A stretch of 64,000 bases of DNA. Origin: Sedimentisphaerales bacterium. GTDB taxonomy: Bacteria; Planctomycetota; Phycisphaerae; Sedimentisphaerales; Anaerobacaceae. A model generated the notes under the pieces. The model was not told where the DNA came from and did no database searches. It was given only the letters and a program-made list of their open reading frames with translations. Position 1 is the stretch's first letter. Each line of letters begins with the position of its first letter. The DNA lies in contig OY970194.1 of the NCBI GenBank assembly GCA_963708075.1, positions 4,544,001-4,608,000 of the forward strand, written 5' to 3'. The position numbers and the translations under genes are program-made. Below, one piece after another: positions 1 through 64,000 of this stretch.

Positions 1-2513
1 TGTGATCGCATATAGACGGACCGCCCATCGCTGGACAAGATATCGGGCAAAGCTACGGGCATGGTCAGCCCCTTGACATAACTTTGCAGGTTCTTGCCGG
101 TGTCCGGGTCGCGATCGTCGAGAACAGTTTCGGACAACAAGCGACCGGTGGTAGGGTCCAGCCGCAGCAGGTGCAATCCGCCATCCAGGAACATCGACCG
201 TCCCGCTGTGCAATACAAGACGCCGTCCTGCACGAGCACGCTGCCGTGGACGGGCCACAGCGATTCGACCTGCTCATACGCTGTCATCCGCAGGTCTGCA
301 GGGGCGGCACGGAAACGCCAGATCAGTGCCCCATCCGAGGCCCGCAGGCAGTACACCCAGCCGTCGGCCGAGCCGAACAGGACCCGTCCTTTCCAGATCG
401 TGGGCGGACTGTCCACCCGCCCGCCGGCGGTATAGCTCCACAACCGCTCGCCGGATGCGCTATTCAAGGCGTACACAGTATGAGCGTCGATGGACGCGAC
501 GAACACCTTGCCCCCGGCTACGACAGTTGCGCTGAGCCGGCCGGAGATCTCGGTTTGCCAAAGACGCACGACGTGGTCCGCAACGGATGTCCCCACACTG
601 CCGCTGCGTGCGCCGTCGTGCCGGTAGGTCGGCCAATCCGCCGGCGACTCCTCGCTTTGAAGTTTGCCCGCGTACGCAGGGCCTTTCTCCAGGCGGTTCA
701 CCTGGCCGGCTTGGACGATCACGTGCATCGTGAACGAATCCGGAGCCAGCGCGTTGAAACCGCACAACTTCGCTTCGAGATAGCACCCGCAGGGATGTGG
801 CGGTGCATAGAGCAGTCCATTGCAGGGCAGAACGCCGTACAGGCACGCGCCGCGAACCCAGTGATTCGTCAGCCACGTCTCCTTCTGCGGGTCGATGAAC
901 TCCGTGCCGTTGCGCAAGGTCAGGAAGTAGCGGTCGGTTGCCTTGCTCGGATAGCAGCGATGGTGGAACCAGTAAATGTCCACGTCGGGCGAAAACTGCT
1001 TCTTCAGCTCGCCCGTGCGCGGATCGAGCCCTCTGTAGATGCCGGTATCCGTCGTATTCGCGATAGGCGCGGACCAGACCAGGTCCTGCACGATGAACAA
1101 GTCTTCCGGCGACTGGTGCCCGGAGCGGAAGTGCTGGCCGGTCCACAGGGTTTTTCCCGTCTGCGCCGCGACCGCGGTCATGGATCGCGTCCCGCCCGCG
1201 AAGAGCACGATATCCTGCCAGGCCAGCAGTCGCGGCCCGAAGCAGGCGGCGATCGCCGGCCGGCGATCGATCGCCTCCGACTCCCACAGGACTTTGCCCT
1301 CAGTACGATCCAGGCACACGATCTTCTGGCCGTCGTGGAAGTACACCTGCTTGGAATCGGCGGCCAGCGTCAGCGGCGCCACCGGGCTCTGCTTCTTCCA
1401 CAGGACCTTGCCCGTGCTGGTCTCGACGGCCACCACATTCCGCGGCTGCTCGTCCCACGGCCAGTCCGTATTGGCGTGTTGGCTGTTGCTCCAGACGTAG
1501 GAGAATTCCTGGCGATACTGCGGCCACTTCGATGGCTCATCATTGACGAGCAAAAATGCCACGCCGTCGGAGACGATGATCTCCTCGGTATTGGCCGTGC
1601 CCTCGTACGTGCGGATCGTCTTGCCCGTGGCGGCGTCCAACGCTGTCAGGGGAGCATCGAGTCCGAGCGTCACGTACACCGTCTCCCCTACCGCCACGAG
1701 GCGCCGCGTGACTTGGGCCGGGCCGCTCTTCAACGGCCATTTGTGCGTGTTCCACGCCGGGATCGAACGCTTCCACAGAATCGTGCCGTTGAAGGCGTCC
1801 CGTGCGATCAGGGACCAGTGCGCCGGCAACTGGATCGAGGCCCGCGAGCCCTCGTCCATGATATAGAACAGCCGGCCGTGCGCCGAGACCAGCGCGCTGA
1901 TGCTGGACATGTGGTCATGGTGCCGCGACCAGCGCGGGCTGCCGATCCACTGGTACCGGCGCGGCGGGCCAACGGTCGTGTCATGAGCGACAGGATTCGC
2001 CGTAGCATCATGAAAGTAATGCGTCCACTCGTCGATCTCCTTGGGCCACGGCTTGGTGATGCGCTTCCAGCCCTGCCCCTCTTTGAGACACGCGACGCCG
2101 TTGGGTGCCAGGACGCGAGTGACCTCGCTCATGGGAATATCGCCGAGGCGCTCGGCCACAAGCAGATTGACGAAGTTGTCCACATACGGCAGGCACGCGC
2201 CGGCCAGACGATCCACCGAGACAGGCCCGTAAAGGCCCTGTGACATGATGTACTTGCGGGCCTCGCCGACGACGTTCGGGTCGGTATCCAGTCCCTGGAC
2301 AAGGAAACCATCGCCGGCCCGCAGCGCCGCCGTCAGTTTCCCGTCCGCGCAGCCCAGGTGGACGACAAAACCGCCCTTGATGCCGGTAGTCTCCAGGACG
2401 TCCTTCGCCATCTGCAGAGACTTATTGTCTTGCGTTGCTGTGTTCGCCGACAAGGTGGGAACTAAGACCGCCAGTAGAGCCAAGCCTGCCAAATGCCACA
2501 TTTCCCGCTGCAT
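1..2513 (-). CDS. PQQ-binding-like beta-propeller (BamB-family) protein with N-terminal methyltransferase-like domain; runs off the left edge
   Basis: Ends read manually on the minus strand (absent from the ORF track, which is expected if there is no stop in the window): AAGGAGG RBS, ATG at 2513, signal peptide MQREMWHLAGLALLAVLV, then GIKGGFVVHLGCADGKLTAALR and LPYVDNFVNLLV...EVTRVLAPNG, typical of planctomycete PQQ-like proteins; same frame reads ...DILSSDGRSVYMRS at the edge. Confidence 0.85.
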   Translation of the reverse strand, partial: MQREMWHLAGLALLAVLVPTLSANTATQDNKSLQMAKDVLETTGIKGGFVVHLGCADGKLTAALRAGDGFLVQGLDTDPNVVGEARKYIMSQGLYGPVSVDRLAGACLPYVDNFVNLLVAERLGDIPMSEVTRVLAPNGVACLKEGQGWKRITKPWPKEIDEWTHYFHDATANPVAHDTTVGPPRRYQWIGSPRWSRHHDHMSSISALVSAHGRLFYIMDEGSRASIQLPAHWSLIARDAFNGTILWKRSIPAWNTHKWPLKSGPAQVTRRLVAVGETVYVTLGLDAPLTALDAATGKTIRTYEGTANTEEIIVSDGVAFLLVNDEPSKWPQYRQEFSYVWSNSQHANTDWPWDEQPRNVVAVETSTGKVLWKKQSPVAPLTLAADSKQVYFHDGQKIVCLDRTEGKVLWESEAIDRRPAIAACFGPRLLAWQDIVLFAGGTRSMTAVAAQTGKTLWTGQHFRSGHQSPEDLFIVQDLVWSAPIANTTDTGIYRGLDPRTGELKKQFSPDVDIYWFHHRCYPSKATDRYFLTLRNGTEFIDPQKETWLTNHWVRGACLYGVLPCNGLLYAPPHPCGCYLEAKLCGFNALAPDSFTMHVIVQAGQVNRLEKGPAYAGKLQSEESPADWPTYRHDGARSGSVGTSVADHVVRLWQTEISGRLSATVVAGGKVFVASIDAHTVYALNSASGERLWSYTAGGRVDSPPTIWKGRVLFGSADGWVYCLRASDGALIWRFRAAPADLRMTAYEQVESLWPVHGSVLVQDGVLYCTAGRSMFLDGGLHLLRLDPTTGRLLSETVLDDRDPDTGKNLQSYVKGLTMPVALPDILSSDGRSVYMRS

Positions 2514-2757
2514 AGAGGTGCCTCCTTTGATCCGGGTAATAGGAACAGATACTGCCCCAGGATTCTAATGCAGCCACACTCTCAGGGCAACAGACAAGCC
2601 AGCGGCCTTGTGCCTTGGCTGTTTTATCGGAACTGGTATGGCGTCCGAAGCAGAATGGTCGGTCCGTACGGGGGTGGCTGGTAATCCCGTCGGCGGAATC
2701 TGTCGAATCCAGAAGGGACTCAACAGGTATATGGTCGGGGTATGTCTGGAGATTCGG

Positions 2758-4350
2758 ATGAAGACCGAATGGGTTTGGTGCGTGCCGGCGTTGGTGCTCT
2801 CGGTGGTCGGCGTATGCGGCGCGGCCGTGACGGTCGAGAGCCCCAATGGCGGCGAGGCCATCGCGGCAAACAGCCAATGGCCCATCACCTGGCGATGCAG
2901 CACGCGCGTCACGCAGGTGACCATCGAGTTCTCGTTTACTGAAGGTGCATCGTGGGAACCGGTGGCCCCGGACGCTCCGGCCAGTGCAGGCAAAGGCGTC
3001 TTTCTCTGGACCGTGCCATCAATCTCCTCCCCTCGATGCCTGATCCGCATTGCGGACGCAGGCAATCCGGCAGACTTCGACGTGAGTAACGCGGCCTTTA
3101 CAATATTTCCCTGTACCCTGCGGATGGATTATGACGGCGACTGCCTTATCACGTTCGCGGACTTCATGGGGTTGGCCCAGGAATGGCTCAAGTGCGGCGA
3201 CCCGTACGATCCGGCGTGCACGGGCAATCGGCCGCCACGGATCATCTCGACTCCCCCGCTGCAAACCGCCGTCGGGCAATCGTATGTCTACAATGTCAAG
3301 GCCAGCGACCCTGACAACGACCGCCTGGCATACGATCTGCTGATCGCCCCGTCCGGCATGATCATCGACCCCGCTTCCGGCGAGATCACCTGGAACCCGA
3401 CCGGCGAGCGCGAGAATGACACCACCGTGACCGTCCAGGTTCGTGACCGACTTGGCGCGGCAGACATCCAGACGTTCAACCTCGACGCCGCCGTCCTGTT
3501 CACAGGCGCCCCCGTCCAGGGGTTCCCCAACCTTTTCGAGCGACGCGTCCTGGTGTACACCAATTGCGTGCGAATGGCCCCGGAGCAGTACCGTGACAAG
3601 TACATGGCGGGCTTCCAACCGAGCCCCAGCTCAATTCTCCGGAGCTACAGCGCCGTTGAGCCGCTGCGCTACGAGCGGCCGCTTAACGAGTCGGCCCGGT
3701 TCCACGCCCAGGACATGGCCGACCACGGCTGTTTCCAGCACAACAGTTGCGATGGCACGCCCTGGTCCGACCGGATAGAGAGGTTCTATCCCGATGCGTT
3801 CATACTCGGCGAGAACGTTGGGGCCGGCTACGCCACAGCCAAGGAGATGATCGACCAACTGCTGTGCGACGCCTACGGCGGCCAGTGCGCTGCGGACCGC
3901 AGCACGCAGGCGGGACACAGGACCAACATGATGGACACTCGCATGAGGGTGCTCGGCACAGGGTACGTGTACAGCGCATCGAGCGCATACCGCTGCTATT
4001 GGGTGCAGGACTTCGCGGGCAGCGCGCCGACGGACCAGACGCCGATTGTGGCTGCCTGCCACGACTTTCTGGCCGCCGGCAAGACCTCTTTCCTGCTGAA
4101 CTACCGTGACGAGAGCAATCTTCCGCCCGCCTCCATCCAGGTCCTGGTCAACGATGTCCCGTACAACCTGACCCTCGACCTCGGTACCGCAGCCGCAGGA
4201 ACCTACCGCCTGGACCTGCCCACGGCTGCCGCCTGCCGCAAGTACTACTTCCTCGCCGTCACCGCTTCCGGCGAAGTCTGGCGATACCCCGGCCCCGGCG
4301 CCTTCCTCACCAGCGGCGAAGGCCCCTGCACCGCCGACTACCAGCCATAG
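2758..4350 (+). CDS. Secreted CAP (SCP-like) domain protein with Ig-like domains and a dockerin-like motif
   Basis: Signal peptide; VESPNGGE Ig-like start; DYDGDCLITFADF...WL dockerin-like motif; NRPPRIISTP...YNVKASDPDND Ig/cadherin-like repeat; CAP motifs ARFHAQDMA, FQHNS, GENVGAG, GHRTNMM, YWVQDF. Confidence 0.85.
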   Translation: MKTEWVWCVPALVLSVVGVCGAAVTVESPNGGEAIAANSQWPITWRCSTRVTQVTIEFSFTEGASWEPVAPDAPASAGKGVFLWTVPSISSPRCLIRIADAGNPADFDVSNAAFTIFPCTLRMDYDGDCLITFADFMGLAQEWLKCGDPYDPACTGNRPPRIISTPPLQTAVGQSYVYNVKASDPDNDRLAYDLLIAPSGMIIDPASGEITWNPTGERENDTTVTVQVRDRLGAADIQTFNLDAAVLFTGAPVQGFPNLFERRVLVYTNCVRMAPEQYRDKYMAGFQPSPSSILRSYSAVEPLRYERPLNESARFHAQDMADHGCFQHNSCDGTPWSDRIERFYPDAFILGENVGAGYATAKEMIDQLLCDAYGGQCAADRSTQAGHRTNMMDTRMRVLGTGYVYSASSAYRCYWVQDFAGSAPTDQTPIVAACHDFLAAGKTSFLLNYRDESNLPPASIQVLVNDVPYNLTLDLGTAAAGTYRLDLPTAAACRKYYFLAVTASGEVWRYPGPGAFLTSGEGPCTADYQP

Positions 4351-4491
4351 CACGACCCAGCTCAGGGCCGCAGATTGTGAGACCTGGCATGAACACGGAT
4401 TGGGGAAGGTCGTGCAATCGACGCAATCGTCTGGTAGGATAGAAAGCACTTGGACTCATGGCATGTGGAATCATACACGAAAGGGCAGTAG

Positions 4492-5643
4492 ATGATCATG
4501 AGGGCATATGGATGGATTGCGGCAATCATTCTAATAGCATCGGCCGGTGCATTAGGGGGGGCTACCTCGGGGCGAATTACGGCCGGGCCTGCTCAAGCAG
4601 AGCGGTGGTCCGCTCAGAGGGCCAATGAATGGTATGAGCAACAGGGCTGGCTCATCGGCTGCAACTTTGCGCCGAGCACAGCGATCAACCAGTTGGAGAT
4701 GTGGCAGGCGAAGACCTTCGATCCGAACAGGATCGAGCAGGAGCTGACGTGGGCCCAGGAGCTCGGCTTCAACAGCATCCGCGTGTTCCTGCACAACCTG
4801 CTGTGGACGCAGGACGCGGCAGGATTTACGAAGCGAATGGAGCAATTCCTGGAGATCGCCGACCGGCACGAGATCGGCGTGATGTTCGTGCTGCTCGACG
4901 GGGTGTGGGACCCGTTCCCGCACACAGGCCGGCAGCGCGAGCCCAGGCCGCACGTGCACAACTCCGGCTGGGTCCAGAGCCCCGGCGTGCAGATCCTCCG
5001 CGACCCCAACCGCTGCGACAAACTGGAAGGGTACATCAAGGGCGTCATGAGCCAGTTCGGCCAGGACGAGCGCGTGCATGCGTGGGACCTGTTCAACGAG
5101 CCGGACAACATCAATCGGCCCGCATACGTGAAGTTGGAACTGGAGAACAAGCCGGAACTGGCGCTAGCCCTGCTGAAGAAGGTCGTCGCCTGGGCCCGCG
5201 AGGTGGACCCCTGCCAGCCGATCACCGCGGGCGTCTGGGTCGGCGACTGGTCCAGCGACGAGAAGCTCTCACCCATCGCCCGGTACATGCTCGACAACTC
5301 GGACATCATCACGTTCCACTGCTACGGGAGTCTGCCGGAAATGCAGAAGCGTGTGGAATCGCTGAGGCGCTACGACCGGCCCGTTATCTGCACCGAGTAC
5401 ATGGCCCGGCCCGCCGGCAGCACGTTCGAGACCATCCTGCCCTGGCTCAGGCAGGAGAATGTCGGCGCCTATAACTGGGGCTTCGTCGCCGGCAGGACAC
5501 AGACCATCTATCCCTGGGATTCGTGGCAGACCAAGTACAAGGCCGAGCCGCTCGTCTGGTTCCACGACATCTTCCGAAAGAACGGCAAGCCCTTCGACCC
5601 CAATGAAGTCAAGCTGATCAAGAAGATCACCAAGGGCGAATAA
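4492..5643 (+). CDS. Clan GH-A glycoside hydrolase (GH5/cellulase-like TIM barrel), secreted
   Basis: Signal peptide; AINQLEMWQ, GFNSIRVFLH, acid/base WDLFNEP, nucleophile region ICTEYMAR, NWGFVAGRTQT. Confidence 0.88.
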   Translation: MIMRAYGWIAAIILIASAGALGGATSGRITAGPAQAERWSAQRANEWYEQQGWLIGCNFAPSTAINQLEMWQAKTFDPNRIEQELTWAQELGFNSIRVFLHNLLWTQDAAGFTKRMEQFLEIADRHEIGVMFVLLDGVWDPFPHTGRQREPRPHVHNSGWVQSPGVQILRDPNRCDKLEGYIKGVMSQFGQDERVHAWDLFNEPDNINRPAYVKLELENKPELALALLKKVVAWAREVDPCQPITAGVWVGDWSSDEKLSPIARYMLDNSDIITFHCYGSLPEMQKRVESLRRYDRPVICTEYMARPAGSTFETILPWLRQENVGAYNWGFVAGRTQTIYPWDSWQTKYKAEPLVWFHDIFRKNGKPFDPNEVKLIKKITKGE

Positions 5644-5646
5644 GCA

Positions 5647-7883
5647 TCAGTAGTTCGAGCCGCATGTCTGGCGGTTGTCCGCAGGCTCGTAACTGAGCAG
5701 GTAGTGCGCGACATCCTCGACGCAGAACGTCGCGCGGGGCTGAATCTGCTTCCAGCAGATCACGTCCATCGTGGCCACACCCGATGCATCCGTGATGCGG
5801 GCTTTCCGCCCGATGACGTCCCCTGAGAAGCTGCCCGTCACCAGGGCGCCTTCGACGGGAGCGCCCCCGAATTCACGATGAGCACCCGGGCGATGACACG
5901 CTGCCACCCTGCTATTATGTAGGGGACCGTCTCGACCTCCACGGACGCCACGTGCAGTGTGGCCGTAGCGACGATATTGTTGACGAGGATGGCCACCTGC
6001 GAAGCATCCGTGACATTGCCGTCGCTGTCGGCAGCGCGGGCGTCGATGGTGTGATTGCCGTTGGGAACAGAGGTGGTGTCCCAGGAGAGCTCATAGTAAC
6101 CACTGGCCGGATTGTAGCCGGCGCGCCGCCATGCCCAGCCGTCGGTATTGATTTCGATAGTCAGCGTGCCGGTTGCGTCGCGGTCATCGGACGCCCGGAC
6201 CTGAATCGTTATCCGGCCGGTGACTATGCTGCCGTTGCGCGGGCTGGTGATTGCAGCGGTTGGAGCGTTATTGGCGGTCCCCACGGTCACCCGGATTTGG
6301 GCGACATTCGAGGCGTTGCCGGCCGTGTCCGTAGCCGAGGCCGTGATCGTGTGTTGTCCGCTCGCGGCCGTGCTTGTGTCCCAGGCAAGCTGGTGGTAGC
6401 CCGTGCTGCTGTTGTAGGCGGCCGTCCGCGAGCCGGTGGAGTCGATGCTGATCTGTACCCTCAGCCTGTCGGCCGAATCCTCGGCATCCCTGGCCTTGAT
6501 CTGGATGACGACAGTGCCGCTGACGGTGCTTCCATCGGCTGGATTCGCTATCGATACGGTCGGGGCATCGTTCGTCGGGGCTGCCTGGCCGGCCCAGCCG
6601 AGATTCTCAGGTCTGCGATCGGGCTCGACCGCCGATGCGGCCAGTCGCATGCCGCTGGCCTGGTTCATCCCGGCGTCGATCAGTGCCTGGCGAATCGCGT
6701 AGACGCCGGATGCGTTGGATGCCCGGCCGTGTTCGGCGATGTACAGGGCGACCAGTCCGGCGGCGTGCGGGGACGCCATGCTGGTGCCGCTGAGGGATCG
6801 GTAGCCGCCGCCCCGCCAGCAGGAGTAGATGTTGACGCCCGGCATCAGTAGATCGATGGCAGCCCCGGGCGAGTTCACCGGGTTGCCGCTGACGACACTG
6901 GCGCTGTAACTGCTGAAACCGGCAAAGGAGTCATCAGCACCGTAATTGGTGGAGGCCCCGAGGCCGCCGGGCCTGCCGTCGGAATCGGCCATCGCGGAGA
7001 TGGTCGCCACTTCCGGGTACGCCGCGGGAATGGTGTCATCGCTTGTGTTGAACACGCCATCACGGCCGTAGATGTCCGTGGCGCTGTTTCCCGCCGCGGC
7101 CACGTGCACCACGCCCGCCGCTACGCTGTTGCGGATCGCGGTGCGAAGGATGCTGCTGGTGCCCGTTGCGGCAAGGCTCATGTTCACCACTTCGATCGTG
7201 CCGGCGCGGGCGGTCACCCAGTCGATCCCGGCGATCAGGTCCGACACATAGCCGGAGCCCCGAGAATCGAGGACCTTCACCGCCCACAACCGCGCTCCGG
7301 GGGCCACGCCCACAAAGCCGAAGTTGTTGTCGATGGCGGCCGCAATGCCCGCGACGTGCGTGCCATGGCCGTTGTCATCGTCGTATCGGTCATCCTGGTA
7401 GGCCCGCCCCGTAAGCGCCGTATAGAAATGTCTTCCTCCGACGACTCTCAGGTCGGAGTGATCGATGTCGATGCCGGTATCGATGATGGCAATGTCCACA
7501 TTGAGCCGGTCGTCGAGGCCATCGATTTTCGTCGGTCCGTGTTTATCCATGTCGATGCGGTTGATCCCCGTCGGCAATGTCTGTGCGACGGCGTAGACCT
7601 TCACGTCGGGCTCCACCCGGAGCACGCCCGGAGAGCTGAGGATATCGCGAGCAGCCAGTCCTGCCGGAAGTCGAATGGAGAATCCGTTCATCGCCGTCGA
7701 GTAGACGTGGCCCAGGGTGCCGCTCATGCGCTGCGCCGTACTCTGGGCGAGCTGTGAGGCATTCGTCGATTGGGCCACCTGGACAATGTAGTTGTTGGTC
7801 GAAGCCTGCGGTTGCCCCGTTGAAACAGTCGCGGCCAACGCCGTACAAAACAGCACGATCCCTGCGGAATGCACCCCCACCAT
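5647..7883 (-). CDS. S8 (subtilisin) serine peptidase with I9 propeptide and C-terminal Ig-like domains; frameshift near 5865
   Basis: Catalytic motifs IIDTGID, GHGTHVAG, SGTSMASPH; two Big-like repeats; C-terminus continues in ORF 5647..5907 (GAPVEGALVTG...TFCVEDV) after a shift at a C-run. Confidence 0.9.
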
Positions 7884-8158
7884 ACCGTACCCCCCTTGCA
7901 TGACATGTGCAAATCGACCGGAGCGGCACCCTGACGCTCCTGATGACTGACTATGGCTTTGCTGAATCCAATGGGATGCCTGCTTCTCACCCCCACCGCC
8001 TTCGATCCCCCAAAATAAAGCTCATCACCATCATCCGATGCAAGCCGCGTCGAAGGCGGAAAGACCGTCCGGTATCGTACGCCGTCACGAACGCCGGATC
8101 AATGGCAAAAGAGAAAAGCGGGTGTCGTGTATTTCAAGGACACCGCAACCTCCGGCCA

Positions 8159-9604
8159 TCAATGAGGGGGCAGGGATTGTGTTGCATGTTTGACGATCTG
8201 ATCGATTTCTCTGACCAGAGACTCGTCCAGAGGCTCGAGCTGATGGGCGGCGAGGATGCCGTCCACATGCCGATACAGGCGGTCGGCAAAGGGGGCGCCG
8301 CCGTCAGTCCGCCACAGGTCGTATGGCTGGCGCGTCCACATCGGGCCGGGCAGCCACAACTCCTCGCGAAAATGCCGGACTGTATGTTCCTCGGCCAGGA
8401 AATTGCCTGCCGGGCCCACCGCGCGGACGACATCCGCGGCCAGGTGCTCATCATCGACGGTGAACCCTCGCGCGATCCGCTTTACGTAGCTCATCACCTC
8501 ATCATCGCACGCCAGCCAGAGTAGGCTGCCGGCGTGGTCCGTGCCGCAGATGCCGCAGTGGCCGAACGTATCCGCCCCGGCCAGCACGCCGAGCAGAAGT
8601 GTGGCCGCTTTCTCCGCGCCTGCCTGCGCGTCGAGCAATTTCGCGTCCGTCAGGCCAACATTGACGTATACGGGAAAGCCGTAGGAATGAGCGATCTGCA
8701 CCATTGCCACGGCCATCACGCCCTGCTCCGGTGAGCCGAACGAGCAGATGCCCGTCCGCGGGTCCATGATGTGAGGAATCCCTCCGTATGTGATCGGCGT
8801 GCCCGGCGCGAGCAACTGTGTGAGCACGACGCCTGCAAGGATCTCTGCGTTCTCCTGGGCCAGGGTGCCCGCCAGCGTGCCGGGGGCGGTGCCGGCGGTC
8901 ATCGCCATCGGGCCGATGCTCACGGGCTGGCCCGCCTGCGCGAACTCGCGAACAATGTCGAGGCCGTCCTTCGGCAACTGCAGCGGACTGATCGGTTCGA
9001 GAAACGCCTCGACCATCGGCTGGGCTCGCAGCGCGGCCTCCCCGCCGGCAACCGTACGGTAAATCTCGAGTATGTACCGGGCGGTAGCGCCGTTGCGGAC
9101 CCAGCAGCGCGTGGGCTTGCCGGTCCCCTTGACAAGCTCGGCAGTGAGGACAACGTCGCGACAGGCTTCCGAGATCGACTCCGGCTGAGCCATCGCCCCC
9201 ACAATAGTGATGTTGCTGAGGGCGTCGCCCAGGCGGATCGCGTCGCGCGTATCCTGAATCGTCGCGGGCCGGCGATCTCCCGTCTGAAGATCGATCCACG
9301 CATATTGTCCCGGACTGGACATCAGCACGAGATCGCCGTACCCAAAACGCGCCGTGCGCCGGCCGTCACGGCCGTAGAGCACATACTTCTTGCCGGCGCG
9401 GGCAACCGAGTCCAAGACGAGCTTTTCGCCGAGTCGTGCAGTCTTGTGCGCTGCGTCCACCTTTGCGCCGGCCTCGCCGAGCAGGCGCAGCATCTCCTCA
9501 TGATGCACCATGACCCCGGTGTCGCGCAGGATGGCGAAGCTGGCGTCCTGAATGGCCTTGACCTCGCGCTCCGACAGCATCTGCAACGATGGTATTCGCG
9601 CCAT
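8159..9604 (-). CDS. Trimethylamine methyltransferase (MttB) family protein, non-pyrrolysine
   Basis: Start MARIPSLQMLS; motifs PISPLQ, AGTAPGTLAGTLAQENAEILAG, MDPRTG...FGSPE, GLTDAKLLDAQAGAE, VGPAGNFL; no in-frame TAG. Confidence 0.9.
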   Translation of the reverse strand: MARIPSLQMLSEREVKAIQDASFAILRDTGVMVHHEEMLRLLGEAGAKVDAAHKTARLGEKLVLDSVARAGKKYVLYGRDGRRTARFGYGDLVLMSSPGQYAWIDLQTGDRRPATIQDTRDAIRLGDALSNITIVGAMAQPESISEACRDVVLTAELVKGTGKPTRCWVRNGATARYILEIYRTVAGGEAALRAQPMVEAFLEPISPLQLPKDGLDIVREFAQAGQPVSIGPMAMTAGTAPGTLAGTLAQENAEILAGVVLTQLLAPGTPITYGGIPHIMDPRTGICSFGSPEQGVMAVAMVQIAHSYGFPVYVNVGLTDAKLLDAQAGAEKAATLLLGVLAGADTFGHCGICGTDHAGSLLWLACDDEVMSYVKRIARGFTVDDEHLAADVVRAVGPAGNFLAEEHTVRHFREELWLPGPMWTRQPYDLWRTDGGAPFADRLYRHVDGILAAHQLEPLDESLVREIDQIVKHATQSLPPH

Positions 9605-9647
9605 GCTCAATCCCCCTAAAGAATGGGACCCACAGGACACATCGGAC

Positions 9648-10745
9648 CTATACGGGTTTGAACCAGAGATCGATGGGTTTCTGCACTTTCTTCGGCCGGA
9701 AAGGCATCTCGACCTTCCTGCCTGTGCCTGCGGACTGGTAGCCGGCGAAGAGCACCTGCTGGACGAGCCGCCCGTCTTCGCCTGTGGCCTGGGGCTCCTC
9801 CTTGCCGCGAACGCACCGCGCGAAGTGATGCATCTCCTGCGGGAATCCGTAGTTCCACAGCTCGCCGAAGACGGGATAGCTCCAGCCCTTCGTCGTCGGG
9901 GCCTTTTCCACGGCGTACCCGTAGCCGTGCTCACTGAAGGTCGGCAGCGCATTGCCCATGTGCAGGTCCGCGTAGGTGACGCCGCCCTCGCCATAGACCT
10001 CGATGCAATCGTCCATGCCGCCCCGCCGGGCCCAGCTATCCTCGATCATACCCACGGCCCCGTTGGCGAACTCCAGGATGCAGATGGTGTTGTCCTCGCC
10101 TTTGGTCTTACCGCCGTGAACGTAGGTGCCCATCTGGCAATAGACGCTCTTGATTTGCGGCCGGCCCAGGAACCAGTAGCAGAAGGCGATGCCGTGACAG
10201 CCCATGTCCATGAACACCCCGCCGCCGGATTTCTCGACGTTCCAGAACCAGTCCGCGTGCGGGCCGAAATGCTTCTCGCTCTGCTTGACCAGGTACACCT
10301 TGCCGAACGCGCCCTGGTCGGCCATTTCCTTGGCCTTGACGTACTTCGGCGTGAAGTACAGCTCCTCGGCATACATCAGCAACACGCCCTTCTTCTTGCA
10401 TGTGTCGATCATCACATCCGCCTCCTCCAGCGTCATGCACAGAGGCTTCTCGCAGACGACGTGCTTGCCTGCATTGGCGATATCGACGGTCATCTGCGCG
10501 TGCAGATAGTTCGGAGCCGCGATCGTCACCATCTCGATGTCTTTCTCCGCGAGCATCTGCCGATAATCGGTGAAGACCCGCGGGATGTTGTATCTCTTGG
10601 CGAGCTTCTCCGCGTTGCCGGGCGTCGGCGAGACAATCGCCACCACTTCCGCCTCATCCGGCAGAATCCGGAACGATTCCGCGTGAATATCCGCCTCAAA
10701 CCGCGAGCCGATGATCCCGACCTTTACTCGTCCCTTGCTCGGCAT
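9648..10745 (-). CDS. Gfo/Idh/MocA family oxidoreductase
   Basis: VGIIGS Rossmann start, GKHVVCEKPL, SGGGVFMDMGCH. Confidence 0.92.
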   Translation of the reverse strand: MPSKGRVKVGIIGSRFEADIHAESFRILPDEAEVVAIVSPTPGNAEKLAKRYNIPRVFTDYRQMLAEKDIEMVTIAAPNYLHAQMTVDIANAGKHVVCEKPLCMTLEEADVMIDTCKKKGVLLMYAEELYFTPKYVKAKEMADQGAFGKVYLVKQSEKHFGPHADWFWNVEKSGGGVFMDMGCHGIAFCYWFLGRPQIKSVYCQMGTYVHGGKTKGEDNTICILEFANGAVGMIEDSWARRGGMDDCIEVYGEGGVTYADLHMGNALPTFSEHGYGYAVEKAPTTKGWSYPVFGELWNYGFPQEMHHFARCVRGKEEPQATGEDGRLVQQVLFAGYQSAGTGRKVEMPFRPKKVQKPIDLWFKPV

Positions 10746-10808
10746 GACTGGTTAACCTCCCGAAACACAGGTCCTATTCGTCCCATAGGTCCTATAGGTC
10801 CACTTCGT

Positions 10809-12185
10809 CTACAGCGTCCATCCCTTACGATACTCATAGTGCAGGTACTGATTCGCCTCGGGCACGTTCGTGACTTTCAAATTCCTGCTGTCCCAGAGGA
10901 GCTTTCGGCCGCCCATGCGGACGCAAATCGTGCCGAGCAGCACTGCCTCGGTCAGCGGGCCGGCAAAGTCCGCGAAGTTCGACCGCGTCGGCGTGCCGTC
11001 CTTGCAGGCCTTGAGCCATTCGGCGTGGTGACCGATGGAGCGCGGCAGCGTCTTGGGCGGTCGCTTGTAGGCTTTCATCTTCGCTTCCGGGATCAGCCGG
11101 GGACTGTTTCCGCCCCAGCCTTCGACATACATCGTGCCCTTGTCGCCGACAAAGAGCAGCCCATCCTCGCGGGACAGCTCGCGGTCGTCCTCCAGCTCAG
11201 GCGGCCGGGGCGGGATCATGCCGCCGTCATACCAATGGAGTGTCACCGGCGCCATGTCGCCGCGAGCCGGGAACTCATAGTGCACTGTGGAGGCCAACGG
11301 GAGCGTCTCATTATTGAACAGGGTCGAGCTGGCGTTCACGCTCACCGGCGCCTCCAGCTTCAACGCGGACCAGACCGGCGCGAGGTTGTGGATGCCCATA
11401 TCGCCGAGCCCACCGGAACCGAAGTCCCACCAGCCGCGCCATGCGAATGGAGCATATGCCCGATGGTAGGGCCGATACGGCGCTGGGCCCAGCCACAGGT
11501 CCCAATCCATTGTCTCCGGAACCGGCGGCGTATCCGTGGGCCGGTCCACACCCTGGGCCCAGTACAGGGGCGGTTTGCCGCTATGCGTCGGCCGGTCGGA
11601 CCAGGCGTGCACTTCGCGCACCTGGCCGATGGCCCCATCCCAGAGCCACTCGTTGATCAGGCGGTTGCCCTCGAAGGCCATGCCCTGGTTGCCCATCTGC
11701 GTGGCGACCTTGGCCTCCCGGGCCGCCTTGCCAAGCGCGCGGGCTTCGTACACGGTTCGCGTCAGCGGCTTTTCGCAGTACACATGCTTGCCCAGCTTGA
11801 TCGCCATCATGCTCACGATGGCGTGATTGTGGTCGGGCGTGCCCACGACCACCGCGTCGATGCCCTTTTCCTTTTCGAACATGACGCGGAAGTCCTTGTA
11901 CTGTTTTGCCTTCGGGTACTCCTTGAACGTGTGGGCGGCATAGTCCCAATCCACGTCGCACAGGACGACGATGTTCTCGCTGCGAACATCGTTCAGGTCG
12001 CTGGCGCCCTGGCCGCCGATGCCGACACCGGCGATATTGAGCTTCTCGCTCGGCGGCGTATTCCCGGGCCCGCCCAAGACATGCCGGGGCACGATCGTAA
12101 ACGCCGCTGCCGCTGCGGCCGTGTTGCGAAGCAATGTTCGCCGAGTGACCCGATTCGTTCCCGCGCTCTTCCCAGAATCGCTCAT
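10809..12185 (-). CDS. Gfo/Idh/MocA family oxidoreductase, Tat-exported
   Basis: TRRTLL twin-arginine leader, GVGIGGQG, TPDHNHA, KHVYCEKPLT, WDLWLGPAP, GGLGDMGIH. Confidence 0.93.
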   Translation of the reverse strand: MSDSGKSAGTNRVTRRTLLRNTAAAAAAFTIVPRHVLGGPGNTPPSEKLNIAGVGIGGQGASDLNDVRSENIVVLCDVDWDYAAHTFKEYPKAKQYKDFRVMFEKEKGIDAVVVGTPDHNHAIVSMMAIKLGKHVYCEKPLTRTVYEARALGKAAREAKVATQMGNQGMAFEGNRLINEWLWDGAIGQVREVHAWSDRPTHSGKPPLYWAQGVDRPTDTPPVPETMDWDLWLGPAPYRPYHRAYAPFAWRGWWDFGSGGLGDMGIHNLAPVWSALKLEAPVSVNASSTLFNNETLPLASTVHYEFPARGDMAPVTLHWYDGGMIPPRPPELEDDRELSREDGLLFVGDKGTMYVEGWGGNSPRLIPEAKMKAYKRPPKTLPRSIGHHAEWLKACKDGTPTRSNFADFAGPLTEAVLLGTICVRMGGRKLLWDSRNLKVTNVPEANQYLHYEYRKGWTL

Positions 12186-12317
12186 ACACTCACCTTCCGC
12201 AAAGACTATCGTGACTGATGAATGACAACCGCCCGTGCAAGGGCATCGACGGCATTATGATACCTCATGCACCTGACAAGGTCCAACCTGTTCCATGCAG
12301 CAAGGGGAAGTGATTCC

Positions 12318-15300
12318 TTATGGGGTGTGAGTGCTTTGATTCGGTAGGTTGATGGCGGATTCTATGAACCCAACCGTGCCGTGGCCGATGCCGATTAGGC
12401 CATGAGGTGTGCTGACAAGCTGAAGCACTTCGCCATTGTCCAGAATCTTGCTGTCTACCGTCACGATCTGCTCCCGCATCGCCCCGCGTGGAATGATCGT
12501 GATCTGGCTCAAACCGGAGCGAATCCACAGCCTGTCGTCATGAATAACGGCGGTGGACAAATCCGTTTGCCCTGTGGAATGAGGCCCGAGCGACAACTGT
12601 CTGGACACGGACTCAGATATGAATGGCGCTTTGCGCCATTGCGCCGGCGCCGTCATTTCGCCCAGAGGTAACGAAACCCGGCAAGGTCTTCCCATGATCA
12701 ACTGCGCCTGCTGGGAGGCAGGGTCAAACTCCACCAAGGAGTACCAGTCCCGCAGCAGCAACCTGCCATCAGTGCCCGCCAGCCCGCTCATGACGGTGAT
12801 CCCGAGGTATGCCGGCTTTCGCCGCTTCGTATCCATGCACCAGAAGCCCCGGTAGTACTGCCTCTCTTGATCTTCAGAGCGTGGCCTGCCCACCATGACG
12901 TACGTGGCGAAATAGAGCCGGTCGGGAGGGACGGCCATCAGGCTGCTGATCCTATAGGTGTGCCCGGCATTGAAGGGCTCGTCATTCTTCAACGCACTGC
13001 AAAGAACGCTCTCCCAACGCCCCGTTGCAGGGTCATATAACCCAAGACCACTTTCGTTTCTCATCTGAGAGTGGGCGATCCACAACTTGTCGTCGTCCTC
13101 GACCATTCCCGTGACACCCGAAAACGGCAGACCATCCTTTTCCGTCAGGATGCGCGGGGACTCGAGGAACTGTCGGCTATCTGACAGGATTGCGTCGAAT
13201 CGTACAATCCCGCCCTTGTCCATCGCTACGTAGGCTGTATCTTCGATCAGGGCGATGCCTGTAATAGATGAGAGTGGTAAATCATACCCGCTCGGCGCGA
13301 GCGTCTGGCGCACGGAACGGACCCGCTGAGCCGTCAGGTCGATGACGGCCAGTCCCATCATGCGCTCGGCCTCCCATCCAAGTGTGTCAAACAGGAAGGC
13401 AACAAGCAGTGTATTACCTGCCACCTTCGCCTGGAGACCACCGCGCTCCCGGACTTGCGGGGACATGTTCATCTTCCGCTTTCTCGGCCAATCCTCGGCT
13501 CGCAGGAGCATCATGGCCCCGTGGCCGGTTTCCTTGCGAACAGGATTCGTCGAGAACTCCATCTTCCTGGCCTCGGAGAGCGAATCGCGCAGCCGTGTCA
13601 GCGCCTCGCCCACGAGAGGATCATCCGGTTTGCTCCGCAGGACCTCGGCTGCTTTCTCCAGAAGTTGCCGATACGGATTTTGTAAGTCAGGGTCACCGCC
13701 ATGGCTGTAGATCCCACTGTAACGGTTGCCCGGATCCCACAGGGCCAGATTGTGTGCATCCCGTGCCTCTATCAGAGGCCCATAAATCCTTTGCCAAATC
13801 ACGCTTCTTTCGTCCGCCCCGAAGCTGGCTCGTTCGAAGCACATCCTGTACTCCTCGCGGGCGTCCGCCTTCTGCTTATCTGAAAACGGCTCGTTAGGGC
13901 TTTTCAACTCTCCCAGGAGCACTTCCAGGGCTTTCCGGCACAGACGCTGTGCTTCTGTTCGATCCTGTCCCCCACCGGACGCGTGTTCCCACGACAGGGT
14001 GACCAGAGCATAGAACCTGACCAGGGGATCCCGTACTTCGGCCAAGCTCGTCTCATACTCTCGCCACAGGGCAAGAACCTCGTCGACAGCCGCACACAGG
14101 TGGCCGTTCTTCAGAGTCCCTCGGGAGAGCATGCGGTATTGCATGAAGAGCTGGCGGCAAATACGAGCCCTCTCGTCAGGGGACGTGACGATTCCGCCCA
14201 GTTCAAGGGGCATGGTCGCCCTGGCAAAGGATGTCTTCACATTCGCAATCACTTCCTTAGCGTCATCCGAGCTGACCCAGGCCAGCTTGGCTCCATTCAT
14301 GGGGTTGAGCGATGGCGATCCCGGCCTGATCTGCTGTTTATCCAATGCAGCGACCATGGTATTGTACCATATGCGCCGATTCACCCGGTTGATATCTCTA
14401 ACCGTTTCATTTGCGACGGACACGCGACTGGCCAGGTAACCCCGGGGTTGCCAGTCACACGCCAGCGCGTAAGCCCAGTTGTCCCAGACAGTCCGCACAG
14501 TCAGCGATCCGCGCTCGGAGCCGGCCTGAATCTGGCGGATGAGGACAGAGGCAAGTTCTGCCAACTGCAGATCGGAGTAGGTGGCCAGATTCTCGACAAA
14601 CAGACGACCCTCCGGGCTGGATCGAGCCCCCCATTCATTGCGGAACAACGCGCCCGTGTAATGGACGTTGTCGGGCTGCAACGCATGAGCTGCCTCGAAG
14701 GCCACGGTCGCCGCCGCATATCGACCGTGACTTCCGAGTAATCCTCCCTGTGCAAAGAACTCCTGGGCCTCACGAGCCGGTTCCCACTGCCCCGAAGAAG
14801 GCATATCGAGTAGGACCGGGACGATCCTCCGTGCCGCAGTCTCCACAGCGGTAAGGGGGAGATTCGGGTCCACCACCAGCGCGAGGGTGGACATCTCGTC
14901 GCCGCTGGCCCGGTGAAGTCGTAAACTCATTTCGATGCTCCTGTCTGCACCCGGCTGGATGTATCCGTCAATGAGCACGGCCGAGTTCCAGAAGGCCTCA
15001 TCCGGCCCTTCGGTGAGCTGCTTCTCTCGCAGCAGAGTGCCCAGGCTCTCCCGTTCCAGCATGATGATTCGTCGCTCTTTGCCCAGACGGGCGGAGAGCA
15101 ATCCCGGCAGCACGCGCGCCAGTGGCTCATACTTCTCCGGCAACTGCACGCGATGGATATCGACAATCCCCACCGGAATCGCCGGCCCATTGATCTGTGC
15201 GATTTTATCGACTGCGGTCCGGACCTTCTCAGCAATCTGTGTGGCGGCCGCCTCCACTTGCGATGCCTCCAGCGTCTCATAGCCTTCCCACAGCCGCAGC

Positions 15301-15680
15301 CCGTGTGCGGTCTCCGCCACCCGCACACGGACCAATCGGCTCTTCCCCTGCTCCGCCTTCGGCTCCTGCCCATCTTCCACCGAGAGCAACACAAACGCCT
15401 CCGCCCGCAGCAGTTGTCCCGCTTTGATGATGCTATCCCGGCTGGCAAGTCCGGCCGCGGACAATTGCTGCTCCTGCAAAACCCTGTCCAACTCGGCCCG
15501 TTCGACCAGCCGGATTCGTTCATCCTGGGACAATCGGACTTCGAGCAAGGAAACGCACGCGAGCACATCCGGAGCCGCATCTCTGCCGGCGATGACTGCG
15601 CATTTGACCTGGGTCTGGGCTGGGGCTGCCCCCCACAGGCACGAGACCGCAATCATACAAACGAACAGACGATTGATCAT
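12318..15680 (-). CDS. Large secreted protein with two CsgG/HfaB-like domains, a helical region and a probable C-terminal beta-propeller
   Basis: Signal peptide; LVERAELDRVLQEQQLS...GQLLRAEAFV and MLERESLGTLLREKQL CsgG-like motifs; LTEKDGLP...VTGM...LWI propeller-like repeat. Confidence 0.7.
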   Translation of the reverse strand: MINRLFVCMIAVSCLWGAAPAQTQVKCAVIAGRDAAPDVLACVSLLEVRLSQDERIRLVERAELDRVLQEQQLSAAGLASRDSIIKAGQLLRAEAFVLLSVEDGQEPKAEQGKSRLVRVRVAETAHGLRLWEGYETLEASQVEAAATQIAEKVRTAVDKIAQINGPAIPVGIVDIHRVQLPEKYEPLARVLPGLLSARLGKERRIIMLERESLGTLLREKQLTEGPDEAFWNSAVLIDGYIQPGADRSIEMSLRLHRASGDEMSTLALVVDPNLPLTAVETAARRIVPVLLDMPSSGQWEPAREAQEFFAQGGLLGSHGRYAAATVAFEAAHALQPDNVHYTGALFRNEWGARSSPEGRLFVENLATYSDLQLAELASVLIRQIQAGSERGSLTVRTVWDNWAYALACDWQPRGYLASRVSVANETVRDINRVNRRIWYNTMVAALDKQQIRPGSPSLNPMNGAKLAWVSSDDAKEVIANVKTSFARATMPLELGGIVTSPDERARICRQLFMQYRMLSRGTLKNGHLCAAVDEVLALWREYETSLAEVRDPLVRFYALVTLSWEHASGGGQDRTEAQRLCRKALEVLLGELKSPNEPFSDKQKADAREEYRMCFERASFGADERSVIWQRIYGPLIEARDAHNLALWDPGNRYSGIYSHGGDPDLQNPYRQLLEKAAEVLRSKPDDPLVGEALTRLRDSLSEARKMEFSTNPVRKETGHGAMMLLRAEDWPRKRKMNMSPQVRERGGLQAKVAGNTLLVAFLFDTLGWEAERMMGLAVIDLTAQRVRSVRQTLAPSGYDLPLSSITGIALIEDTAYVAMDKGGIVRFDAILSDSRQFLESPRILTEKDGLPFSGVTGMVEDDDKLWIAHSQMRNESGLGLYDPATGRWESVLCSALKNDEPFNAGHTYRISSLMAVPPDRLYFATYVMVGRPRSEDQERQYYRGFWCMDTKRRKPAYLGITVMSGLAGTDGRLLLRDWYSLVEFDPASQQAQLIMGRPCRVSLPLGEMTAPAQWRKAPFISESVSRQLSLGPHSTGQTDLSTAVIHDDRLWIRSGLSQITIIPRGAMREQIVTVDSKILDNGEVLQLVSTPHGLIGIGHGTVGFIESAINLPNQSTHTP

Positions 15681-15729
15681 TATGCTTTCTCCCTCTGCAG
15701 GCCGTTTGATCGGGACACCGGAGGCGATG

Positions 15730-16753
15730 TCATCGGTTCGACTCCGCGGGCGGGGTCGTGGCTTCGGCGATCTTTGTGATCAGGGCGATGGCCAGCTCGT
15801 GGCCGGCGGACTGCAGGGCGGTTTTGGCAGCGATGGCCTCGGACAGGTCTACAGCGCGACGGGTGGTGCGCTCCGCGGCGATCACTCTGGCCGAGTCCCG
15901 CCAGACAGCCTGCACCTCCAGGCGGGCCACGCAACTGGTCAGACCGCCAAGCTGGGCGCCGAAGTCGCTGAGACCCTCGCCCGTGATAACGATGTCGCTG
16001 CCCGCCAGGGAGACGTTCTTCGTCCACTTTTCCAGTGTCTGCCTGTCCCCTTCGATGACTTCGAAGCCCGTATCCTTGAACACCTTCTTGATCTCGGCGG
16101 CCGCCGCCGGATCGGGCAGCCTGCTGCGCGCATGCGACTCCGGCACAATCACGACCACACTGGGCAGGTCCTTGCCCTTCAATCGTGCACGCAGCTTGTC
16201 GATCTTGCTCTCCAGCTTTTCCGTCTTCGGAAGCAGTTGGGGACCCCACTGGGACAGGCCTCCGACGAGTTTCTCGACAAGCTGGTCGATCGTGGCGGAC
16301 AGATCGCTTTCGAGCTTGCCACGGACCATGACTCCTTTGACCTGGCTGGTCTCGGCGCCGACGATCTTGGCGACGAGGTAGAGGTCACGATCCACGGCAA
16401 ACGCCCGGCCGAAGACCAGAATCCTGGCGCCGACAACTTTGCCGACCTTGGTGGCTTGGCCGGTTCTCGACCATGCCGGACAGGTTCAGTTGCATCTCGG
16501 CGAGCACATCCTGCAGTCGCTTGCGCTCCACGAGCGTGAACTGGTCGTAGGTGCTCAGCCGCGCGGTCAGAATGTCGCCAAGCTGCTGGCCGAGGTCAGG
16601 ATTACCCGGGGCCTTCGATTCGAAATCGAAGATCGCCACCGGGATGCTCTCGACGACCTTCTCCGGACTTGTCGCCTGGTTCGGCTCCGCCGCCCACAAT
16701 GCTGGAGCCAGCAGTAGAACGAAGGTCATTTCAACGTTGCGCAAACGCATCAT
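15730..16753 (-). CDS. CsgG/HfaB family secreted protein; frameshift near 16450
   Basis: Signal peptide, VAIFDFE, LVERKRLQDVLAEMQLNLSG in 16385..16753; continues as LYLVAKIVGAETSQV in 15730..16395. Confidence 0.75.
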
Positions 16754-17760
16754 CGTTTTTCCCTTTCAATTCGGGTCTCCGGATTCGGGTCTGCTTCATG
16801 GCAGGCAAACTGCACGAGATTGCCCAGAAGCGTCATCTGCCGGGGGTCCTCGCGAGCCGTCGCAGGAAGCTGACAAGAAAGCAGGAGATAGTTCGTCTCC
16901 TCGACCACGCACAAGTGGGAGAAGATCGTCTTCTCATCCTCTTTGGCTGTAAGGTGGGAGTGGATCGACCTCCCGGTCCGCCTTTCAACTCCCACGGTGT
17001 TCGCCTCGCTCAGCAGCCGCATGACATCGCCCCCGCTGAGGTCCTTCAACAGGAGACTGTTGAGCTCGGGGACCGCGGGTTGACACGGGTCCGTGCCGCT
17101 GCGGATTGAAGCATCGAGCTGTTCCGGCAACTGTTTCTGTCGCAGCAGGACTACCACCAGGGGCTTCGATGTCGCCGCAATCAGCCTGGTAAGAATCTCC
17201 ATGCTCGCACCGTCGAGGTATTCGCCTGCGAAAATGACATCGGGGCGACTGAAATCGCGGACCGCCTGGAATGAGGCGTCGGCGGGCTTGAGGCCGAACT
17301 CCGTCAGAAGGGTCTGCAGCGAGCCGGACGTATCGAGCACCCAGACCTCCGCTTTGCATGGTCCCACCGGTGCCGGATCACGCGGGGGCCAGAGCGCAAT
17401 CGGTTCTTCCCGAGCCTCCAGGAATTCGTTCCCGAGCGACAATTCCGCACGGTACGAGGCCCGCGTGACCCCATGGACCCGTGGGAGGGACAGATCGTAC
17501 GAGGCGGGCCGGCCCCGGATAATCGTCATTGTCTGTTCGCGAACCTTATCCTGAGCCACGTAGACGGTGATTCGCAGATCGTACGGCCCAGCGAGCCGTG
17601 CAGCCGGGGTCATTTGGAAGGTGAGCCGCACACTGCCCGGCGTATAGATCGCATCACGATCTACGGTCATGCGTAGCAAGCGAGCTGCGGGCGAGACACT
17701 CGGCATCACCTGCAGCACCACCAGGACAGCGAGCAGACTGCGAATCACACGCCTGTTCAT
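16750..17760 (-). CDS. Secreted hypothetical protein
   Basis: 336-aa ORF with signal peptide, tightly coupled to both neighbours (4-bp overlap and 3-bp gap). Confidence 0.7.
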   Translation of the reverse strand: MNRRVIRSLLAVLVVLQVMPSVSPAARLLRMTVDRDAIYTPGSVRLTFQMTPAARLAGPYDLRITVYVAQDKVREQTMTIIRGRPASYDLSLPRVHGVTRASYRAELSLGNEFLEAREEPIALWPPRDPAPVGPCKAEVWVLDTSGSLQTLLTEFGLKPADASFQAVRDFSRPDVIFAGEYLDGASMEILTRLIAATSKPLVVVLLRQKQLPEQLDASIRSGTDPCQPAVPELNSLLLKDLSGGDVMRLLSEANTVGVERRTGRSIHSHLTAKEDEKTIFSHLCVVEETNYLLLSCQLPATAREDPRQMTLLGNLVQFACHEADPNPETRIEREKR

Positions 17761-17763
17761 GAC

Positions 17764-18528
17764 TCACCCCTGCTCAGATATGGACACAGGTTTGGCTGTC
17801 GCGTTCAGGGCGATTCTGTGTGCGCCCACGCGAATGTGAACCAGAGATCTGAATGCGGACTCGTCCACCCTGACGGCCGCAGCCCGGGCGTCCCCGTCCC
17901 CCCTGGCGACGACATCGACGGCTACCCGTCCGTCATCCCCGAGCACAGGGACGAGGGCCACTTCGATAACAGAGCCCTGCGCCGTCCGCATCTGCACTTC
18001 GATGCGCTGCTGGGGAAATGCCACAAGATCAGCATACGCCCGCTGAGATTCAGACTGCGCGTCCCGCAGCGCCAGGCGAAGCACGATCAGTTTTTCCGGT
18101 CGCCCGGCAGGCTCTTGTGCCTGGGTCAGGCCCAGTTGACTATTGCCGAAGGAATCGACCATGAACCAGGGCGACTGTCCGGCGAAGACGCTGCGGACGT
18201 GCGAGAACGCTTGCGCCAGTCGCTCGATCTGCGCATCGTCGAGCAGCGGAGGATCAGCATTGGCGACGGCCGATGACGCAGGTCCGGCGCCCTGATTTTT
18301 GAGCAGGAAATAGCCGAGCAGTGTCGCCGTGAGGATAAAGCTTGCAGCCGTGGCCAACGCGATGCGCCGCCAGAAGATGACCTCACCCACCGGCGTCACC
18401 GTGCGGCACCTGCTCTCGATGCGGCCGCGCAGGGCCTGCCAGGAATCCGCCGGCGCCGCCGATTCATGGACCTCCCGCAGGAGGGCTTCGATCATCTTAT
18501 CCTGCCGCTGCTGATCAGACATGGCCAT
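17764..18528 (-). CDS. Putative single-TM anti-sigma factor
   Basis: Directly downstream of an ECF sigma; short N-terminal helix (IEALLRE...WQALRGRI), WRR-TM segment, extracytoplasmic domain. Confidence 0.7.
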   Translation of the reverse strand: MAMSDQQRQDKMIEALLREVHESAAPADSWQALRGRIESRCRTVTPVGEVIFWRRIALATAASFILTATLLGYFLLKNQGAGPASSAVANADPPLLDDAQIERLAQAFSHVRSVFAGQSPWFMVDSFGNSQLGLTQAQEPAGRPEKLIVLRLALRDAQSESQRAYADLVAFPQQRIEVQMRTAQGSVIEVALVPVLGDDGRVAVDVVARGDGDARAAAVRVDESAFRSLVHIRVGAHRIALNATAKPVSISEQG

Positions 18529-18533
18529 ATCCC

Positions 18534-19061
18534 CTAATCAGTCAAATGACGAAGTCTCACCCGGAGCATTTCCCTGGCCGTCTCCAGATGCCGTGACACG
18601 GTGGCCTCCGAGCAGCCGATGGTCTGCGCTGCCTCTTTTTGTGCCGCGCCGTCCATCAGGACCAGAATCGCAACGAGCTGGATGGGCTGGGGCAACTTGC
18701 CGATCTCCTCGCGAACGCGATCCACCCTTTCCCGGCCTTTCAGGGCCTCCACAGCCCCCGTGGCATCTCCCTGCAACGGCTGCAATGAAGGAGCAGCCGT
18801 CCACCGGGGCCGCCTCCGCCGGCGCACCAGGTTCAGTGCGATCTTGTAGATCCACGGCCGGAAGCAGTCGCCGTCCCGAAGGCTATGAATCCGGCAAAGC
18901 GCCTGGAGGAACGCTTCCTGACAGATGTCGTCGGCATCGCCGTGGCTGCCGAGGCACTGGTAGGCGAACCGGTACAAACCCTGGTAGTGCCGGTCGATCA
19001 GATGACCGAACGCCAACCGGTCCCCACTCTGGCTCGCCTTCACTGCATCCCGTTCGTCCAT
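18534..19061 (-). CDS. ECF (sigma-70 family) RNA polymerase sigma factor
   Basis: GDRLAFGHLIDRH, DADDICQEAF, FRPWIYKIALN (region 2); EAAQTIGCSEATVSRHL (region 4); GGAG RBS before ATG 19061. Confidence 0.92.
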   Translation of the reverse strand: MDERDAVKASQSGDRLAFGHLIDRHYQGLYRFAYQCLGSHGDADDICQEAFLQALCRIHSLRDGDCFRPWIYKIALNLVRRRRRPRWTAAPSLQPLQGDATGAVEALKGRERVDRVREEIGKLPQPIQLVAILVLMDGAAQKEAAQTIGCSEATVSRHLETAREMLRVRLRHLTD

Positions 19062-19336
19062 ATCTCCGCGACTACACACTTCAGCCTGGGCAGTTCTCTC
19101 GAAATCGTCACCCGTAGATAAAGATTCTACCACACGGGAAGAATTTCAAGAATTGGGGGATTTCTCACGAGGCAGGAAGAAGAGCGGGTAGAGGATCGCC
19201 ACGGTGAGTGGTTTGGCGTGTGCGGATGGTCTACCCGCGGGAGAAGTGACCTGCGAAGGAGAGAGATACGCGGGCGGGAGGTCTTGCCTGTTGACTGTCC
19301 GGCTCCGGGCGCTGGGGCTCCCGGATAATCACCGGC

Positions 19337-20626
19337 TTATCTGTGTCGCAGAAGGAGGGTCCTTGGCGCGAGCTGAAAGAGTGACTTGAAGAACAGCTTC
19401 CTATATCTCTTCATGATGACCTTGCCGGGTATCTTGCCTGGAAGGCTGGAGGCCTTGGTGTTTGGCCTGTCGGAGTACCGGAATACGTCGACGTAGTCGA
19501 ACAACCTTGTCTTCATCAGGTCCAGGGCCCTCTGGAAGTCCTCCTCCGACTCGCCCGGAAATCCCACGATGATCTGTGTCTTTACCAGGAGCGTCGGGCA
19601 GGCTTCTTTGATCGCCCGCATGGCATCGAGGAATGCCTGTGCGTCATATCCACGGTTCATCAGCCGCAGAATACGATCGCTGGCGGACTGCATCGGCGCC
19701 TCGAGGTAGGCAATCTTTCCGCTCCTGAGCACGTCATGGAAAGACGGCCCGGCGGAAATGATCCATCTTGGATTCACGTTTCGCAATCGGAGCCGGAATC
19801 GCACTGGAACTTCGATCAGGGCCTTCAGCAGGTCTATCAGGTCCTCTCCCCGGTCCTTGCCATAATCGCCGATGTCGGTTCCGATCAGGGCGATACTGCG
19901 ATAGCCTTTCTGAAGCCCGCTCATGAGTTCCTCGACGATGCAGTGAATCGACTTGCTGGATACGGGGCCTCTCGATTGTCTTATGGAGCAGTATGAGCAG
20001 TTGCCCCTGCAACCCGTGGAGACTTTGATGGTGTACGTGCTCGTGTTCCACACGTCCATCCTCGATTCGACGAAATCCTTGTACTGGGCGAGCATGGCCA
20101 CGAACGGCTGAGACACTCGTCGCACCAGTCGTTGCTTAAGCCGGCTCGCGCCGACACTCTCGGCCAGCACATTCTGGCGGACGCGGGCGGCCACGATGCC
20201 CAGGAGATCCTTCTTATGACCGCGGTACGGCTGATAGGGGAAGTTCGCCTTCAACTCGCCGTTTTGGCCCTTGAGGGCGATGAGGTTCTCGATCTCGGTG
20301 GCGAGCCCGTTGTACGAGGCGCTGCCGGCCTGGGCGATTTCGGGTCTGATCTTGGCGATGCAGCCGCCCACGACCACCTGGCTGCCCGGCCGTCTCTGCT
20401 CGTGAACCAGCCGGATCAACTCCTGCGTCTGATCTTCCTTGGGCTGCATGACCGCGCAACCCAGCATGACGATAAGGTCTGCACTCGCAATGTCTTCAAC
20501 CAGGGTCAAGCCGTGCTTTTCCCTCAGGAATTGCTGGACCAGTGCCGCATCGATAAAGCATTCGTGGCAGCCATTTGAGATGACGAATGCCGTCCCGGGT
20601 TTCTTGCCGTCGTTGTACTCCATCAT
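19337..20626 (-). CDS. MiaB/RimO-like radical SAM protein (methylthiotransferase fold) without a TRAM domain
   Basis: Three N-terminal MTTase-type Cys (NGCHEC, LGCAV, VGGCIA); CRGNCSYC radical SAM motif; QSASDRILRLMNRGY, IIVGFPGESEEDF, FRYSDRPNTKA. Confidence 0.85.
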   Translation of the reverse strand: MMEYNDGKKPGTAFVISNGCHECFIDAALVQQFLREKHGLTLVEDIASADLIVMLGCAVMQPKEDQTQELIRLVHEQRRPGSQVVVGGCIAKIRPEIAQAGSASYNGLATEIENLIALKGQNGELKANFPYQPYRGHKKDLLGIVAARVRQNVLAESVGASRLKQRLVRRVSQPFVAMLAQYKDFVESRMDVWNTSTYTIKVSTGCRGNCSYCSIRQSRGPVSSKSIHCIVEELMSGLQKGYRSIALIGTDIGDYGKDRGEDLIDLLKALIEVPVRFRLRLRNVNPRWIISAGPSFHDVLRSGKIAYLEAPMQSASDRILRLMNRGYDAQAFLDAMRAIKEACPTLLVKTQIIVGFPGESEEDFQRALDLMKTRLFDYVDVFRYSDRPNTKASSLPGKIPGKVIMKRYRKLFFKSLFQLAPRTLLLRHR

Positions 20627-21926
20627 ATATCTCCTTCAGCCCCCAAGCGGGCCTGCAATCGTGACCGACTTTGGGCAGACACCAGGCCCGTGGGCGCCTG
20701 CTCCCCCAATGGGTCGTTGTGACCAACACGTTCGATGATGTTGACGATTTGTGTGACGCTTCTGTGCCGTCCTAAGTGCCTGCGGTAGTAGTCTCTCGCC
20801 CGGCACCCCATCTCCAGGCGCAAGGGGGCATTCATGGCAAGCCATCGCAGCGCCTCGGCCACCGCGCGGATGTCGCCGGAGGCAATGATGAAGCCGGAGG
20901 CGCTTTTCCGAAGAATCCTTGCGACGTCGCAGTCCTCCGGGCCGATGAAGACCGTCGGCCGGCCCACGGCGAGCGTGCCGTAGATCTTGCTGGGCACAAG
21001 GAGGCCCTCCGTGGACGGCTTCTGCGTGACAATGTGAATGTCGCCGCCGGCGAGCAACCCCGAGAGCTGATCCAGAGGCACGGGCGGCCGCAGCTCGACG
21101 TTATCGAGTCTCAGCTCGCCGATAAGCTGTCGGACACTCTCTATTCCCCTGCCGGCCCCGACGAGAAGCAGCCGCAAGGCCACCTCCCCATGCAACGCAT
21201 GCACAGCACGCAGGATCGTGTCAAGCTCGTGACCGAAACCGAAGTTGCCTGAATAGAGCAATGTGATCATAATGCACGCGAACGGACGTCACAGCCTATG
21301 TGATGGCGGGTCCCGCCGAATCGATTCTCTCACGCGGCACCCAGTTGTGGATGACCGCGATTGCGTCGCGCGGCGCGTCCCGCTTCGACGAGGCGCTGGG
21401 CCATAACGTCGCCCAGTGAGATGATCGCCCCGGACCTTCGGTATACTCGTTGGCTGAGCCTCGCCAGGACCGCGCGAAGAAGGCTCCTCTTTCCAAGCAC
21501 GCCAAACGCGACGGCGATCTCGGGATACAAGTCCATCGTCCACACCACCATTCGGGTCCCACGCAGCGCATGGAGCAGCAAACCAACGAGAGCGATCAAC
21601 GGCGGGGTCGTCAACGCCACACATACGTCCATCGTTGGCAGAGTGAACGCCCTGTGCAGCGCGAGGACATAGAACGACACGTAGTCGAAGAGGCGTCCAA
21701 CCATCCTCCTTCGACCGAAGCCCGTCGCCCCTACGCGGTGGACATGCACGCCGTTGAAGAGGTCCTCGCATGCCAGGGCCGCACGGCCGCCATTGTAGGC
21801 GCGCCGGCTGCATACCACGTGCACGTCGTGTCCCCGGCACGACAATTCCTCCGCCACATCCGCCAGGAGCTGGCCGGTCGCCGCCACATCCGGCACGTAG
21901 AACTGATTGATGAACAGCACTCGCAT
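20623..21926 (-). CDS. GT4 glycosyltransferase (WcaI-like), split/frameshifted
   Basis: MRVLFINQFYVPDVAATGQLL, MDLYPEIAV, IHNW in the N-half (shift near 21370, TAG at 21296); YSGNFGFGH, VPSKIYGTLAVGRP in the C-half 20623..21270. Confidence 0.8.
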
Positions 21927-21989
21927 ACATCCCCCAATCTGCCGGTGTCGCTGAATACTCAGACCAAGGATCTTCGACCCCGGGCTGGC

Positions 21990-22180
21990 ACGACCGATTT
22001 GCTGCCCGGACAGTTCCTCCGTCCTCATTACCACCTGGTTCGTGCTATACTGCGTCCAGTCACAGGTCAGGAGCCCCCTGGATACATGGTCCACCCGGGT
22101 CTCGAACAGCCACTGCACATCGAGTCCCCGACTGAGAATCAAGTCGCAGATCCGTCCCACCCGCTCGCGGCTGGCGGTGC
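21990..22180 (-). pseudogene. Internally deleted remnant of a B12-binding radical SAM gene
   Basis: ERVGRICDLILSRGLDVQWLFETRVDHV (core barrel) joined directly to GLL-TCDWTQYSTNQVVMRTEELS (C-terminal part); no CxxxCxxC motif, no start. Confidence 0.6.
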
Positions 22181-22213
22181 ATCGGTGCTTCCTGAGAGTA
22201 CCTCGGCGCCGCT

Positions 22214-23044
22214 CTACAAGGCCAGTCCCTTCTCCCTCCGCTTGAGTTCCTTGACTTTGAGATCGACCATATATTCGAAGATGGCACGCAAACGACAGTA
22301 GGTCAGCCCGGGCAGTCCGTCGAGCAGGCCCAACCGGAGGAAGTACAGGTAGCCGAAGACGAGGGTGGGCCGCAGAGGCATTCGGTAGGCGAGGCTCTTC
22401 ATCGCCTTTCGCCGCTGCGCCGGGTCCGGAGAAACCAATCCTCGCCACTCCATGGATTCTTCCACCGTCCGGATCAGCTCCCGGGCCTCGTCCGAGGAGT
22501 ACAGGTTGTGCTTGGCGAACCACTCGGCCAGCCCCTTGTTGAAGCTATAGTGCTCGAAATGGCCGTAGAGCCTGCTCTCAGGACCATCCACGACGGCAAT
22601 CGGATTGACGAGCCGCTCCCAGTGCACCTTGTCCGGCCGGAAGAACCGCAGGACCCAGGTGGGATACAGGCTGGAGTGCCGGATCCAGCGCCCCATGAAG
22701 ATGTTCCTGAAGCGGATGCGATAGGCGACCGGCCCCTCTGTGCCGTTGCCGGCAATCGACCGCAGCTCCTCGGCAAGCTCCGGCGTGACACTCTCGTCGG
22801 CATCGGAGTAGTAGACCCATGGGTGCTTGAACTCGATGTTGCGGACCGCCCAGTTCTGGTGGCACGACCAGTTATCGAACCTGCGCTGCACCACCCTGGC
22901 GCCGGCGGCTTCGGCGATCTCCACCGTACGATCCGTGCTGAAGGAATCCAGCACGACCACGTCGTCCGACCAGGACACGCTCGCCAGACACCTCGGCAGG
23001 TTGATTTCCTCATTGAGGGTGAGGATCAAGACGGATGGACACAT
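22214..23044 (-). CDS. GT2 glycosyltransferase
   Basis: SVLILTLNEEINLPRCL, DSFSTDRT, DADE motif, HYSFNKG. Confidence 0.93.
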   Translation of the reverse strand: MCPSVLILTLNEEINLPRCLASVSWSDDVVVLDSFSTDRTVEIAEAAGARVVQRRFDNWSCHQNWAVRNIEFKHPWVYYSDADESVTPELAEELRSIAGNGTEGPVAYRIRFRNIFMGRWIRHSSLYPTWVLRFFRPDKVHWERLVNPIAVVDGPESRLYGHFEHYSFNKGLAEWFAKHNLYSSDEARELIRTVEESMEWRGLVSPDPAQRRKAMKSLAYRMPLRPTLVFGYLYFLRLGLLDGLPGLTYCRLRAIFEYMVDLKVKELKRREKGLAL

Positions 23045-23065
23045 AGGCTATCCACGCAACCGTGA

Positions 23066-24772
23066 CTATGGCTTGGCCAGCAGCTTATTGCCAAGCACCA
23101 GCCGGCGCAGTCCGGACCGGGCAAACACGTCCACGGCATCTCGTGCACTACTGACCAATGGCTCACCGTGCAGATTGTAGGAGGTATTCAGCAAGGCTCC
23201 CCGGCCGGTCAACTCGCGAAATGAGGAAAGCAGGCGATGGTACTCCGGACTGGCCTCCCGGCGGACGACCTGCGGCCGGACGGTGTGATCCTGCGGATGG
23301 ATCCCGGCCGCAATCTGCCGCCAGTTTTCCGTGCAATCGAACGTGACGATCATGTAGGGAGCCGGCATGCCCTTCGGGTTCCTGATATACCGGGATTCCT
23401 CCTCCGCGAGAATGGACGAGGCGAATGGCATCCAGAAATCCCGCTGTTTGATCGCCCTGTTGATGGTCTGCACGACGCCCGGGACGGAAGGATCGGCAAG
23501 GATGGAACGATTCCCGAGTGCCCGGGCCCCGAATTCCTCCCGGCCCCAGACTCTAGCCACGATGTGTCCCTGGCTCAGCAGCTCGGCAGTGACTCGCAGG
23601 ATATCCGGCGGGGTCGAAACTCGCAGCTCACAGGCCCCGCCAAGCTCCCGGATGGCTCCCTCCACTGCCGCATCCTCGATCGTCGGGCCATAGTACAACG
23701 AGCCGAAGCCCTCGCAAGCCTCCTTCGACAACTCCGAATGCGCCAGGAACGCCGCCCCGAATGCGTTTGTCTCATCGCCGCAGGATGGGACCACATACAG
23801 GCTCTCCACGCAAGGCAGTTCCAGAATCCTCTGGTTGGCCTTGACGTTCATGAAGACGCCCCCCGAGAGCATCACGTGAGAAATCCCGGTGGCCTGGACG
23901 CAGTGCTTGACCCAATCGACCAGCACCTCTTCGAGAAACTGCTGGACAGCAGCGGCGACATGATCGAACCGCTTGCACTCGAAGATCTTCGCCAGCCAGT
24001 GATAACAACTGAAGAATGACGGCGCCGAACTGCTGCGCTCGTAGGTCAGCCGGGGACATCCATCGGTGGCCACCCACGCGAGCAACTCTCGCCTTATCGC
24101 CTCCGCCTGTCTGCCCGTCCCATACGGGGCGAGACCCATGACCTTGTATTCGTGCTCGTTGGGCAGCATGCCCAGAAGCACGGTAGTTGTCGTGTAGAGC
24201 ATGCCAATGGAATCGGCCTCCGGGATGGTCGCCAATCTCCGCAGAGCACCGTTCTCTCCCACGTAGACGGAACCAGACAAGCCGTCACCCGCGGCGTCGC
24301 TGGTGAGGACCAGCGAGCGCTGCCGGCTGCGGCCGGCGCCCCAGAATGCCGTTGCGGCGTGGCACAGGTGATGATCGTAGAACCGGGTCTTGGCCCGTGG
24401 GATGCCGAGCTTCTCAATATGCCGTCGGCGGCACATCTGGCGATAACCATACACCGGCCCGGCAAGCGGCGTGCTGCGGACATACGAGCGCAAGCGCGAT
24501 GCAAGGGAGCCGTCCCGCCTGGAGTAACCCGACACGTCCTCCTCGGACGAGCCCGGCATCGTGACAGGCCGTGTCGAAGCAACCGCAAACACGTCCACCG
24601 CATCCAGCTCCGCGCCGATGAATTGCAGCCCCTTACGCAGGGCATGGATGGGGAATCCCGGCTGGTTCTTCCTGCGCGTGAATCGCTCCTCCTGCCACGC
24701 GAAGACGATCCGGCCGTCCCGCAGCAGGACCACAGAGGCATTATGACCATCGTTGATGCCGGCAATCAGCAT
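23066..24772 (-). CDS. O-carbamoyltransferase (NodU/CmcH/TobZ family)
   Basis: GINDGHNAS, EERFTRRK, DHHLCHAA, EYKVMGLAPYG, SGGVFMNVKAN, EFGARALGNRSILADP, LNTSYNLHGEPLV. Confidence 0.95.
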   Translation of the reverse strand: MLIAGINDGHNASVVLLRDGRIVFAWQEERFTRRKNQPGFPIHALRKGLQFIGAELDAVDVFAVASTRPVTMPGSSEEDVSGYSRRDGSLASRLRSYVRSTPLAGPVYGYRQMCRRRHIEKLGIPRAKTRFYDHHLCHAATAFWGAGRSRQRSLVLTSDAAGDGLSGSVYVGENGALRRLATIPEADSIGMLYTTTTVLLGMLPNEHEYKVMGLAPYGTGRQAEAIRRELLAWVATDGCPRLTYERSSSAPSFFSCYHWLAKIFECKRFDHVAAAVQQFLEEVLVDWVKHCVQATGISHVMLSGGVFMNVKANQRILELPCVESLYVVPSCGDETNAFGAAFLAHSELSKEACEGFGSLYYGPTIEDAAVEGAIRELGGACELRVSTPPDILRVTAELLSQGHIVARVWGREEFGARALGNRSILADPSVPGVVQTINRAIKQRDFWMPFASSILAEEESRYIRNPKGMPAPYMIVTFDCTENWRQIAAGIHPQDHTVRPQVVRREASPEYHRLLSSFRELTGRGALLNTSYNLHGEPLVSSARDAVDVFARSGLRRLVLGNKLLAKP

Positions 24773-24782
24773 GTCATTTATG

Positions 24783-25037
24783 GAGTGGAGTTCTGCAAAA
24801 TGGAAGTTGGGCTTATTATTCAAGGACATCAGCTTTGGGATTTCCTTGAATCGACAAGTGGTTCGTGCGCGTTGTGCACCCCGCGCGGGTCTGTTGTGCC
24901 GCGTGTAGCAAGGCAATCTCCAGTCGCTTCCCAGGGTACGTATCATGCACTTTGGCGTCTGTTGTTGAAGAAGGAAAAATGAAAAGCGTATTTTTCCTTC
25001 CCCAAGTAAGCCCAACTTCCATTTTGCAGAACTCCAC
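24783..25037. mobile_element. MITE-like non-autonomous element
   Basis: Perfect 32-bp inverted repeats AGTGGAGTTCTGCAAAATGGAAGTTGGGCTTA (24784-24815 / 25007-25038), flanking TTATG direct repeats (24778-24782, 25038-25042), no transposase. Confidence 0.8.
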
Positions 25038-25595
25038 TTATGAACTCCGAAGGACGCGCCTTTTGATCGGGCGAGCGGGATTACCGCCTACGACAGTCCA
25101 GGGCTCGACATCCTTGAAGACGCTGGCCCGCGCCCCTACCACCGCCCCCTGCCCCACCGTCACGCCGGGGGCGATGAACGCGTCGGCACAGATCCAGGCC
25201 TGGTCCTTGATCTCGACAGGAACGAGCACTTGGGACATGTGCGGATGCTCGTAATCATGGGTCGAGGAGCAAAGATGAGAGTACTGGGAGATCGTGGAAT
25301 GCCCACCGATACGCACGCCGCCGATGTTGTAGCAGATCACGTGCTCGCCGAGAGAGCTGTAGTCACCCATCTCCAGTTTCCACGGCATGGTGATCCTGCA
25401 GGATGGCTGCAGCGCCACTCCTCGCCCGATCTTCGCTCCGAATCGTCTCAGAAGGAATCGCCGCCACCCGTGACAGAGACGTGGACTGGGCCGGAACAGA
25501 CACAGCCACGCCACGCCCCACAGAACCCGCGCAACCTTGTTCCAGATCGAGAACGGGCTTGAGCAACGACTGATATCGACCTTTGTCGCTTCCAA
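25038..25595 (-). CDS. WcaF-like hexapeptide-repeat acetyltransferase
   Basis: LFRPSPRLCHGWRRFLLRRFGAKIG, PWKLEMGD, ISQYSHLCSSTHDY, VVGGNPARPIKRR. Confidence 0.92.
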   Translation of the reverse strand: MEATKVDISRCSSPFSIWNKVARVLWGVAWLCLFRPSPRLCHGWRRFLLRRFGAKIGRGVALQPSCRITMPWKLEMGDYSSLGEHVICYNIGGVRIGGHSTISQYSHLCSSTHDYEHPHMSQVLVPVEIKDQAWICADAFIAPGVTVGQGAVVGARASVFKDVEPWTVVGGNPARPIKRRVLRSS

Positions 25596-26759
25596 TCAAT
25601 TCAACCTGACACAATCGGGGAGCGGGCCGCCCTCCAGCAGCCATCGGTAGACGCTCATCATCCGGGCCGCCACCGTCGGCCATGAGAATGTGCCCTCGAC
25701 AAGGGCCCGGCCCCTGTTGCCCATCGTCTGAAGCTCCTCACAATCCATCGCAAACAACCTCTGCAGGCCCTGTGCGATCGACTCAGGGTGCGGCCTGACT
25801 TCCAGGGCCGCCCCGGCCTCGAACCCTTCGGGGATGTTGCACTCGGTTGTCATCATCACGGGCAGACGATGCGCCCACGCCTCCAGCACGGCCATGGGAA
25901 GACCTTCGCTGTACGACGGCAGTACAAACGCATCCGCCTGCGCCAGTGCCACCTCCTTATCGCTATCCAGCAGCGGTCCCGTGAAAGAGACATCCCGCTC
26001 GAGCGCAAGATCGCGCACCATGCGTTTGAGCTTTCCTTCATGTCCGAATTGGTCATTGCCTGCAATGGCAAGGCGCCAACCTCCATTCGGCGCTTTCAGC
26101 GCGGCCCAGGCTCTTACCAGGTTCGCCAATCCCTTCTTCTCGTGGATTCTTCCCATGAAAAGCAGGGTCTTGCGGACCTCGTCCGTCCGTGCCCAGGCTG
26201 CGGAGGATTTCGCCTCTTCGGTATCGTCCGGTAGAGCGACGCCGTTAGGTATGACACAAACAGGATTCCTCAATCCGTATCGCCGGATGCTGCGGTACTC
26301 CGATTCACACAGGGCATGGATGCACGCCGCCCGATGCAGGGTCTTGTTGGTGAACAGCCGGCCTGCGAGTCTCTTCTTCCACGCCGAATTGCGAAGCGCC
26401 CATGCGTCCAGCATTCCATGCGGAGAGACGAGCAGGGGCACGCCGGTCTCTTCTGCCGCCCGTCGGGCCGCTATGTCCGGGTACATCCAAAGCCCGTGGT
26501 TATGGATCACATCACACGACATTCGCCGCACGGCCTTGCTCAGAGCCGGCGAGTATCCGAACCGTCTGGGACCATGCCAGCCAAAAACCCGCGGCCCCGG
26601 AGGCCACCAGGCTTTCTTGTCCGCCTCGGTGAACTCATCCCTGATAGAGAGCACACTGACATCGCAATCTTTGCGAAGCTGTTCGCAGAGACCCCGTACG
26701 CTCACCCCAACGCCCGCGGCGCATCTGGAGATAGACGCAATAACCATGGCAACGTGCAT
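25596..26759 (-). CDS. GT4 glycosyltransferase
   Basis: HNHGLWMYP, SPHGMLDAWAL, GRIHEKKGL, LPSYSEGLPMAVLEAWA. Confidence 0.93.
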   Translation of the reverse strand: MHVAMVIASISRCAAGVGVSVRGLCEQLRKDCDVSVLSIRDEFTEADKKAWWPPGPRVFGWHGPRRFGYSPALSKAVRRMSCDVIHNHGLWMYPDIAARRAAEETGVPLLVSPHGMLDAWALRNSAWKKRLAGRLFTNKTLHRAACIHALCESEYRSIRRYGLRNPVCVIPNGVALPDDTEEAKSSAAWARTDEVRKTLLFMGRIHEKKGLANLVRAWAALKAPNGGWRLAIAGNDQFGHEGKLKRMVRDLALERDVSFTGPLLDSDKEVALAQADAFVLPSYSEGLPMAVLEAWAHRLPVMMTTECNIPEGFEAGAALEVRPHPESIAQGLQRLFAMDCEELQTMGNRGRALVEGTFSWPTVAARMMSVYRWLLEGGPLPDCVRLN

Positions 26760-26782
26760 CGCTTCCCTGCGAACCTATTCGA

Positions 26783-28099
26783 TCATCTACATTCGGGCAG
26801 CACAGTTTGGGCGCGCGCGTCCATGCCACTCGTTTGAGGCTCAGGTGCGGGCACGAATTGCGCCGCCGTCGCATAGAGCATGACGGGAATCCAGAAAAAC
26901 AGCATGTGGACCCACGGCCGCACAAACCAGGTCGTGCTGTGCGTGATGGCATGCAAGGCTTGCGTCATCATGAAAACGTAGATCGCCTGTGCCATCATGC
27001 TTCCGCCCACGGCACGCAGGTAGAGCCACTGCATCACGTAACCGATCACGAAGAACTCCAGACACCCCACGTACCAGAACGAGCCGAAGCAATCCACCAT
27101 GCCGGTGAGCGTCGTCCCCGGCGATGGCGTGAAGCCGTACTCCTTCTGGGCGATCTCGATGAGATTGACCGTAGGGGCATAAAGGGACTCCTTCCGGGCG
27201 GCGCCAAAGACCTGGGCCGGAACGTAATCGGATACAAGGCAGTTCCAATGATAGAGCCCGAAGTCAAGCGCTTTGCGCATGGCGCCGGCGGCCATCAGGT
27301 AGACTCCGCTGAGGGTTTCCGAGCTTCCATCGGCCGTCGCCTTGCGGAATTCATCGAGGACATTTACCTCTTTCAGGCGCGACCAGTCCCGCTCACCGGT
27401 CGTGGAGACGACGACCGCTCGATAGACTCCCGTGCTCGCCATGCCCAGCGCGGCGACCACGATCGCCGACAGCGTCACGGCTCGCGGCAGCCGTCTGCCC
27501 CGCGCGAACCAGACAGCGCCCGCGATGACGAAGGCAAACTCCATCGTGTCCAGGCGGCGTCCGAAAAAGACGATGCGGTCCAGGTAATACGCGCCCGCCA
27601 GACAGGACAGATATAGAGAGTACCTGTTGCCCGTATAGAGGAAGTGCATCAGCGCCATGACGAAGCCGTATCGGAGCAGACAGACGAAGAAGGACAACGC
27701 CGTGGGCAGCCCGGTGCTCATGTCGAATTCCGCCTGGAACAGGGCACGGCTCTTGAGATAGGCCAGGCCGCCGACGAGGATCAGCAGGGCCGAGCCGAGT
27801 AACCACCTTCCCGAGTCGTACAGCACGGATCCCGCTCTCGGCCGGTTGTATCGCCGGGCACATGCATCTCCGAGCCAGCACATGATCAGGCACAAAGCAC
27901 ACATGAACGTGTAGCGTTCGATACCCCACCGCGGCAGATAGGATGCTCGCAGCAGTCCGAACAAGGGCGGGACAATGAACCCCAGAAAGACGGCGGCGGC
28001 CGCGAATGGATACTGGTAGATGCGGCCCGGGTCTCGGATGATTCCCAGAACGATGGCCAGCGCCGGCACAACGAGCACAATCAGCAGCAGTGTAGCCAT
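26783..28099 (-). CDS. Polytopic membrane protein, probable Wzy polysaccharide polymerase
   Basis: Roughly ten hydrophobic segments, GRR motif after a TM, large periplasmic loop, position in a Wzx/Wzc locus. Confidence 0.7.
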   Translation of the reverse strand: MATLLLIVLVVPALAIVLGIIRDPGRIYQYPFAAAAVFLGFIVPPLFGLLRASYLPRWGIERYTFMCALCLIMCWLGDACARRYNRPRAGSVLYDSGRWLLGSALLILVGGLAYLKSRALFQAEFDMSTGLPTALSFFVCLLRYGFVMALMHFLYTGNRYSLYLSCLAGAYYLDRIVFFGRRLDTMEFAFVIAGAVWFARGRRLPRAVTLSAIVVAALGMASTGVYRAVVVSTTGERDWSRLKEVNVLDEFRKATADGSSETLSGVYLMAAGAMRKALDFGLYHWNCLVSDYVPAQVFGAARKESLYAPTVNLIEIAQKEYGFTPSPGTTLTGMVDCFGSFWYVGCLEFFVIGYVMQWLYLRAVGGSMMAQAIYVFMMTQALHAITHSTTWFVRPWVHMLFFWIPVMLYATAAQFVPAPEPQTSGMDARAQTVLPECR

Positions 28100-28155
28100 G
28101 GCAGAAGAATCAGTGGAGCTCGCTCCACCCCCACCCTTTCAAGCTGGAAAAGCAT

Positions 28156-28248
28156 GGGTGGCAGCGGCAAGCGGAGCCTGCGGAGCTTGCCGATGGTGCT
28201 GGGCTGCATCCAAGAGCCATCGGTAAGCTGCGCTTGCCGATGCCACCC
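28156..28248. repeat. REP-like palindrome GGGTGGCAGCGGCAAG...CTTGCCG(A/C)TGCCACCC, copy 1
   Basis: Self-complementary ends; related copies at 32739, 34726, 41478, 48317. Confidence 0.85.
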
Positions 28249-28286
28249 GTGTTGTGGAGTTCTCTCTCGTAATGCGCGGGCCGATG

Positions 28287-29477
28287 TCACCTGGCAAAGA
28301 CCAGGGTCTTCAGGATCAGAGAGCCGAGCCGGCTGCGGACATGGACGGGATCGTGACAGGCCAACTCCGCGGCTCTCCACAGGTTTGCAGCAAACCAGTT
28401 GCAGCCCCAGCCGGAGACGATCTGGCGGCTCATCCGGCCCATGACTTCGAGACCGCCATCCGCCTCGGAGATCGCGAGCATCTTCTCGGCGATGCCTGCG
28501 ACGTCATGGGGATCGAAGGTGAATCCATTCACCCCTTCGCAGACCAGCTCCGGCACGCAGCCGCATACATTGGAGACAAGGACAGGCAATGCGGAGGCCA
28601 TCGCCTCATTGACGGCCAACCCCCACGGCTCGGCGATGCTCGCCTGGATATAGCAACTGGCAAGGCCGTAATAGAGCGGAAGCTCCTCATACTGCCTGAA
28701 TCCAGGCAGAACGACGTGGTCCCGCAGGTTCAGGGCAGACACTTGGCGTTTCACCTGCGGCATCAGCTCGCCGTCGCCTACGATGACCATGTCCCACGGA
28801 CGCTTCGCCCTCCTGCGATACTCGGCGTACGCAGCGATCAATCGGAACAGGTTCTTTCGGGGGATGAACCGGGTCGAGCTGAGGAAGCATCGCTCGGGAA
28901 TGGAGTATTTGCGCCTGTAGCACGCGGCGTTTTCTCGGATCGGGCCGGCTTTGCTCGAAAAATAGTCGTTGTCAATCACATCATAGCCCGTAAAGACTCT
29001 GTCCTGCGACATTCCGAGCTTGCAGATGTACTGCTTTTGTGCTTGCCCGCCGACCAGCGCGGCGGAATAGTATGCCGCCACCTGGCGCTTGATCCACTCG
29101 CGCCAGGCGTGTCTCCTGAAGTCACGTTCCGACGTGTCGGACATCAGGATGCAGGGAACGTCATGCTCATGGCACCAGATCAGGCTCGACAGGGCGCCCT
29201 TGTCGTAGAGCCCCGGGATCGCGACCACGTCCGGCCGGATGACTTCGAGCTTCTTCGTGACTTCTTCATGGACCATCTTGCCCGCAAGCGACTCGGAATC
29301 CGCCGACGGGAAGACGATGTGCTTCTCGAACTCAACGTCGCCCCCGATCCGGGTCCAGGCGTATGTCCGGTCCTCGCCGGACAGCTCCAGCGCAACGACA
29401 GGTCTGACTCTGTTCGCCGCCCTGACACGGGCGTAGTGGTATGGCCCGAAACGATGGAAGATCACGAGCAGGCGCAT
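28287..29477 (-). CDS. GT4 glycosyltransferase
   Basis: FHRFGPYHYAR, YDVIDNDYF, RFIPRKNL, EPWGLAVNEAMASALPV. Confidence 0.93.
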   Translation of the reverse strand: MRLLVIFHRFGPYHYARVRAANRVRPVVALELSGEDRTYAWTRIGGDVEFEKHIVFPSADSESLAGKMVHEEVTKKLEVIRPDVVAIPGLYDKGALSSLIWCHEHDVPCILMSDTSERDFRRHAWREWIKRQVAAYYSAALVGGQAQKQYICKLGMSQDRVFTGYDVIDNDYFSSKAGPIRENAACYRRKYSIPERCFLSSTRFIPRKNLFRLIAAYAEYRRRAKRPWDMVIVGDGELMPQVKRQVSALNLRDHVVLPGFRQYEELPLYYGLASCYIQASIAEPWGLAVNEAMASALPVLVSNVCGCVPELVCEGVNGFTFDPHDVAGIAEKMLAISEADGGLEVMGRMSRQIVSGWGCNWFAANLWRAAELACHDPVHVRSRLGSLILKTLVFAR

Positions 29478-29484
29478 CTCAGCT

Positions 29485-30750
29485 TCATCCTATTGGAACA
29501 GGTTGTGGAGACGCAAGAGGTGGCATCCCTGCCGGCCGCGGTGAAAGACTCGGTCGCAGCAGCCCCAGGACCCCGATCAGCCGATTCTTCCAGGCTTCCA
29601 TGGTGTAGTTGCCCGCCAGCTTTCTGGCGTTGGCCGCCAGGGCATCACGGAAAGCCCGGTCGCAATGGACTTTTTCAATAGCCGCGGCAAGCGCAGCCAC
29701 GTCGCCCGGAGCTACAATGACGCCATCGACGGAATCCCGGATGGCCACCCCGGCACGTCTCGTGGTGATGATCGGACATCCGGCCACGATGGCTTCGATC
29801 ATCACGGACGCAAGGCCCTCCGCGTGCGTGGGCAGGACGAACATGTCGGCGGACAGGAACTCCTCCTGCATCTGCTCGCGCGAGAGGTTGCCGAGAAAGT
29901 ACAGGTTGCGGCACTCCGGCCGGTGGGGAATCGAGGGATCGGTAGCCCCGGCGACACGGAACTCCAGATGCGGGTACTTCGGTTTGAGCAGGTCGGCCGC
30001 CCTCGCCAGATCGGGCAATCCCTTGCGCAGCAGGCAATTGCCGGCAAAGAAGATCCGTCCGGGCGTGGGCACGTTGATATAGCCCCGGTAGCTGATGCTC
30101 GAGCCATAGGGGCAAATCCGTATCTTCCCGGCGTCCTTGGGACTCAGCATCGTCACGCCCTGGGCCACCCACTCCGAGGGACACAATGCGATATCCGCCA
30201 GGTCCAGCGTCTCCTCGATCAGGCTCTCCGCGAACGCAAGGACGCTCGGGTCCATCGGCATCTCCCATCCGGGGTACTTCTGGCACTCGGCGTTCACGAT
30301 GCGATCCATCATCGGATGGGCAAAGACGTCCACGACGATCTTCAACCCGTGCTCCCTGGCATATCGAACGAAGTCCAGGTTCTCGTGGTACATCACGTAC
30401 AGGATGTCCGCATCCGCCGTGCCCCACCGCTGCATCACCCGGGACAGGATTTTGTGCCGCTGGTAGCAGCGAAGAATGGGGTGATCCCGGCGGTGACGGC
30501 GTCCGAAAACCTCGGACCAGAAAACAGCATCTGTGGAAAATATCTTGTTCGCCGGTATGTCCGCGATTTCCCGCCGGGACAATCGCTCGATGGAGCCCCC
30601 GACCCGGGAGCCGAGCCCGCGGCAGAGTCTGCCCAGTGGACTATGCCGCGAGGAGTCGGTGTACAGCCGGGACAGCATGCCCGCTTGTTCGAGAATTCTC
30701 GCCACCGCATATCGATGACGGGCGCCGTGCTGGCAGACAAGCACCTTCAT
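29485..30750 (-). CDS. GT4 glycosyltransferase
   Basis: Start MKVLVCQHGARHRYAV; RKGLPDL; LPTHAEGLASVMIEAIVAGCP. Confidence 0.9.
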   Translation of the reverse strand: MKVLVCQHGARHRYAVARILEQAGMLSRLYTDSSRHSPLGRLCRGLGSRVGGSIERLSRREIADIPANKIFSTDAVFWSEVFGRRHRRDHPILRCYQRHKILSRVMQRWGTADADILYVMYHENLDFVRYAREHGLKIVVDVFAHPMMDRIVNAECQKYPGWEMPMDPSVLAFAESLIEETLDLADIALCPSEWVAQGVTMLSPKDAGKIRICPYGSSISYRGYINVPTPGRIFFAGNCLLRKGLPDLARAADLLKPKYPHLEFRVAGATDPSIPHRPECRNLYFLGNLSREQMQEEFLSADMFVLPTHAEGLASVMIEAIVAGCPIITTRRAGVAIRDSVDGVIVAPGDVAALAAAIEKVHCDRAFRDALAANARKLAGNYTMEAWKNRLIGVLGLLRPSLSPRPAGMPPLASPQPVPIG

Positions 30751-31967
30751 GCCGTTTGCATGGCAAGACGCTCGCGCATGAGCCTCAAGTGCTGCTTCAT
30801 TTTCCGGGGCAGGCAACTTCGCCATCCGTCTCTGAGTCCTCTGGGATAGTTCCATTTTGTCACATCCAAGGTTGGCTTCAGAGGCCGAGGGGCCCCGACC
30901 GCCGTATCCATCACATCCATGTACTGTTGAGCGGCTCTTCCCACGGAGAACCGACTCCGCGCGCTGCGCCCGGCTGCGAGCGACATCTCCTGCCGTCGTG
31001 CCGGATCGCAGGCCAGGCGCACAATGCAGTCTGCCGCCCGTCGCCAGTCGCCAATCGGAAAGAGACAACCCGTGCTCCCGTCGTCGATGATCGCGTCGGT
31101 CACGCCGCGGATGGCCGAGGCCACCGGAACGCAGCCGGAGGCCATCGCTTCCACCAGGCTCAGGCCGAAGCCCTCGTAGCGCGATGGGAAGATGTAGATA
31201 TCGGCCTGGGCCAGAACCTCCGGCACTGCCTCATACGGCACCGGGCCCAGGAAATGCACGTTGGACAGGCTGTTGCATCGGCGCTTCAACTCCGCAAGGT
31301 CCGGCCCGTCACCCGCAACGACGCATCGCACCCGCACGCCGCTTCGGTTCACGCGCTCAAAGATCCTGGAAAGGAGCAGGCAGCCTTTGGCATTGTCCTC
31401 CATGCGCCCGAGGAACAGGACCGTCAGGCCATCGCAGGCCGCTTTCTTCCTGGCGATATTGAATCTTTCCACCTCAATGGCGTTTGGAATGGAGACCGTC
31501 CACGCCTTATCAAATCCCTTGCGTGCAATCAGGTCCCGGGCGATCCGGGGCGACACCCCGATTGTGGCATGGACATGGTCCCGTATGGCGCGGGCCGCGG
31601 CGTATGCGCCAACGCTGGTCGTATGCACGATCAGAATCCGTCGCATGCCCGGCTCAAGATATCGCACGCAGTTGGTCGCGACGCGGCCGCACAGCACGTT
31701 CACAAAGACCCCTTCATAGCGTGCTGTCGTGAAGAACTCCACCAGGGCAGCCCCTTGCCTTGGCTCCTCTGACTCGCCGGGCGCAATGACTGTTCCCAAC
31801 TGCAGTTCCGCGTTGCCCGGCCCATCCGCCAACGCACTGGCATCGGCTGCACCGACGCCGATCCAACGCAGCTCGACGCCATGGGAGAGCAGACCGCTTC
31901 GAAGGTTGTGGAAGACGGAGTATGTTCCCCCGGTATGAGGGATGCCCATGTAGGCCCATTTTCTCAT
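30747..31967 (-). CDS. GT4 glycosyltransferase
   Basis: Start MRKWAYMGIPHTGGTY; FLGRMEDNAKG; FPSRYEGFGLSLVEAMASGCVPV. Confidence 0.92.
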   Translation of the reverse strand: MRKWAYMGIPHTGGTYSVFHNLRSGLLSHGVELRWIGVGAADASALADGPGNAELQLGTVIAPGESEEPRQGAALVEFFTTARYEGVFVNVLCGRVATNCVRYLEPGMRRILIVHTTSVGAYAAARAIRDHVHATIGVSPRIARDLIARKGFDKAWTVSIPNAIEVERFNIARKKAACDGLTVLFLGRMEDNAKGCLLLSRIFERVNRSGVRVRCVVAGDGPDLAELKRRCNSLSNVHFLGPVPYEAVPEVLAQADIYIFPSRYEGFGLSLVEAMASGCVPVASAIRGVTDAIIDDGSTGCLFPIGDWRRAADCIVRLACDPARRQEMSLAAGRSARSRFSVGRAAQQYMDVMDTAVGAPRPLKPTLDVTKWNYPRGLRDGWRSCLPRKMKQHLRLMRERLAMQTA

Positions 31968-31972
31968 AGGTC

Positions 31973-32683
31973 TTATGTACCTTCTATTATCCGGCTGTCC
32001 GCGGAATTCGCGTGATCTCCGTGCCAGGGCCACATTGATTTCTCGATCAGGACGCAGAGAATGTCGCCGGGCATGGGATTGGGGATGATGGTCCCAAGCA
32101 TTTTGGAGACAAGCCGCAGACTCCTCCGCGACGCGATGCTGCCCCCATTTTCCGGAAAGCACCACAAGCTGCGGACACGAAGCCCATGCCTGGCCAGCAT
32201 GCGCCGCAGGCCGGTGAACACGAAAGGCTTGATATGGGTCCGGTCCGCCTTCTCATCGAAGAACTGCAACTTGCCCTTGAGCAGGAAACGCAGCCGGGAG
32301 TGCAGCGAGTGAATGTTCGGCGTAGTCAGCAGGAAGACGCCGTTGTCGCTGAGATGCGACTCCACGAGGCTGAGCAATCGGCCGGTGTTCTCGATGTGCT
32401 CGATGACCTCGATGGCGGTGATCAGTTGGAACTTCACATCCGTCAGTTGCAGGTCATCCTTGTCCACGTCCATCTGAAAGACCTTCGCACTCGTGCTGCC
32501 GATCTGAGCGGGCTCGACGTCGACCCCGTAGAGATTGCGGAATCCGTGCCGTGAGAGCCGCTCCAGCCAGGCGCCGGTGCCGCAGCCGACATCGAGAACC
32601 GCTCCGTCCCTGTTCAGCGGCGGAAGACGCCGCACCAGGGCCTCATGCAAACCCGGGATCGTCTTTTCCTGCAAGTGTTGCAT
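31973..32683 (-). CDS. Class I SAM-dependent methyltransferase
   Basis: VLDVGCGTG, EVIEHIEN, LLTTPN. Confidence 0.92.
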   Translation of the reverse strand: MQHLQEKTIPGLHEALVRRLPPLNRDGAVLDVGCGTGAWLERLSRHGFRNLYGVDVEPAQIGSTSAKVFQMDVDKDDLQLTDVKFQLITAIEVIEHIENTGRLLSLVESHLSDNGVFLLTTPNIHSLHSRLRFLLKGKLQFFDEKADRTHIKPFVFTGLRRMLARHGLRVRSLWCFPENGGSIASRRSLRLVSKMLGTIIPNPMPGDILCVLIEKSMWPWHGDHANSADSRIIEGT

Positions 32684-32738
32684 CGTCTCTACTCGCGTTG
32701 TGCTCTCACACGCATTTCACAGCCTGTCGCAAGCGTCC

Positions 32739-32844
32739 GGGTGGCAGCGGCAAGAGCCTGCCCTGAGCGAAGTCGAATGGGCCGAAGGCTTTGCCGATGG
32801 CGGATGGGCAAGCCATCGGCAAGCTGCGCTTGCCGCTGCCACCC
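32739..32844. repeat. REP-like palindrome, copy 2
   Basis: GGGTGGCAGCGGCAAG...CTTGCCGCTGCCACCC between the flippase and the methyltransferase. Confidence 0.85.
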
Positions 32845-32879
32845 AGCACCTGAGTATCAGCAAGCGGGAGCACGTTTAT

Positions 32880-34445
32880 CTATGGCACAGTTCTCGGTCG
32901 AAGGTGTCTCCATCGCGGCACAGCCAGGCTCCTGAGGTTCTGGCGGTCTTCCTGATCCAGACACCACAGCCATTCCATGAGCAATCCGCACAGGGCCGCC
33001 AGCGAGCCGCACACGCACACCTTCCATACGGGGCTTGTGGTGAAGGCCCGGCCGGCGCTGCTGAGAATGACGGTAGATAGAAGAATCAGAAGGGTCGCAG
33101 GCAGCAGGAACTGCCTCACGTACAGGCTCACGGATATGCCGAGACGCTTTAACGGGCGGTACACGGCATACCAGTTCACCGTGACCAGATGCGCGATCAA
33201 CGTCGCTGCGGCAATCCCCGCCAGCCCCCATGCAACGCCCAGGATGTAGGACAAGATGAGGTTGATCCCCGCGGCCATCATGAGCCAGAATCCGTAGGGT
33301 ATATCCTCCGTGGCAACGCCGACGCTCACGGTCACCGCGTGCTGGCAGTCCAGCAGGAGCATCAGGACAAACAGGACCAGGACCGTCTGGCCCACGAAAT
33401 TGCCCGGCCCAAGCCAAAGCTCGATGATGTCGCGGCCGCAGGCGATGAGCAGGGCCGACGCGATCCCAAAACCGACGACCACCACCCGCAGGTTTCTCCA
33501 CAGGAGCTTGCGCACGACGTGGAGGTTCCCCGCCTGCCATGCCTGCGAGATCAGCGGCGCTGATGGCTCGATGGGCGATTTGAACAACTCGTGAATCGTG
33601 GACACCAGGGCATACGCGGCCACGTAAGCCGGGACGGCATCGAGACTCACGAGGTATGCAATGTAAAACCTGTCCGTCTGCATGACCAGAAACGTGCCGA
33701 GGCCCATCAGCCATAGCTTCAGGGCAGGGGCAACCATCGATCGGGCCAGTCCCCGGTTCCACGCACCACGGGTGGCCGTGACCTCGGGATATCTATGTTT
33801 GACAACTATCCAGGCGGCAAAGCAGCTCGCGACCCCGCCGAGACACCAGACAACGGCCATGCCGGTGATTCCGCCGCCGGCCGCCACAACCGCGATGCTG
33901 AGAATGTCCACGAATATGAGGCATGCGAGATTGATGGCCCCCGCCCGTCCGACATCACCCAGACCGCACAGCAGTGAATGGACGAACTGCGCCCACGTGT
34001 TGATGCCGTAGCCGACGCACATCAGGCACCATGCGATGTATGTCGTCTCCATGGCCCCGGGGTCCAGGTCCAGCGTCCTGAGGAACCAGCGCCCCCCGAG
34101 CACGCTGCCCAGGACAATCATGAGCACCAGGCAAAACAGCATCCGCCGGCTGGTCGCCAGCAGGTCCGCAATGCCCCGGATCGACGCGCCGGACAGCGGG
34201 CAGTAAGGGTCGTCGCCGCTGAGCCCTTTGGCGAACGCCACACGCCTTTGAACGGTTGGTGGCAATCCGAAGTTGAACAGGTACAGCAGCGCGACAGAGT
34301 TGTTCATGAGGAACCAGACGCCCAGCAGCTCTCTCTCCAGGTAATAGAACTGCATGGGCACGAGGATAAGATTCAGTGCCTTGTGAACGAAGGTGCCGGA
34401 GACGGCCACCATCGTGCCCAGAGCTATTCTGCGGTCGCCTCTCAT
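32880..34445 (-). CDS. Wzx-type polysaccharide flippase (MATE-like)
   Basis: Many TM segments, LGVWFL...FNFGL, QTDRFYIAYL, IELWLG. Confidence 0.85.
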   Translation of the reverse strand: MRGDRRIALGTMVAVSGTFVHKALNLILVPMQFYYLERELLGVWFLMNNSVALLYLFNFGLPPTVQRRVAFAKGLSGDDPYCPLSGASIRGIADLLATSRRMLFCLVLMIVLGSVLGGRWFLRTLDLDPGAMETTYIAWCLMCVGYGINTWAQFVHSLLCGLGDVGRAGAINLACLIFVDILSIAVVAAGGGITGMAVVWCLGGVASCFAAWIVVKHRYPEVTATRGAWNRGLARSMVAPALKLWLMGLGTFLVMQTDRFYIAYLVSLDAVPAYVAAYALVSTIHELFKSPIEPSAPLISQAWQAGNLHVVRKLLWRNLRVVVVGFGIASALLIACGRDIIELWLGPGNFVGQTVLVLFVLMLLLDCQHAVTVSVGVATEDIPYGFWLMMAAGINLILSYILGVAWGLAGIAAATLIAHLVTVNWYAVYRPLKRLGISVSLYVRQFLLPATLLILLSTVILSSAGRAFTTSPVWKVCVCGSLAALCGLLMEWLWCLDQEDRQNLRSLAVPRWRHLRPRTVP

Positions 34446-34725
34446 GACTCAGCGCATACTCCGTCCCTGTCGGCATCCCTGTCGTGCGCGGGCGGCAAAG
34501 CGACAGCCGGCGAGGGAGGCGTGCCCCTCCGCTCGCACGCCCGTCAAATGACTTTGAGGTTCGTCATTCCCTCGCGAAATTCTCAATGCACAGGAAGTAT
34601 GCCCGGCGAGGACCGAGGCCGGCCGAGAGCATCTCGAAAGCCGCCGTCACTTGCTGTATACAACCCCCCATGATAGGCATCATCACACTCACTAGTACTC
34701 TGACCACACTAAAGATGTGAGTATC

Positions 34726-34762
34726 GGGTGGCAGCGGCAAGCTGCGCTTGCCGCTGCCACCC
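34726..34762. repeat. REP-like palindrome, copy 3 (minimal 37-bp hairpin)
   Basis: GGGTGGCAGCGGCAAGC TGC GCTTGCCGCTGCCACCC, perfect 17-bp stem. Confidence 0.9.
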
Positions 34763-34791
34763 ATCGTAAGCAATGCACTTTGCCCACAACT

Positions 34792-37092
34792 TTAAGATGG
34801 TCGCAGTACTAGGCTTCTGCTGAGTCCGGCTTCCAGCGGCTTCAGGGTCATACCGATACAAGTGTCGTGCGCTTTGGCATCCGGGCCGTGCTTGTGATTC
34901 GAACGACCCGATCCGTAGTGCCCGCCATAGTACCCGTAGCGGCCGCCGTCCCGGTGGACTTGATTCACTACGATTCCCAAGAGCCGCCCTCCTACGCCTC
35001 GCAACGCCTCGATCGCCCGCTGCGTGATCTTTCTCGTGGACCGGTCCGCCCGCAGTACGAGAATCGTGAAATCGCACAGCGCGCCGAGAATCTGTGCGTC
35101 GGTCACGGCAGTGACGGGCGGGGCATCGACGATGATCCGGTCGTACACCCGGCCCAGGTAGGCCAGAAGCTTGGCGAATTGCGGGCTGTTGAGCACCTCG
35201 GCAGGGTTGCCAATGCCATAGCCGCACGTCAGCAAACTGAGCCCGGGCACCTGCGTCGGCTGGATCGCCTGCGTCAGTTTCACTTTGCCTTCCAGCACAC
35301 TGCACAAGCACTGCTCCTGATGGTTGATATCGAAAATCCTGTGCTGAATCGGCTTTCTCAGGTCGGCGTCGAGGATGAGCGTTTTCTGTCCGGCGCGGGC
35401 CATGGCAATGGCGAGATTGCTGACGAGGGTCGATTTGCCATCCTCAATGCCCGGCGAGGTGATCAGCGTGGTTTTCGCTTTGCCGTTGGGAGCGCCGAAG
35501 AAAACCGCCGTGCGCACGATCCGGAACGCTTCGGCCTCGCGGGAAGAGGGCTCCAGGAGGATCCTGCGGCCGCGCATCGGAACCGACTGGCGCCGGGACA
35601 TCGTCGGCACCACCCCGAGAACGGGCAGGCGGAAGATCGTCGAAATCTCCTCCGTCGAGCGGATCGTCTGGTCGATCCAGTCCCTGGCCGCCGCGATCCC
35701 CCCGCCCAACACCAATCCACAGAGCAGAGCCATGGCGATGACCCTCTCCTTGCGCGGGCTGAACGGGCCAGCGGCTGGAAGGGCAGGCTCCAGAATCTCC
35801 ATCTGGAGTTGTCCCACGTCCTCCCCGACGATCTTGCGGATCTCGCGGATTTGCTGCTCCAGGGTCTGCGAGTACCCCAGCAACTGATCGACCTCGGAGC
35901 GAAGCCGCTGGTACTGGGCGATCTCCGTATTCAGTTGGGTCACCCGCGTGCGCTGGTCATCGTATACCCTGCTGAGTTGCTCGGCGTAGTCTCTGGCTTC
36001 GCTGTGGCGTTGCTCTGCCGCCTCCATCGCGGCGGCCACAAATCGGCCATCCAGCTCGGCGATTCTCCCCCGGACCCGCTCCATCTCGACCGTGAGAGTG
36101 GCCACCGTGGGATGGTTCGGCGTCAGCGTGTCCAGGAGCTTCTCCCGCTGCACCTGCAACTCGGTCAAGCGATTCTCCAGCGAAGTCCTTTCCGTCATAG
36201 CGCCCTGCGGAACATCGATCCCATCTTTGACCAGCATGTACTGCCGCAGCGCCCCCGGGTCCCTGGCCAGGAACTGCACCCCCTTGCGAAATGACTCCGC
36301 CTCCTGGGCGGCAATCTCGGCCTGCGTCAGAGCCGTCTGGAAGTCCAGGTACCGCTGTGTCACCACCGCGCTCTGATCCGAGCCCAGCGCCAGCGGCATC
36401 TTGTTGGCCTGGAACGTCTCCAGCGTATTGCGCTTGCCTTCGAGCTCCTTGTTCGTCCGCGCCATCTCGCTCTGCAGGATTTGCAGCACCTGGGACGAGT
36501 TCTTTCGTTCATGCTGCGATCGGGACGCCATGTAGGCATCGACCACGTAGTTGACGATCTCCGCCGCCTCCACGGGGTACGGCGAATGGAACGAGACGCC
36601 GATGATCTCATCCTTCTTGCCGACGGTGACTGCGATATTGTCCTGCAGGTATGCCACGGGGGCGTCCACGCCGGCCAAAGCCCGCATCTGGCGCTGCCGG
36701 AGCATCTCGACGGCTGCGGTCAGAATGGGCCTTGAGCGAAGCAGCTCCGCTTGCGTGTACAGGTATCTGTCGGTCTGCGGCACGCTGCCCGGCTCGTACG
36801 GCCGGCTGATCCGGATGCCACCATAATCAAGGTAGAGTTTGGCCGTGCTTGTGTACAAGGGAACAGTCAGCTCAACATAAGTGATGCCTGCGCCCAGCGC
36901 AAGCAGGATGCACAGCAGGACGATCCACCGGCTGCGCCAGGCGGCCGTCAAGAGCCCCGAGTTCGATCCTACAGCGCGGGCGGCGCCGACAAAATCATCC
37001 CTTGGCATTCCATAAGCCGAACGGTTGATCCGCCCGACCGGTCCATTGTCCGTGATGGCCGTAAGACGCGATGGTTGTCCCTGCTCAGTCAT
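34792..37092 (-). CDS. wzc: Polysaccharide co-polymerase / tyrosine autokinase (Wzc family)
   Basis: Two TMs flanking a coiled coil, EAFRIVRT, Walker A ITSPGIEDGKST, LDADLRKP, IIVDAPP, Tyr cluster RYGYYGGHYG. Confidence 0.92.
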   Translation of the reverse strand: MTEQGQPSRLTAITDNGPVGRINRSAYGMPRDDFVGAARAVGSNSGLLTAAWRSRWIVLLCILLALGAGITYVELTVPLYTSTAKLYLDYGGIRISRPYEPGSVPQTDRYLYTQAELLRSRPILTAAVEMLRQRQMRALAGVDAPVAYLQDNIAVTVGKKDEIIGVSFHSPYPVEAAEIVNYVVDAYMASRSQHERKNSSQVLQILQSEMARTNKELEGKRNTLETFQANKMPLALGSDQSAVVTQRYLDFQTALTQAEIAAQEAESFRKGVQFLARDPGALRQYMLVKDGIDVPQGAMTERTSLENRLTELQVQREKLLDTLTPNHPTVATLTVEMERVRGRIAELDGRFVAAAMEAAEQRHSEARDYAEQLSRVYDDQRTRVTQLNTEIAQYQRLRSEVDQLLGYSQTLEQQIREIRKIVGEDVGQLQMEILEPALPAAGPFSPRKERVIAMALLCGLVLGGGIAAARDWIDQTIRSTEEISTIFRLPVLGVVPTMSRRQSVPMRGRRILLEPSSREAEAFRIVRTAVFFGAPNGKAKTTLITSPGIEDGKSTLVSNLAIAMARAGQKTLILDADLRKPIQHRIFDINHQEQCLCSVLEGKVKLTQAIQPTQVPGLSLLTCGYGIGNPAEVLNSPQFAKLLAYLGRVYDRIIVDAPPVTAVTDAQILGALCDFTILVLRADRSTRKITQRAIEALRGVGGRLLGIVVNQVHRDGGRYGYYGGHYGSGRSNHKHGPDAKAHDTCIGMTLKPLEAGLSRSLVLRPS

Positions 37093-38674
37093 TCTCGTCC
37101 CAGAGGTCGGTTGGATCGACAAAGAGAACCGAACGTGAGTCGAAAGTATCGGTCAAAGAACACATTCGTGCGAGTGCGTAGCGTGTGTTCCACAGAGATC
37201 ACGTCGCCGGCTTTGACCGGCATCGCCAGGGCGTCCGTCAGGTCCTGCTCGTTCCTGGTGTTCACGAGTTGGATCGTGATGCTCGAAATCTCGCCGTCCG
37301 GCTGCAGCCGATAGATGCTCACATACCGCGGATCGGACACCGGATCCAATCCGCCCGCAAGACCGATCGCCTGAATCAGGTTGTACTCGGTGTTCGGCGG
37401 GTACGGGAAGTTGCCCGGATCTCTGACCAGTCCCAGGACAGAAATGAGCAGCTCGCGAGGCCACTCCACCGTAACCGTGTCGCCTTCCTGCAGCGTCACA
37501 TCGTTGAACGGGATGTTCAGCCCCTTGATCGGCAGAACCAGGGTGGTTACAGCCTGATCGTTGACCCACTGGATGGACCTGGCTGGTGTGCTCCGGCCGG
37601 ATGGGATCTGCTTCTTGAAGGGCGGCGCGCCCAGAAGGGCCACGAGCCGTCCCTCCTCCACGGTCCAGCCACAGTCCTGCGCCACCGCAGCGGTTCTCGG
37701 ATTTCAGCGGGGCTGCGTTCAGGGCTTGGGCCAATCGGGCGACTTTTGTCTGCAGGTCCGCCACCGGCACCCGGCTCGACGCGGCAGTCGCCGCATCGAG
37801 GAATGCCGACATCTGGGCCTGAGCGGCCAGATCACACCACTTGCGGACCATCGTCTCATTCTGATCTGCAATGGCAAGCCAGCCCGTGGTCTTGAGAGGC
37901 CCCTCCCGTTCGAATGCAGCCCGGAGGGTCGCGCTCCCAATGACGGGTCCGGCTTGATCCAGGAGCGTTGCCTGCACCTGACGGATCCCCGGCCGGCCAT
38001 CCGCGTTTCCCAGGAGAGCCGGGGCCTGCATTTCGGAAGCCTGCGAGGCGCCGGCCTCGCGCCGGGCGATCCGGATGAGGGCTGCGCCCCGCTCCACGAT
38101 GCCGCCCGCCTCCATCAGCAAGGCCACGAGTGACATCTGGTCGGGCCGTAGCGAGTAGACGCCCGGCCGGGCGACCGCCCCAACGACGGAAACACGCCGC
38201 ATATTGTACTGCAGGACACTCGCGTAGATCGGACACGGGGCCTTGATATATTTCGGATGATATTGGGCGAGCACTCCCGCCTCGATCTCCGCCAGGGATT
38301 TGCCCGCCGCCGCAAACGGGCCGGCCACGGGAAGCATGATTGTCCCGTCGTCGCTGATCCGGCAGGCATAGGTTCTCCTTTTTTCCGTCGGTGACCGTGC
38401 CGTCGAAGCTCTGCGACGTCAGGATCGCCGGCATTTCCAACTGCACGACGTCGCCGGTGCCGGTGCGGTAGGGTCCGGTGACGATCTTCGCCTGCAGGAC
38501 GCGATCCATATCGACCGCCGGCCCCGTCGCCTCATCCGCCTTGAAGACAGCCATCTCCTCGACGGAGGGTCTGCGCACCCGATCACTGCAGCCGGTCAGT
38601 ATGCACCCCGCGCTCATGCACACGAGGAGCCACAGACATGGCCTTGCCGCTGCCAATAGAGACTCCCTGCTCAT
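37085..38674 (-). CDS. wza: Polysaccharide export lipoprotein (Wza-like, SLBB domains); frameshifts near 38380, 37690 and 37120
   Basis: Lipobox ILTGC; YRTGTGDVV; DGTIMLPVAG; VSVVGAVARPGVY; VLGLVRDPGNFPYP...QAIGLAGG, spread over three frames. Confidence 0.8.
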
Positions 38675-38920
38675 GGTCACCCGCCTTATCCCTGGACCGA
38701 GAGTGTCCACACATCCCCCCAAATGATATGACTGCTCCTGCGATCGCGGCCCGGGCCCTGCGTCACGGAGCGGGCTGAAAGACGTTCCCTGCGGCCGGCG
38801 CGACGCTGATCCGGCGCCTCGCTTTCCCCATTCTCATGGCCATGGCGCCCCCCTTTCCTGCCGACCGCACGCCCCCACACCTGCCGCTGCACGTGCCGCC
38901 GAAAGATCGTCATCTGCGTG

Positions 38921-39208
38921 TCACATGCAGCGAGGGCACTCGAACCGCCGGCACTGCTCGCGAAAGCAGGTAAACATATGCAGGATCAGTTCACACCGAT
39001 CGGCGACGCCGAATCGCATGAACAGCCGGCCCAGGTGAGTGCGCACCGTTGGCACAGACACTTCGAGCTCCTTGGCGATCTGCTTGTCAGACCGGCCGCA
39101 CAGAAGCCGCTCCACAATCTGCGCCTGGCGACGCGACAAACCCAGGTTCCGATGAAGGTCCGCCCACTCCGTTTCTGAGAATACTTGTAGATCCGCTGCG
39201 AATAGCAT
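38921..39208 (-). CDS. Stand-alone LuxR-type HTH regulator
   Basis: LSRRQAQIV...GRSDKQIAKELEVSVPTVRTHLGRLFMRFGV. Confidence 0.88.
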   Translation of the reverse strand: MLFAADLQVFSETEWADLHRNLGLSRRQAQIVERLLCGRSDKQIAKELEVSVPTVRTHLGRLFMRFGVADRCELILHMFTCFREQCRRFECPRCM

Positions 39209-39566
39209 TTTCCACCCCTCTCTGATGCATCATCCTGATGCACATACAGGGCCTGTCAAGTAAGAAGCTTCCTTGCTGTTCCCGGAATATGTAATGCACG
39301 GGCACCCGACGTGACATGTCGCCGAGCGCCACTTCTGACAAGTCCCTTGGTACTCGCGTTGTCGAAGTGCGTCAATTAAGGAATTTGCTCAATTTGCACA
39401 CTGTGACTTGGCATTGCGGAAACCCGCCCCAATAGGCCGGTTATATCCCCTATTGGCGAGGCTGTCTGCGAGGACCGCCGCAGAGCAGAGCAACTTGCCC
39501 AACGTGAACTGCGCGGTGTGACATCAAGGCTATGTCGACGCGCTGCAGGTATGCCGTCCCGGTGCG

Positions 39567-41033
39567 TCAGTGAGAGATGTTGTCTTCAAGCTGTGCCACG
39601 ATGGCGCGCGTCCGGGCCACCTTATTGCCGTGCGGACTTTGCCAGTGGACCTCCTCGTCACACGCGACCATTTCGTCCACTTTTTTGCAGGCTACGAGCA
39701 CCGTGGCGTGATTCTTGTTGCCCATGTGCCGGCCCACTTCGGAGGAGGACATGTTAGTGTGCTTGCGGGTCAGGTACATGCTGAAATGCCTGGCCAGGGA
39801 GATCGTGTGGCTCTTCTTGGAGGAATGGAGTTGTGCCGGCGTCACGCCGAAGTAGGCGCTGACGGTGCTTTCGATATCGGCGATGTGAATGATGGGGTCG
39901 CACCGTTCGATGTGCTCGGCGAGCACCGCCCGGGCCATGGACAGGGTCAATCTTGCGCCCTGCAGGGCAGCGCAGGCGGTCAGTTTCACGAGCGCCCCTT
40001 CCAGCTCGCGGACGTTCGTGCGGACGCTTTCGGCTACAAATCGGATCACGTCCTCCGACAATGGCTGACCGCCCCCGCCCCCCGCCGCACTCACGATCCG
40101 CTCCGAGTATTGCCGGCAGATGGCGCAGCGCGTCTCGAAATCCGGCGGCTCGATCTTGACGACCATCCCGGAGACAAATCGATTCACCAGCTTGTCCGAC
40201 AACTGCCCGATCATCTTGGGATGGGCATCCGACACGAGGACGACCTGTTTGCCCGCCAGGCTGATCGTGTTGAACGTATGCAGGAATTCCTCCTGGGTGG
40301 ATGGCTTGCTGGCCAGGAAATGTACGTCGTCAATCGCCAGCAGGTCCGTTTGCCTCATGCGATTTCGAAACACCTCCAGCCTCTTGGTCTTCAAGGCGAG
40401 CACGAACTGATTGGCGAAGTCCTCTGCGGACAGATACAGCCACCTGGCTCCCGGCTTGGCCTGGGCGACGCCGCTGCAAATTCCCTGCAGCAGGTGGGTC
40501 TTGCCGACGCCGCATCCGCCATGAATGAACAGAGGGTTATAGGGGCTCTGCCGCTCCCGGACTACAGCCCGGGCCGCATTGTACGCCAGCTCGTTCGATG
40601 GTCCCACAATGAAGCTGTCCAGCGTCAGCCTCAGGCTGGCCGGCGAACACGACGCGGCATCCGCTGCATGGCCGCGACGTTGAGCGTGAGGCGCTGAGGC
40701 TACCGGCCCCGCCTGTGGCTGGGGGGACGCGATACTGGGCCGCCGTTTGCCCGAGAGCTCCGCGTCCACCACAAACGAGATCTCCGGGACCACCCCCAGG
40801 ACAGACTGCGCAGCCGCCTTGATCTCTTTGAGGAAGTGGCCCTCGAGCCAGCCGGCGAGGAAAGGATTGGGAACGCCGATTCGGAGGTATTCGTCACTCA
40901 GCACGAAGCGGGTGCAGTCCTGGAACCAGATCTTGTACTTCTCCCGACCGATCCGCTCGGCGAGTGATCCGGTTAGAGCTGTCACATCGGACCCTGTGGT
41001 GCGGGAACCGCCATCCGTGATCGTGCCCTGCAT
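39567..41033 (-). CDS. dnaA: Chromosomal replication initiator DnaA
   Basis: Domain I VPNPFLAGWL; FIVGPSNELA; YNPLFIHGGCGVGKTHLL; LAIDDVHFL; TQEEFLHTFN; NVRELEGAL; domain IV. Confidence 0.96.
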   Translation of the reverse strand: MQGTITDGGSRTTGSDVTALTGSLAERIGREKYKIWFQDCTRFVLSDEYLRIGVPNPFLAGWLEGHFLKEIKAAAQSVLGVVPEISFVVDAELSGKRRPSIASPQPQAGPVASAPHAQRRGHAADAASCSPASLRLTLDSFIVGPSNELAYNAARAVVRERQSPYNPLFIHGGCGVGKTHLLQGICSGVAQAKPGARWLYLSAEDFANQFVLALKTKRLEVFRNRMRQTDLLAIDDVHFLASKPSTQEEFLHTFNTISLAGKQVVLVSDAHPKMIGQLSDKLVNRFVSGMVVKIEPPDFETRCAICRQYSERIVSAAGGGGGQPLSEDVIRFVAESVRTNVRELEGALVKLTACAALQGARLTLSMARAVLAEHIERCDPIIHIADIESTVSAYFGVTPAQLHSSKKSHTISLARHFSMYLTRKHTNMSSSEVGRHMGNKNHATVLVACKKVDEMVACDEEVHWQSPHGNKVARTRAIVAQLEDNISH

Positions 41034-41099
41034 CAATAACTCCCCATCGCTTATTACTCGTCACGCTGTCCGCGCGTGCATTATGGTCTGAAAAAGAGG

Positions 41100-41470
41100 G
41101 TCCAATCCTCTACCGAAAATCAACTCTGCCTGGGTGCTATTATTTTGAAAAGGTTCGGCAAATCAACACGATTCCGACGGTTTTCTTTTCCACCTGACGG
41201 CAGGGGCCGCACGGCACTGGCTTTGCGCGAAAAAAAATCTCCTGTGCACAGGTTATCCACGCTGTAACTGCCCTTTGTGGAAAACCTGTGCACATCTGCG
41301 TTGCCCCCTACCCCCGACATCCCAACTTATCAGTACTGGTAATGCCCATCCCCTGAACAACCCCCTCCACGCAGGTCTTTCGCCGCTCGCCCACGCTCCC
41401 CAGTTATCCACAGCAACGATCGATGCCCCCGTTCCATCGCGACGACCATCGGTGCCTGTGGAGACAATCT
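41100..41470. promoter_or_regulatory. DnaA-box cluster upstream of dnaA (candidate oriC or autoregulatory region)
   Basis: TTATCCACA 41404-41412 (consensus), TTATCCACG 41253-41261, TGTGGAAAA 41276-41284, TTTTCCACC 41186-41194; AT-richer stretch near 41135-41170. Confidence 0.7.
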
Positions 41471-41477
41471 GGTGCTC

Positions 41478-41684
41478 GGGTGGCAGCGGCAAGCGGAGCT
41501 TGCCGATGGTGCTGGACGTCTGAGGAACCATAGGCAAGCCGGCGCGTGGTACGTATTGAGCGTGAAGCCTCTCGTTCCCCGGGTCGCACCGCCGGGTGCC
41601 ATGCCGGGTGCCACGCTTACGCTCGCGTAAGCATGCCTTGTCCGTTGAGCTGAACATGTCTACGCAAGCGTAGACATGGCACCC
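41478..41684. repeat. Cluster of REP-like palindromes (GGGTGGCAGCGGCAAG half copy; GGGTGCCA...TGGCACCC type)
   Basis: 41478-41515 matches copy 1; 41594-41684 carries hairpins GCTTACGC..GCGTAAGC and CATGTCTACGC..GCGTAGACATG. Confidence 0.75.
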
Positions 41685-41750
41685 CGCGGCGATAAGGTCT
41701 GACTGCTGAACTTGTCTGTCAGAACTCACTGGGGCGAGCGTCCGCCCCGC

Positions 41751-42629
41751 CTAACGCCGTCTCTTGCTGCCACCGGACACCGTTGTGCGTTTGTGGCTCC
41801 TGCGAGCCGGTGCTTTGTCGGCCGCGGCTCGCCCCTTATGCCGGGCGGGACGCACGACCGCTGCCCTGCGTCCCCTACCGCCTTGCCTGCCAGTCTTCTT
41901 CACCCTGGCACGTGTCCCCTTTCGTCGGCTGTTGGCTTTCAGCCACTGGGCATGGACCTCCTCGCGCCGTTCGACTGGCCACTCCTCGGGAAAGTTCGGC
42001 TGCGCGAAGACGCCGAAGCGCTCCACCGCCGCACGATCATATACCCGCGCCGCCTCGACCTCATCATCAAAGTAGCCAAGGTGAGTACCGTGCCCTTTGA
42101 ACTTAATAGCAGTTTGCCACTTGCCACACCTCCTGCAGAAAGAGACGCCTTTGTACCGCGAACTAGCCCCGGCTCGTTTCGCGGTGTTGTATACATTGTC
42201 CCGACGAGTGCAGATGCGCAGGTTGGTCCGGTAGTTGTTGCACCGGTTCCCATCCCAGTGATCCACGATCTTCCCTTTGGGCACCCGCACGATCTCGCGG
42301 TGCATGAATACCCTCTTGCCCCTCTTACACCGCACGGCATAGCCGTTGACTGAGTGCCATTTCCACTGATTCAGCCACTCGTAATCGGCGGCATCTACCA
42401 GGGCGTACTTGCCGTGGCCTAGGGGGATGCGCCGGACGTCGTCCGGCGGCTCAGGGGATTTCGCCTGAAAATTCCGGCAGGGCACGCCGGGGACATCATG
42501 CATCTGGCCCGGCCACTGCGGGTGGTTCGCACACCGCGGCACCAGCGGCTCGCGGATCCACATGGCCCGCAGCAGCCGCCCCGCCTCGGCGCTCACATAC
42601 ACGCAATTCCAGCACGTCCGCTCAGCCAT
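41751..42629 (-). CDS. HNH endonuclease with C-terminal AP2 domain and N-terminal Cys-rich module
   Basis: IPLGHGKYALVDAADYEWL; VDHWDGNRCNNYRTNLR...N (HNH); SRYKGV...HLGYFDDEVEAARVYDRAA (AP2). Confidence 0.92.
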   Translation of the reverse strand: MAERTCWNCVYVSAEAGRLLRAMWIREPLVPRCANHPQWPGQMHDVPGVPCRNFQAKSPEPPDDVRRIPLGHGKYALVDAADYEWLNQWKWHSVNGYAVRCKRGKRVFMHREIVRVPKGKIVDHWDGNRCNNYRTNLRICTRRDNVYNTAKRAGASSRYKGVSFCRRCGKWQTAIKFKGHGTHLGYFDDEVEAARVYDRAAVERFGVFAQPNFPEEWPVERREEVHAQWLKANSRRKGTRARVKKTGRQGGRGRRAAVVRPARHKGRAAADKAPARRSHKRTTVSGGSKRRR

Positions 42630-42756
42630 CTCGCACCTCCGGAACAGTAGTCGGTAGTCGGTTACCGGTCCTCGCGGACAAGCATCAGAACCGGCCCGCC
42701 CTCTTAACTTCACACTTCAAACTTCCCACATCCAACTCCTTTTATCTGTTCTGTAC

Positions 42757-42785
42757 ATCCTAAACTACCCTCCATTCCGCGTCAA
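42757..42785 (-). promoter_or_regulatory. Sigma-70-type promoter for the HNH-AP2 gene
   Basis: TTGACG-17 bp-TAGGAT on the minus strand. Confidence 0.55.
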
Positions 42786-42916
42786 CTGCAAAATGTCCTC
42801 CGTCACCCGCCGTAACTCCTTACGTCACAAGGAGTAAAGAAATTCCCGGAAAGATTCTGCCACAGAGGGCACAGAGACCACAGAGATTCACACCGACAGA
42901 CGGATAAATCGACTCA

Positions 42917-42985
42917 CGCAGAGACGCGGAGGCGCAGGGAGCTACCCCCACTTCGTTTCAGACTCTGCGCCCCTGCGTCTCTGCG
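42917..42985. repeat. Intergenic imperfect inverted repeat (CGCAGAGACGCGGAGGCGCAG...CTGCGCCCCTGCGTCTCTGCG)
   Basis: Complementary arms visible; preceded by CACAGAG short repeats near 42860-42885. Confidence 0.7.
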
Positions 42986-43105
42986 CGATACATAATTCTG
43001 CTTAGTGACGCGACTTATGTCAGCTTCGTTGAGGATGCTTGCGTGAGCACAGGTTCCGTGCTATCTATCACTGAGAAAGGATTGCACAACCAAAGGCAAC
43101 CGAAG

Positions 43106-43291
43106 ATGATTCGCATACCCACACATCGTGCTCCGACCCATCCGGGCGAAATGTTGCTGGAGGAATTCCTGGGAATGTCCGCCGGCTTCTGGATGGACCT
43201 CCGACTCCGCTGGGACCTGTACCACGCCCACGAGCAGGACCGCAAGGATCTGGAATCCATCGAACCCTACACCGCCGCAACATCACACTAA
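43106..43291 (+). pseudogene. higA: HigA-type antitoxin remnant lacking its HTH
   Basis: PTHPGEMLLEEFL fused directly to GMSAGFWMDLRLRWDLY; the intervening HTH is missing; no toxin gene seen. Confidence 0.75.
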
Positions 43292-43451
43292 CCTGCAACC
43301 GAGCCCCGCCGCGGAAAACAGAGACCATCTTTCGGCAATTTCGGGCCCCCCACAAGCTCGCGCTACAAGCAGCCTTGAGGCTGGACGCCCGACTCCGACC
43401 TTGATGACCCCTCCTCCCTGCTCGACGGTTCGGGCCTCCCACGTTGCGTAC

Positions 43452-43575
43452 AGAACCGCCCCTGAAACAGATGCCCGCTTCGGCGCTGCCGCCGGTTGTG
43501 CCACGAGCTGTAGGCCACTTGCAGCCACTGCATCGCCGCTGAGAATTCCTTATTCAGGACGTGACCCCGTTCTTT
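43452..43575 (-). pseudogene. Fragment of a REP-associated tyrosine transposase (RAYT/Y1) next to a GGGGTCA-type REP end
   Basis: SAAMQWLQVAYSSWHNRRQRRSGHLFQGRF motif; adjacent CAGGACGTGACCCC. Confidence 0.7.
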
Positions 43576-43894
43576 TCCCGGGTGAGGGGGATATAGCGGA
43601 TATCCTCGTTTGGCGCTTCTGGGGCCCGAAGGCAATGGGGTTGCCGTCGAGGCGAGCCAAAGGCCGAATCAGAATCAGGAGAAACCTGGAGCTCGCCCTC
43701 AGGGGAGCGGCGTATACTGGGCGTATACTGGGGATTCACGGAACCGGAGCCGTCGCAACACGGGAATCCGAAAGCCGTTGCGACAGAATCGTGAAATGCC
43801 GCCTACGGCGGTCGTGGGCCAAACGGGATTCCCGTCAAAGGGGAAATCCCGGCTTAGCTACCATGGTCAAACTCAGGAAGAAAGGATGTGCAGT

Positions 43895-44477
43895 ATGTCG
43901 TCAATTCATCGCAGTATTCTGTCGATTCTCATGCTGCCCCTGTTGCTTGTCGTAACGGGCTGCAAATCTACGCCGAAGACTACCCAGCAGCGAGACGAGT
44001 ACCGCACGGACGTCCGGGCGATGGAGCGGTCGACTCTCGATCAGCTTTATGCCCAGCAGCCGGCGGCGCGCGGCGGTCCAGAACGCCGCGGGCTACGCCG
44101 TCTTCAGCAACTTCGGTATGAAGATCCTGGTCGCGGGTGGAGGCAGTGGTGAAGGCGTGGCGGTGAACAACCGCACCGGGGAGGCGACCTTCATGAAGAT
44201 GGCCGAGGTTCAGGCCGGGTTGGGCATGGGAGTCAAGAAGTTCAGGCTGGTCTGGGTCTTCGAGACCCAAGAAACGTTTAATCAGTTTGTGAACAGCGGG
44301 TGGACGCTGGGGGGACAGGCCACTGCCGCCGCGAAAGCGGGCGCAGAGGGAGCGGCTCTTGCAGGTGCGATCCCCGTGAGTACCGGCGTGTGGGTTTATC
44401 AACTCACCGACACGGGGTTGGCGCTCGAACTGACTGCCAAGGGAACCAAGTACTACAAGGACAAGAGTTTGAGCTGA
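43895..44477 (+). CDS. Lipoprotein with lipid-binding SYLF (YSC84-like) domain; frameshift near 44070
   Basis: Lipobox VVTGC; TLDQLYAQQP, then NAAGYAVFSNFG...GGGSGEGVA, QAGLGMG, GTKYYKD. Confidence 0.85.
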
Positions 44478-44764
44478 TACTCCCCCATCCAGGTAAATGG
44501 ATGCGGGGGCCGGTCGGAGCGAACAGCGGGAGCAGATGGCGGGGAGTTCCGGGAGTTCCGGGAGTTCCGGGGACATCTATGAGCAAGCCGTTGTCAAGAC
44601 GGTCGCGGGATTTTTTCGCGGGAATCCCAAACATCTATTCGGCGTCACCCAATCCGGGGCGCCAGTAAACTACGTACGAACCGGCTCCATTCACAATAGC
44701 GAGGTCCGAGGCCTCAGTCCCCACGAGCGGAGTCCGGCACATGATCCCGCAGATCGTCGGGCAG

Positions 44765-44915
44765 AAGGGGTCAGTCCTCGGAAATAAGTATCCACAGGAG
44801 GCGATCTTCGCGGACGACACAGACAATCGGCGACCCGTACAGCGTTGAAGACGGCAGGAACCTACACCTCACAAGACCAAAAGTCATGATACTGAAATCC
44901 GAGGACTGACCCCTT
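44765..44915. repeat. REPIN/MITE-like element with 28-bp imperfect terminal inverted repeats
   Basis: AAGGGGTCAGTCCTCGGAAATAAGTATC (44765-44792) versus the reverse complement of 44888-44915, 3 mismatches. Confidence 0.75.
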
Positions 44916-44997
44916 GGCCTTGTGGCCTTGCAACAAGGCCCCCCATCGCCACGTCAACACCTGCATCCAAAGCCTGCCCCCTTTGTCTCCATAGGGA

Positions 44998-46401
44998 TCA
45001 GTCAGCGACTTTGACACACTTCAACCGGTTCTGGTCTCGGATCAGGAGTTTGCCATCGGCAAGGGCCAGCGGCGCCCAGTTCTGGGTACTGCCTCCAACT
45101 CTTGAAGCCAAAGGATCGTTTTCTGATCCTGTTCCTCCCTCTGCAAGCACCTCTGCTGATGCAAGTGCCTTGAATCCAGATGGATCAGGCTCTATGAGAT
45201 ACAAAGTCTTCCTACCGTCGGTAGCCAGAATCAGACCGTCGACGAGAATCATACTGCCTTTATTGAACTGAGGTGAACGTCCTGTCTTCCACATGATCTT
45301 GCCATCCATGCTCATGCATGTCAGGCCGTCATTTCGGCCATTGGTTCCATACTGAGCATAGAAATAGCCGTTATGCAGTATCGGCGGTTTTGTCTGATCG
45401 CCGAATTCTTCGGTCTTAAACAGTTCTGTTGCGCCGTAGCTGCCGTCTGCCTTCTTTTCGACCTTCAGCATTGTGGCACCGAGTTCATATCCGCCTACAA
45501 CGAGTACTCTGTTATCACCGGCATCCACGGCGCTCGGCACCGAAATGTGACACCGCCACTGATCGTATTTCCAGAGAATCTCTCCCGTAAGGGGTTCTAT
45601 TCCAACAACATTACCCAGAGTTTGAGGCAATCCTCGATTTCCAAAAGGATTAGTAGATGAAATGACCATTGCGACATGGTCTTTTCCGTCTATTTTCACA
45701 ACTGAAGGACTGGCATATGATTCATTGCCGAGATTAGGTGTCTTCCATTTGAGACTGCCAGTACGCTTCTCATAAGCCACCACACCGGCCTGCGGCGCCT
45801 GCGAAGCCAAAATCAGCAAATCGCCGTAAACCAAAGGACACTGCGTAATGGCCCAGATCGGAAAACTACCGGGTCCGCGTGATCCAAATCCCCCCGATGA
45901 GCCGCTTGCGGGTCTACCGCCGAAATCCGTCCACACGTTCTTATTCCAGACCTGTTTGTGTGTGTTTATGTCGATGCAATAGAGATCGCCACAGGGACCG
46001 CACGAATAAACGTGATTGCCGTCCAGGATCGGCACGCTGCGCGAGCCAGGAAACATCACAGATCCGGGAGCATCATAGGCAAAACTCCAGAGTTCCTTGC
46101 CGTTGGAGAGATCTAAACACCGAAGGTTATCACCCACCTTGTCATCCCTGTCGAGCAAATAGACCTTGCCGTCTTTGATGACAGGTCCACCATAGCCTAT
46201 GCCAACAGCAACAGTCCATAGGACTTCTGGCCCCTTCTCAGGCCAAGAGCGCAGAATGCCTTTCTGGGCTGATGTGCTGTTTCGGTTGGGCCCAAGATAC
46301 TGCGGCCAGTCCTCCGCCCAGGCGCTGATAGTGAACAGACAGCAGCAGGCGACGATAGCAAACGCCGGCCCTCGACAGGATTGATTCGACGATGTACTCA
46401 T
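44998..46401 (-). CDS. PQQ-binding-like beta-propeller (BamB-family) protein
   Basis: Signal peptide; EDWPQYLGPNRN, WPEKGPEVLW, SYASP, WAPLALADGKLLIRDQ. Confidence 0.9.
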   Translation of the reverse strand: MSTSSNQSCRGPAFAIVACCCLFTISAWAEDWPQYLGPNRNSTSAQKGILRSWPEKGPEVLWTVAVGIGYGGPVIKDGKVYLLDRDDKVGDNLRCLDLSNGKELWSFAYDAPGSVMFPGSRSVPILDGNHVYSCGPCGDLYCIDINTHKQVWNKNVWTDFGGRPASGSSGGFGSRGPGSFPIWAITQCPLVYGDLLILASQAPQAGVVAYEKRTGSLKWKTPNLGNESYASPSVVKIDGKDHVAMVISSTNPFGNRGLPQTLGNVVGIEPLTGEILWKYDQWRCHISVPSAVDAGDNRVLVVGGYELGATMLKVEKKADGSYGATELFKTEEFGDQTKPPILHNGYFYAQYGTNGRNDGLTCMSMDGKIMWKTGRSPQFNKGSMILVDGLILATDGRKTLYLIEPDPSGFKALASAEVLAEGGTGSENDPLASRVGGSTQNWAPLALADGKLLIRDQNRLKCVKVAD

Positions 46402-46749
46402 AAGACTCCTCTGCATTCTGGTTTATGATCCTTGATGACTCTGTACCGCGTGCAATGGCACCTGTCTACACGAATAGTGGCACGATCAGCCGAGCGGTGA
46501 CAAGATAACGGGACTATTGCCCCCCCATCTCCATCGGCGTCCAGCGGGTCCGCTGTGTACGCAAGGCCATCTTTGGGTCGCCGTCCCAACACTGTAGTAT
46601 CAACCAATCTCGGCCTTATGGGTACGGCAGGACGGCACCTCACCGTCCTGCTGGTGAATTTGCTTGCCCACAGGGCTGGGAGCGGGTAACCTTCACTAGT
46701 GCGAGACCGTATGGCCTCGAGAACACAGGCGCGGGGAGACGCAGCGGCT

Positions 46750-46818
46750 TGTAGGGTGGGGCTTGCCCCGCCGTGAAGCCCATGCTACAGGAAGTGGTGG
46801 GGCAAGCCCCACCCTACA
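46750..46818. repeat. GTAG-type REP doublet
   Basis: TGTAGGGTGGGGCTTGCCCCGCC...GGTGGGGCAAGCCCCACCCTACA. Confidence 0.85.
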
Positions 46819-46863
46819 TCTGGCGTGTCGTGGCAGGTTGAGGAAATCCGAATGCGGGATGGC

Positions 46864-48230
46864 ATGAGACGAGCAGCAGTGAGTGTGGCAGCGGTGTTTC
46901 TGGGGATTCTTCTGGCGGGGGTTCCGCGCGGGCGCTGGGGCAGGAGCATGGCGACTTTCGCGAGATCATCACGCGGGCCAAGTCGGAGGTGTTTCCGGCG
47001 CTGATCTTCGTCAAGCCGATCGTCGAGGACTACGGCAGCGGCGAGAAGAAGCAGCAGGAGGTGTTCGGGTCGGGCGTAATCATCAGTCCCGACGGATACG
47101 CAGTGACGAATTGGCATGTTGTCGACAAGGCCGTTACGATCAATTGCGTCCTGTACGACAAGCAGCAGGTCAGAGCGGAGTTCATCGGGTCGGACCGCGA
47201 TACCGATCTGGCCCTGCTCAAGCTGCCCGCACGCGAGGGCGGCCAGGCTTATCCATGCGCGCGTCTGGCCGACTCGGCCGTGGTCCAGGAAGGCGATTTC
47301 GTCATGGCTTTGGGAAGTCCGTTCGGATTTCAGCGGTCCATCAGTTTGGGGATCGTTTCGAACGCGCAGCGATATATCGGCTTCACGACCGAATACAAGT
47401 ATAACACGTGGATTCAGACCGACGCGGCGATCAATCCGGGCAACAGCGGCGGGCCGCTGATCGATACGAAGGGAGCCATCGTCGGCATCAATACGCTCGG
47501 TGTCGAAGGCAGCGGGCTGGGGTTCAGCATCCCTGCGCCGACGGTGCGGGACACGGTCGAGCGGCTCAAACGCGACGGCAGAGTCATCCGGGCCTACACG
47601 GGACTGCTCCTGCAGGCGTTGAAAGACTTCCAGAGCAACACATTTGTCGCCGGCGAGCATGGCGTGCTGATCGCGGGAGTGGAGGAGAACAGCCCGGCGG
47701 CCCAGGCAGGCATCCGCGCGGGCAATATTCTGTTGAGTGTCGACGCGCAGCCCGTGGAGGGCCTGTATGCGGAGATGCTGCCGGACATCTGGCGGCGGCT
47801 GGCGGATTTGCCCGTCGGCAAGCCTGTGCCGATGGAACTGCTGCGCGGGGGCGAGACGGTCCGCGTCGAGGTCACGCCGGAAGAGAAGGGAAAGCTCGAA
47901 GGCGACGACTTCGATTGCCGCCGATGGAATATGACGGTGAAAGAGATCAACAAGTACCGCACGCCCCGCCTGTACTACTTCCGGCAGGCCGGCGTGTACG
48001 TGCAGGGCGTGAAGTACCCCGGCAACGCCGCCGCGGCGGGCCTGAGCGAGCAGGATATCATCCTGAGCATCGACAAGCAGGCCGTCGCGACTATCGAGGA
48101 CGTGAAGAAGATCTACGGCAAGCTGCTGGAGGACGCGCAGCGGGAGAAGAAAGTAGTGTTCGAGGTCATGCGAAGCGGGCTGCGAAAATGGATTGTGCTG
48201 GATTATCGCCGGGATTACGAAGAGGAATAA
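46864..48230 (+). CDS. HtrA/DegP-like trypsin protease with two PDZ domains; frameshift near 46930
   Basis: Signal peptide MRRAAVSV...; GSGVIISPDGYAVTNWHVV, DTDLALLK, QTDAAINPGNSGGPL. Confidence 0.92.
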
Positions 48231-48232
48231 CA

Positions 48233-50891
48233 ATGAAGACGTGGAAATATCGAGTGCCGGTTCTCGGCATCATTCAACCTTATTCATCCCACCAGGACAC
48301 TTCCGGGGCACAGAGCGGGTGGCATGGGCAAACTCGTTTGCCCGTGGAGCATAGCGAGGGCATCTCTTCGGCGAACTCAGGGCAGGCTTTGCCCTTGTCC
48401 TGCGGAGCCATGGTGGATCGACGCCTGATAAAGCGAGGCCAAGCTGGCCTTGCGACGCAAGGGCGGGACGCCCTCGCCACCATCCGGCCCAGTCGAGACA
48501 GCACCGTCAAACGAGTTTGGCGGTGCCACCCGCTGATTCTCGTGGTAGCGACGGTTGCGCTGTGGGCGGGTCTGAGCGGATCGACACTGCGGGCGGCCGA
48601 GCAGGACAAGGACGTGCCGTGGGAGAAGATCTATCAGAACACCCGGCAGAGCTTTGTAATCGTCAGCTATCATCTGAAGAAGAGCGACCGTCCCGGGCGG
48701 GAAGTTGGATACGCATACGACCGCGACTACGGCACGGTCCTGCAGCGAATCCTCAACAAGAACGCGACCGACGTTCTCGGCGTGATCGTCAGCGACAAGG
48801 GCGAGATCTTCACGTTTGACAGGGACCCGGTGTATATGGATACGGTGGCGAAGATCACCGTCGAGGGCCCGGACGGCACGGTCGTGCCCGCTGAATTCGA
48901 CCGGCTGCTGGTCAAGACCTCCGGCCGCATCCTGCGGCTTCCCGGCGGTCTGCCGGCGGGGTGGAAGGCCCTGCAGTTCGCCGAGGTCGGCGAGATCACT
49001 CCCCGCACGCTGCTGTACGCCGCGACGATGAGGCCGGACAAACAGAACCACGTGTCCATCCGGCCCTGCGAGTACGGTTGCAGTTGGAGGAGCGCCGAGC
49101 CGGGCCAATGCCTTCAAGCGCCCGGCCTCTACTGCATCGGTGTGATCTGCAATGCCGAAGGGATGCCCGTCGGCGTCACCAGCCGCGAGCAGATCGATCT
49201 GGGGTCCGCGGGCGCCGCGTGGAAGGGCAAGGACGTTCTGGCGGACGCGGGTCTGCCGCACGAGCAGCAGATACAGCTTGAAGAGAAATTGAAGCAGGAC
49301 TTCGCGGCCAACCTGTACGAGATCACGATCACGTTCCGGCCGGAGCCGCAGGAGGAAGAGGCGTACGACTTCGGCGGCAGAAGTCCGTTCGGCAGGTACC
49401 AGCGCGGGGGAGGCGAAGGCAATCGGGAGGCGCTCGTGTACGGTTCCGCGTATGCCGAGAACAGGCTGCTCATTCCGGACGCCCTGCCGCGGGAAGCGGT
49501 CGCCGGAATCGATACGATCGCGGTCAAGGTCGGCGATGAGTCGCTGGCCGCACGGTTCGGCGGAGTCCTCAAACAATGCAGCGCCACCGTGATCGAGCTC
49601 GAGGCGGGCAAGCTGCCGCACATCATGGATTTGTCGGCCGCCGCCAGGCTGACGCGGGTCGAGCCGTTCTGGGCGGTCTCCGTGCGCGAGCTCGGCGGGA
49701 TGGATGTGGAAGCGGAATTCAATCGCTGGATGGACGAGCGGCAAGGCTACGGCGATGAATGGTACCCGGCGATGGACCGGCCCCTGCAGACGGGCTGCTG
49801 GCTGCTGGACCACCAGGGAAGGCTGGTCGGTTCTCTACTGCCGGGCGAGACATGAGGAGGATCGGCTGGAGCCGTACCTGATAAGCCGGCAGTCCGGCCG
49901 CTACTCGCAGTATTCCATGCCCGCGTCGGCACGAATGGGCCGCGGCGTGGCGCCCGCGTGGGACCCCGGCTACAGCATAGACACCCGCCCCTTTGAAGCT
50001 GCTGAGCTGGCACGGTTGCTCAACAATCTGCCGGAGAACTCCGATCCGCTCATCCGCCACCTGAGCAAGGACGAGCAGAAGCGCCGGGTCTGGCTGGGCG
50101 TGGAGTACGTGTCGCCGGACAAGGAAATGGTCAAGCAGTTGGGCCTTCGCCAGCCGACCCGCGACGGACGCATCGGCTTGGTAGTCAATCGCGTCTACCC
50201 CGGCTCGCCCGCGGCAAAGCTCGGCCTCGTCGAGGGCGACGTGCTCCTGAACATCGCCGTGCCCGGGGCCCCGTGGCCGATCGAGCTGGCGTCCGACGAA
50301 CGCGGCGAATTCGAGATGCCCGACTTCGAAGAAGCGGACGTGCCGAAGGAATTCCAGGCAATGGGCATCCCGATTCCCCGCAAGCGGCCCTGGCCGAGCC
50401 AGGACAACTATCTGACCCGCATGCTCGCGGACATCGGCGCCGGAACGACCGTGACGCTCTGCTATCTGCACGACGGCCAGAAGAAGGAGCAGGAGTTCAC
50501 CATTGAGCAGGCCCCGAGGGACATGCTCAGCGCCACCAAATACAAGAATGAGAAGCTCGGCCTGACGGTCAAGGAACTGACGTACGAGGTGCGCGCGGCG
50601 CTGCGGCTGCAGGAGAATGACGCGGCCGTGGTCATCACCCAGGTCGAGCAGGGCACACCGGCCGCCCTGGCTCGCATCAACGGCTACGAGCTGATCCGGG
50701 CCATCGATGGCGAGCCCGTCGCCGGCGTCGAGGCGTTCGAGAAGCTGATCGCCGCCGCACAGCAGCAGAACAAGGAATCGGTGCGGCTCACCGTCGAATG
50801 GATGGGCAAGACGCGCCTGGCCGATCTGAAGTTCGAAGCCGCCCCCGCCGGCCCGGGCCTGCTCCGCTCCATCCTCGGCGGCCAGGAGTGA
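48233..50891 (+). CDS. PDZ-domain protein with probably degenerate protease-like domains; frameshift near 49835
   Basis: GAGG RBS and ATG 3 bp after the htrA stop; RVWLGVEY, VYPGSPAAKLGLVEGDVLL, second PDZ; no GNSGG motif. Confidence 0.75.
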
Positions 50892-50895
50892 AACC

Positions 50896-51180
50896 ATGCT
50901 CGTCGGCGTCATGAAGGTACAGGTCTATATGCACGGGATCACCTCGCTCAAGGATAAGCGGCACATCATCAAGAGCGTGATCGGCCGGCTTCAAAGCCGA
51001 TTCAATATCTCCATTTCCGAGGTGGAGCACCAGGACAGCAAGGCCACCGCGGTCTTCGGCATCGCCGTCGTCTCCAACGACGCGGTCTTCATCGACAAGC
51101 AGCTCGACTCGATCCTCGACTTCATGCGCAACGACGGCCGCTTTTACCTCGGCCCCGTCGAGCGCGAGGTCTTCTCGTGA
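50896..51180 (+). CDS. DUF503 (YlxP-like) protein
   Basis: MLVGV...SLKDKRHIIKSVIGRLQSRFNISISEV...QD. Confidence 0.9.
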   Translation: MLVGVMKVQVYMHGITSLKDKRHIIKSVIGRLQSRFNISISEVEHQDSKATAVFGIAVVSNDAVFIDKQLDSILDFMRNDGRFYLGPVEREVFS

Positions 51181-51187
51181 GTGAGCG

Positions 51188-52661
51188 GTGACAACATCAG
51201 ACACAAACATCATAGATCGATTAGCTGCCCCTGAGAGCCTCCTGGGCATGCTCCAGCGAGGCCGTGGCGCCGGCTATCTCGCCGCCTTAGACGCCCCGCG
51301 AGAGACCGTGGGGTCCCTGCTCATCGAGTGCATCACGAACGACCCGAGACTCGACCAGCAGTGCGAGGACAGAGCCGAATACTATGCGTCGCTGATTCTC
51401 GCCACCGGCATGGACCTCGCGCCGATTTATTCCCTCGTCAAGCAGAACGACAACCAGGAGGACGATCTCACCGTCACGTCAACCCTGCCTATGGAGACGC
51501 TCACGGCTCTGGCGGAGCGAGGCAGCGGGGACGCCGTGCAGATGCTGCGTGACTACGTCTCTTCCGGCTCGGATTGGACCGACGTCGTCATGTTCCTGGG
51601 GCGTCTTGGGGAGCCGGCGGCTTTGGACGGCATGGATGAGGCAGTGTGCCACCGTATCATCTCCAATCCGGCCATTCAGGCAAAGTTCAAAGCAGCAGTA
51701 GCGAACGATTGGAGATGGTACTGCGGGTGTGACGCAGAGGACCGCCGCACGTGGTCCCTGATTCTGCCGATATGCGAGCCATGGAAGACACTCTGCCGGA
51801 GAAACAGGAAGCTTGCTGACCTCTTCGAGGATGTTGGGATTCCATATGATCAGCCGCCACCTCCCAGGGAGAGGCTGTCTGATGCAGCCGCGGCTGCCTT
51901 TTCGCTCGACGAGATGTTTGCCTGCGTAGACAAGTTCAACTGGGGACCGTTCCGGCGGGTCCTGCCGGAGAAGGTCTCGCCGGGGGACGAGGACTTGCTC
52001 CTGGAGAACCTGTCCTCGGATGATATGTACCGTGCGATCCTTGCATTTCGAGGGCTGGCCAAGCTGGGCACGCTCAAGGCCTTCGAGGCAGTGAAACGGT
52101 ACATAGAAGACAGCGAGGACGCCAAGCACGCGGTGCGCAGGCACGCATTTATGGCAATCGCCGAGATGCCCGGCTCACTGACTCTCGACACCGGGCGTCA
52201 GTGGTTCCGGCGCAAAGAGTGGTACCTGCATGTTCCCGGCGGCGACATACTTGAGAATCACGCCACGCTTGAAGATGTGCCTCTGCTAATCGAAGCCCTG
52301 CGGACTCCCGAGACCGTCCGGCGTGAGGATTTCCGGCTGGGCGGCGCACTGGATGCTCTGGCTCGATTCGGCGGGATTGGGTCGATTCCTGAGGTTGAGC
52401 AGATCTTCTGCCAAGCCCCAAGCTGCTTCGACAGATGTCGCGCCGCCAATGCGATGGCCGTCACGGCGCCCGCCCGGTTCTGCAGCCAATACGCCTTCGA
52501 GTGCCTTTGGGACTGCCACTGGAACACCCGCGTGCTCGGCTGTGAGAACCGTGAGCCTTTCGAGGCCAGGCGCTCTTGAACGACTCAAAGAGATCGCTGA
52601 CGACACCTGCGAGAGCGACAGCGTACGGCAAGCGGCACAGGAGAGATTAGAGGGGCTCTAA
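51188..52661 (+). CDS. Hypothetical HEAT-repeat-like protein; frameshift near 52545
   Basis: LLGMLQRGRGAG...DPRLDQQCEDRAEYYA; helical repeats; C-terminus continues in ORF 52323..52661. Confidence 0.65.
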
Positions 52662-52751
52662 AGACGACGGGAGCCGACGCACTTCCAGCCCCCGTGATGT
52701 TTGTCCTGTGACAACTGCTATTGAGCAACTCCCGGCCGGGTGAAGATGGCT

Positions 52752-52792
52752 GGACGGGCTCGATGGCTCGCTCTCAGGCCCCGAGCCCGTCC
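52752..52792. terminator. Hairpin between convergent genes
   Basis: GGACGGGCTCG...CGAGCCCGTCC 11-bp stem just past the hsp20 stop. Confidence 0.5.
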
Positions 52793-52805
52793 GTTTGGCA
52801 GGAGC

Positions 52806-53288
52806 TTAGGCACTTTTGACTTCGACTTTCTTTCGTTTGGCGCGGGCCTGTTCGCTCTTGGGCAGTCGGATCGTCAGCACGCCCTTGCTGAACTCGGCCT
52901 CGGCCTTCTCCTCGTCCACCGCCGTCGGCAAATCGATGATCCGCTCGAAGGCCCCGTAGGAGGTCTCGCGGTGGTAATAACCTTTTTCTTCCTTCTTCTC
53001 CTCTTTTTTCTTCTCGCCGGCGATGCGGACAGAGTCCTGGGTCACTTCCACGTCGATATCGTTCTGGTCCATGCCGGGCAGTTCCGCCGCGACAATGACC
53101 TGGTCGTCTTCCTCTTTGACATCCACGCTCGGGATGAAGTTCTCCGCGAACCGGCCGGCCTCGCCGAACGGGGCCATCCAGAAGTCTTCCATCAGCCGTC
53201 TCATGTCGTCGAACGGACGCATAAAGAAGCTTTCGGGTTCCCGGCGACGCAGGCCCCTGCTCGGTCTGAAGATATCCGGTAACGCCAT
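52806..53288 (-). CDS. Hsp20/alpha-crystallin small heat-shock protein
   Basis: PSVDVKE, AELPGM, ETSYGAFER, AEFSKGVLTIRLPK. Confidence 0.95.
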   Translation of the reverse strand: MALPDIFRPSRGLRRREPESFFMRPFDDMRRLMEDFWMAPFGEAGRFAENFIPSVDVKEEDDQVIVAAELPGMDQNDIDVEVTQDSVRIAGEKKKEEKKEEKGYYHRETSYGAFERIIDLPTAVDEEKAEAEFSKGVLTIRLPKSEQARAKRKKVEVKSA

Positions 53289-53601
53289 GGGTCACTCCCT
53301 TTCCAAAAAGCCCAAGTTCGTGCGTGTCGATGCCTGCATTATGGTCCATTGGAGTCTCCCGGCCTATCGGAGAATCCCCCATTTGAGCCGTGCCGATTGC
53401 CTAAGAAACTCGTAAATTCTCCTTGACGGGGTGCCGGGAATGGGTTTAATGGGGCCGGTTGCATGTAGGATGGGCTTTAGCCCATGCTGCCGTTGTTGTT
53501 CCACGCGAGAACCGACCGCACCGGCAAAAGCCCGTCCTGCGCGACTTGTCTCTTTGGAGACGGAAGTTGCAAGGATTCGGCATACTTGGAAAGGATTGCC
53601 A

Positions 53602-54381
53602 ATGCGGAGTGTGAAGCTTTCGACCGTGTTGATCGTGCTCGTTCTGTCCGGGGGGATAGCCTTGATCAGCGGCTGCAGCGAGCCGGACTTGCGGCGTCGC
53701 AACCAGATCCAGCAGGATGAAATCTCGAGACTGCAGAGCGAGTTGCAGGCCGCCCAGATGCAGCTCGATCAGCTTAAGCGGAAACTGCAGGCCTATGAGC
53801 AGACCGAAGGCGTCGAGGTCGATGCCCTTCGCCAGAAGATCGCCGCCCTCGAAGAGGAGCTGACCAAGAAAGAAGAGTTGATCAAGTCCATGCAGTCGCG
53901 GCTGATGGGCCTGACCCCCCTGCCGGTCGAGCTGAACGCAGCGCTGGAGGAGCTCGCCAGACAGCATAGCGACCTGATCGAGTACGATCCCAACCACGGC
54001 CTGGTGAAGTTCAAGAGCGACCTGCTGTTCGAGAAAGGCAGCGACAAGGTGACGACTGCCGCCGAGGAGGCCCTCAAGGCGCTGTGCGGGATCCTTAACT
54101 CCGAGCAGGCCAAGGAATTTCACATCATCGTGGCCGGACACACGGATGACATCCCGATCCGCCGGGCAGAGACCCTGATGCAACACCCCACAAACTGGTA
54201 CCTGTCCTCCCACCGGGCCATCTCCGTCTTGAACTCGCTGCAGGGCTGCGGCATCGCTCCGGAGCGGATGAGCACCCGTGGATTCGGCGAATATCGACCG
54301 ATTGCCCCGAATGCCCCGAGCAAGGGCGGCAATCCGAAGAACCGCCGCGTGGAGGTCTACATCGTCCCGGCGGGCACGTAA
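53602..54381 (+). CDS. OmpA/MotB-family peptidoglycan-binding lipoprotein with coiled coil
   Basis: Lipobox LISGC; DLLFEKGS, AGHTDDIPI, NWYLSSHRA, GFGEYRP, NRRVEV. Confidence 0.92.
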   Translation: MRSVKLSTVLIVLVLSGGIALISGCSEPDLRRRNQIQQDEISRLQSELQAAQMQLDQLKRKLQAYEQTEGVEVDALRQKIAALEEELTKKEELIKSMQSRLMGLTPLPVELNAALEELARQHSDLIEYDPNHGLVKFKSDLLFEKGSDKVTTAAEEALKALCGILNSEQAKEFHIIVAGHTDDIPIRRAETLMQHPTNWYLSSHRAISVLNSLQGCGIAPERMSTRGFGEYRPIAPNAPSKGGNPKNRRVEVYIVPAGT

Positions 54382-54406
54382 TCCCGTATAGAAGCAAAGC
54401 ACTCAC

Positions 54407-54437
54407 ACGGGCCCCGGACTCCGGGGCCCGTTTTGTT
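54407..54437 (+). terminator. Rho-independent terminator
   Basis: ACGGGCCCCGG-ACT-CCGGGGCCCGT followed by TTTGTT. Confidence 0.85.
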
Positions 54438-54579
54438 CCTGCCCTCTACCGCCACCTGTCCCTCTGTGATTCCCGCCTCCAGGCACGGCCTGAGTGTACC
54501 CAGAGCGCCCGGCATCTGACCGGCGGATGTGGTCGGAATATGGTGGCGGCGTGTAGCCGGCGTGTGCGGATCGCCCCTC

Positions 54580-54865
54580 TTTCGTCCCTTACGGGACTGG
54601 TTTTTATCCTTGGCCCCGGTTCCCCAGCGATGAATCGCTGGGCTATTCTCTATCGCCCTACGGGCTTGAACTGCGCCCGGACGGGTTGATCATTATCCCG
54701 CAGGCGTTGCGGCTATTGGCTATCGCCCTGCGGGCTGGGACTGCGCTCCAGTCCTCTTGCGTCGGTCCATCCGCCCCCACAGGGGCGATCGACAATAGCC
54801 CACCGTTTCAACGGTGGGTACCGATAGCCAATCACATCCCAAAGCCCCGCAGGGGCGAAAGAAGA
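54580..54865. repeat. Cluster of REP-like palindromic elements
   Basis: GTCCCTTACGGGAC, CCCAGCGATGAATCGCTGGG, GCCCTACGGGC, CCCACCGTTTCAACGGTGGG, GCCCCGCAGGGGC. Confidence 0.7.
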
Positions 54866-54951
54866 CCGGGGTGCGCTCTTGGGTCCGGTGGAATCGGAAC
54901 CCGCCACCGAATGTCGGCCGCACCCTGACCGGCAGAACACAGCCAATGGAG

Positions 54952-54980
54952 TTGACTCGCACGCGGGCAATTCCTATAAT
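54952..54980 (+). promoter_or_regulatory. Sigma-70-type promoter
   Basis: TTGACT-17 bp-TATAAT upstream of the 55070 gene. Confidence 0.7.
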
Positions 54981-55069
54981 AAGGGAGATTGTGCCTGCGC
55001 GTGGCCCACGTATTCGGATTTTGGCTTGGACGGCACTGTCTTAAGCCGTCGAGGGAAGGAGGCAACACG

Positions 55070-55873
55070 GTGAGAGTGCTCGTAGCGATTGCCATCAGCA
55101 CTATCTTCGCGTCACTCGCGCCCGGCGAAGTCTTCGTGACAGCATATCGCTGTGACGGCACGACGCCTTTGACCCTCAAAGATCCCAATGCCCCTTATGT
55201 GTACTCGGATATCATGGTCGGCACGAAGCTGGTTCTGATTGTAAGCTCCGACGAGTCCCGCACGAGAGACCCTTGGTGGGGTGCTTTGCTGTCCACGTGG
55301 GACAATTGGGAACGCGGTAAGCTGGCGGGCAGGGGATACGCCGCGCGCGATGCGGCGAGCGATGCGGGGATCGTTAAGGTCTGGAACTACTGGGATTCGT
55401 GCCTTCCCGCCGCCGGCAGCCACCCGCTCGCGACTCTTGTCGAATACCCTGAATTTGATCTCAACAGGGTCGGTTTTGATCTGACGACATACCCCGACGC
55501 CCTCGCAGGTGACTGGTTTGTCCTCGACTACGTCGCGGAGAAGGTTGGCTCGTCCCAGGTAGAGTGGTTCGACTATGCCCTGAGTTTCGACGTGCCGAAA
55601 GAGACGCTCTCCTTTACCCACGTTCCCTCGCGGGATTTCCAGGGCAACGGCATCGTCGATTTCGCTGATTTTGCCTCGCTGGCCTCCCGCTGGCGACAGC
55701 CGGTTGACCCCAATGCCGATCCGGCATCCCCGCACGATCTTGACGCGGACCACCTTATCGGCCCCTCCGATCTGGTGCTGTTCAGCGGATTCTGGCTTGA
55801 CCGAACAGACTGCGCCGCTCCGGCAGAGCCTAACGCTGCCCCGGCAGAGCCTAATACCCCTGCCGGACTTTGA
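55070..55873 (+). CDS. Secreted protein with C-terminal dockerin-like (EF-hand) domain
   Basis: AAGGAGG RBS, GTG start, signal peptide; DFQGNGIVDFADFASLASRW and DLDADHLIGPSDLVLFSGFWL duplicated motifs. Confidence 0.8.
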   Translation: MRVLVAIAISTIFASLAPGEVFVTAYRCDGTTPLTLKDPNAPYVYSDIMVGTKLVLIVSSDESRTRDPWWGALLSTWDNWERGKLAGRGYAARDAASDAGIVKVWNYWDSCLPAAGSHPLATLVEYPEFDLNRVGFDLTTYPDALAGDWFVLDYVAEKVGSSQVEWFDYALSFDVPKETLSFTHVPSRDFQGNGIVDFADFASLASRWRQPVDPNADPASPHDLDADHLIGPSDLVLFSGFWLDRTDCAAPAEPNAAPAEPNTPAGL

Positions 55874-56060
55874 GCTCGAGGATTCAACGTCCTCTTTCAT
55901 ATAGCGCAGCAAGAAAATCTGACAAAATTCCCAGATAGGCATCCACATTTCTGCACTCTCAGCCGCCATTGCATTGGCTAGTTCTATGATCAGGTAGACT
56001 CGAGTGGCGTCTTTGCCGATAAGTAGTCCCTGCCAAGATACGTGACTACAAAGGAGGAGT

Positions 56061-57850
56061 ATGATGAAAGCGCGATTTTTGTTGCCAGTGGTTGTCCTGT
56101 CGTTGTCCCTGACCGCCGTAGCATCGGGCCAGCGGACCCTTCAATCCGATGAGATTCTCCAGGTTTTCCACAAACTGACCAGCCAGCCTCGCAATACCTG
56201 GATTCCCGCAGGCACGATCGAGGCTACGCACCGTGAGCAGCGAGAGCCGAAGATCACGGACTCCACGGTCCTCCGCGATGAGATCGACAGGCGAGTCAAG
56301 GAGTACAAGGACAAGCCCAACAAGATCGAATTGACGGACGAGTTGCAGAAGATGAAGCTCGACGCCATCCCGTTCAACGTGCGTTTCAAGCTCGCCAACA
56401 AGCACACGATGGACTCCACGGTGGTCGTAAAGTGCGATGGGGAAAGGTTCTACTGGGAGACCAATGTGGATTCTCGCCAGGATTCCGTAATGCCCGATTG
56501 GAGCCTGGCGGGCAACTTCATGACGGAGCAGTTCGACCTGCCTTTCAACCGAAAGAGTGTCTTTGCATGGGACGGCGATGAATACGTCACCTACACGGTT
56601 AGCGGCATGTTCGCCACCGTGGATGCCGCGGGCCGGCTGCCGCGTGCGGTCAACGGACCGCTGACGGCGGGCATAGTTCCCTGGGGTTATGGCCGATTCA
56701 CCTATAACAATCTCCTTCTCGCCGACGCTTCGGCAATGGAGTTGGCCTTGAACGGCGAGAGCCTGATCCTGATGTCTCTCGACTGGGCCGATGGCTCGTC
56801 GGCGAGCCTCACTCTCGATCCCTCCAAGGACTACGCCGTGATCGCCTGCACCCTTCCAGCGGGCAGAGAACCAGGTGTCCGTCAATGACTATGGGGATTA
56901 TCGCCTGGTGGGCAGCTACTGGGTCCCGGGGACCATCTTCATGGAGCGTCGCGATGCAATCACAGGCAAGCTGCTGGGCTCGGACCAGTGGACCCTGGTC
57001 ACTGTCGACGGCACGGTTCCTCCTCCCGGCAGCTTCACCGTTGAGTACGAGCCAAACGCATTTATCCAGTATTTCTCGAACTTGACCACAGAACCGACTA
57101 CGTTCCTTTACTCGAGTTCGATGGACATGCGCCGGCTTCTGGCGGATCGGCTCGCCTACATCGCCTCCGAGGGCAAGCAGCCGCAGAATTGTGCCACTGC
57201 GGCCGTCGGCTACGTAGCGTCCCGACTGGGCAAGACCGTGCCGGACGGCACGCTGGCGACCCTCGTCAAGTCCGGCGGACAAACCACCCTGTCCAGCATG
57301 AAACAAGCTGTCGAAGGCCTCGGCCTGTATTGCAGGGCTATCCAGGCCGATCTGGCAAGCCTGCAGGACCTCGGATCCGCCAAAACGATCCTACACCTGC
57401 CGGCAGAGAACCATTTCGTCGTCCTCGATTCGATCGACAATGGGCGCGTCCAGATCGTCGATCTGTCCGACAGCAAGTTCTGCTATAGCGACACCGTCGA
57501 TTCCTTCAAGCAGCGGTGGTTCTCAGGGACCGGCTTTGCTGGTTTCCTCCACGCCGATCGCCGGGTCTTATGCGAAGGTCGATGACGCAGGTCTTACAAC
57601 GGTTCTCGGTGGTTGGGGCTGGGCCTGCACCAAGCTCCTACAAAGTGAACACTACTATCTCTGCGATCCACCCTGCTGCGGCTACTTCACATGGTACTGG
57701 GGGAGATATGGCTGCCAGACAGCCGAGAGCGGCACATGCTCCAACCAGGTACTCGTTCGATTCCAGGAAATGGCCTGTGTTTTCGATTTCTATCAAGACT
57801 GCGTGGGGGATGGGCGCTGGTACTTTTATAACATGCTTGCCTGCAAGTGA
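56061..57850 (+). CDS. Secreted C39-like cysteine peptidase fused to a double-glycine leader and a Cys-rich tail; frameshifts near 56862 and 57532
   Basis: AAGGAGGAG RBS; signal peptide; QPQNCATAA (Cys), TTLSSMKQAVEGLGL, ILHLPAENHFVVL (His), FKQRWFSGT-ALLVS; then VDDAGLTTVLGG and 78 aa with 9 Cys. Confidence 0.75.
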
Positions 57851-57897
57851 GCCGTACGCCTTGATCTTGCGCACGGAGGCACTACAATAGCTAGGCC

Positions 57898-58695
57898 ATG
57901 AAAGGTACCGGCCTCACACTTGTCGAGTTGCTTGTCGTGCTTTCGATTACCGCCTTCCTGGCGGCCCTGCTGCTCCCCGCCTTCCACAAGTCGCGGGAGC
58001 AGGCGAAGGCCACGACCTGTGAGGCCCGCGTACGGCAACTGGCCTTCGCGCTGCATGCCTATGAAGGGGACAACCTGTCGTTTCCTTATGGATTTGGCGG
58101 CCCCCGCAAGGTGCCTCCACCGGGCGGCTACCCGGGCAGCGCGCTAATCGATCCCCTGGGATGGTGGTGGTTCAACTATATCGGCGCAGTCCACTACAGG
58201 ACGGCCAGGGATAAGGACGCGCTGCGGTGTCCATCCAAACGACTCGAGGATGCAGCGCTGCAGCGGGACATCCTCTGCGGCAACTACGGGGTGAACCGCG
58301 CCATCTGCAAAAGCGCCAGCAGCAGTAAGCCTGACAGCGAGTTCGAGGGGATTCCTCTATCCATAGGCGCCATCCGTCACCCGGCATTGACCTTGCTCGT
58401 CATGGATAGCGGGTACGGCCTGATCTGCTGGTGGCATGCGACAGAGGCCCCCCCGGTCACATTCGGCAGCACGATCCAGGACACCGCCTATGTTCCCGGC
58501 CTGGAGATCAACAAGCTCAAGGCACTCTGGCCCGGACAGGCTCGCGACGCCATTGACGACGGCCGGCATCTCAACAAAACGGTCAACATTGCCTTTGCAG
58601 ATTCTCACGTGGAACGAAGGAGGGCCCACGACCTGCTCGTGGAGAAAACGGACGAAGGCGGCTGGGACTACAGTCCTCTATGGTCGTCCGAGTGA
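57898..58695 (+). CDS. Prepilin-type N-terminal cleavage/methylation protein (DUF1559-like)
   Basis: G/LTLVELLVVLSITAFLAALLLP...REQAK...C; NYGVN; RHLNKTVNIAFADSHV. Confidence 0.9.
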   Translation: MKGTGLTLVELLVVLSITAFLAALLLPAFHKSREQAKATTCEARVRQLAFALHAYEGDNLSFPYGFGGPRKVPPPGGYPGSALIDPLGWWWFNYIGAVHYRTARDKDALRCPSKRLEDAALQRDILCGNYGVNRAICKSASSSKPDSEFEGIPLSIGAIRHPALTLLVMDSGYGLICWWHATEAPPVTFGSTIQDTAYVPGLEINKLKALWPGQARDAIDDGRHLNKTVNIAFADSHVERRRAHDLLVEKTDEGGWDYSPLWSSE

Positions 58696-60377
58696 TTCTG
58701 CGATTCAGGGAAGAGACGTTGGATATCGAGCTCCACCTCCTGCCGGGTCGGATACTCGAATCTGTACGTGTCCATCAATTGCCATTGCTCTTCGCCCGGC
58801 ATCAACCGGGACGATTCCATCCTTTGGGGTAATCCACTGTCAGGATCGAGGAAGGCTTTCAGCCTCTTCTGCATCACGAGGCCATTGGAGGCCTTGCTGT
58901 CCCAGGTGTATTCATGGGCCGCCTCGCCCTGCCCAATGCCTTCGGCAGCATCAAGCGCCAGAGGCTGCAACCTTCCATCCCTGGGAGTGTCGCCCAGCGC
59001 TCGTCCCAGAGTAGCATTGATGGCCTTCATTATGCTCGTGTGTTCATCCTGCGTCAGCAGGGCTCGCTCGGGTGTCCCCCGGCCCGAGAGACGGACTATT
59101 ATCTCGCGGCTTGTGAAATCACAGAGCGTGTCACCCCGCGCGTCTCTCAGCGCCACTAGTCCTGAGCCACGCGCCATCAACAACTCTTCCACCAGTGTCC
59201 CATCGGGCCCATACCGCGTCAGATGAAGGTTTTCGATGCCCATGATGGTGTCGGAGAGTTGTTGCACTCTGACAGCGGATGCGGGCTGGATATTGACGAA
59301 CAGGGCAATGGCCAGGGGAATCATCGCCGCGGCCAACAGCCCGGCTTTCAGGACCGGCCTGAATTGCGGGCTCCCCAGCCTTCGGCCCAGCGCCTCGCGG
59401 ACCCCGGCGATCGGCAGAAGCCGCGTCGTGGCCGGCTCCGGCTCGCGATGGGCCACTTCCACGTGGATCGGATACGCGCTGTAGAGGCTCTCCTCCACCT
59501 CTGGGCCGCCCTTTACGGCCTCGCTGCCGGTCGTATAGACGGTGGAGACGCCGGAATCGACCCGCTCGGCCACGCCGTAGATTGTGCGATGCAGCACCTG
59601 CATCCGTTCGATGCATTCGGGGCAGGCCTGAAGATGGGAAGGCATGGCCTCGTCGCCGTCACAGACGTGTTCATGGTTGCCGTCGGTCCGGCCGTACGGC
59701 ACCACCCACTCGAATAGATCGGCCGTCGAGATCCCGCTGCAAAGGCCGACGCCCGGGATCGTGTCTCCGGGTTGCCGGCCGGCCAGGATCTTCTCGCGAC
59801 ACCGGTGGACCCGCCTGCGGCACCGTGGGCAGGCACACATGTGGTCCAGTATTTTCGCGTCGATGCCGTCAAAGGAGGCACAGGCAAAGGCCCAGGTCTT
59901 CGATCTCGCCCGCCGGCAGATCTGCGGGTCGCCGCCGGAGACTGCCGCATACAGTCGGCTCAGCCGCGCCAATTGCTCGGGCCGAAGCTCCAGCTCGCGG
60001 ATCACCTCCAGGTCCCCGGTGCACCGCCGGCAATGATCCACATGAACGGTAATGGGCGTGGGAATCCGGATCTCTAACGAAGGCACTAGCAGCGCGGGAA
60101 GGAAGGATTTGGCCTTTGCGCACGTGATATCCTCGCCGAGATGAGCGAAGTGAAGGCTTAACGCCCCGACGACATCCGTGCCGCCCTCAGGCGTGCGATC
60201 CTGGGCCTCGGACTCAGCAATGGCAGCCTCCAATTGCCGAATCTGCGTCCGACAGTGGGCACACTGCCGGATGTGGTCGGCCACGGCTCGCGGAATATCC
60301 GCATCGAGGCCACATAGATAATCGTAATAATGTGGCTCGGCGTCCGTGCAAAACATGCTTTGGCCAAAGGTGACCAT
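58668..60377 (-). CDS. Anti-sigma factor with four zf-HC2 (ZAS)-like motifs, one TM and an extracytoplasmic domain
   Basis: HIRQCAHC, HVDHCRRC, HMCACPRC, HLQACPEC; TM AGLLAAAMIPLAIALFVNI; directly downstream of an ECF sigma. Confidence 0.8.
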   Translation of the reverse strand: MVTFGQSMFCTDAEPHYYDYLCGLDADIPRAVADHIRQCAHCRTQIRQLEAAIAESEAQDRTPEGGTDVVGALSLHFAHLGEDITCAKAKSFLPALLVPSLEIRIPTPITVHVDHCRRCTGDLEVIRELELRPEQLARLSRLYAAVSGGDPQICRRARSKTWAFACASFDGIDAKILDHMCACPRCRRRVHRCREKILAGRQPGDTIPGVGLCSGISTADLFEWVVPYGRTDGNHEHVCDGDEAMPSHLQACPECIERMQVLHRTIYGVAERVDSGVSTVYTTGSEAVKGGPEVEESLYSAYPIHVEVAHREPEPATTRLLPIAGVREALGRRLGSPQFRPVLKAGLLAAAMIPLAIALFVNIQPASAVRVQQLSDTIMGIENLHLTRYGPDGTLVEELLMARGSGLVALRDARGDTLCDFTSREIIVRLSGRGTPERALLTQDEHTSIMKAINATLGRALGDTPRDGRLQPLALDAAEGIGQGEAAHEYTWDSKASNGLVMQKRLKAFLDPDSGLPQRMESSRLMPGEEQWQLMDTYRFEYPTRQEVELDIQRLFPESQNHSDDHRGL

Positions 60378-60387
60378 TTACACTCCC

Positions 60388-60966
60388 TCACTCAACCGCC
60401 AATTTCCTCCTGAGCTCTCTCAGGCCCGACGTCAGATAGCGGCTGACGCTTCGCCTGTCGATGCCGATCTCAGCCGCGATCTCCGCAATACTATAATTGT
60501 CCCGATACCGCAGAGTCATGACTTGCGCTTCCCTTCGTCGTAACTTTCCGATCAAGCACGCGAATACGGAACTCTTCTCTTCCGTTTCCTCTGATATGGC
60601 GTCTTGTGAGGGGTCATTGTAGATAACAATCTGGCTTCTTTCCGCATATTTTTTCAAATGGCGATGTTCCTGTTCCTGCTCTCGCACCACATCGACGGCG
60701 TCACGGAGGATCGTCCGATATAGGTACCCTCTGATGTTCTGCACATCGGCCGGCACGGGTCGATCGACAAGCGTCAGGAACAGTCCCTGGAACAGGTCCT
60801 CCCGGCGTGACGCGTCACGGACGCGCAGGCGGATGAGGTTACGGATGAAACTGCCGTGCTCGGCGAAGATCTTGACCGCCGCTGCCACGGCCTCCCCCTG
60901 GTGTTCGGTGCTTATGCCATACTCTCTCACAGGTGCCCACTCCAACTCCCTTCCACGCTCTGACAA
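60388..60966 (-). CDS. ECF (sigma-70 family) RNA polymerase sigma factor
   Basis: REDLFQGLFL, GYLYRTILRDAVD (region 2); LRYRDNYSIAEIAAEIGIDRRSVSRYL (region 4). Confidence 0.88.
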   Translation of the reverse strand: MSERGRELEWAPVREYGISTEHQGEAVAAAVKIFAEHGSFIRNLIRLRVRDASRREDLFQGLFLTLVDRPVPADVQNIRGYLYRTILRDAVDVVREQEQEHRHLKKYAERSQIVIYNDPSQDAISEETEEKSSVFACLIGKLRRREAQVMTLRYRDNYSIAEIAAEIGIDRRSVSRYLTSGLRELRRKLAVE

Positions 60967-61018
60967 TCACCGACGCAGATCGTCGAAGAGATACATACAC
61001 CGGGTCACGACCACAGTT

Positions 61019-61046
61019 ATTATAGCCCCTGGCCAAACATTGTCAA
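61019..61046 (-). promoter_or_regulatory. Near-consensus sigma-70 promoter for the ECF/anti-sigma pair
   Basis: TTGACA-16 bp-TATAAT on the minus strand. Confidence 0.75.
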
Positions 61047-61317
61047 TCGAATTCGAGGCCGGTGCTGCCTTAAACTGGGCAAAATACACAGTTTACATCA
61101 GGCAACCAGTCCACGCGAAATCCTGCGCCACGACGTTGATGGCACGCCCTGGGATCGACACAAAGGAATTGTCGGTTCTTTTTGAGAATTGCATCCACAT
61201 TTTGTGTCTGCCGGTCGCTTGATCGTGTAATTGAACGCAGCGAGGGAGTATGTGCGACGCAGCGGAAAGCCAGGCCGGCGTGCTTGGAGCGATTCAGCCT
61301 CCCTGGTTGGCAACCGG

Positions 61318-61737
61318 ATGGCGTTCAGTGTGCTCGATGACAAGTCGAAAAGGCCGGATGACGGCATGCTTGCGGAAGTGCTCGGGGACTGTAAAGGGCT
61401 CTGGGACACGATTCTCGCGCATCTCGCCCAGGAGTATCCGGGCGTGCAGAACGAGTGGAGCTTCGCGGGCACCAAGTACGGCTGGAGCCTGCGCCCAAAG
61501 CACAAGAAACGCACGATCCTGTACCTGACGCCCCACGAGGGCTTCTTCACGGCCGGTTTCGCTCTCGGCGAACGGGCCGTCGCCGCCGCTGAAGAGAGCG
61601 CCCTGCCCACCCCTATTCTCGACGCGATCCGCAACGCCCCGAAATACGCCGAAGGCCGGGGAGTGCGGATCGAAGTCAAGCGCCCCGCCGACCTCGAAGC
61701 CATCAAGACCCTGGTCAAGATCAAGATGGCCCACTGA
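61318..61737 (+). CDS. DUF3788-like protein
   Basis: EWSFAGTKYGWSLR...KRTILYLTP, APKYAEGRGVRIEV, LVKIKMAH. Confidence 0.8.
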   Translation: MAFSVLDDKSKRPDDGMLAEVLGDCKGLWDTILAHLAQEYPGVQNEWSFAGTKYGWSLRPKHKKRTILYLTPHEGFFTAGFALGERAVAAAEESALPTPILDAIRNAPKYAEGRGVRIEVKRPADLEAIKTLVKIKMAH

Positions 61738-61813
61738 CCCTTCACCACGGCCTTCAAGCCAGCGAAGACCGCCTCCTGCGATGGCCGGACCCCTTAAAGC
61801 CGCTCTACTGCCG

Positions 61814-62429
61814 TCACACGAGCTTTCGCAATCTCCAACCGGCGGCAGCCAAGCCAAGTATGCCCAAAATGACTCCCCCCTGCAACGGCACAGCCGAAAC
61901 GTGAAACGAGTCAGTGAGGCTCGGGGGATCGGTCAAACCCGTGTTCATGCGAACATCGAAACCTACCATTGTCAGAGATGCCTCAGCCAAAAAGGGCAAC
62001 TCCAGCCACGCGGATTCACCGGCTGCGATTGACACCCAGTCATCATCATCAGGTGTCACAGCATTCGTAACCAGGCGAACTTCCCATGTGCTTTGATTGT
62101 CATTTGCAAGGAAGGCACCGAAGCGATCATAAGTCCCAGTCCCGAAACTACCTGTCGTTCCAATTCGCATCCAGCTCAAATCGCCGCTGAGAACCGCCCA
62201 CAAAACCGACCTCGCCTTGCATTGCCGCTGGATATTCGGTGGCCGCATACACGGGGCTTTGGTATTCCCATCCAGTACCATTGAAGACGCCCATCAACAG
62301 CCCGGAACTGCCGTCGGCAGGGAGCTGAAGAAAATCCAACGCTGTTGCATAGTCGAGGGTATACATCCCGGCAGACGCTGACCCGGCAAGCAGACAAATC
62401 ATCAAGACTGACAGTAAGACCCGTTTCAT
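61814..62429 (-). CDS. PEP-CTERM-type (VPLP-like) surface protein; frameshift near 62185
   Basis: Signal peptide MKRVLLSV...ASA; C-terminal AVPLQGGVILGILGLAAAGWRLRKLV. Confidence 0.75.
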
Positions 62430-62478
62430 TTTTTCTCCCTTTCACTTCCTCAAATGAGCATGATCCACTGTGATGTTC

Positions 62479-63111
62479 TCACACGAACTTCCGCCACTGC
62501 AGACCCGTCACGCCCAAGCCAAGCATGCCGAGCAGGACAGCCGCCGGCACAGGAACCACGCTCACCTGCACCATGTCCAGTGTCGGCCCGTAGGAGCCCA
62601 ACATCGTTGACATGAACTGCAGGGTCGTCGCATCAGCGTCAGCGGTGAATGTCCATTCGCAAGGCGTCCATCCCATATTCGTAACGGAGTAACCGGTCGT
62701 AACGAAACTGAACGACATGCTCTGCGTGGTATTCCCTATTGCAGAGACATCCATCGTCTTCGTCGCAAGCCCGCCACCCGGATTACCCGCCATATAGAAT
62801 TCGACGAGGTAGGTGGCTCCCGAGATGGTGCTGATAACCTGTTCTACGCCCCCGGGACCCGGGTTGCCGTTCAGGTCCAGAGTGCGCTGGCCGTCGGCAG
62901 TCTGCCAGTATCCGCAAATGTAGTCTACGGCTTTAGTTCCGCCGATGACCGTCCAGTCATCAATGTCCGAGCTATCAGGGCCAAGTGTGTGGATATGCCC
63001 GGGCACCATGCTGACACCTTGCTCAAAGCTGCCGTTCAGCACCAGATCTGCCCGCACCGGCACCGCGATAAACACACACAGAACCGCAATTGACGTGAAC
63101 CTATTCATCAT
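62479..63111 (-). CDS. Choice-of-anchor C / DUF642-like protein with VPVPAA-CTERM sorting signal
   Basis: LVLNGSFEQG, WQTADGQRTLDLNG, FYMAGNP, YGPTLDMV; VPVPAAVLLGMLGLGVTGLQWRKFV. Confidence 0.88.
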   Translation of the reverse strand: MMNRFTSIAVLCVFIAVPVRADLVLNGSFEQGVSMVPGHIHTLGPDSSDIDDWTVIGGTKAVDYICGYWQTADGQRTLDLNGNPGPGGVEQVISTISGATYLVEFYMAGNPGGGLATKTMDVSAIGNTTQSMSFSFVTTGYSVTNMGWTPCEWTFTADADATTLQFMSTMLGSYGPTLDMVQVSVVPVPAAVLLGMLGLGVTGLQWRKFV

Positions 63112-63206
63112 TCATCCCTCTGTTTAGATCGAGAATCCGTCTCTTCAGCAGTAAAGACCTTCCGCTCGATGATCGCTCCCATCCGCGACGGGAGAGATCA
63201 TCTGAT

Positions 63207-63800
63207 TCATGACATGCCGGGAGGTCCGCGCGGGGCGAGGACAGTAGGTGTGCATTGCGATCTTCGCCAAAGGGAGATGATGATCTCCCGGCGGTATTGT
63301 GGTATGGGGTCCTCGGCTGCGCAGTCCGGCTGAACGAGACAGCAGGCCGTCGCATAGCAGAGGCAATCGGGCGAAATGGCGTGGCTGTGTCCAATCTGGA
63401 ATGGCCCGCCGTCGTGGTACCACTGCGGGATGTGACTGAAGGAGAGTCTCTTCACGACGGGAACGGACCGGCACACACCCAGGCCGAGCAAGGCATACAG
63501 GCACAGGCCGAAACTGTCCTGCCCATCCGACTGGATCCGCGCAGACGGCATCTCACCGCCCGGTCCCATACCGCCATGCAGATCAGGCAAGGATTTGACA
63601 GGCAGCGAACCGAGATCCGTAATGCTCAGGCAATCCAAGGGATTCGACAGACCCGTGTCTTGCTGCGTGGTCACGGCACAGGCGTGCGGCTGCCAAGGCT
63701 CGGCATCCGGCGGGGACACCGGCCGCATGTCGGCGCGAACGATCACACCGAGGGTCAGCACCCCGACGACTGCGACGAGAATCTCACTCCGTTGGATCAC
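63207..63800 (-). CDS. Exported single-TM protein ending in an RGPP motif (candidate arrest/leader protein)
   Basis: GGAG RBS and GTG start; signal peptide ...VRA-DM; TM SFGLCLYALLGLGVC; His/Cys-rich tail; ends VLAPRGPPGMS. Confidence 0.7.
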   Translation of the reverse strand: MIQRSEILVAVVGVLTLGVIVRADMRPVSPPDAEPWQPHACAVTTQQDTGLSNPLDCLSITDLGSLPVKSLPDLHGGMGPGGEMPSARIQSDGQDSFGLCLYALLGLGVCRSVPVVKRLSFSHIPQWYHDGGPFQIGHSHAISPDCLCYATACCLVQPDCAAEDPIPQYRREIIISLWRRSQCTPTVLAPRGPPGMS

Positions 63801-63831
63801 CACAGTCACTCCATCCTGGAAACCAGCTTTG

Positions 63832-63860
63832 ACTACACCAGAAATAGTTCCCCGTGTCAA
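63832..63860 (-). promoter_or_regulatory. Sigma-70-type promoter for the RGPP/PEP-CTERM cassette
   Basis: TTGACA-17 bp-TGTAGT. Confidence 0.6.
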
Positions 63861-63955
63861 GCAGAATCCGAGAAGAATCCGGAGATTCGGTTCCCGATTC
63901 TCCTTTACACCGATGCGGTCTGCAGATCCTTGATCCCTCCGTGTCGCCTCTGGTT

Positions 63956-64000
63956 CGGATCAAAGTCAAGCGCCCTGCCGACCTCGAAGCCATCAAGACC
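63956..64000 (+). repeat. Direct-repeat copy of the 3' part of the DUF3788 gene (61666-61710), truncated by the window edge
   Basis: 43/45 nt identical. Confidence 0.9.

Follow-up and report, generated by a model that had tools for sequence, protein, structure and literature searches.

Double-glycine leaders are usually met as cytoplasmic export tags which are read by ABC transporters. In a stretch of 64,000 nucleotides from a Sedimentisphaerales bacterium (the window; all positions are counted from its first letter), a segment resembling such a leader lies inside the reading frame of an exported protein, behind a C39 peptidase domain and ahead of a cysteine-rich tail, the core. This raises the question whether the peptidase cuts its own chain, and to what end. 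A first-pass annotation, made from the sequence of the window, had regarded the gene as a candidate self-processing peptide precursor. We compared the gene, its relatives and its neighbourhood over a large set of genomes.

One gene with two assembly errors

In the assembly, the gene is spread over three frames:

56061-57850, + strand: C39 gene (frames 56061-56888, then to 57585, then to 57850)

The first-pass annotation had read these as one polypeptide interrupted by two single-base insertions, to be checked against sequencing data. This reading was confirmed, as both extra bases are absent from contigs of public runs. The first, at 56869, is missing from contigs X1, X2 and X3. The second is missing at 57520 in the X1 contig and at 57523 in the X3 contig. 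Under the rule that a bridging contig must carry 31 letters on each side of a break, the first break is bridged by X2 (otherwise identical) and X3, and the second by X3 alone, a related strain that departs at 14 further positions within 201 letters. The X1 contigs, which may stem from the source sample, show both gaps but end only 29 and 20 bases past them. Both extra bases are assembly errors. The read-corrected ORF has 594 residues from the second ATG (about 595 residues), with Cys376, His450 and a Gly-Gly pair ending at 516. Because the frame changes right after RW at the second break (57520-57523), the string 'RWFSGTALLVS' given for the C39 domain in the earlier reading was slightly wrong.

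Homologues align end to end with all three frames, and 139 of 160 fetched loci contain an intact single ORF as judged by an intact-ORF filter. The dN/dS ratios, determined from 35 disjoint pairs, are 0.19 for the N-domain, 0.19 for the C39 domain, 0.40 for the leader and 0.29 for the core; all four regions are under purifying selection. The view that this is a pseudogene or a set of three distinct genes could be argued from the two frame breaks in the window and from breaks of the same gene in two further genomes (G013 and G021). Against the contigs lacking both bases, the intact loci and the dN/dS values, this view is largely refuted already, and we consider it extremely improbable. The breaks elsewhere (L012/L077 in G013; L231, G021:C10) occur in two few-contig assemblies and are probably similar errors. 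Within the window, a long PDZ-containing gene (47408-50891, + strand) is likewise found in two overlapping frames (47408-49855 and 49704-50891) adjoining a trypsin/PDZ protease gene, possibly due to another single-base assembly error.

Of 61 related genomes, 42 gave a match to the middle piece of the gene, in nearly all cases within an open frame of ~600 codons; in the genus, 22 of 23 genomes did so, its own excluded. A phylum-wide draw gave matches in 10 of 301 genomes, with full-length matches from the same order. A profile search returned 845 proteins at 90% clustering, the best 120 of which are annotated as C39-domain or hypothetical proteins from Sedimentisphaerales and Phycisphaerae; clustering at 50% gave 619 representatives. 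Conservation was counted in 84 proteins of at least 535 residues among the best 150 of these 619 representatives ('the 84 homologues'). PF03412 is the sole Pfam domain in the full-length homologues scanned.

An exported C39 peptidase with a LolA-like domain

The enzyme part of the chain is composed of the following elements:

56061-56129, + strand: Sec-type signal peptide without lipobox Cys, read by eye from sequence and alignment
56130-57100, + strand: predicted LolA/LolB-like beta-cradle domain, ~320 residues, including the extra base at 56869 (from the model of homologue P0122)
57121-57553, + strand: C39 peptidase domain, including the second extra base at 57520-57523 (PF03412, E 6e-13)
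57190-57192, 57412-57414 and 57460-57462, + strand: catalytic Cys, His and Asp, from the sequence

This domain order had been described correctly in the first-pass annotation (signal peptide, a domain of ~340 residues, C39), which missed the fold of the N-domain. The AlphaFold2 model of homologue P0122, built from 150 sequences, has a pLDDT of 92 and a pTM of 0.89. Its residues ~30-340 match structures of the LolA/LolB family (Z 9-12.6, rmsd 4-5 Å, identity 5-10%); the open beta-barrel cradle gives Z 11.4-12.6 to LolB, LolA3, DUF1329 and 3bk5 at an rmsd of ~5 Å. As modelled, the N-domain has a LolA/LolB superfamily fold, which in itself says nothing of lipoprotein carriage. Residues 353-497 of the model match the peptidase domains of ComA (3k8u, Z 13.9, rmsd 2.6 Å, 131 residues aligned), LahT (6mpz, Z 13.8) and PCAT1, with rmsd values of 2.5-2.6 Å.

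The C39 assignment, for which a profile search had been proposed, is supported by PF03412 with 49.2 bits for the middle piece from the window (cut-off 22) and with 31.8-67.8 bits for six of six homologues. Cys, His and Asp are all present in the window copy, and they are conserved in 84, 84 and 81 of the 84 homologues (best 150 of 619) respectively. The column six residues before the Cys, where an oxyanion Gln has been proposed, contains no conserved Gln in this set. In the report on the LahT structure, this Gln is 4.3 Å from the oxyanion, its role is questioned, and His is suggested to be able to serve instead (PMC6363468). The window protein is a member of the C39 family by profile, fold and triad, yet not a PCAT. 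One homologue, P0185 (804 residues), carries a tandem second C39 copy that lacks Cys and His and is placed after the first one, ahead of the GA site and the core.

The internal leader and the cysteine-rich core

The C39 domain is followed by two further segments:

57569-57613, + strand: internal double-glycine leader (Tyr-15, Val-12, Leu-7, Val-4, Gly-2, Gly-1), from sequence, conservation and a segment shared with separate precursors
57614-57850, + strand: core of 78 residues with eight conserved Cys (nine in the window copy), modelled as beta-rich, without a match among solved structures; stop codon at 57848-57850

The register of the leader equals the ComA motif (-15/-12/-7/-4/GG) as quoted in PMC10885120. 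Taken alone, the window leader does not stand out from chance (6.4 bits, rank nine when the genome was scanned in six frames); the motif carries weight because its position is fixed across the family. Among the 84 homologues (best 150 of 619), Gly is found at -2 in 80 and Gly, Ala or Ser at -1 in 77, with both in 73, so that the GG/GA pair which the earlier reading had expected in homologues is indeed present and in leader register. A hydrophobic residue occupies position -4 in 74 and position -12 in 81 of them; at position -7, L/I/V/M/F occur in only 49, or 60 if Ala is included. All five features coincide in 37 of the 84, compared with 7 of the 37,362 remaining positions of these proteins. 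The 11 homologues which lack G-[G/A/S] all retain Cys and His; in seven of these, position -1 is D, E, N, R, Q or T. Curated GG-leader models matched six of 12 leader-plus-core pieces below cut-off, five of the six on the leader itself; the piece from the window gave no match.

In the P0122 model, the leader forms a helix from -10 to -5, which recurs when leader and core are modelled separately, and then a strand bridge at -3/-2; a further bridge, of two residues, is located at Thr407-Ser408. The geometry resembles that of the leader bound to LahT, described as a helix from -4 to -11 and a linear stretch from -3 to -1 (PMC6363468). We infer from the model that the leader strand at -3/-2 pairs with the Thr407-Ser408 bridge. 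Covariation couples Ser408 with position -3 at rank 118, in a noisy analysis (329 sequences, effective number 197) in which many of the top inter-domain pairs are probably false.

The composition of the core reported earlier (78 residues, 9 Cys, 5 Trp, 8 Tyr, 5 Phe) was recovered unchanged from the read-corrected ORF. Each of the eight Cys columns is kept in 81-84 of the 84 homologues (best 150 of 619), and all 84 share the same terminal Cys pattern. The first-pass annotation had expected a variable tail. We found instead one conserved eight-Cys fold with a variable surface, not a set of unrelated cargos. In distant homologues, identity is 0.315 in the core and 0.29-0.35 in the N-domain. Modelled together with the leader alone, the core is beta-rich (pLDDT 84). 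The best structural match among 48,161 chains has a Z of 3.4 and Foldseek gave none at E 0.001, which is not proof of a new fold. Sequence comparison with the PDB yielded three chance-level matches only, and the ESM Atlas search nothing usable. Profile, sequence and fold searches did not relate the core to any family or structure of known antibacterials. Neither an orphan nor a second core was found in the window genome. Two VKOR genes are present there, which allows disulfide formation; DsbB was not found in the genome.

The core may not leave the protein. High pTM and couplings between core and LolA-like domain (Glu335-Arg550 at rank 19, Ile205-Trp551 at rank 32, from the same noisy covariation) suggest that it packs on the body. 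If the LolA-like domain cradles the core, a cut may therefore yield a two-chain complex and not a free peptide.

Enzyme and precursor as separate genes

A two-gene version of the system was found in genomes G019 and G021, starting from weak second matches. Three split enzymes, consisting of signal peptide, LolA-like domain and C39 domain, stop just past the last C39 strand, one of them with a short unrelated extension. Directly upstream are four genes for proteins of 124-131 residues, each with a signal peptide, the leader, GG and an eight-Cys core; at L226, two such precursor genes, at 609-992 and 1297-1677, precede in tandem one enzyme encoded at 1803-3203. The leader, internal in the window protein, here follows a Sec-type signal. 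Profile comparison relates the precursors to the fused family with a probability of 98.8% (E 1e-16), over an alignment that begins at -15 and extends to the last Cys/end, and the split enzymes with 100%. The split enzymes keep Cys and His, have Gln at the position of the triad Asp and score below the PF03412 cut-off. In a tree of 40 C39 sequences they group within the fused family on a long, weakly supported branch.

Searches detected 30 stand-alone precursors, for four of which the genomic context was seen. Phe at -15, Ala at -7 and GG are present in all 30, and identity is 0.69 in the leader as against 0.38 in the core. One of the 30 matches a lantibiotic model weakly, and two are labelled as belonging to a candidate division NC10 bacterium. 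The split form is rare: full-length precursor matches occur in two of 401 order-level genomes, and the split-enzyme profile run over 401 genomes of the phylum gave three matches, all fused, and no further split loci. Five short proteins obtained as stand-alone cores in the initial search with the fused profile were all C-terminal fragments of the fused gene; true stand-alone precursors emerged only once distant paralogues had been read.

The split loci L226-L228 (G019:C198, G021:C44) lie among genes for large LamG / F5-F8 secreted proteins, DUF1573 genes, a BlaR1-type M56 gene and a secretin-like gene. At L227, pilin-like genes, two of which flank the locus, and the BlaR1-type M56 gene stand in place of the cassette found in the window. 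Another planctomycete family (L229, G282:C133, 440-5632, - strand) has a related LolA-like domain with a membrane anchor at its end. After its gene come a C39 gene of its own, a small Cys-rich ORF (3301-3639), and then one more LolA-like gene and one more gene that contains C39. This locus is a more dispersed version of the same parts.

The split form is the best evidence, at the level of sequence, that leader and core make up a substrate unit and that the window protein combines enzyme and substrate in one chain. Since enzyme and tagged domain are separate genes in some relatives, the fused protein most likely cuts itself. In the alternative case the leader would be a resident, uncut plug (an auto-inhibitor or a clamp) and the core a permanent third domain, the protease cutting some other protein on a trigger or never. 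A plug agrees with the missing canonical site in 11 of the 84 homologues (best 150 of 619), with the lack of an oxyanion Gln, with a core that is modelled as packed on and coupled to the body, and with a core fold as conserved as the N-domain. However, it should shun a good substrate sequence, and G-[G/A/S] is kept in 73 of these 84; stand-alone precursors with signal peptide retain an invariant GG beside a tail-less enzyme, sometimes two per enzyme; and no other substrate stood out when the window genome was scanned with the leader profile, a weak test as the scan has no power. We therefore regard a permanent plug as unlikely.

A conserved pilin / anti-sigma / ECF cassette

Four neighbours accompany the C39 gene:

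54989-55873, + strand: secreted protein with C-terminal dockerin-type repeat, likely start near 55070 (six of six homologues match PF00404, five over cut-off)
57898-58695, + strand: N-methyl prepilin-type protein of the DUF1559 kind (PF07596 and PF07963)
58668-60377, - strand: probable anti-sigma factor with repeated zinc-finger motifs, one membrane helix and a periplasmic domain (zf-HC2 in 4/14 members, RsiW E 0.056)
60388-60966, - strand: ECF-type sigma factor (Sigma70_r2 and r4_2)

The account of the locus given by the first-pass annotation is borne out as to a single polypeptide with peptidase, leader and tail, of which the released disulfide-rich effector would be a putative product; it overlooked this cassette. 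In genome loci with enough flank, the dockerin gene is directly upstream in 43 of 60 and inverted downstream in 7 of 57, the pilin gene downstream in 52 of 57, the anti-sigma gene downstream in 50 of 53, and the ECF sigma gene present in 44 of 53; all five genes occur together in 30 of 42. The arrangement is conserved over several families of the order. At L124 the anti-sigma gene is kept and the pilin gene absent. The dockerin-type gene of the window itself has no Pfam match. The anti-sigma label is probable, based on zf-HC2, the weak RsiW match, the single membrane helix and the place beside the sigma gene. A lead from the ESM Atlas, and as such only a lead, is that its ectodomain could be LolA/RseB-like.

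No ABC transporter had been noticed near the gene, and the wider comparison agrees: ABC motifs within 3 kb were found in none of 80 genome loci and none of 80 metagenome loci. As the C39 gene itself gives the single PF03412 match in the window genome (92.8% complete), no PCAT able to read the leader was found. The gap between core and pilin gene is 50-137 nt in most loci, so that most loci have no small immunity-like gene after the core; the variable upstream dockerin gene remains a candidate. The window genome (G000) has 73 matches to the cassette pilin profile, 34 to the cassette ECF profile and 15 to secretins (14 over cut-off). Taken together, cassette and LolA-like fold suggest a regulated module for envelope or signalling functions no less strongly than a bacteriocin.

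Several features around the cassette were noted. Upstream of the C39 gene (55941-55950), the word ATCCACATTT recurs in relatives and is a possible regulator or promoter site; among 132 upstream regions (not de-duplicated), 38 have the variant TCAACATT and 21 have ATCCACAT. The upstream alignment revealed this conserved word only and no ECF promoter. A gene for a WYL-domain regulator adjoins the cassette in 3 of 21 loci (L052, L053 and L055). The segment 61814-63111 (- strand) encodes two small exported proteins, one of them containing DUF642. Both have a C-terminal VP-x-hydrophobic-basic tail, which we take to resemble PEP-CTERM-type sorting signals. Before the cassette and outside its conserved neighbours are located what is presumably a small heat-shock-like gene (52806-53288, - strand) and an OmpA/MotB-domain coiled-coil gene (53431-54381, + strand).

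Variation and probable allele exchange

In 30 of 33 close pairs, divergence is higher in the core than in the enzyme, with p below 0.01 for 24 of them; the pairs overlap. Between L197 and L200 there are 2 differences in 1392 bases for the enzyme, none in 60 for the leader and 29 in 237 for the core; many of the changes are synonymous. This looks like allele exchange, with metagenome chimerism as a possible source of the pattern; near-identical enzymes can carry different cores. We rejected the core as a target of a diversity-generating retroelement, as there is no second DNA copy of the core in the genome and the L197/L200 changes touch all bases, many of them synonymously. L077, whose tail is frameshifted, was left out of the close-pair, co-divergence, covariation and fourfold-site analyses and kept among the 35 dN/dS pairs.

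Divergence at fourfold sites in 19 disjoint pairs amounts to 0.29 for the core, 0.27 for the pilin head, 0.28 for the anti-sigma ectodomain and 0.33 for the N-part of the dockerin protein, and to 0.22 for the enzyme, 0.22 for the cytoplasmic part of the anti-sigma factor and 0.18 for sigma. The excess has p values of 0.073 for the core, 0.018 for the pilin, 0.0005 for the anti-sigma ectodomain and 0.89 for the anti-sigma cytoplasmic part. Core, pilin and anti-sigma ectodomain are contiguous on the chromosome. With the enzyme allowed for, core divergence correlates with pilin divergence (rho 0.39, p 0.021, n 34; rho 0.48, p 0.037, n 19), this being one of six comparisons, and not significantly with anti-sigma divergence (rho 0.16 and 0.18). 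L197 and L200 combine different cores with an identical pilin and an identical anti-sigma ectodomain. Because of this pair and because co-divergence is not significant, a strict ligand-receptor lock is disfavoured. Complex prediction for the window core and the anti-sigma periplasmic domain gave 0.00, 0.54 and 0.29 in three runs, with a median of 0.29 against a mark of 0.32, and is counted neither for nor against binding.

These data bear on the use of a core that is cut off. It might be a structural or tip subunit of a pilus-like assembly with the DUF1559 pilin, the protease being FapD-like. The pilin gene next downstream in 52 of 57 loci, the two pilin-like genes flanking L227, the co-divergence of core and pilin, and the many pilin-profile and secretin matches in the genome fit such a role. 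However, shared recombination of adjacent genes explains the co-divergence, adjacency is less telling as DUF1559 pilins are very common in this genome, the L197 and L200 cores differ beside the same pilin, and L124 does without a pilin gene. On balance we hold a subunit role to be somewhat doubtful.

The core might also be an antibacterial of the class II bacteriocin, microcin or polymorphic-toxin type, freed by its own protease. Its leader is of the bacteriocin type, it outdiverges the enzyme (30 of 33 close pairs and L197/L200), and releasing peptidases ahead of a C-terminal toxin are a known design according to PMC3482391. But all cores share one homologous fold and are not unrelated toxins, most loci leave no room for an immunity-like gene after the core, an orphan core is absent from the genome, and no antibacterial family or structure was matched. 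An antibacterial core thus appears quite improbable. Between signalling to the anti-sigma factor and a pilus or surface role, the odds are roughly equal, with antibacterial action lower.

Proposed mechanism

Architecture, triad, leader register and their conservation, together with cassette, split form and allele variation, are direct observations; the following scheme would connect them. Sec would export the chain, and the core would form four disulfides, tentatively C1-C8, C2-C3, C4-C5 and C6-C7 as guessed from hairpin couplings. The leader, which comes after the last C39 strand, would fold back into the leader groove of the C39 domain, as motif, model and split form suggest. The Cys-His-Asp triad would then cut after Gly516, in cis or between two copies, to give a 78-residue core beginning at Trp. 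Up to this point, the scheme is probable: enzyme and substrate are fused, and the protein would mature by its own activity once outside the cytoplasm. Against self-cutting count the 11 of 84 homologues (best 150 of 619) without G-[G/A/S], the lack of a conserved oxyanion Gln, the Cys-less second C39 copy ahead of the GA site in P0185, and Gln in place of the triad Asp in the split enzymes.

The aromatic core might rest in the cradle of the LolA-like domain until it is cut, and perhaps beyond. Judged from gene context, the core could serve as an allele-variable specificity module working with the cassette pilin and the ECF/anti-sigma pair, the leading uses being a signal to the anti-sigma factor or loading on a pilus-like surface structure. 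An extended and rather speculative version, to which we assign a low probability, is peptide signalling without a transporter in diderm Phycisphaerae: the protein would cut off its own core, the LolA-like cradle would hand it to a LolA-like anti-sigma sensor, the ECF sigma factor would switch the cassette on, and strains would swap the core-pilin-sensor block as pherotype-like allele sets.

If the fused protein does cut itself, the double-glycine recognition code operates here in cis and beyond the cytoplasm, and the two-gene form that occurs in nature serves as a built-in control. Fused and split forms offer a direct test of whether a C39 domain alone can process a C-terminal cargo, and the arrangement is a possible self-removing secretion tag for disulfide-rich peptides. 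The work also presents a family of cores of ~80 residues that lack a fold match, and it gives a first way into one of many planctomycete pilin / ECF cassettes.

Comparison with known systems

The first-pass annotation had not recognised the architecture as described before. In agreement with this, no description of the fused architecture, the split form or the cassette was found in the literature searched, most of it openly accessible. Each ingredient has precedent; the combination and its natural split have none in that literature.

With the PCAT peptidases ComA, LahT and PCAT1, the protein shares the fold (Z ~14, rmsd 2.5 Å), Cys-His-Asp and the -15/-12/-7/-4/GG register of the leader. It differs from them in having neither the ABC membrane part nor the ATPase nor the Gln at Cys-6, and in having a Sec signal, a LolA-like domain and leader plus core in the same chain behind the enzyme. 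In classic double-glycine precursors the leader is N-terminal on a separate, ABC-exported precursor; here it is internal.

FapD of Pseudomonas functional amyloid export is a Sec-exported C39 protein whose catalytic Cys is needed in the periplasm and which works without an ABC transporter (PMC5557850). The likeness is thus a Sec-exported C39 domain working without an ABC transporter. FapD differs as a single domain acting on separate and still uncertain substrates. The FapD model NF058616 scored 15-21.5 bits, compared with an equivalog cut-off of 330, and the cassette showed no fap-like genes.

StbD-CT of Citrobacter rodentium contains a C39 domain which cuts its own chain in cis after Gly-Gly (10.64898/2026.05.07.723447). 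There, the site is N-terminal to the peptidase, which is itself the released toxin and acts in the target cytosol, whereas the window protein has a full bacteriocin-type leader and a separate folded core, both C-terminal to the peptidase. Polymorphic toxins, as treated in PMC3482391, may carry a releasing papain-like peptidase before the C-terminal domain. They resemble the window protein in their constant N-part, internal peptidase and exchangeable C-terminal module. Unlike their modules, the cores are alleles of one fold (best 150 of 619 homologues), and no immunity gene or orphan-cassette array was seen.

The agr and comCDE loci are peptide pherotype loci, and the window cassette is like them in having a more divergent central block which covers peptide and sensor ectodomain. 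It differs by an ECF/anti-sigma pair in place of a two-component system, and binding of the core to the sensor is hypothetical. In the RseB-RseA system, a LolA-like periplasmic protein is found next to an anti-sigma factor; the window cassette repeats this pairing, with its LolA-like domain encoded beside a probable anti-sigma gene.

Follow-up and report, generated by a model that had tools for sequence, protein, structure and literature searches.

A predicted RAPP/RGPP-type arrest leader upstream of exosortase-sorted surface-protein genes in a Sedimentisphaerales bacterium

A stretch of 64,000 nucleotides from a Sedimentisphaerales bacterium (contig OY970194.1, positions 4,544,001 to 4,608,000; the whole stretch is called the window below) contains a gene for a small protein that ends in an RGPP motif and is followed by genes for PEP-CTERM-type surface proteins. 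This raises the question whether ribosomes arrested at the end of the small protein control the expression of the genes behind it. RAPP and RGPP have been described as causing a robust, EF-P-resistant arrest, and they are found close to the C-terminal end of small exported proteins whose downstream genes have many different functions (PMC12992588). Stalled ribosomes can open stem-loops that mask a Shine-Dalgarno (SD) sequence (PMC10987492). Experiments have up to now connected arrest leaders with components of Sec/YidC and, more recently, with copper and other genes. In our searches of the literature on exosortase, arrest peptides and ribosome stalling, no link between arrest leaders and exosortase sorting was found, nor any paper that treats PEP-CTERM together with translation arrest. 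Judging from its sequence, the small protein in the window is probably a leader that controls exosortase-sorted (PEP-CTERM-type) surface-protein genes through translation arrest of the RAPP/RGPP type. The motif, the cargo context and the RNA pairing described below fit the conserved Phycisphaerae family to which it belongs into the published class of RAPP/RGPP arrest leaders that includes ApdA, ApdP and CruR.

Table 1. Features of the leader and cargo region, in positions of the window
Feature	Position	Strand	Description and basis
TTGACA hexamer	63855..63860	(-)	Candidate -35 of a leader promoter, putative function; sequence reading
Leader gene	63207..63803	(-)	Gene-caller form, GTG start at 63803, 198 aa plus stop; RGPP-ending family
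Signal-peptide-like N-terminus	63732..63803	(-)	Residues 1-24, ending VRA, then DM; translation
Hydrophobic segment F98-C111, FGLCLYALLGLGVC	63471..63512	(-)	Followed by R112, K118 and R119
Conserved segment, residues 112-165, WYHDGGPFQIGHSHA...CCxVQP	63309..63470	(-)	Conservation in 112 sequences
Residues 166-191, PQYRREIIISLWRRSQCTPTVLAP	63231..63308	(-)	Block SLWRKSQFTPxVLAS conserved
EIIISLWRRS codons	63257..63286	(-)	Best predicted pairing partner of the window's cargo start region
RGPP codons CGC GGA CCT CCC	63219..63230	(-)	Sequence reading and homologue conservation
Tail codons GMS and TGA stop	63207..63218	(-)	TGA at 63209-63207
Hairpin HP1 (GAUGAUC-U-CUCCCGUC / GAUGGGAG-C-GAUCAUC)	63168..63202	(-)	Minimum-energy folds
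Cargo start region	63106..63120	(-)	SD-like GAGGGA 63115-63120; ATG 63109-63111 and ATG 63106-63108
Cargo gene 1	62479..63111	(-)	Signal peptide VRA-DL, choice-of-anchor C, VVPVPAAVLLGMLGLGVTGLQWRKFV tail
Cargo gene 2	61814..62429	(-)	Two ORFs, 62148-62429 and 61814-62281; frameshift near 62192

The leader protein and its C-terminal motif

The ORF list of the window contains a reading frame at 63207..63860 (-), of which the leader gene is the shorter form. A homologue search returned 203 matches at E<=0.01 among 326 candidates, the best 120 of which were listed; matches were full-length, at about 198 aa. The window leader was 99% identical to its own database entry and 70% identical to a paralogue in the same genome; its ORF is full-length and every conserved residue is kept. 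In a sample of the phylum, none of 400 other genomes carried the family, and in a sample of the order it was present in 9 of 150 genomes, all within the GTDB family of the window (9 of 43 there). No Pfam or NCBIfam family matched the leader at E<=1, and no Rfam family matched 62900-64000 at E<=1. An antisense ORF (63255-63998, +), which had no family match either, was taken as a shadow of the leader gene. A promoter had been predicted ahead of the leader. The TTGACA hexamer and its surroundings are indeed kept upstream of the paralogue leader, but no complete sigma-70-like promoter was found in 62900-64000 and the hexamer had no matching -10. No RNA sequencing runs carrying the stretch were listed.

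The N-terminus reads by eye as a basic n-region and a 15-residue hydrophobic core followed by VRA-DM, and AlphaFold2 placed a helix at residues 4-23. As originally noted, the translations show this ending in the leader and VRA-DL in the next gene, and a signal peptide of the same type, ending in A-D-[LMF], is common to leader and cargo. Among 112 sequences A24 does not vary, and at least 90% have D25 and M26; cleavage is expected after residue 24. The second hydrophobic segment, F98-C111, lies in a block conserved among homologues (SxSLCLYALLGLGLC), is covered by an AlphaFold2 helix at residues 97-107 and is followed directly by R..VVKR; it is likely to be a stop-transfer helix. Its distance to the R of RGPP was 91-94 residues in 114 of 114 proteins, and 91-92 in 110 of them. 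The segment stands about 80 residues before the stall site, and the force of its insertion would be spent beforehand. It had been likened to a CTERM sorting signal, a resemblance that we could not uphold: the PEP-CTERM model PF07589 gave no match at E<=1, and a profile-profile comparison (hhalign) with 51 cargo tails returned a probability of 0.9%. The leader also has no VPxP/PEP motif, and its hydrophobic segment is internal, with 87 residues after it.

The tail beyond this segment (residues 114-198, 85 aa) contains 4 His and 6 Cys, in agreement with the His/Cys-bearing tail noted before. In the conserved segment, W128, H130 and P134 are invariant, and Y129, G132, G133, Q136, G138, H139, C155 and Q158 occur in at least 90% of the 112 sequences; C147, C149, C154, C161 and H141 are variable. 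The AlphaFold2 model of the leader had a mean pLDDT of 58. Residues 112-165 fell below 50 and therefore have no predicted fold, and a helix was modelled at residues 169-184 with a pLDDT of about 80. In a stalled complex, residues 166-191 would occupy the exit tunnel, where they may contribute to the arrest, and residues 112-165 would sit just beyond it. That about 55 conserved residues lie outside the reach of the tunnel suggests that the protein also has a function once it is completed.

The APRGPP sequence was found exactly where it had been reported, three codons ahead of the stop, with the R codon at 63230-63228 and the second P codon at 63221-63219. Among the best 120 of the 203 homologues, 119 end in R[G/A/S]PP at 1-11 residues from the C-terminus (99 RGPP, 19 RAPP and one RSPP), so that the expected conservation of a terminal RGPP or RAPP was borne out in 118 of 120; with 203 homologues and 119 of the 120 listed carrying the motif, chance does not account for it. 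Among 112 sequences P194 and P195 never vary, and at least 90% have R192. The sequence between motif and stop varies across the family, with a three-codon tail in 52 of 80 unique loci and a three-residue tail in 69 of 119 proteins. Few tetrapeptides are avoided as strongly as RGPP, which in the contexts tested stalls ribosomes without much upstream sequence (PMC12992588); for Planctomycetota, supplementary file 1 of that paper lists an RGPP frequency bias of 0.15. A six-frame count of RGPP and RAPP in the source genome was too noisy to show depletion. With the geometry of the ApdA and ApdP structures (PMC10951233), the P site of the stalled ribosome is likely to be occupied by Pro194 (CCT, 63224-63222) and the A site by Pro195. 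The RGPP codons, GMS and TGA would then span the 3' half of the footprint of the stalled ribosome.

Neighbouring genes and the window copy

The gene downstream of the leader was complete in 73 of 80 unique loci, the other seven being cut by contig ends. All 73 complete genes encode signal-peptide proteins with the sorting tail of the lineage (VPVP...LLGxLGLG...KLRK), which was recognised by pattern in 72 and by eye in the 73rd, that of the window; the predicted downstream PEP-CTERM-type synteny thus held in every complete case. The domains of these cargo proteins are heterogeneous across loci. The intergenic distance between leader and cargo is 95 nt in the window and ranges from 51 to 198 nt over the 80 unique loci (median 118). 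An exosortase gene was found upstream on the same strand in 22 of 42 genome loci with Pfam and in 54 of 61 assessable unique loci with a custom HMM, 49 of them within 700 nt. No named exosortase subtype fits, since this protein passes the general TIGR02602 cut-off only. The exosortase and EpsI-like genes upstream of the leader are accompanied by polysaccharide genes, and the paralogue locus has the order EpsI, exosortase, leader and at least six cargo genes. We take PF07589, PF09721 and TIGR02602 to stand for the PEP-CTERM/exosortase sorting system. The leader loci resemble that system in having exosortase, EpsI-like and polysaccharide genes upstream and, downstream, cargo that combines a Pro-rich motif with a Gly-rich helix and a basic cluster.

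In the window, the choice-of-anchor C gene predicted downstream was recovered as cargo gene 1 (TIGR04362, 9.8e-44; DUF642, 1.2e-19). Its tail agrees with the consensus of 51 cargo tails and scored E 0.0061 against PEP-CTERM PF07589, with 17.0 bits lying under the 20.7-bit cut-off. The second CTERM gene of the original prediction has a tail of the same kind, but it is not intact in the assembly. Contigs of runs X1 and X3 are one base shorter at 62192, and removal of this base reunites both frames by eye. The three exosortase genes of the genome all lie 2.6-2.9 Mb from the window copy, which forms a 2.29-kb module between imperfect direct repeats that match the 3' end of a DUF3788 gene. Satellite copies without a nearby exosortase were also seen in other genomes (7 of 61 loci).

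Predicted base pairing between the arrest site and the next start region

Pro194 is encoded by CCT in 76 of 80 loci, compared with 199 of 1261 (16%) other Pro codons (Fisher 4e-51; P-values here and below are overstated because the loci are kin). This codon gives CCUCC in the mRNA. For the motif Arg five codons are in use, and for the Gly/Ala/Ser position nine. The CCT bias ties the codons of the motif to pairing with the ribosome-binding site (RBS). In minimum-energy folds, at least 6 of 19 arrest-site bases paired with the next start region in 56 of 80 loci. The duplex of footprint and start region had a mean of -10.5 kcal/mol, against -7.9 for synonymous recodings. When the end of each leader was combined with its own start region the mean was -15.5, compared to -12.05 when start regions were exchanged between loci, and none of 2000 permutations fell under -13.44. 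The effect of stalling on SD accessibility in the ensemble was small family-wide (means of 0.47 free, 0.52 stalled and 0.47 with a mock ribosome); a gain of more than 0.15 was seen in 16 of 80 loci when stalled and in 2 with the mock ribosome.

Covariation was counted in a MAFFT alignment of 30 loci. The four-helix structure, which was derived from those same sequences, had 88.2% of its cells paired, against 35-46% when it was slid along the alignment. Changes on both sides were found in 15 of its pairs versus 4.8+-1.8 in shuffles, of which 0 of 500 reached 15. RNAalifold gave no consensus structure on this 30-sequence alignment. Pairs between tail and anti-tail were compensatory in 6 of 9 cases, and in helix 2 of the relatives the tail codons pair just 5' of the SD of the next gene. 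The hairpin predicted for the intergenic region, HP1, was present at exactly the expected position and is conserved with compensatory changes in relatives: its homologous helix (helix 3) had 90.3% of cells paired in the 30 aligned loci, and 4 of 10 pairs were changed on both sides. In the junction between the two genes HP1 forms a conserved side arm and does not occlude the SD. It was rejected as terminator or RBS occluder, as no T-run follows it and it stands 48 nt from the SD. Of the RBS-occluding fold that had been anticipated, the pairing of arrest site and SD thus stood for the family, while HP1 did not act as the occluder and the pairing was not found in the window copy.

In the fold of the window copy, 0 of 19 arrest-site bases paired with the cargo start region. 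The end of the leader formed a duplex of -8.3 kcal/mol with its own start region compared to a mean of -12.9 with those of other loci, 67 of 79 of which pair better than its own, and the footprint duplex did not stand out from synonymous recodings (-7.8 against -7.45). SD accessibility was 0.29, free or stalled alike. The RNA part of the switch looks eroded in this copy, and as the arrest-site-to-RBS helix is not detectable, a stall may act here weakly or via other pairing. The best predicted partner of the start region was the segment 63257-63286, with a duplex of -25.3 kcal/mol; among the 203 overlapping windows compared (mean -13.4, sd 3.55), none gave a lower energy. The same pairing recurred when 60 nt of extra upstream context were folded, which is suggestive only of an alternative partner.

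Proposed mechanism and alternative explanations

For the family we propose that a ribosome stalled at RGPP would cover the 5' strand of the arrest-site/SD helix. The RBS of the cargo would thereby open and the stall would license cargo translation, for a time that would depend on the fate of the exported and membrane part of the leader. The closest parallels are ApdA, ApdP and the RQH uORFs before secA/secDF (PMC7897499, PMC10987492, PMC10951233), which have, as the leader does, an export signal, R-A/G-P-P near the stop and a short intergenic region; their SD-masking mRNA structure, overlapped by the stalled ribosome, has a predicted counterpart in most loci of the leader family. However, they precede Sec/YidC components, whereas the leader precedes exosortase cargo. 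ApdA (128 aa) and ApdP (140 aa) are also shorter than the leader (198 aa), which adds a further hydrophobic segment and some 55 more conserved residues, shares no sequence similarity with them outside the motif and is only predicted to stall. The small exported RAPP/RGPP proteins of PMC12992588, seven of which (from Streptomyces lividans) were tested there, are likewise below 300 aa, with a C-terminal motif, a localisation signal and a same-strand non-Sec gene downstream. Neither the accessible text of that paper nor its RAPP top-30 list or searchable supplementary files mention PEP-CTERM or exosortase targets; members of the leader family may be present in its raw lists (RGPP list, Fig. 4A source).

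SecM-secA (PMC10987492) also shares the signal peptide and the C-terminal arrest-type motif (R-A-G-P in SecM), and a stem-loop hides the next SD until the stalled ribosome opens it. SecM, however, monitors the machinery that it induces, whereas the leader precedes substrates. There was no match of the leader to Pfam SecM (PF06558), and the protein-atlas similarity of 0.83 was below threshold. Because the downstream genes are cargo and not machinery, the monitoring role that had been suggested for the leader does not fit in the strict sense of SecM, MifM or VemP, and the usual feedback logic is not transferable. The exosortase lies upstream of the leader, or elsewhere for the window copy, and is not among the regulated downstream genes. 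It is conceivable, if quite unlikely, that the leader is a decoy cargo that gauges free exosortase capacity. Its short Gly-rich helix would then halt Sec translocation only upon capture by free exosortase; capture would leave the nascent chain slack, the RGPP stall would persist and cargo translation would stay on. With exosortase saturated or absent, translocation would continue and pull the unstructured tail, the stall would be released, the RBS helix would re-form and cargo synthesis would be switched off. If true, ribosome arrest would here provide feedback on the substrate side, as a mirror image of SecM.

Could the leader instead be a membrane protein with an ordinary accessory part in the exosortase system, with RGPP as a structural or binding motif or a brief poly-Pro pause, and with plain translational coupling? 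Any passing ribosome would then open the pairing between the last codons and the RBS. The strong conservation of about 55 residues in 112-165, beyond the tunnel at fixed spacing, would suit such a protein, as would the exosortase gene beside the leader in 54 of 61 loci and the small computed gain in SD accessibility upon stalling. With 198 aa the leader also exceeds most tested arrest leaders (108-140 aa; PMC7897499). Still, we hold this explanation to be unlikely, since an avoided and stall-prone tetrapeptide (PMC12992588) is nearly invariant here at 1-11 residues from the end and is followed by a variable tail, whose usual three codons put the stop at the edge of the stalled ribosome's footprint, and since the CCT bias links the motif codons to the RBS pairing. 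For the window copy alone there is some chance, though a minor one, that it is a decaying satellite duplicate in which an intact leader ORF no longer controls the cargo gene. The remote exosortase genes, the DUF3788 repeats at its flanks, the frameshift in the second cargo gene and the lost pairing of arrest site and RBS point in this direction. On the other hand, the full-length leader ORF has all conserved residues and 99% identity to its database entry, HP1 is retained, the contigs of two other samples lack the frameshift, the start region has an alternative partner at 63257-63286, and satellite copies are recurrent (7 of 61 loci).

Two further explanations assign the stall a different role. 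The stalled ribosome could serve mainly to tether the mRNA to the membrane, anchored at the translocon or exosortase so that cargo is translated on the spot, in likeness to the membrane tethering of stalled-ribosome mRNA by XBP1u in eukaryotes. The hydrophobic segment would stop translocation and the stall would therefore be shielded from Sec pulling. The fixed spacing between segment and stall site and the A-D-[LMF] signal peptides of leader and cargo would suit such tethering. We consider this highly improbable, because the RBS-masking helix already offers a simpler role and no bacterial case was described in the arrest-peptide literature examined. A leader of the CruR type, in which metal binding or disulfide formation in the His/Cys segment would release the stall and turn the operon off, is also very unlikely. 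CruR (DUF2946) senses copper as a nascent chain via CXXC in the periplasm, which relieves its RAPP arrest and acts by Rho termination (PMC9426467). Like the leader it is exported, has His/Cys residues and an R-A/G-P-P end, and its arrest keeps downstream genes on, as proposed here (PMC9426467). The His/Cys segment of the leader ends about 34 residues before Pro195 and would therefore have only just emerged from the tunnel. In the protein atlas, the named clusters closest to the leader were SecM (0.83) and DUF2946 (0.81), which are under the threshold of 0.9 and therefore leads only. However, H130 is the sole invariant residue among the His and Cys, with H139 and C155 reaching at least 90% (112 sequences). 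The segment has no CXXC in its consensus, no match to Pfam DUF2946 (PF11162) and no predicted fold, and would be on the cytoplasmic side. Its neighbours are sorting and polysaccharide genes and not metal genes, and the RNA of the family points to RBS masking.

As a probable arrest leader, the family offers a compact handle on the matching of PEP-CTERM cargo to exosortase capacity. This handle comprises a single motif, an RNA helix for which natural compensatory variants exist, and a cargo-type signal peptide; the codons chosen within the arrest motif (CCU CCN) also serve as an anti-Shine-Dalgarno sequence.

The leader protein and its family

The mechanically called ORF 63207..63860(-) is a real gene, with a database product of 198 aa (P0001) starting from a GTG at 63803. 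As the original prediction had claimed, its signal-peptide-like N-terminus ends in VRA-DM and the signal peptide of the next gene in VRA-DL, and APRGPP lies three codons before the stop; all of this can be read from the sequence (see table). A promoter had also been proposed ahead of the leader, but the promoter scan found none. The window copy and its paralogue, the second copy in this genome, share TTGACA at 63855-63860 together with about 110 nt of surrounding sequence. Just upstream of this conserved TTGACA, a terminator-like stem with a T-rich tail (63867-63883(-)) is partly shared with the paralogue upstream region.

Features of the leader, its cargo genes and the surrounding module
Feature	Coordinates	Strand	Details	Basis
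Signal-peptide-like N-terminus		-	MVIQRSE, 15-residue hydrophobic core, VRA then DM	read from sequence
Variable stretch of leader			about 70 residues, between N-terminus and hydrophobic segment	read from sequence
Hydrophobic segment	residues 98-111		FGLCLYALLGLGVC, 14 residues; then R112, K118 and R119	read from sequence
Leader tail			85 residues; 4 His and 6 Cys	read from sequence
APRGPP	R192, 63230-63228; P195, 63221-63219	-		read from sequence
Leader end	TGA, 63209-63207	-	GMS (three codons) after RGPP, then TGA	read from sequence
Hairpin	exactly 63168-63202		35 nt	read from sequence and fold
Cargo gene 1, choice-of-anchor C	62479-63111	-	signal peptide ends VRA-DL; tail VVPVPAAVLLGMLGLGVTGLQWRKFV	TIGR04362, 9.8e-44
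Third gene of module (second cargo gene)	62148-62429 and 61814-62281	-	frameshift-split; tail of same kind as cargo gene 1
DUF3788 gene, source of repeats	61231-61737	+
Direct repeats	about 61665-61740; 63950-64000 plus about 30 nt past window end		84% over 31 nt (fetched stretch L043:1-31, 2291-2321), longer by eye

No Pfam or NCBIfam model matched the leader at E ≤ 1, and no Rfam family matched 62900-64000. The nearest named protein-atlas clusters were SecM (0.83) and DUF2946 (0.81), both under the tool threshold. Model searches rejected the leader as a PEP-CTERM protein, a DUF2946 protein or SecM; the resemblance to a CTERM sorting signal that had been seen in it was discarded as well. AlphaFold2 gave a mean pLDDT of 58, with helices only at 4-23, 97-107 and 169-184, and no fold for the 55 conserved residues just beyond the ribosome tunnel.

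Of 326 candidates from a protein-collection search, 203 were homologues at E ≤ 0.01, almost all of them 190-205 aa long and matched over the full length. The terminal RGPP proved to be conserved: R[G/A/S]PP lies 1-11 residues before the C-terminus in 119 of the best 120 of the 203 homologues (99 RGPP, 19 RAPP, 1 RSPP; the remaining one has QAPP), and the tail after the motif is three residues long in 69 of these 120. A 112-sequence alignment shows no variation at A24, A104, W128, H130, P134, P194 or P195, and at least 90% of its sequences have R192. The hydrophobic segment and the Arg are spaced 91-94 residues apart in all 114 proteins (91-92 in 110), and the periplasmic part is variable (64 to 126). 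The family has a narrow range: none of 400 further genomes drawn from across the phylum has it, and of 150 drawn from the order nine do, all nine in the GTDB family of the window (9/43). Known are 42 genome loci, with record titles Phycisphaerae, Sedimentisphaerales or Planctomycetota, plus 277 metagenome relatives. Outside the window, a 74-aa ORF on a contig of the same genome (C1:1006694-1006918(+)) has a hydrophobic N-terminus and ends in RAPPV.

Cargo and exosortase genes beside the leader

For the locus comparisons, 122 loci were fetched and the two copies of the genome added; a script found the leader end in 104 and the downstream start in 89, and 80 unique loci were left once duplicates and a mis-called start (L037) had been dropped. 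The downstream ORF is complete, at 176-275 aa, in 73 of the 80, the other seven being cut by contig ends. The tail pattern VPxP...LLGxLGLG...K.RK was matched by 72 of these ORFs, and the 73rd, that of the window, matches by eye, so that the predicted downstream PEP-CTERM synteny extends across all complete loci. Cargo domains vary between loci (choice-of-anchor C, choice-of-anchor R, Npun_F0296; most ORFs without any), and the leader is therefore linked to the sorting tail rather than to any cargo fold. In the window itself, where two PEP-CTERM genes had been proposed, both carry the tail, but the first scores 17.0 bits with the Pfam PEP-CTERM model, below the cut-off of 20.7, and the second is frameshifted near 62192, at a TT/AA dinucleotide. 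This frameshift may be strain-specific or an assembly error, because in two further samples of freshwater sediment (X1, X3) the contigs are one base shorter at this position; by eye, dropping base 62192 fuses both frames into one protein that has the sorting tail and about 205 aa.

Pfam detects a same-strand Exosortase_EpsH gene upstream of the leader in 22 of the 42 genome loci, often behind a DUF3485/EpsI gene. With our own HMM, built from 21 of these exosortases, one was found upstream in 54 of 61 assessable unique loci (49 within 700 nt), leaving seven without. The genome has two leader copies. The paralogue, at 2.03 Mb, stands in the order glycosyltransferases, EpsI-like, exosortase, leader and then at least six cargo genes; its exosortase reaches no cut-off but the general one of TIGR02602 and cannot be placed in a named subtype. 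Among leader-associated exosortases, L045:10931-11932(-) and 21 relatives (alignment A5) share 54-65% mutual identity, pass the general exosortase model only and no named Xrt subtype, and have the EpsI-like gene before, not after, the exosortase gene.

Elsewhere in the window, an ECF-type sigma factor gene (60388-60966(-), by eye from translation) is accompanied by a putative anti-sigma gene that is long and Cys-rich (58668-60377(-)), and a prepilin-type DUF1559-like gene (57898-58695(+)) adjoins the pair, both also by eye.

RNA pairing and the proposed stall

According to PMC12992588, RAPP/RGPP give the most robust, EF-P-resistant arrest, are avoided in proteomes (RGPP frequency bias in Planctomycetota 0.15) and are found towards the C-terminus of small exported proteins encoded ahead of functionally varied genes. 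In SecM and an RQH leader, as described in PMC10987492, a stem-loop hiding the next Shine-Dalgarno (SD) sequence is opened by the stalled ribosome.

In the 80 loci the motif Arg is encoded by five codons and Gly/Ala/Ser by nine, while Pro194 (63222-63224 in the window) is CCT in 76, compared with 199 of 1261 (16%) other Pro codons of the same ORFs. CCU followed by CCN gives CCUCC, complementary to the SD sequence. Anti-SD pairing may account for this telling bias; alternatively, the stall may require one particular tRNA-Pro species.

Pairing is also seen in the minimum-energy folds of many loci, in which a helix closes the entire intergenic region around two hairpins; its 5′ strand consists of the Pro-Pro and tail codons and its 3′ strand of the cargo SD and the bases just before. 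RNAalifold predicted no structure on a 30-locus alignment, on which we then named four helices and counted them. This structure, derived from the same sequences on which it was counted, has 88.2% of cells paired, compared with 35-46% with slid partners. Changes on both sides occur at 15 pairs, compared with 4.8±1.8 in shuffles (0/500 reach 15), although P-values are overstated since the loci are kin. The CCUCC:SD helix is 80.6% paired, and the hairpin homologous to that of the window 90.3%, with 4 of 10 pairs compensatory. In the tail/anti-tail helix 6 of 9 pairs are compensatory, with ACAUGUCA/UGACAUGU, AACGUCA/UGACGUU, ACAUGUCU/AGACAUGU and ACAUAUCA/UGAUAUGU as examples by eye.

At least 6 of 19 arrest-site bases pair with the start region in 56 of 80 minimum-energy folds. 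The footprint-to-start-region duplex averages -10.5 kcal/mol over the 80 loci, compared with -7.9 for synonymous recodings and -7.5 for an upstream coding control. Leader ends with their own start regions average -15.5, compared with -12.05 with those of other loci (2000 permutations never below -13.44). SD ensemble accessibility rose only from 0.47 to 0.52 with a ribosome fixed on the motif and was 0.47 with a mock ribosome.

By analogy with these arrests, a ribosome stalled here would have Pro194 (63224-63222) in its P site and a footprint from about 63236 to 63209, comprising the Pro-Pro codons, all three codons of the tail and the initial base of the stop codon; the hairpin begins 7 nt beyond and would stay folded. 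Family-wide, this footprint coincides with the 5′ strand of the closing helix, and the stall would therefore free the ribosome-binding site of the cargo gene. We consider such a release fairly probable for the leader family. Since the hydrophobic segment would halt Sec translocation some 80 residues ahead of the stall site, the pull by which SecM-type arrests are released should already be spent. A CruR-like metal site (comparison with PMC9426467) is weakly supported, because H130 alone is invariant among the His and Cys residues; H139 and C155 are kept in at least 90%.

At the sequence level the family has the features of the RAPP/RGPP arrest-leader class, and the RNA feature is found at family level. 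The original idea of a monitoring leader does not hold in the strict sense of a monitoring substrate, because the downstream target is cargo. We found no paper on arrest peptides tied to exosortase or PEP-CTERM genes; such targets are unnamed in the text, RAPP top-30 table and searchable supplements of the 2025 survey (PMC12992588), whose raw lists may well contain these ORFs.

The satellite copy in the window

The window copy, which belongs to the minority of leaders that are satellites, is separated by 2.6 Mb from the closest of the genome's three exosortase genes. The leader and its cargo form a three-gene, 2.29-kb module bracketed by imperfect direct repeats of 3′-terminal DUF3788 gene sequence, an arrangement suggesting that the module was inserted or copied into this place.

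All conserved residues, the CCT CCC codons and the strong hairpin that had been predicted after the leader stop are present in this copy. In its minimum-energy fold 0 of 19 arrest-site bases pair with its own start region, the corresponding duplex has -8.3 kcal/mol compared with a mean of -12.9 with start regions of other loci, and SD accessibility is 0.29, unchanged by a ribosome fixed on the motif. The bases before its SD have diverged from those of the similar locus L087. The best pairing partner of its cargo start region is the run of EIIISLWRRS codons, 63257-63286(-), at -25.3 kcal/mol, the lowest of 203 windows. These codons lie 33-62 nt upstream of the stall site and specify the one helix that is predicted with confidence in the tail. 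Their pairing would be opened only by queued or passing ribosomes, and the window copy may follow a different regulation or be in decay.
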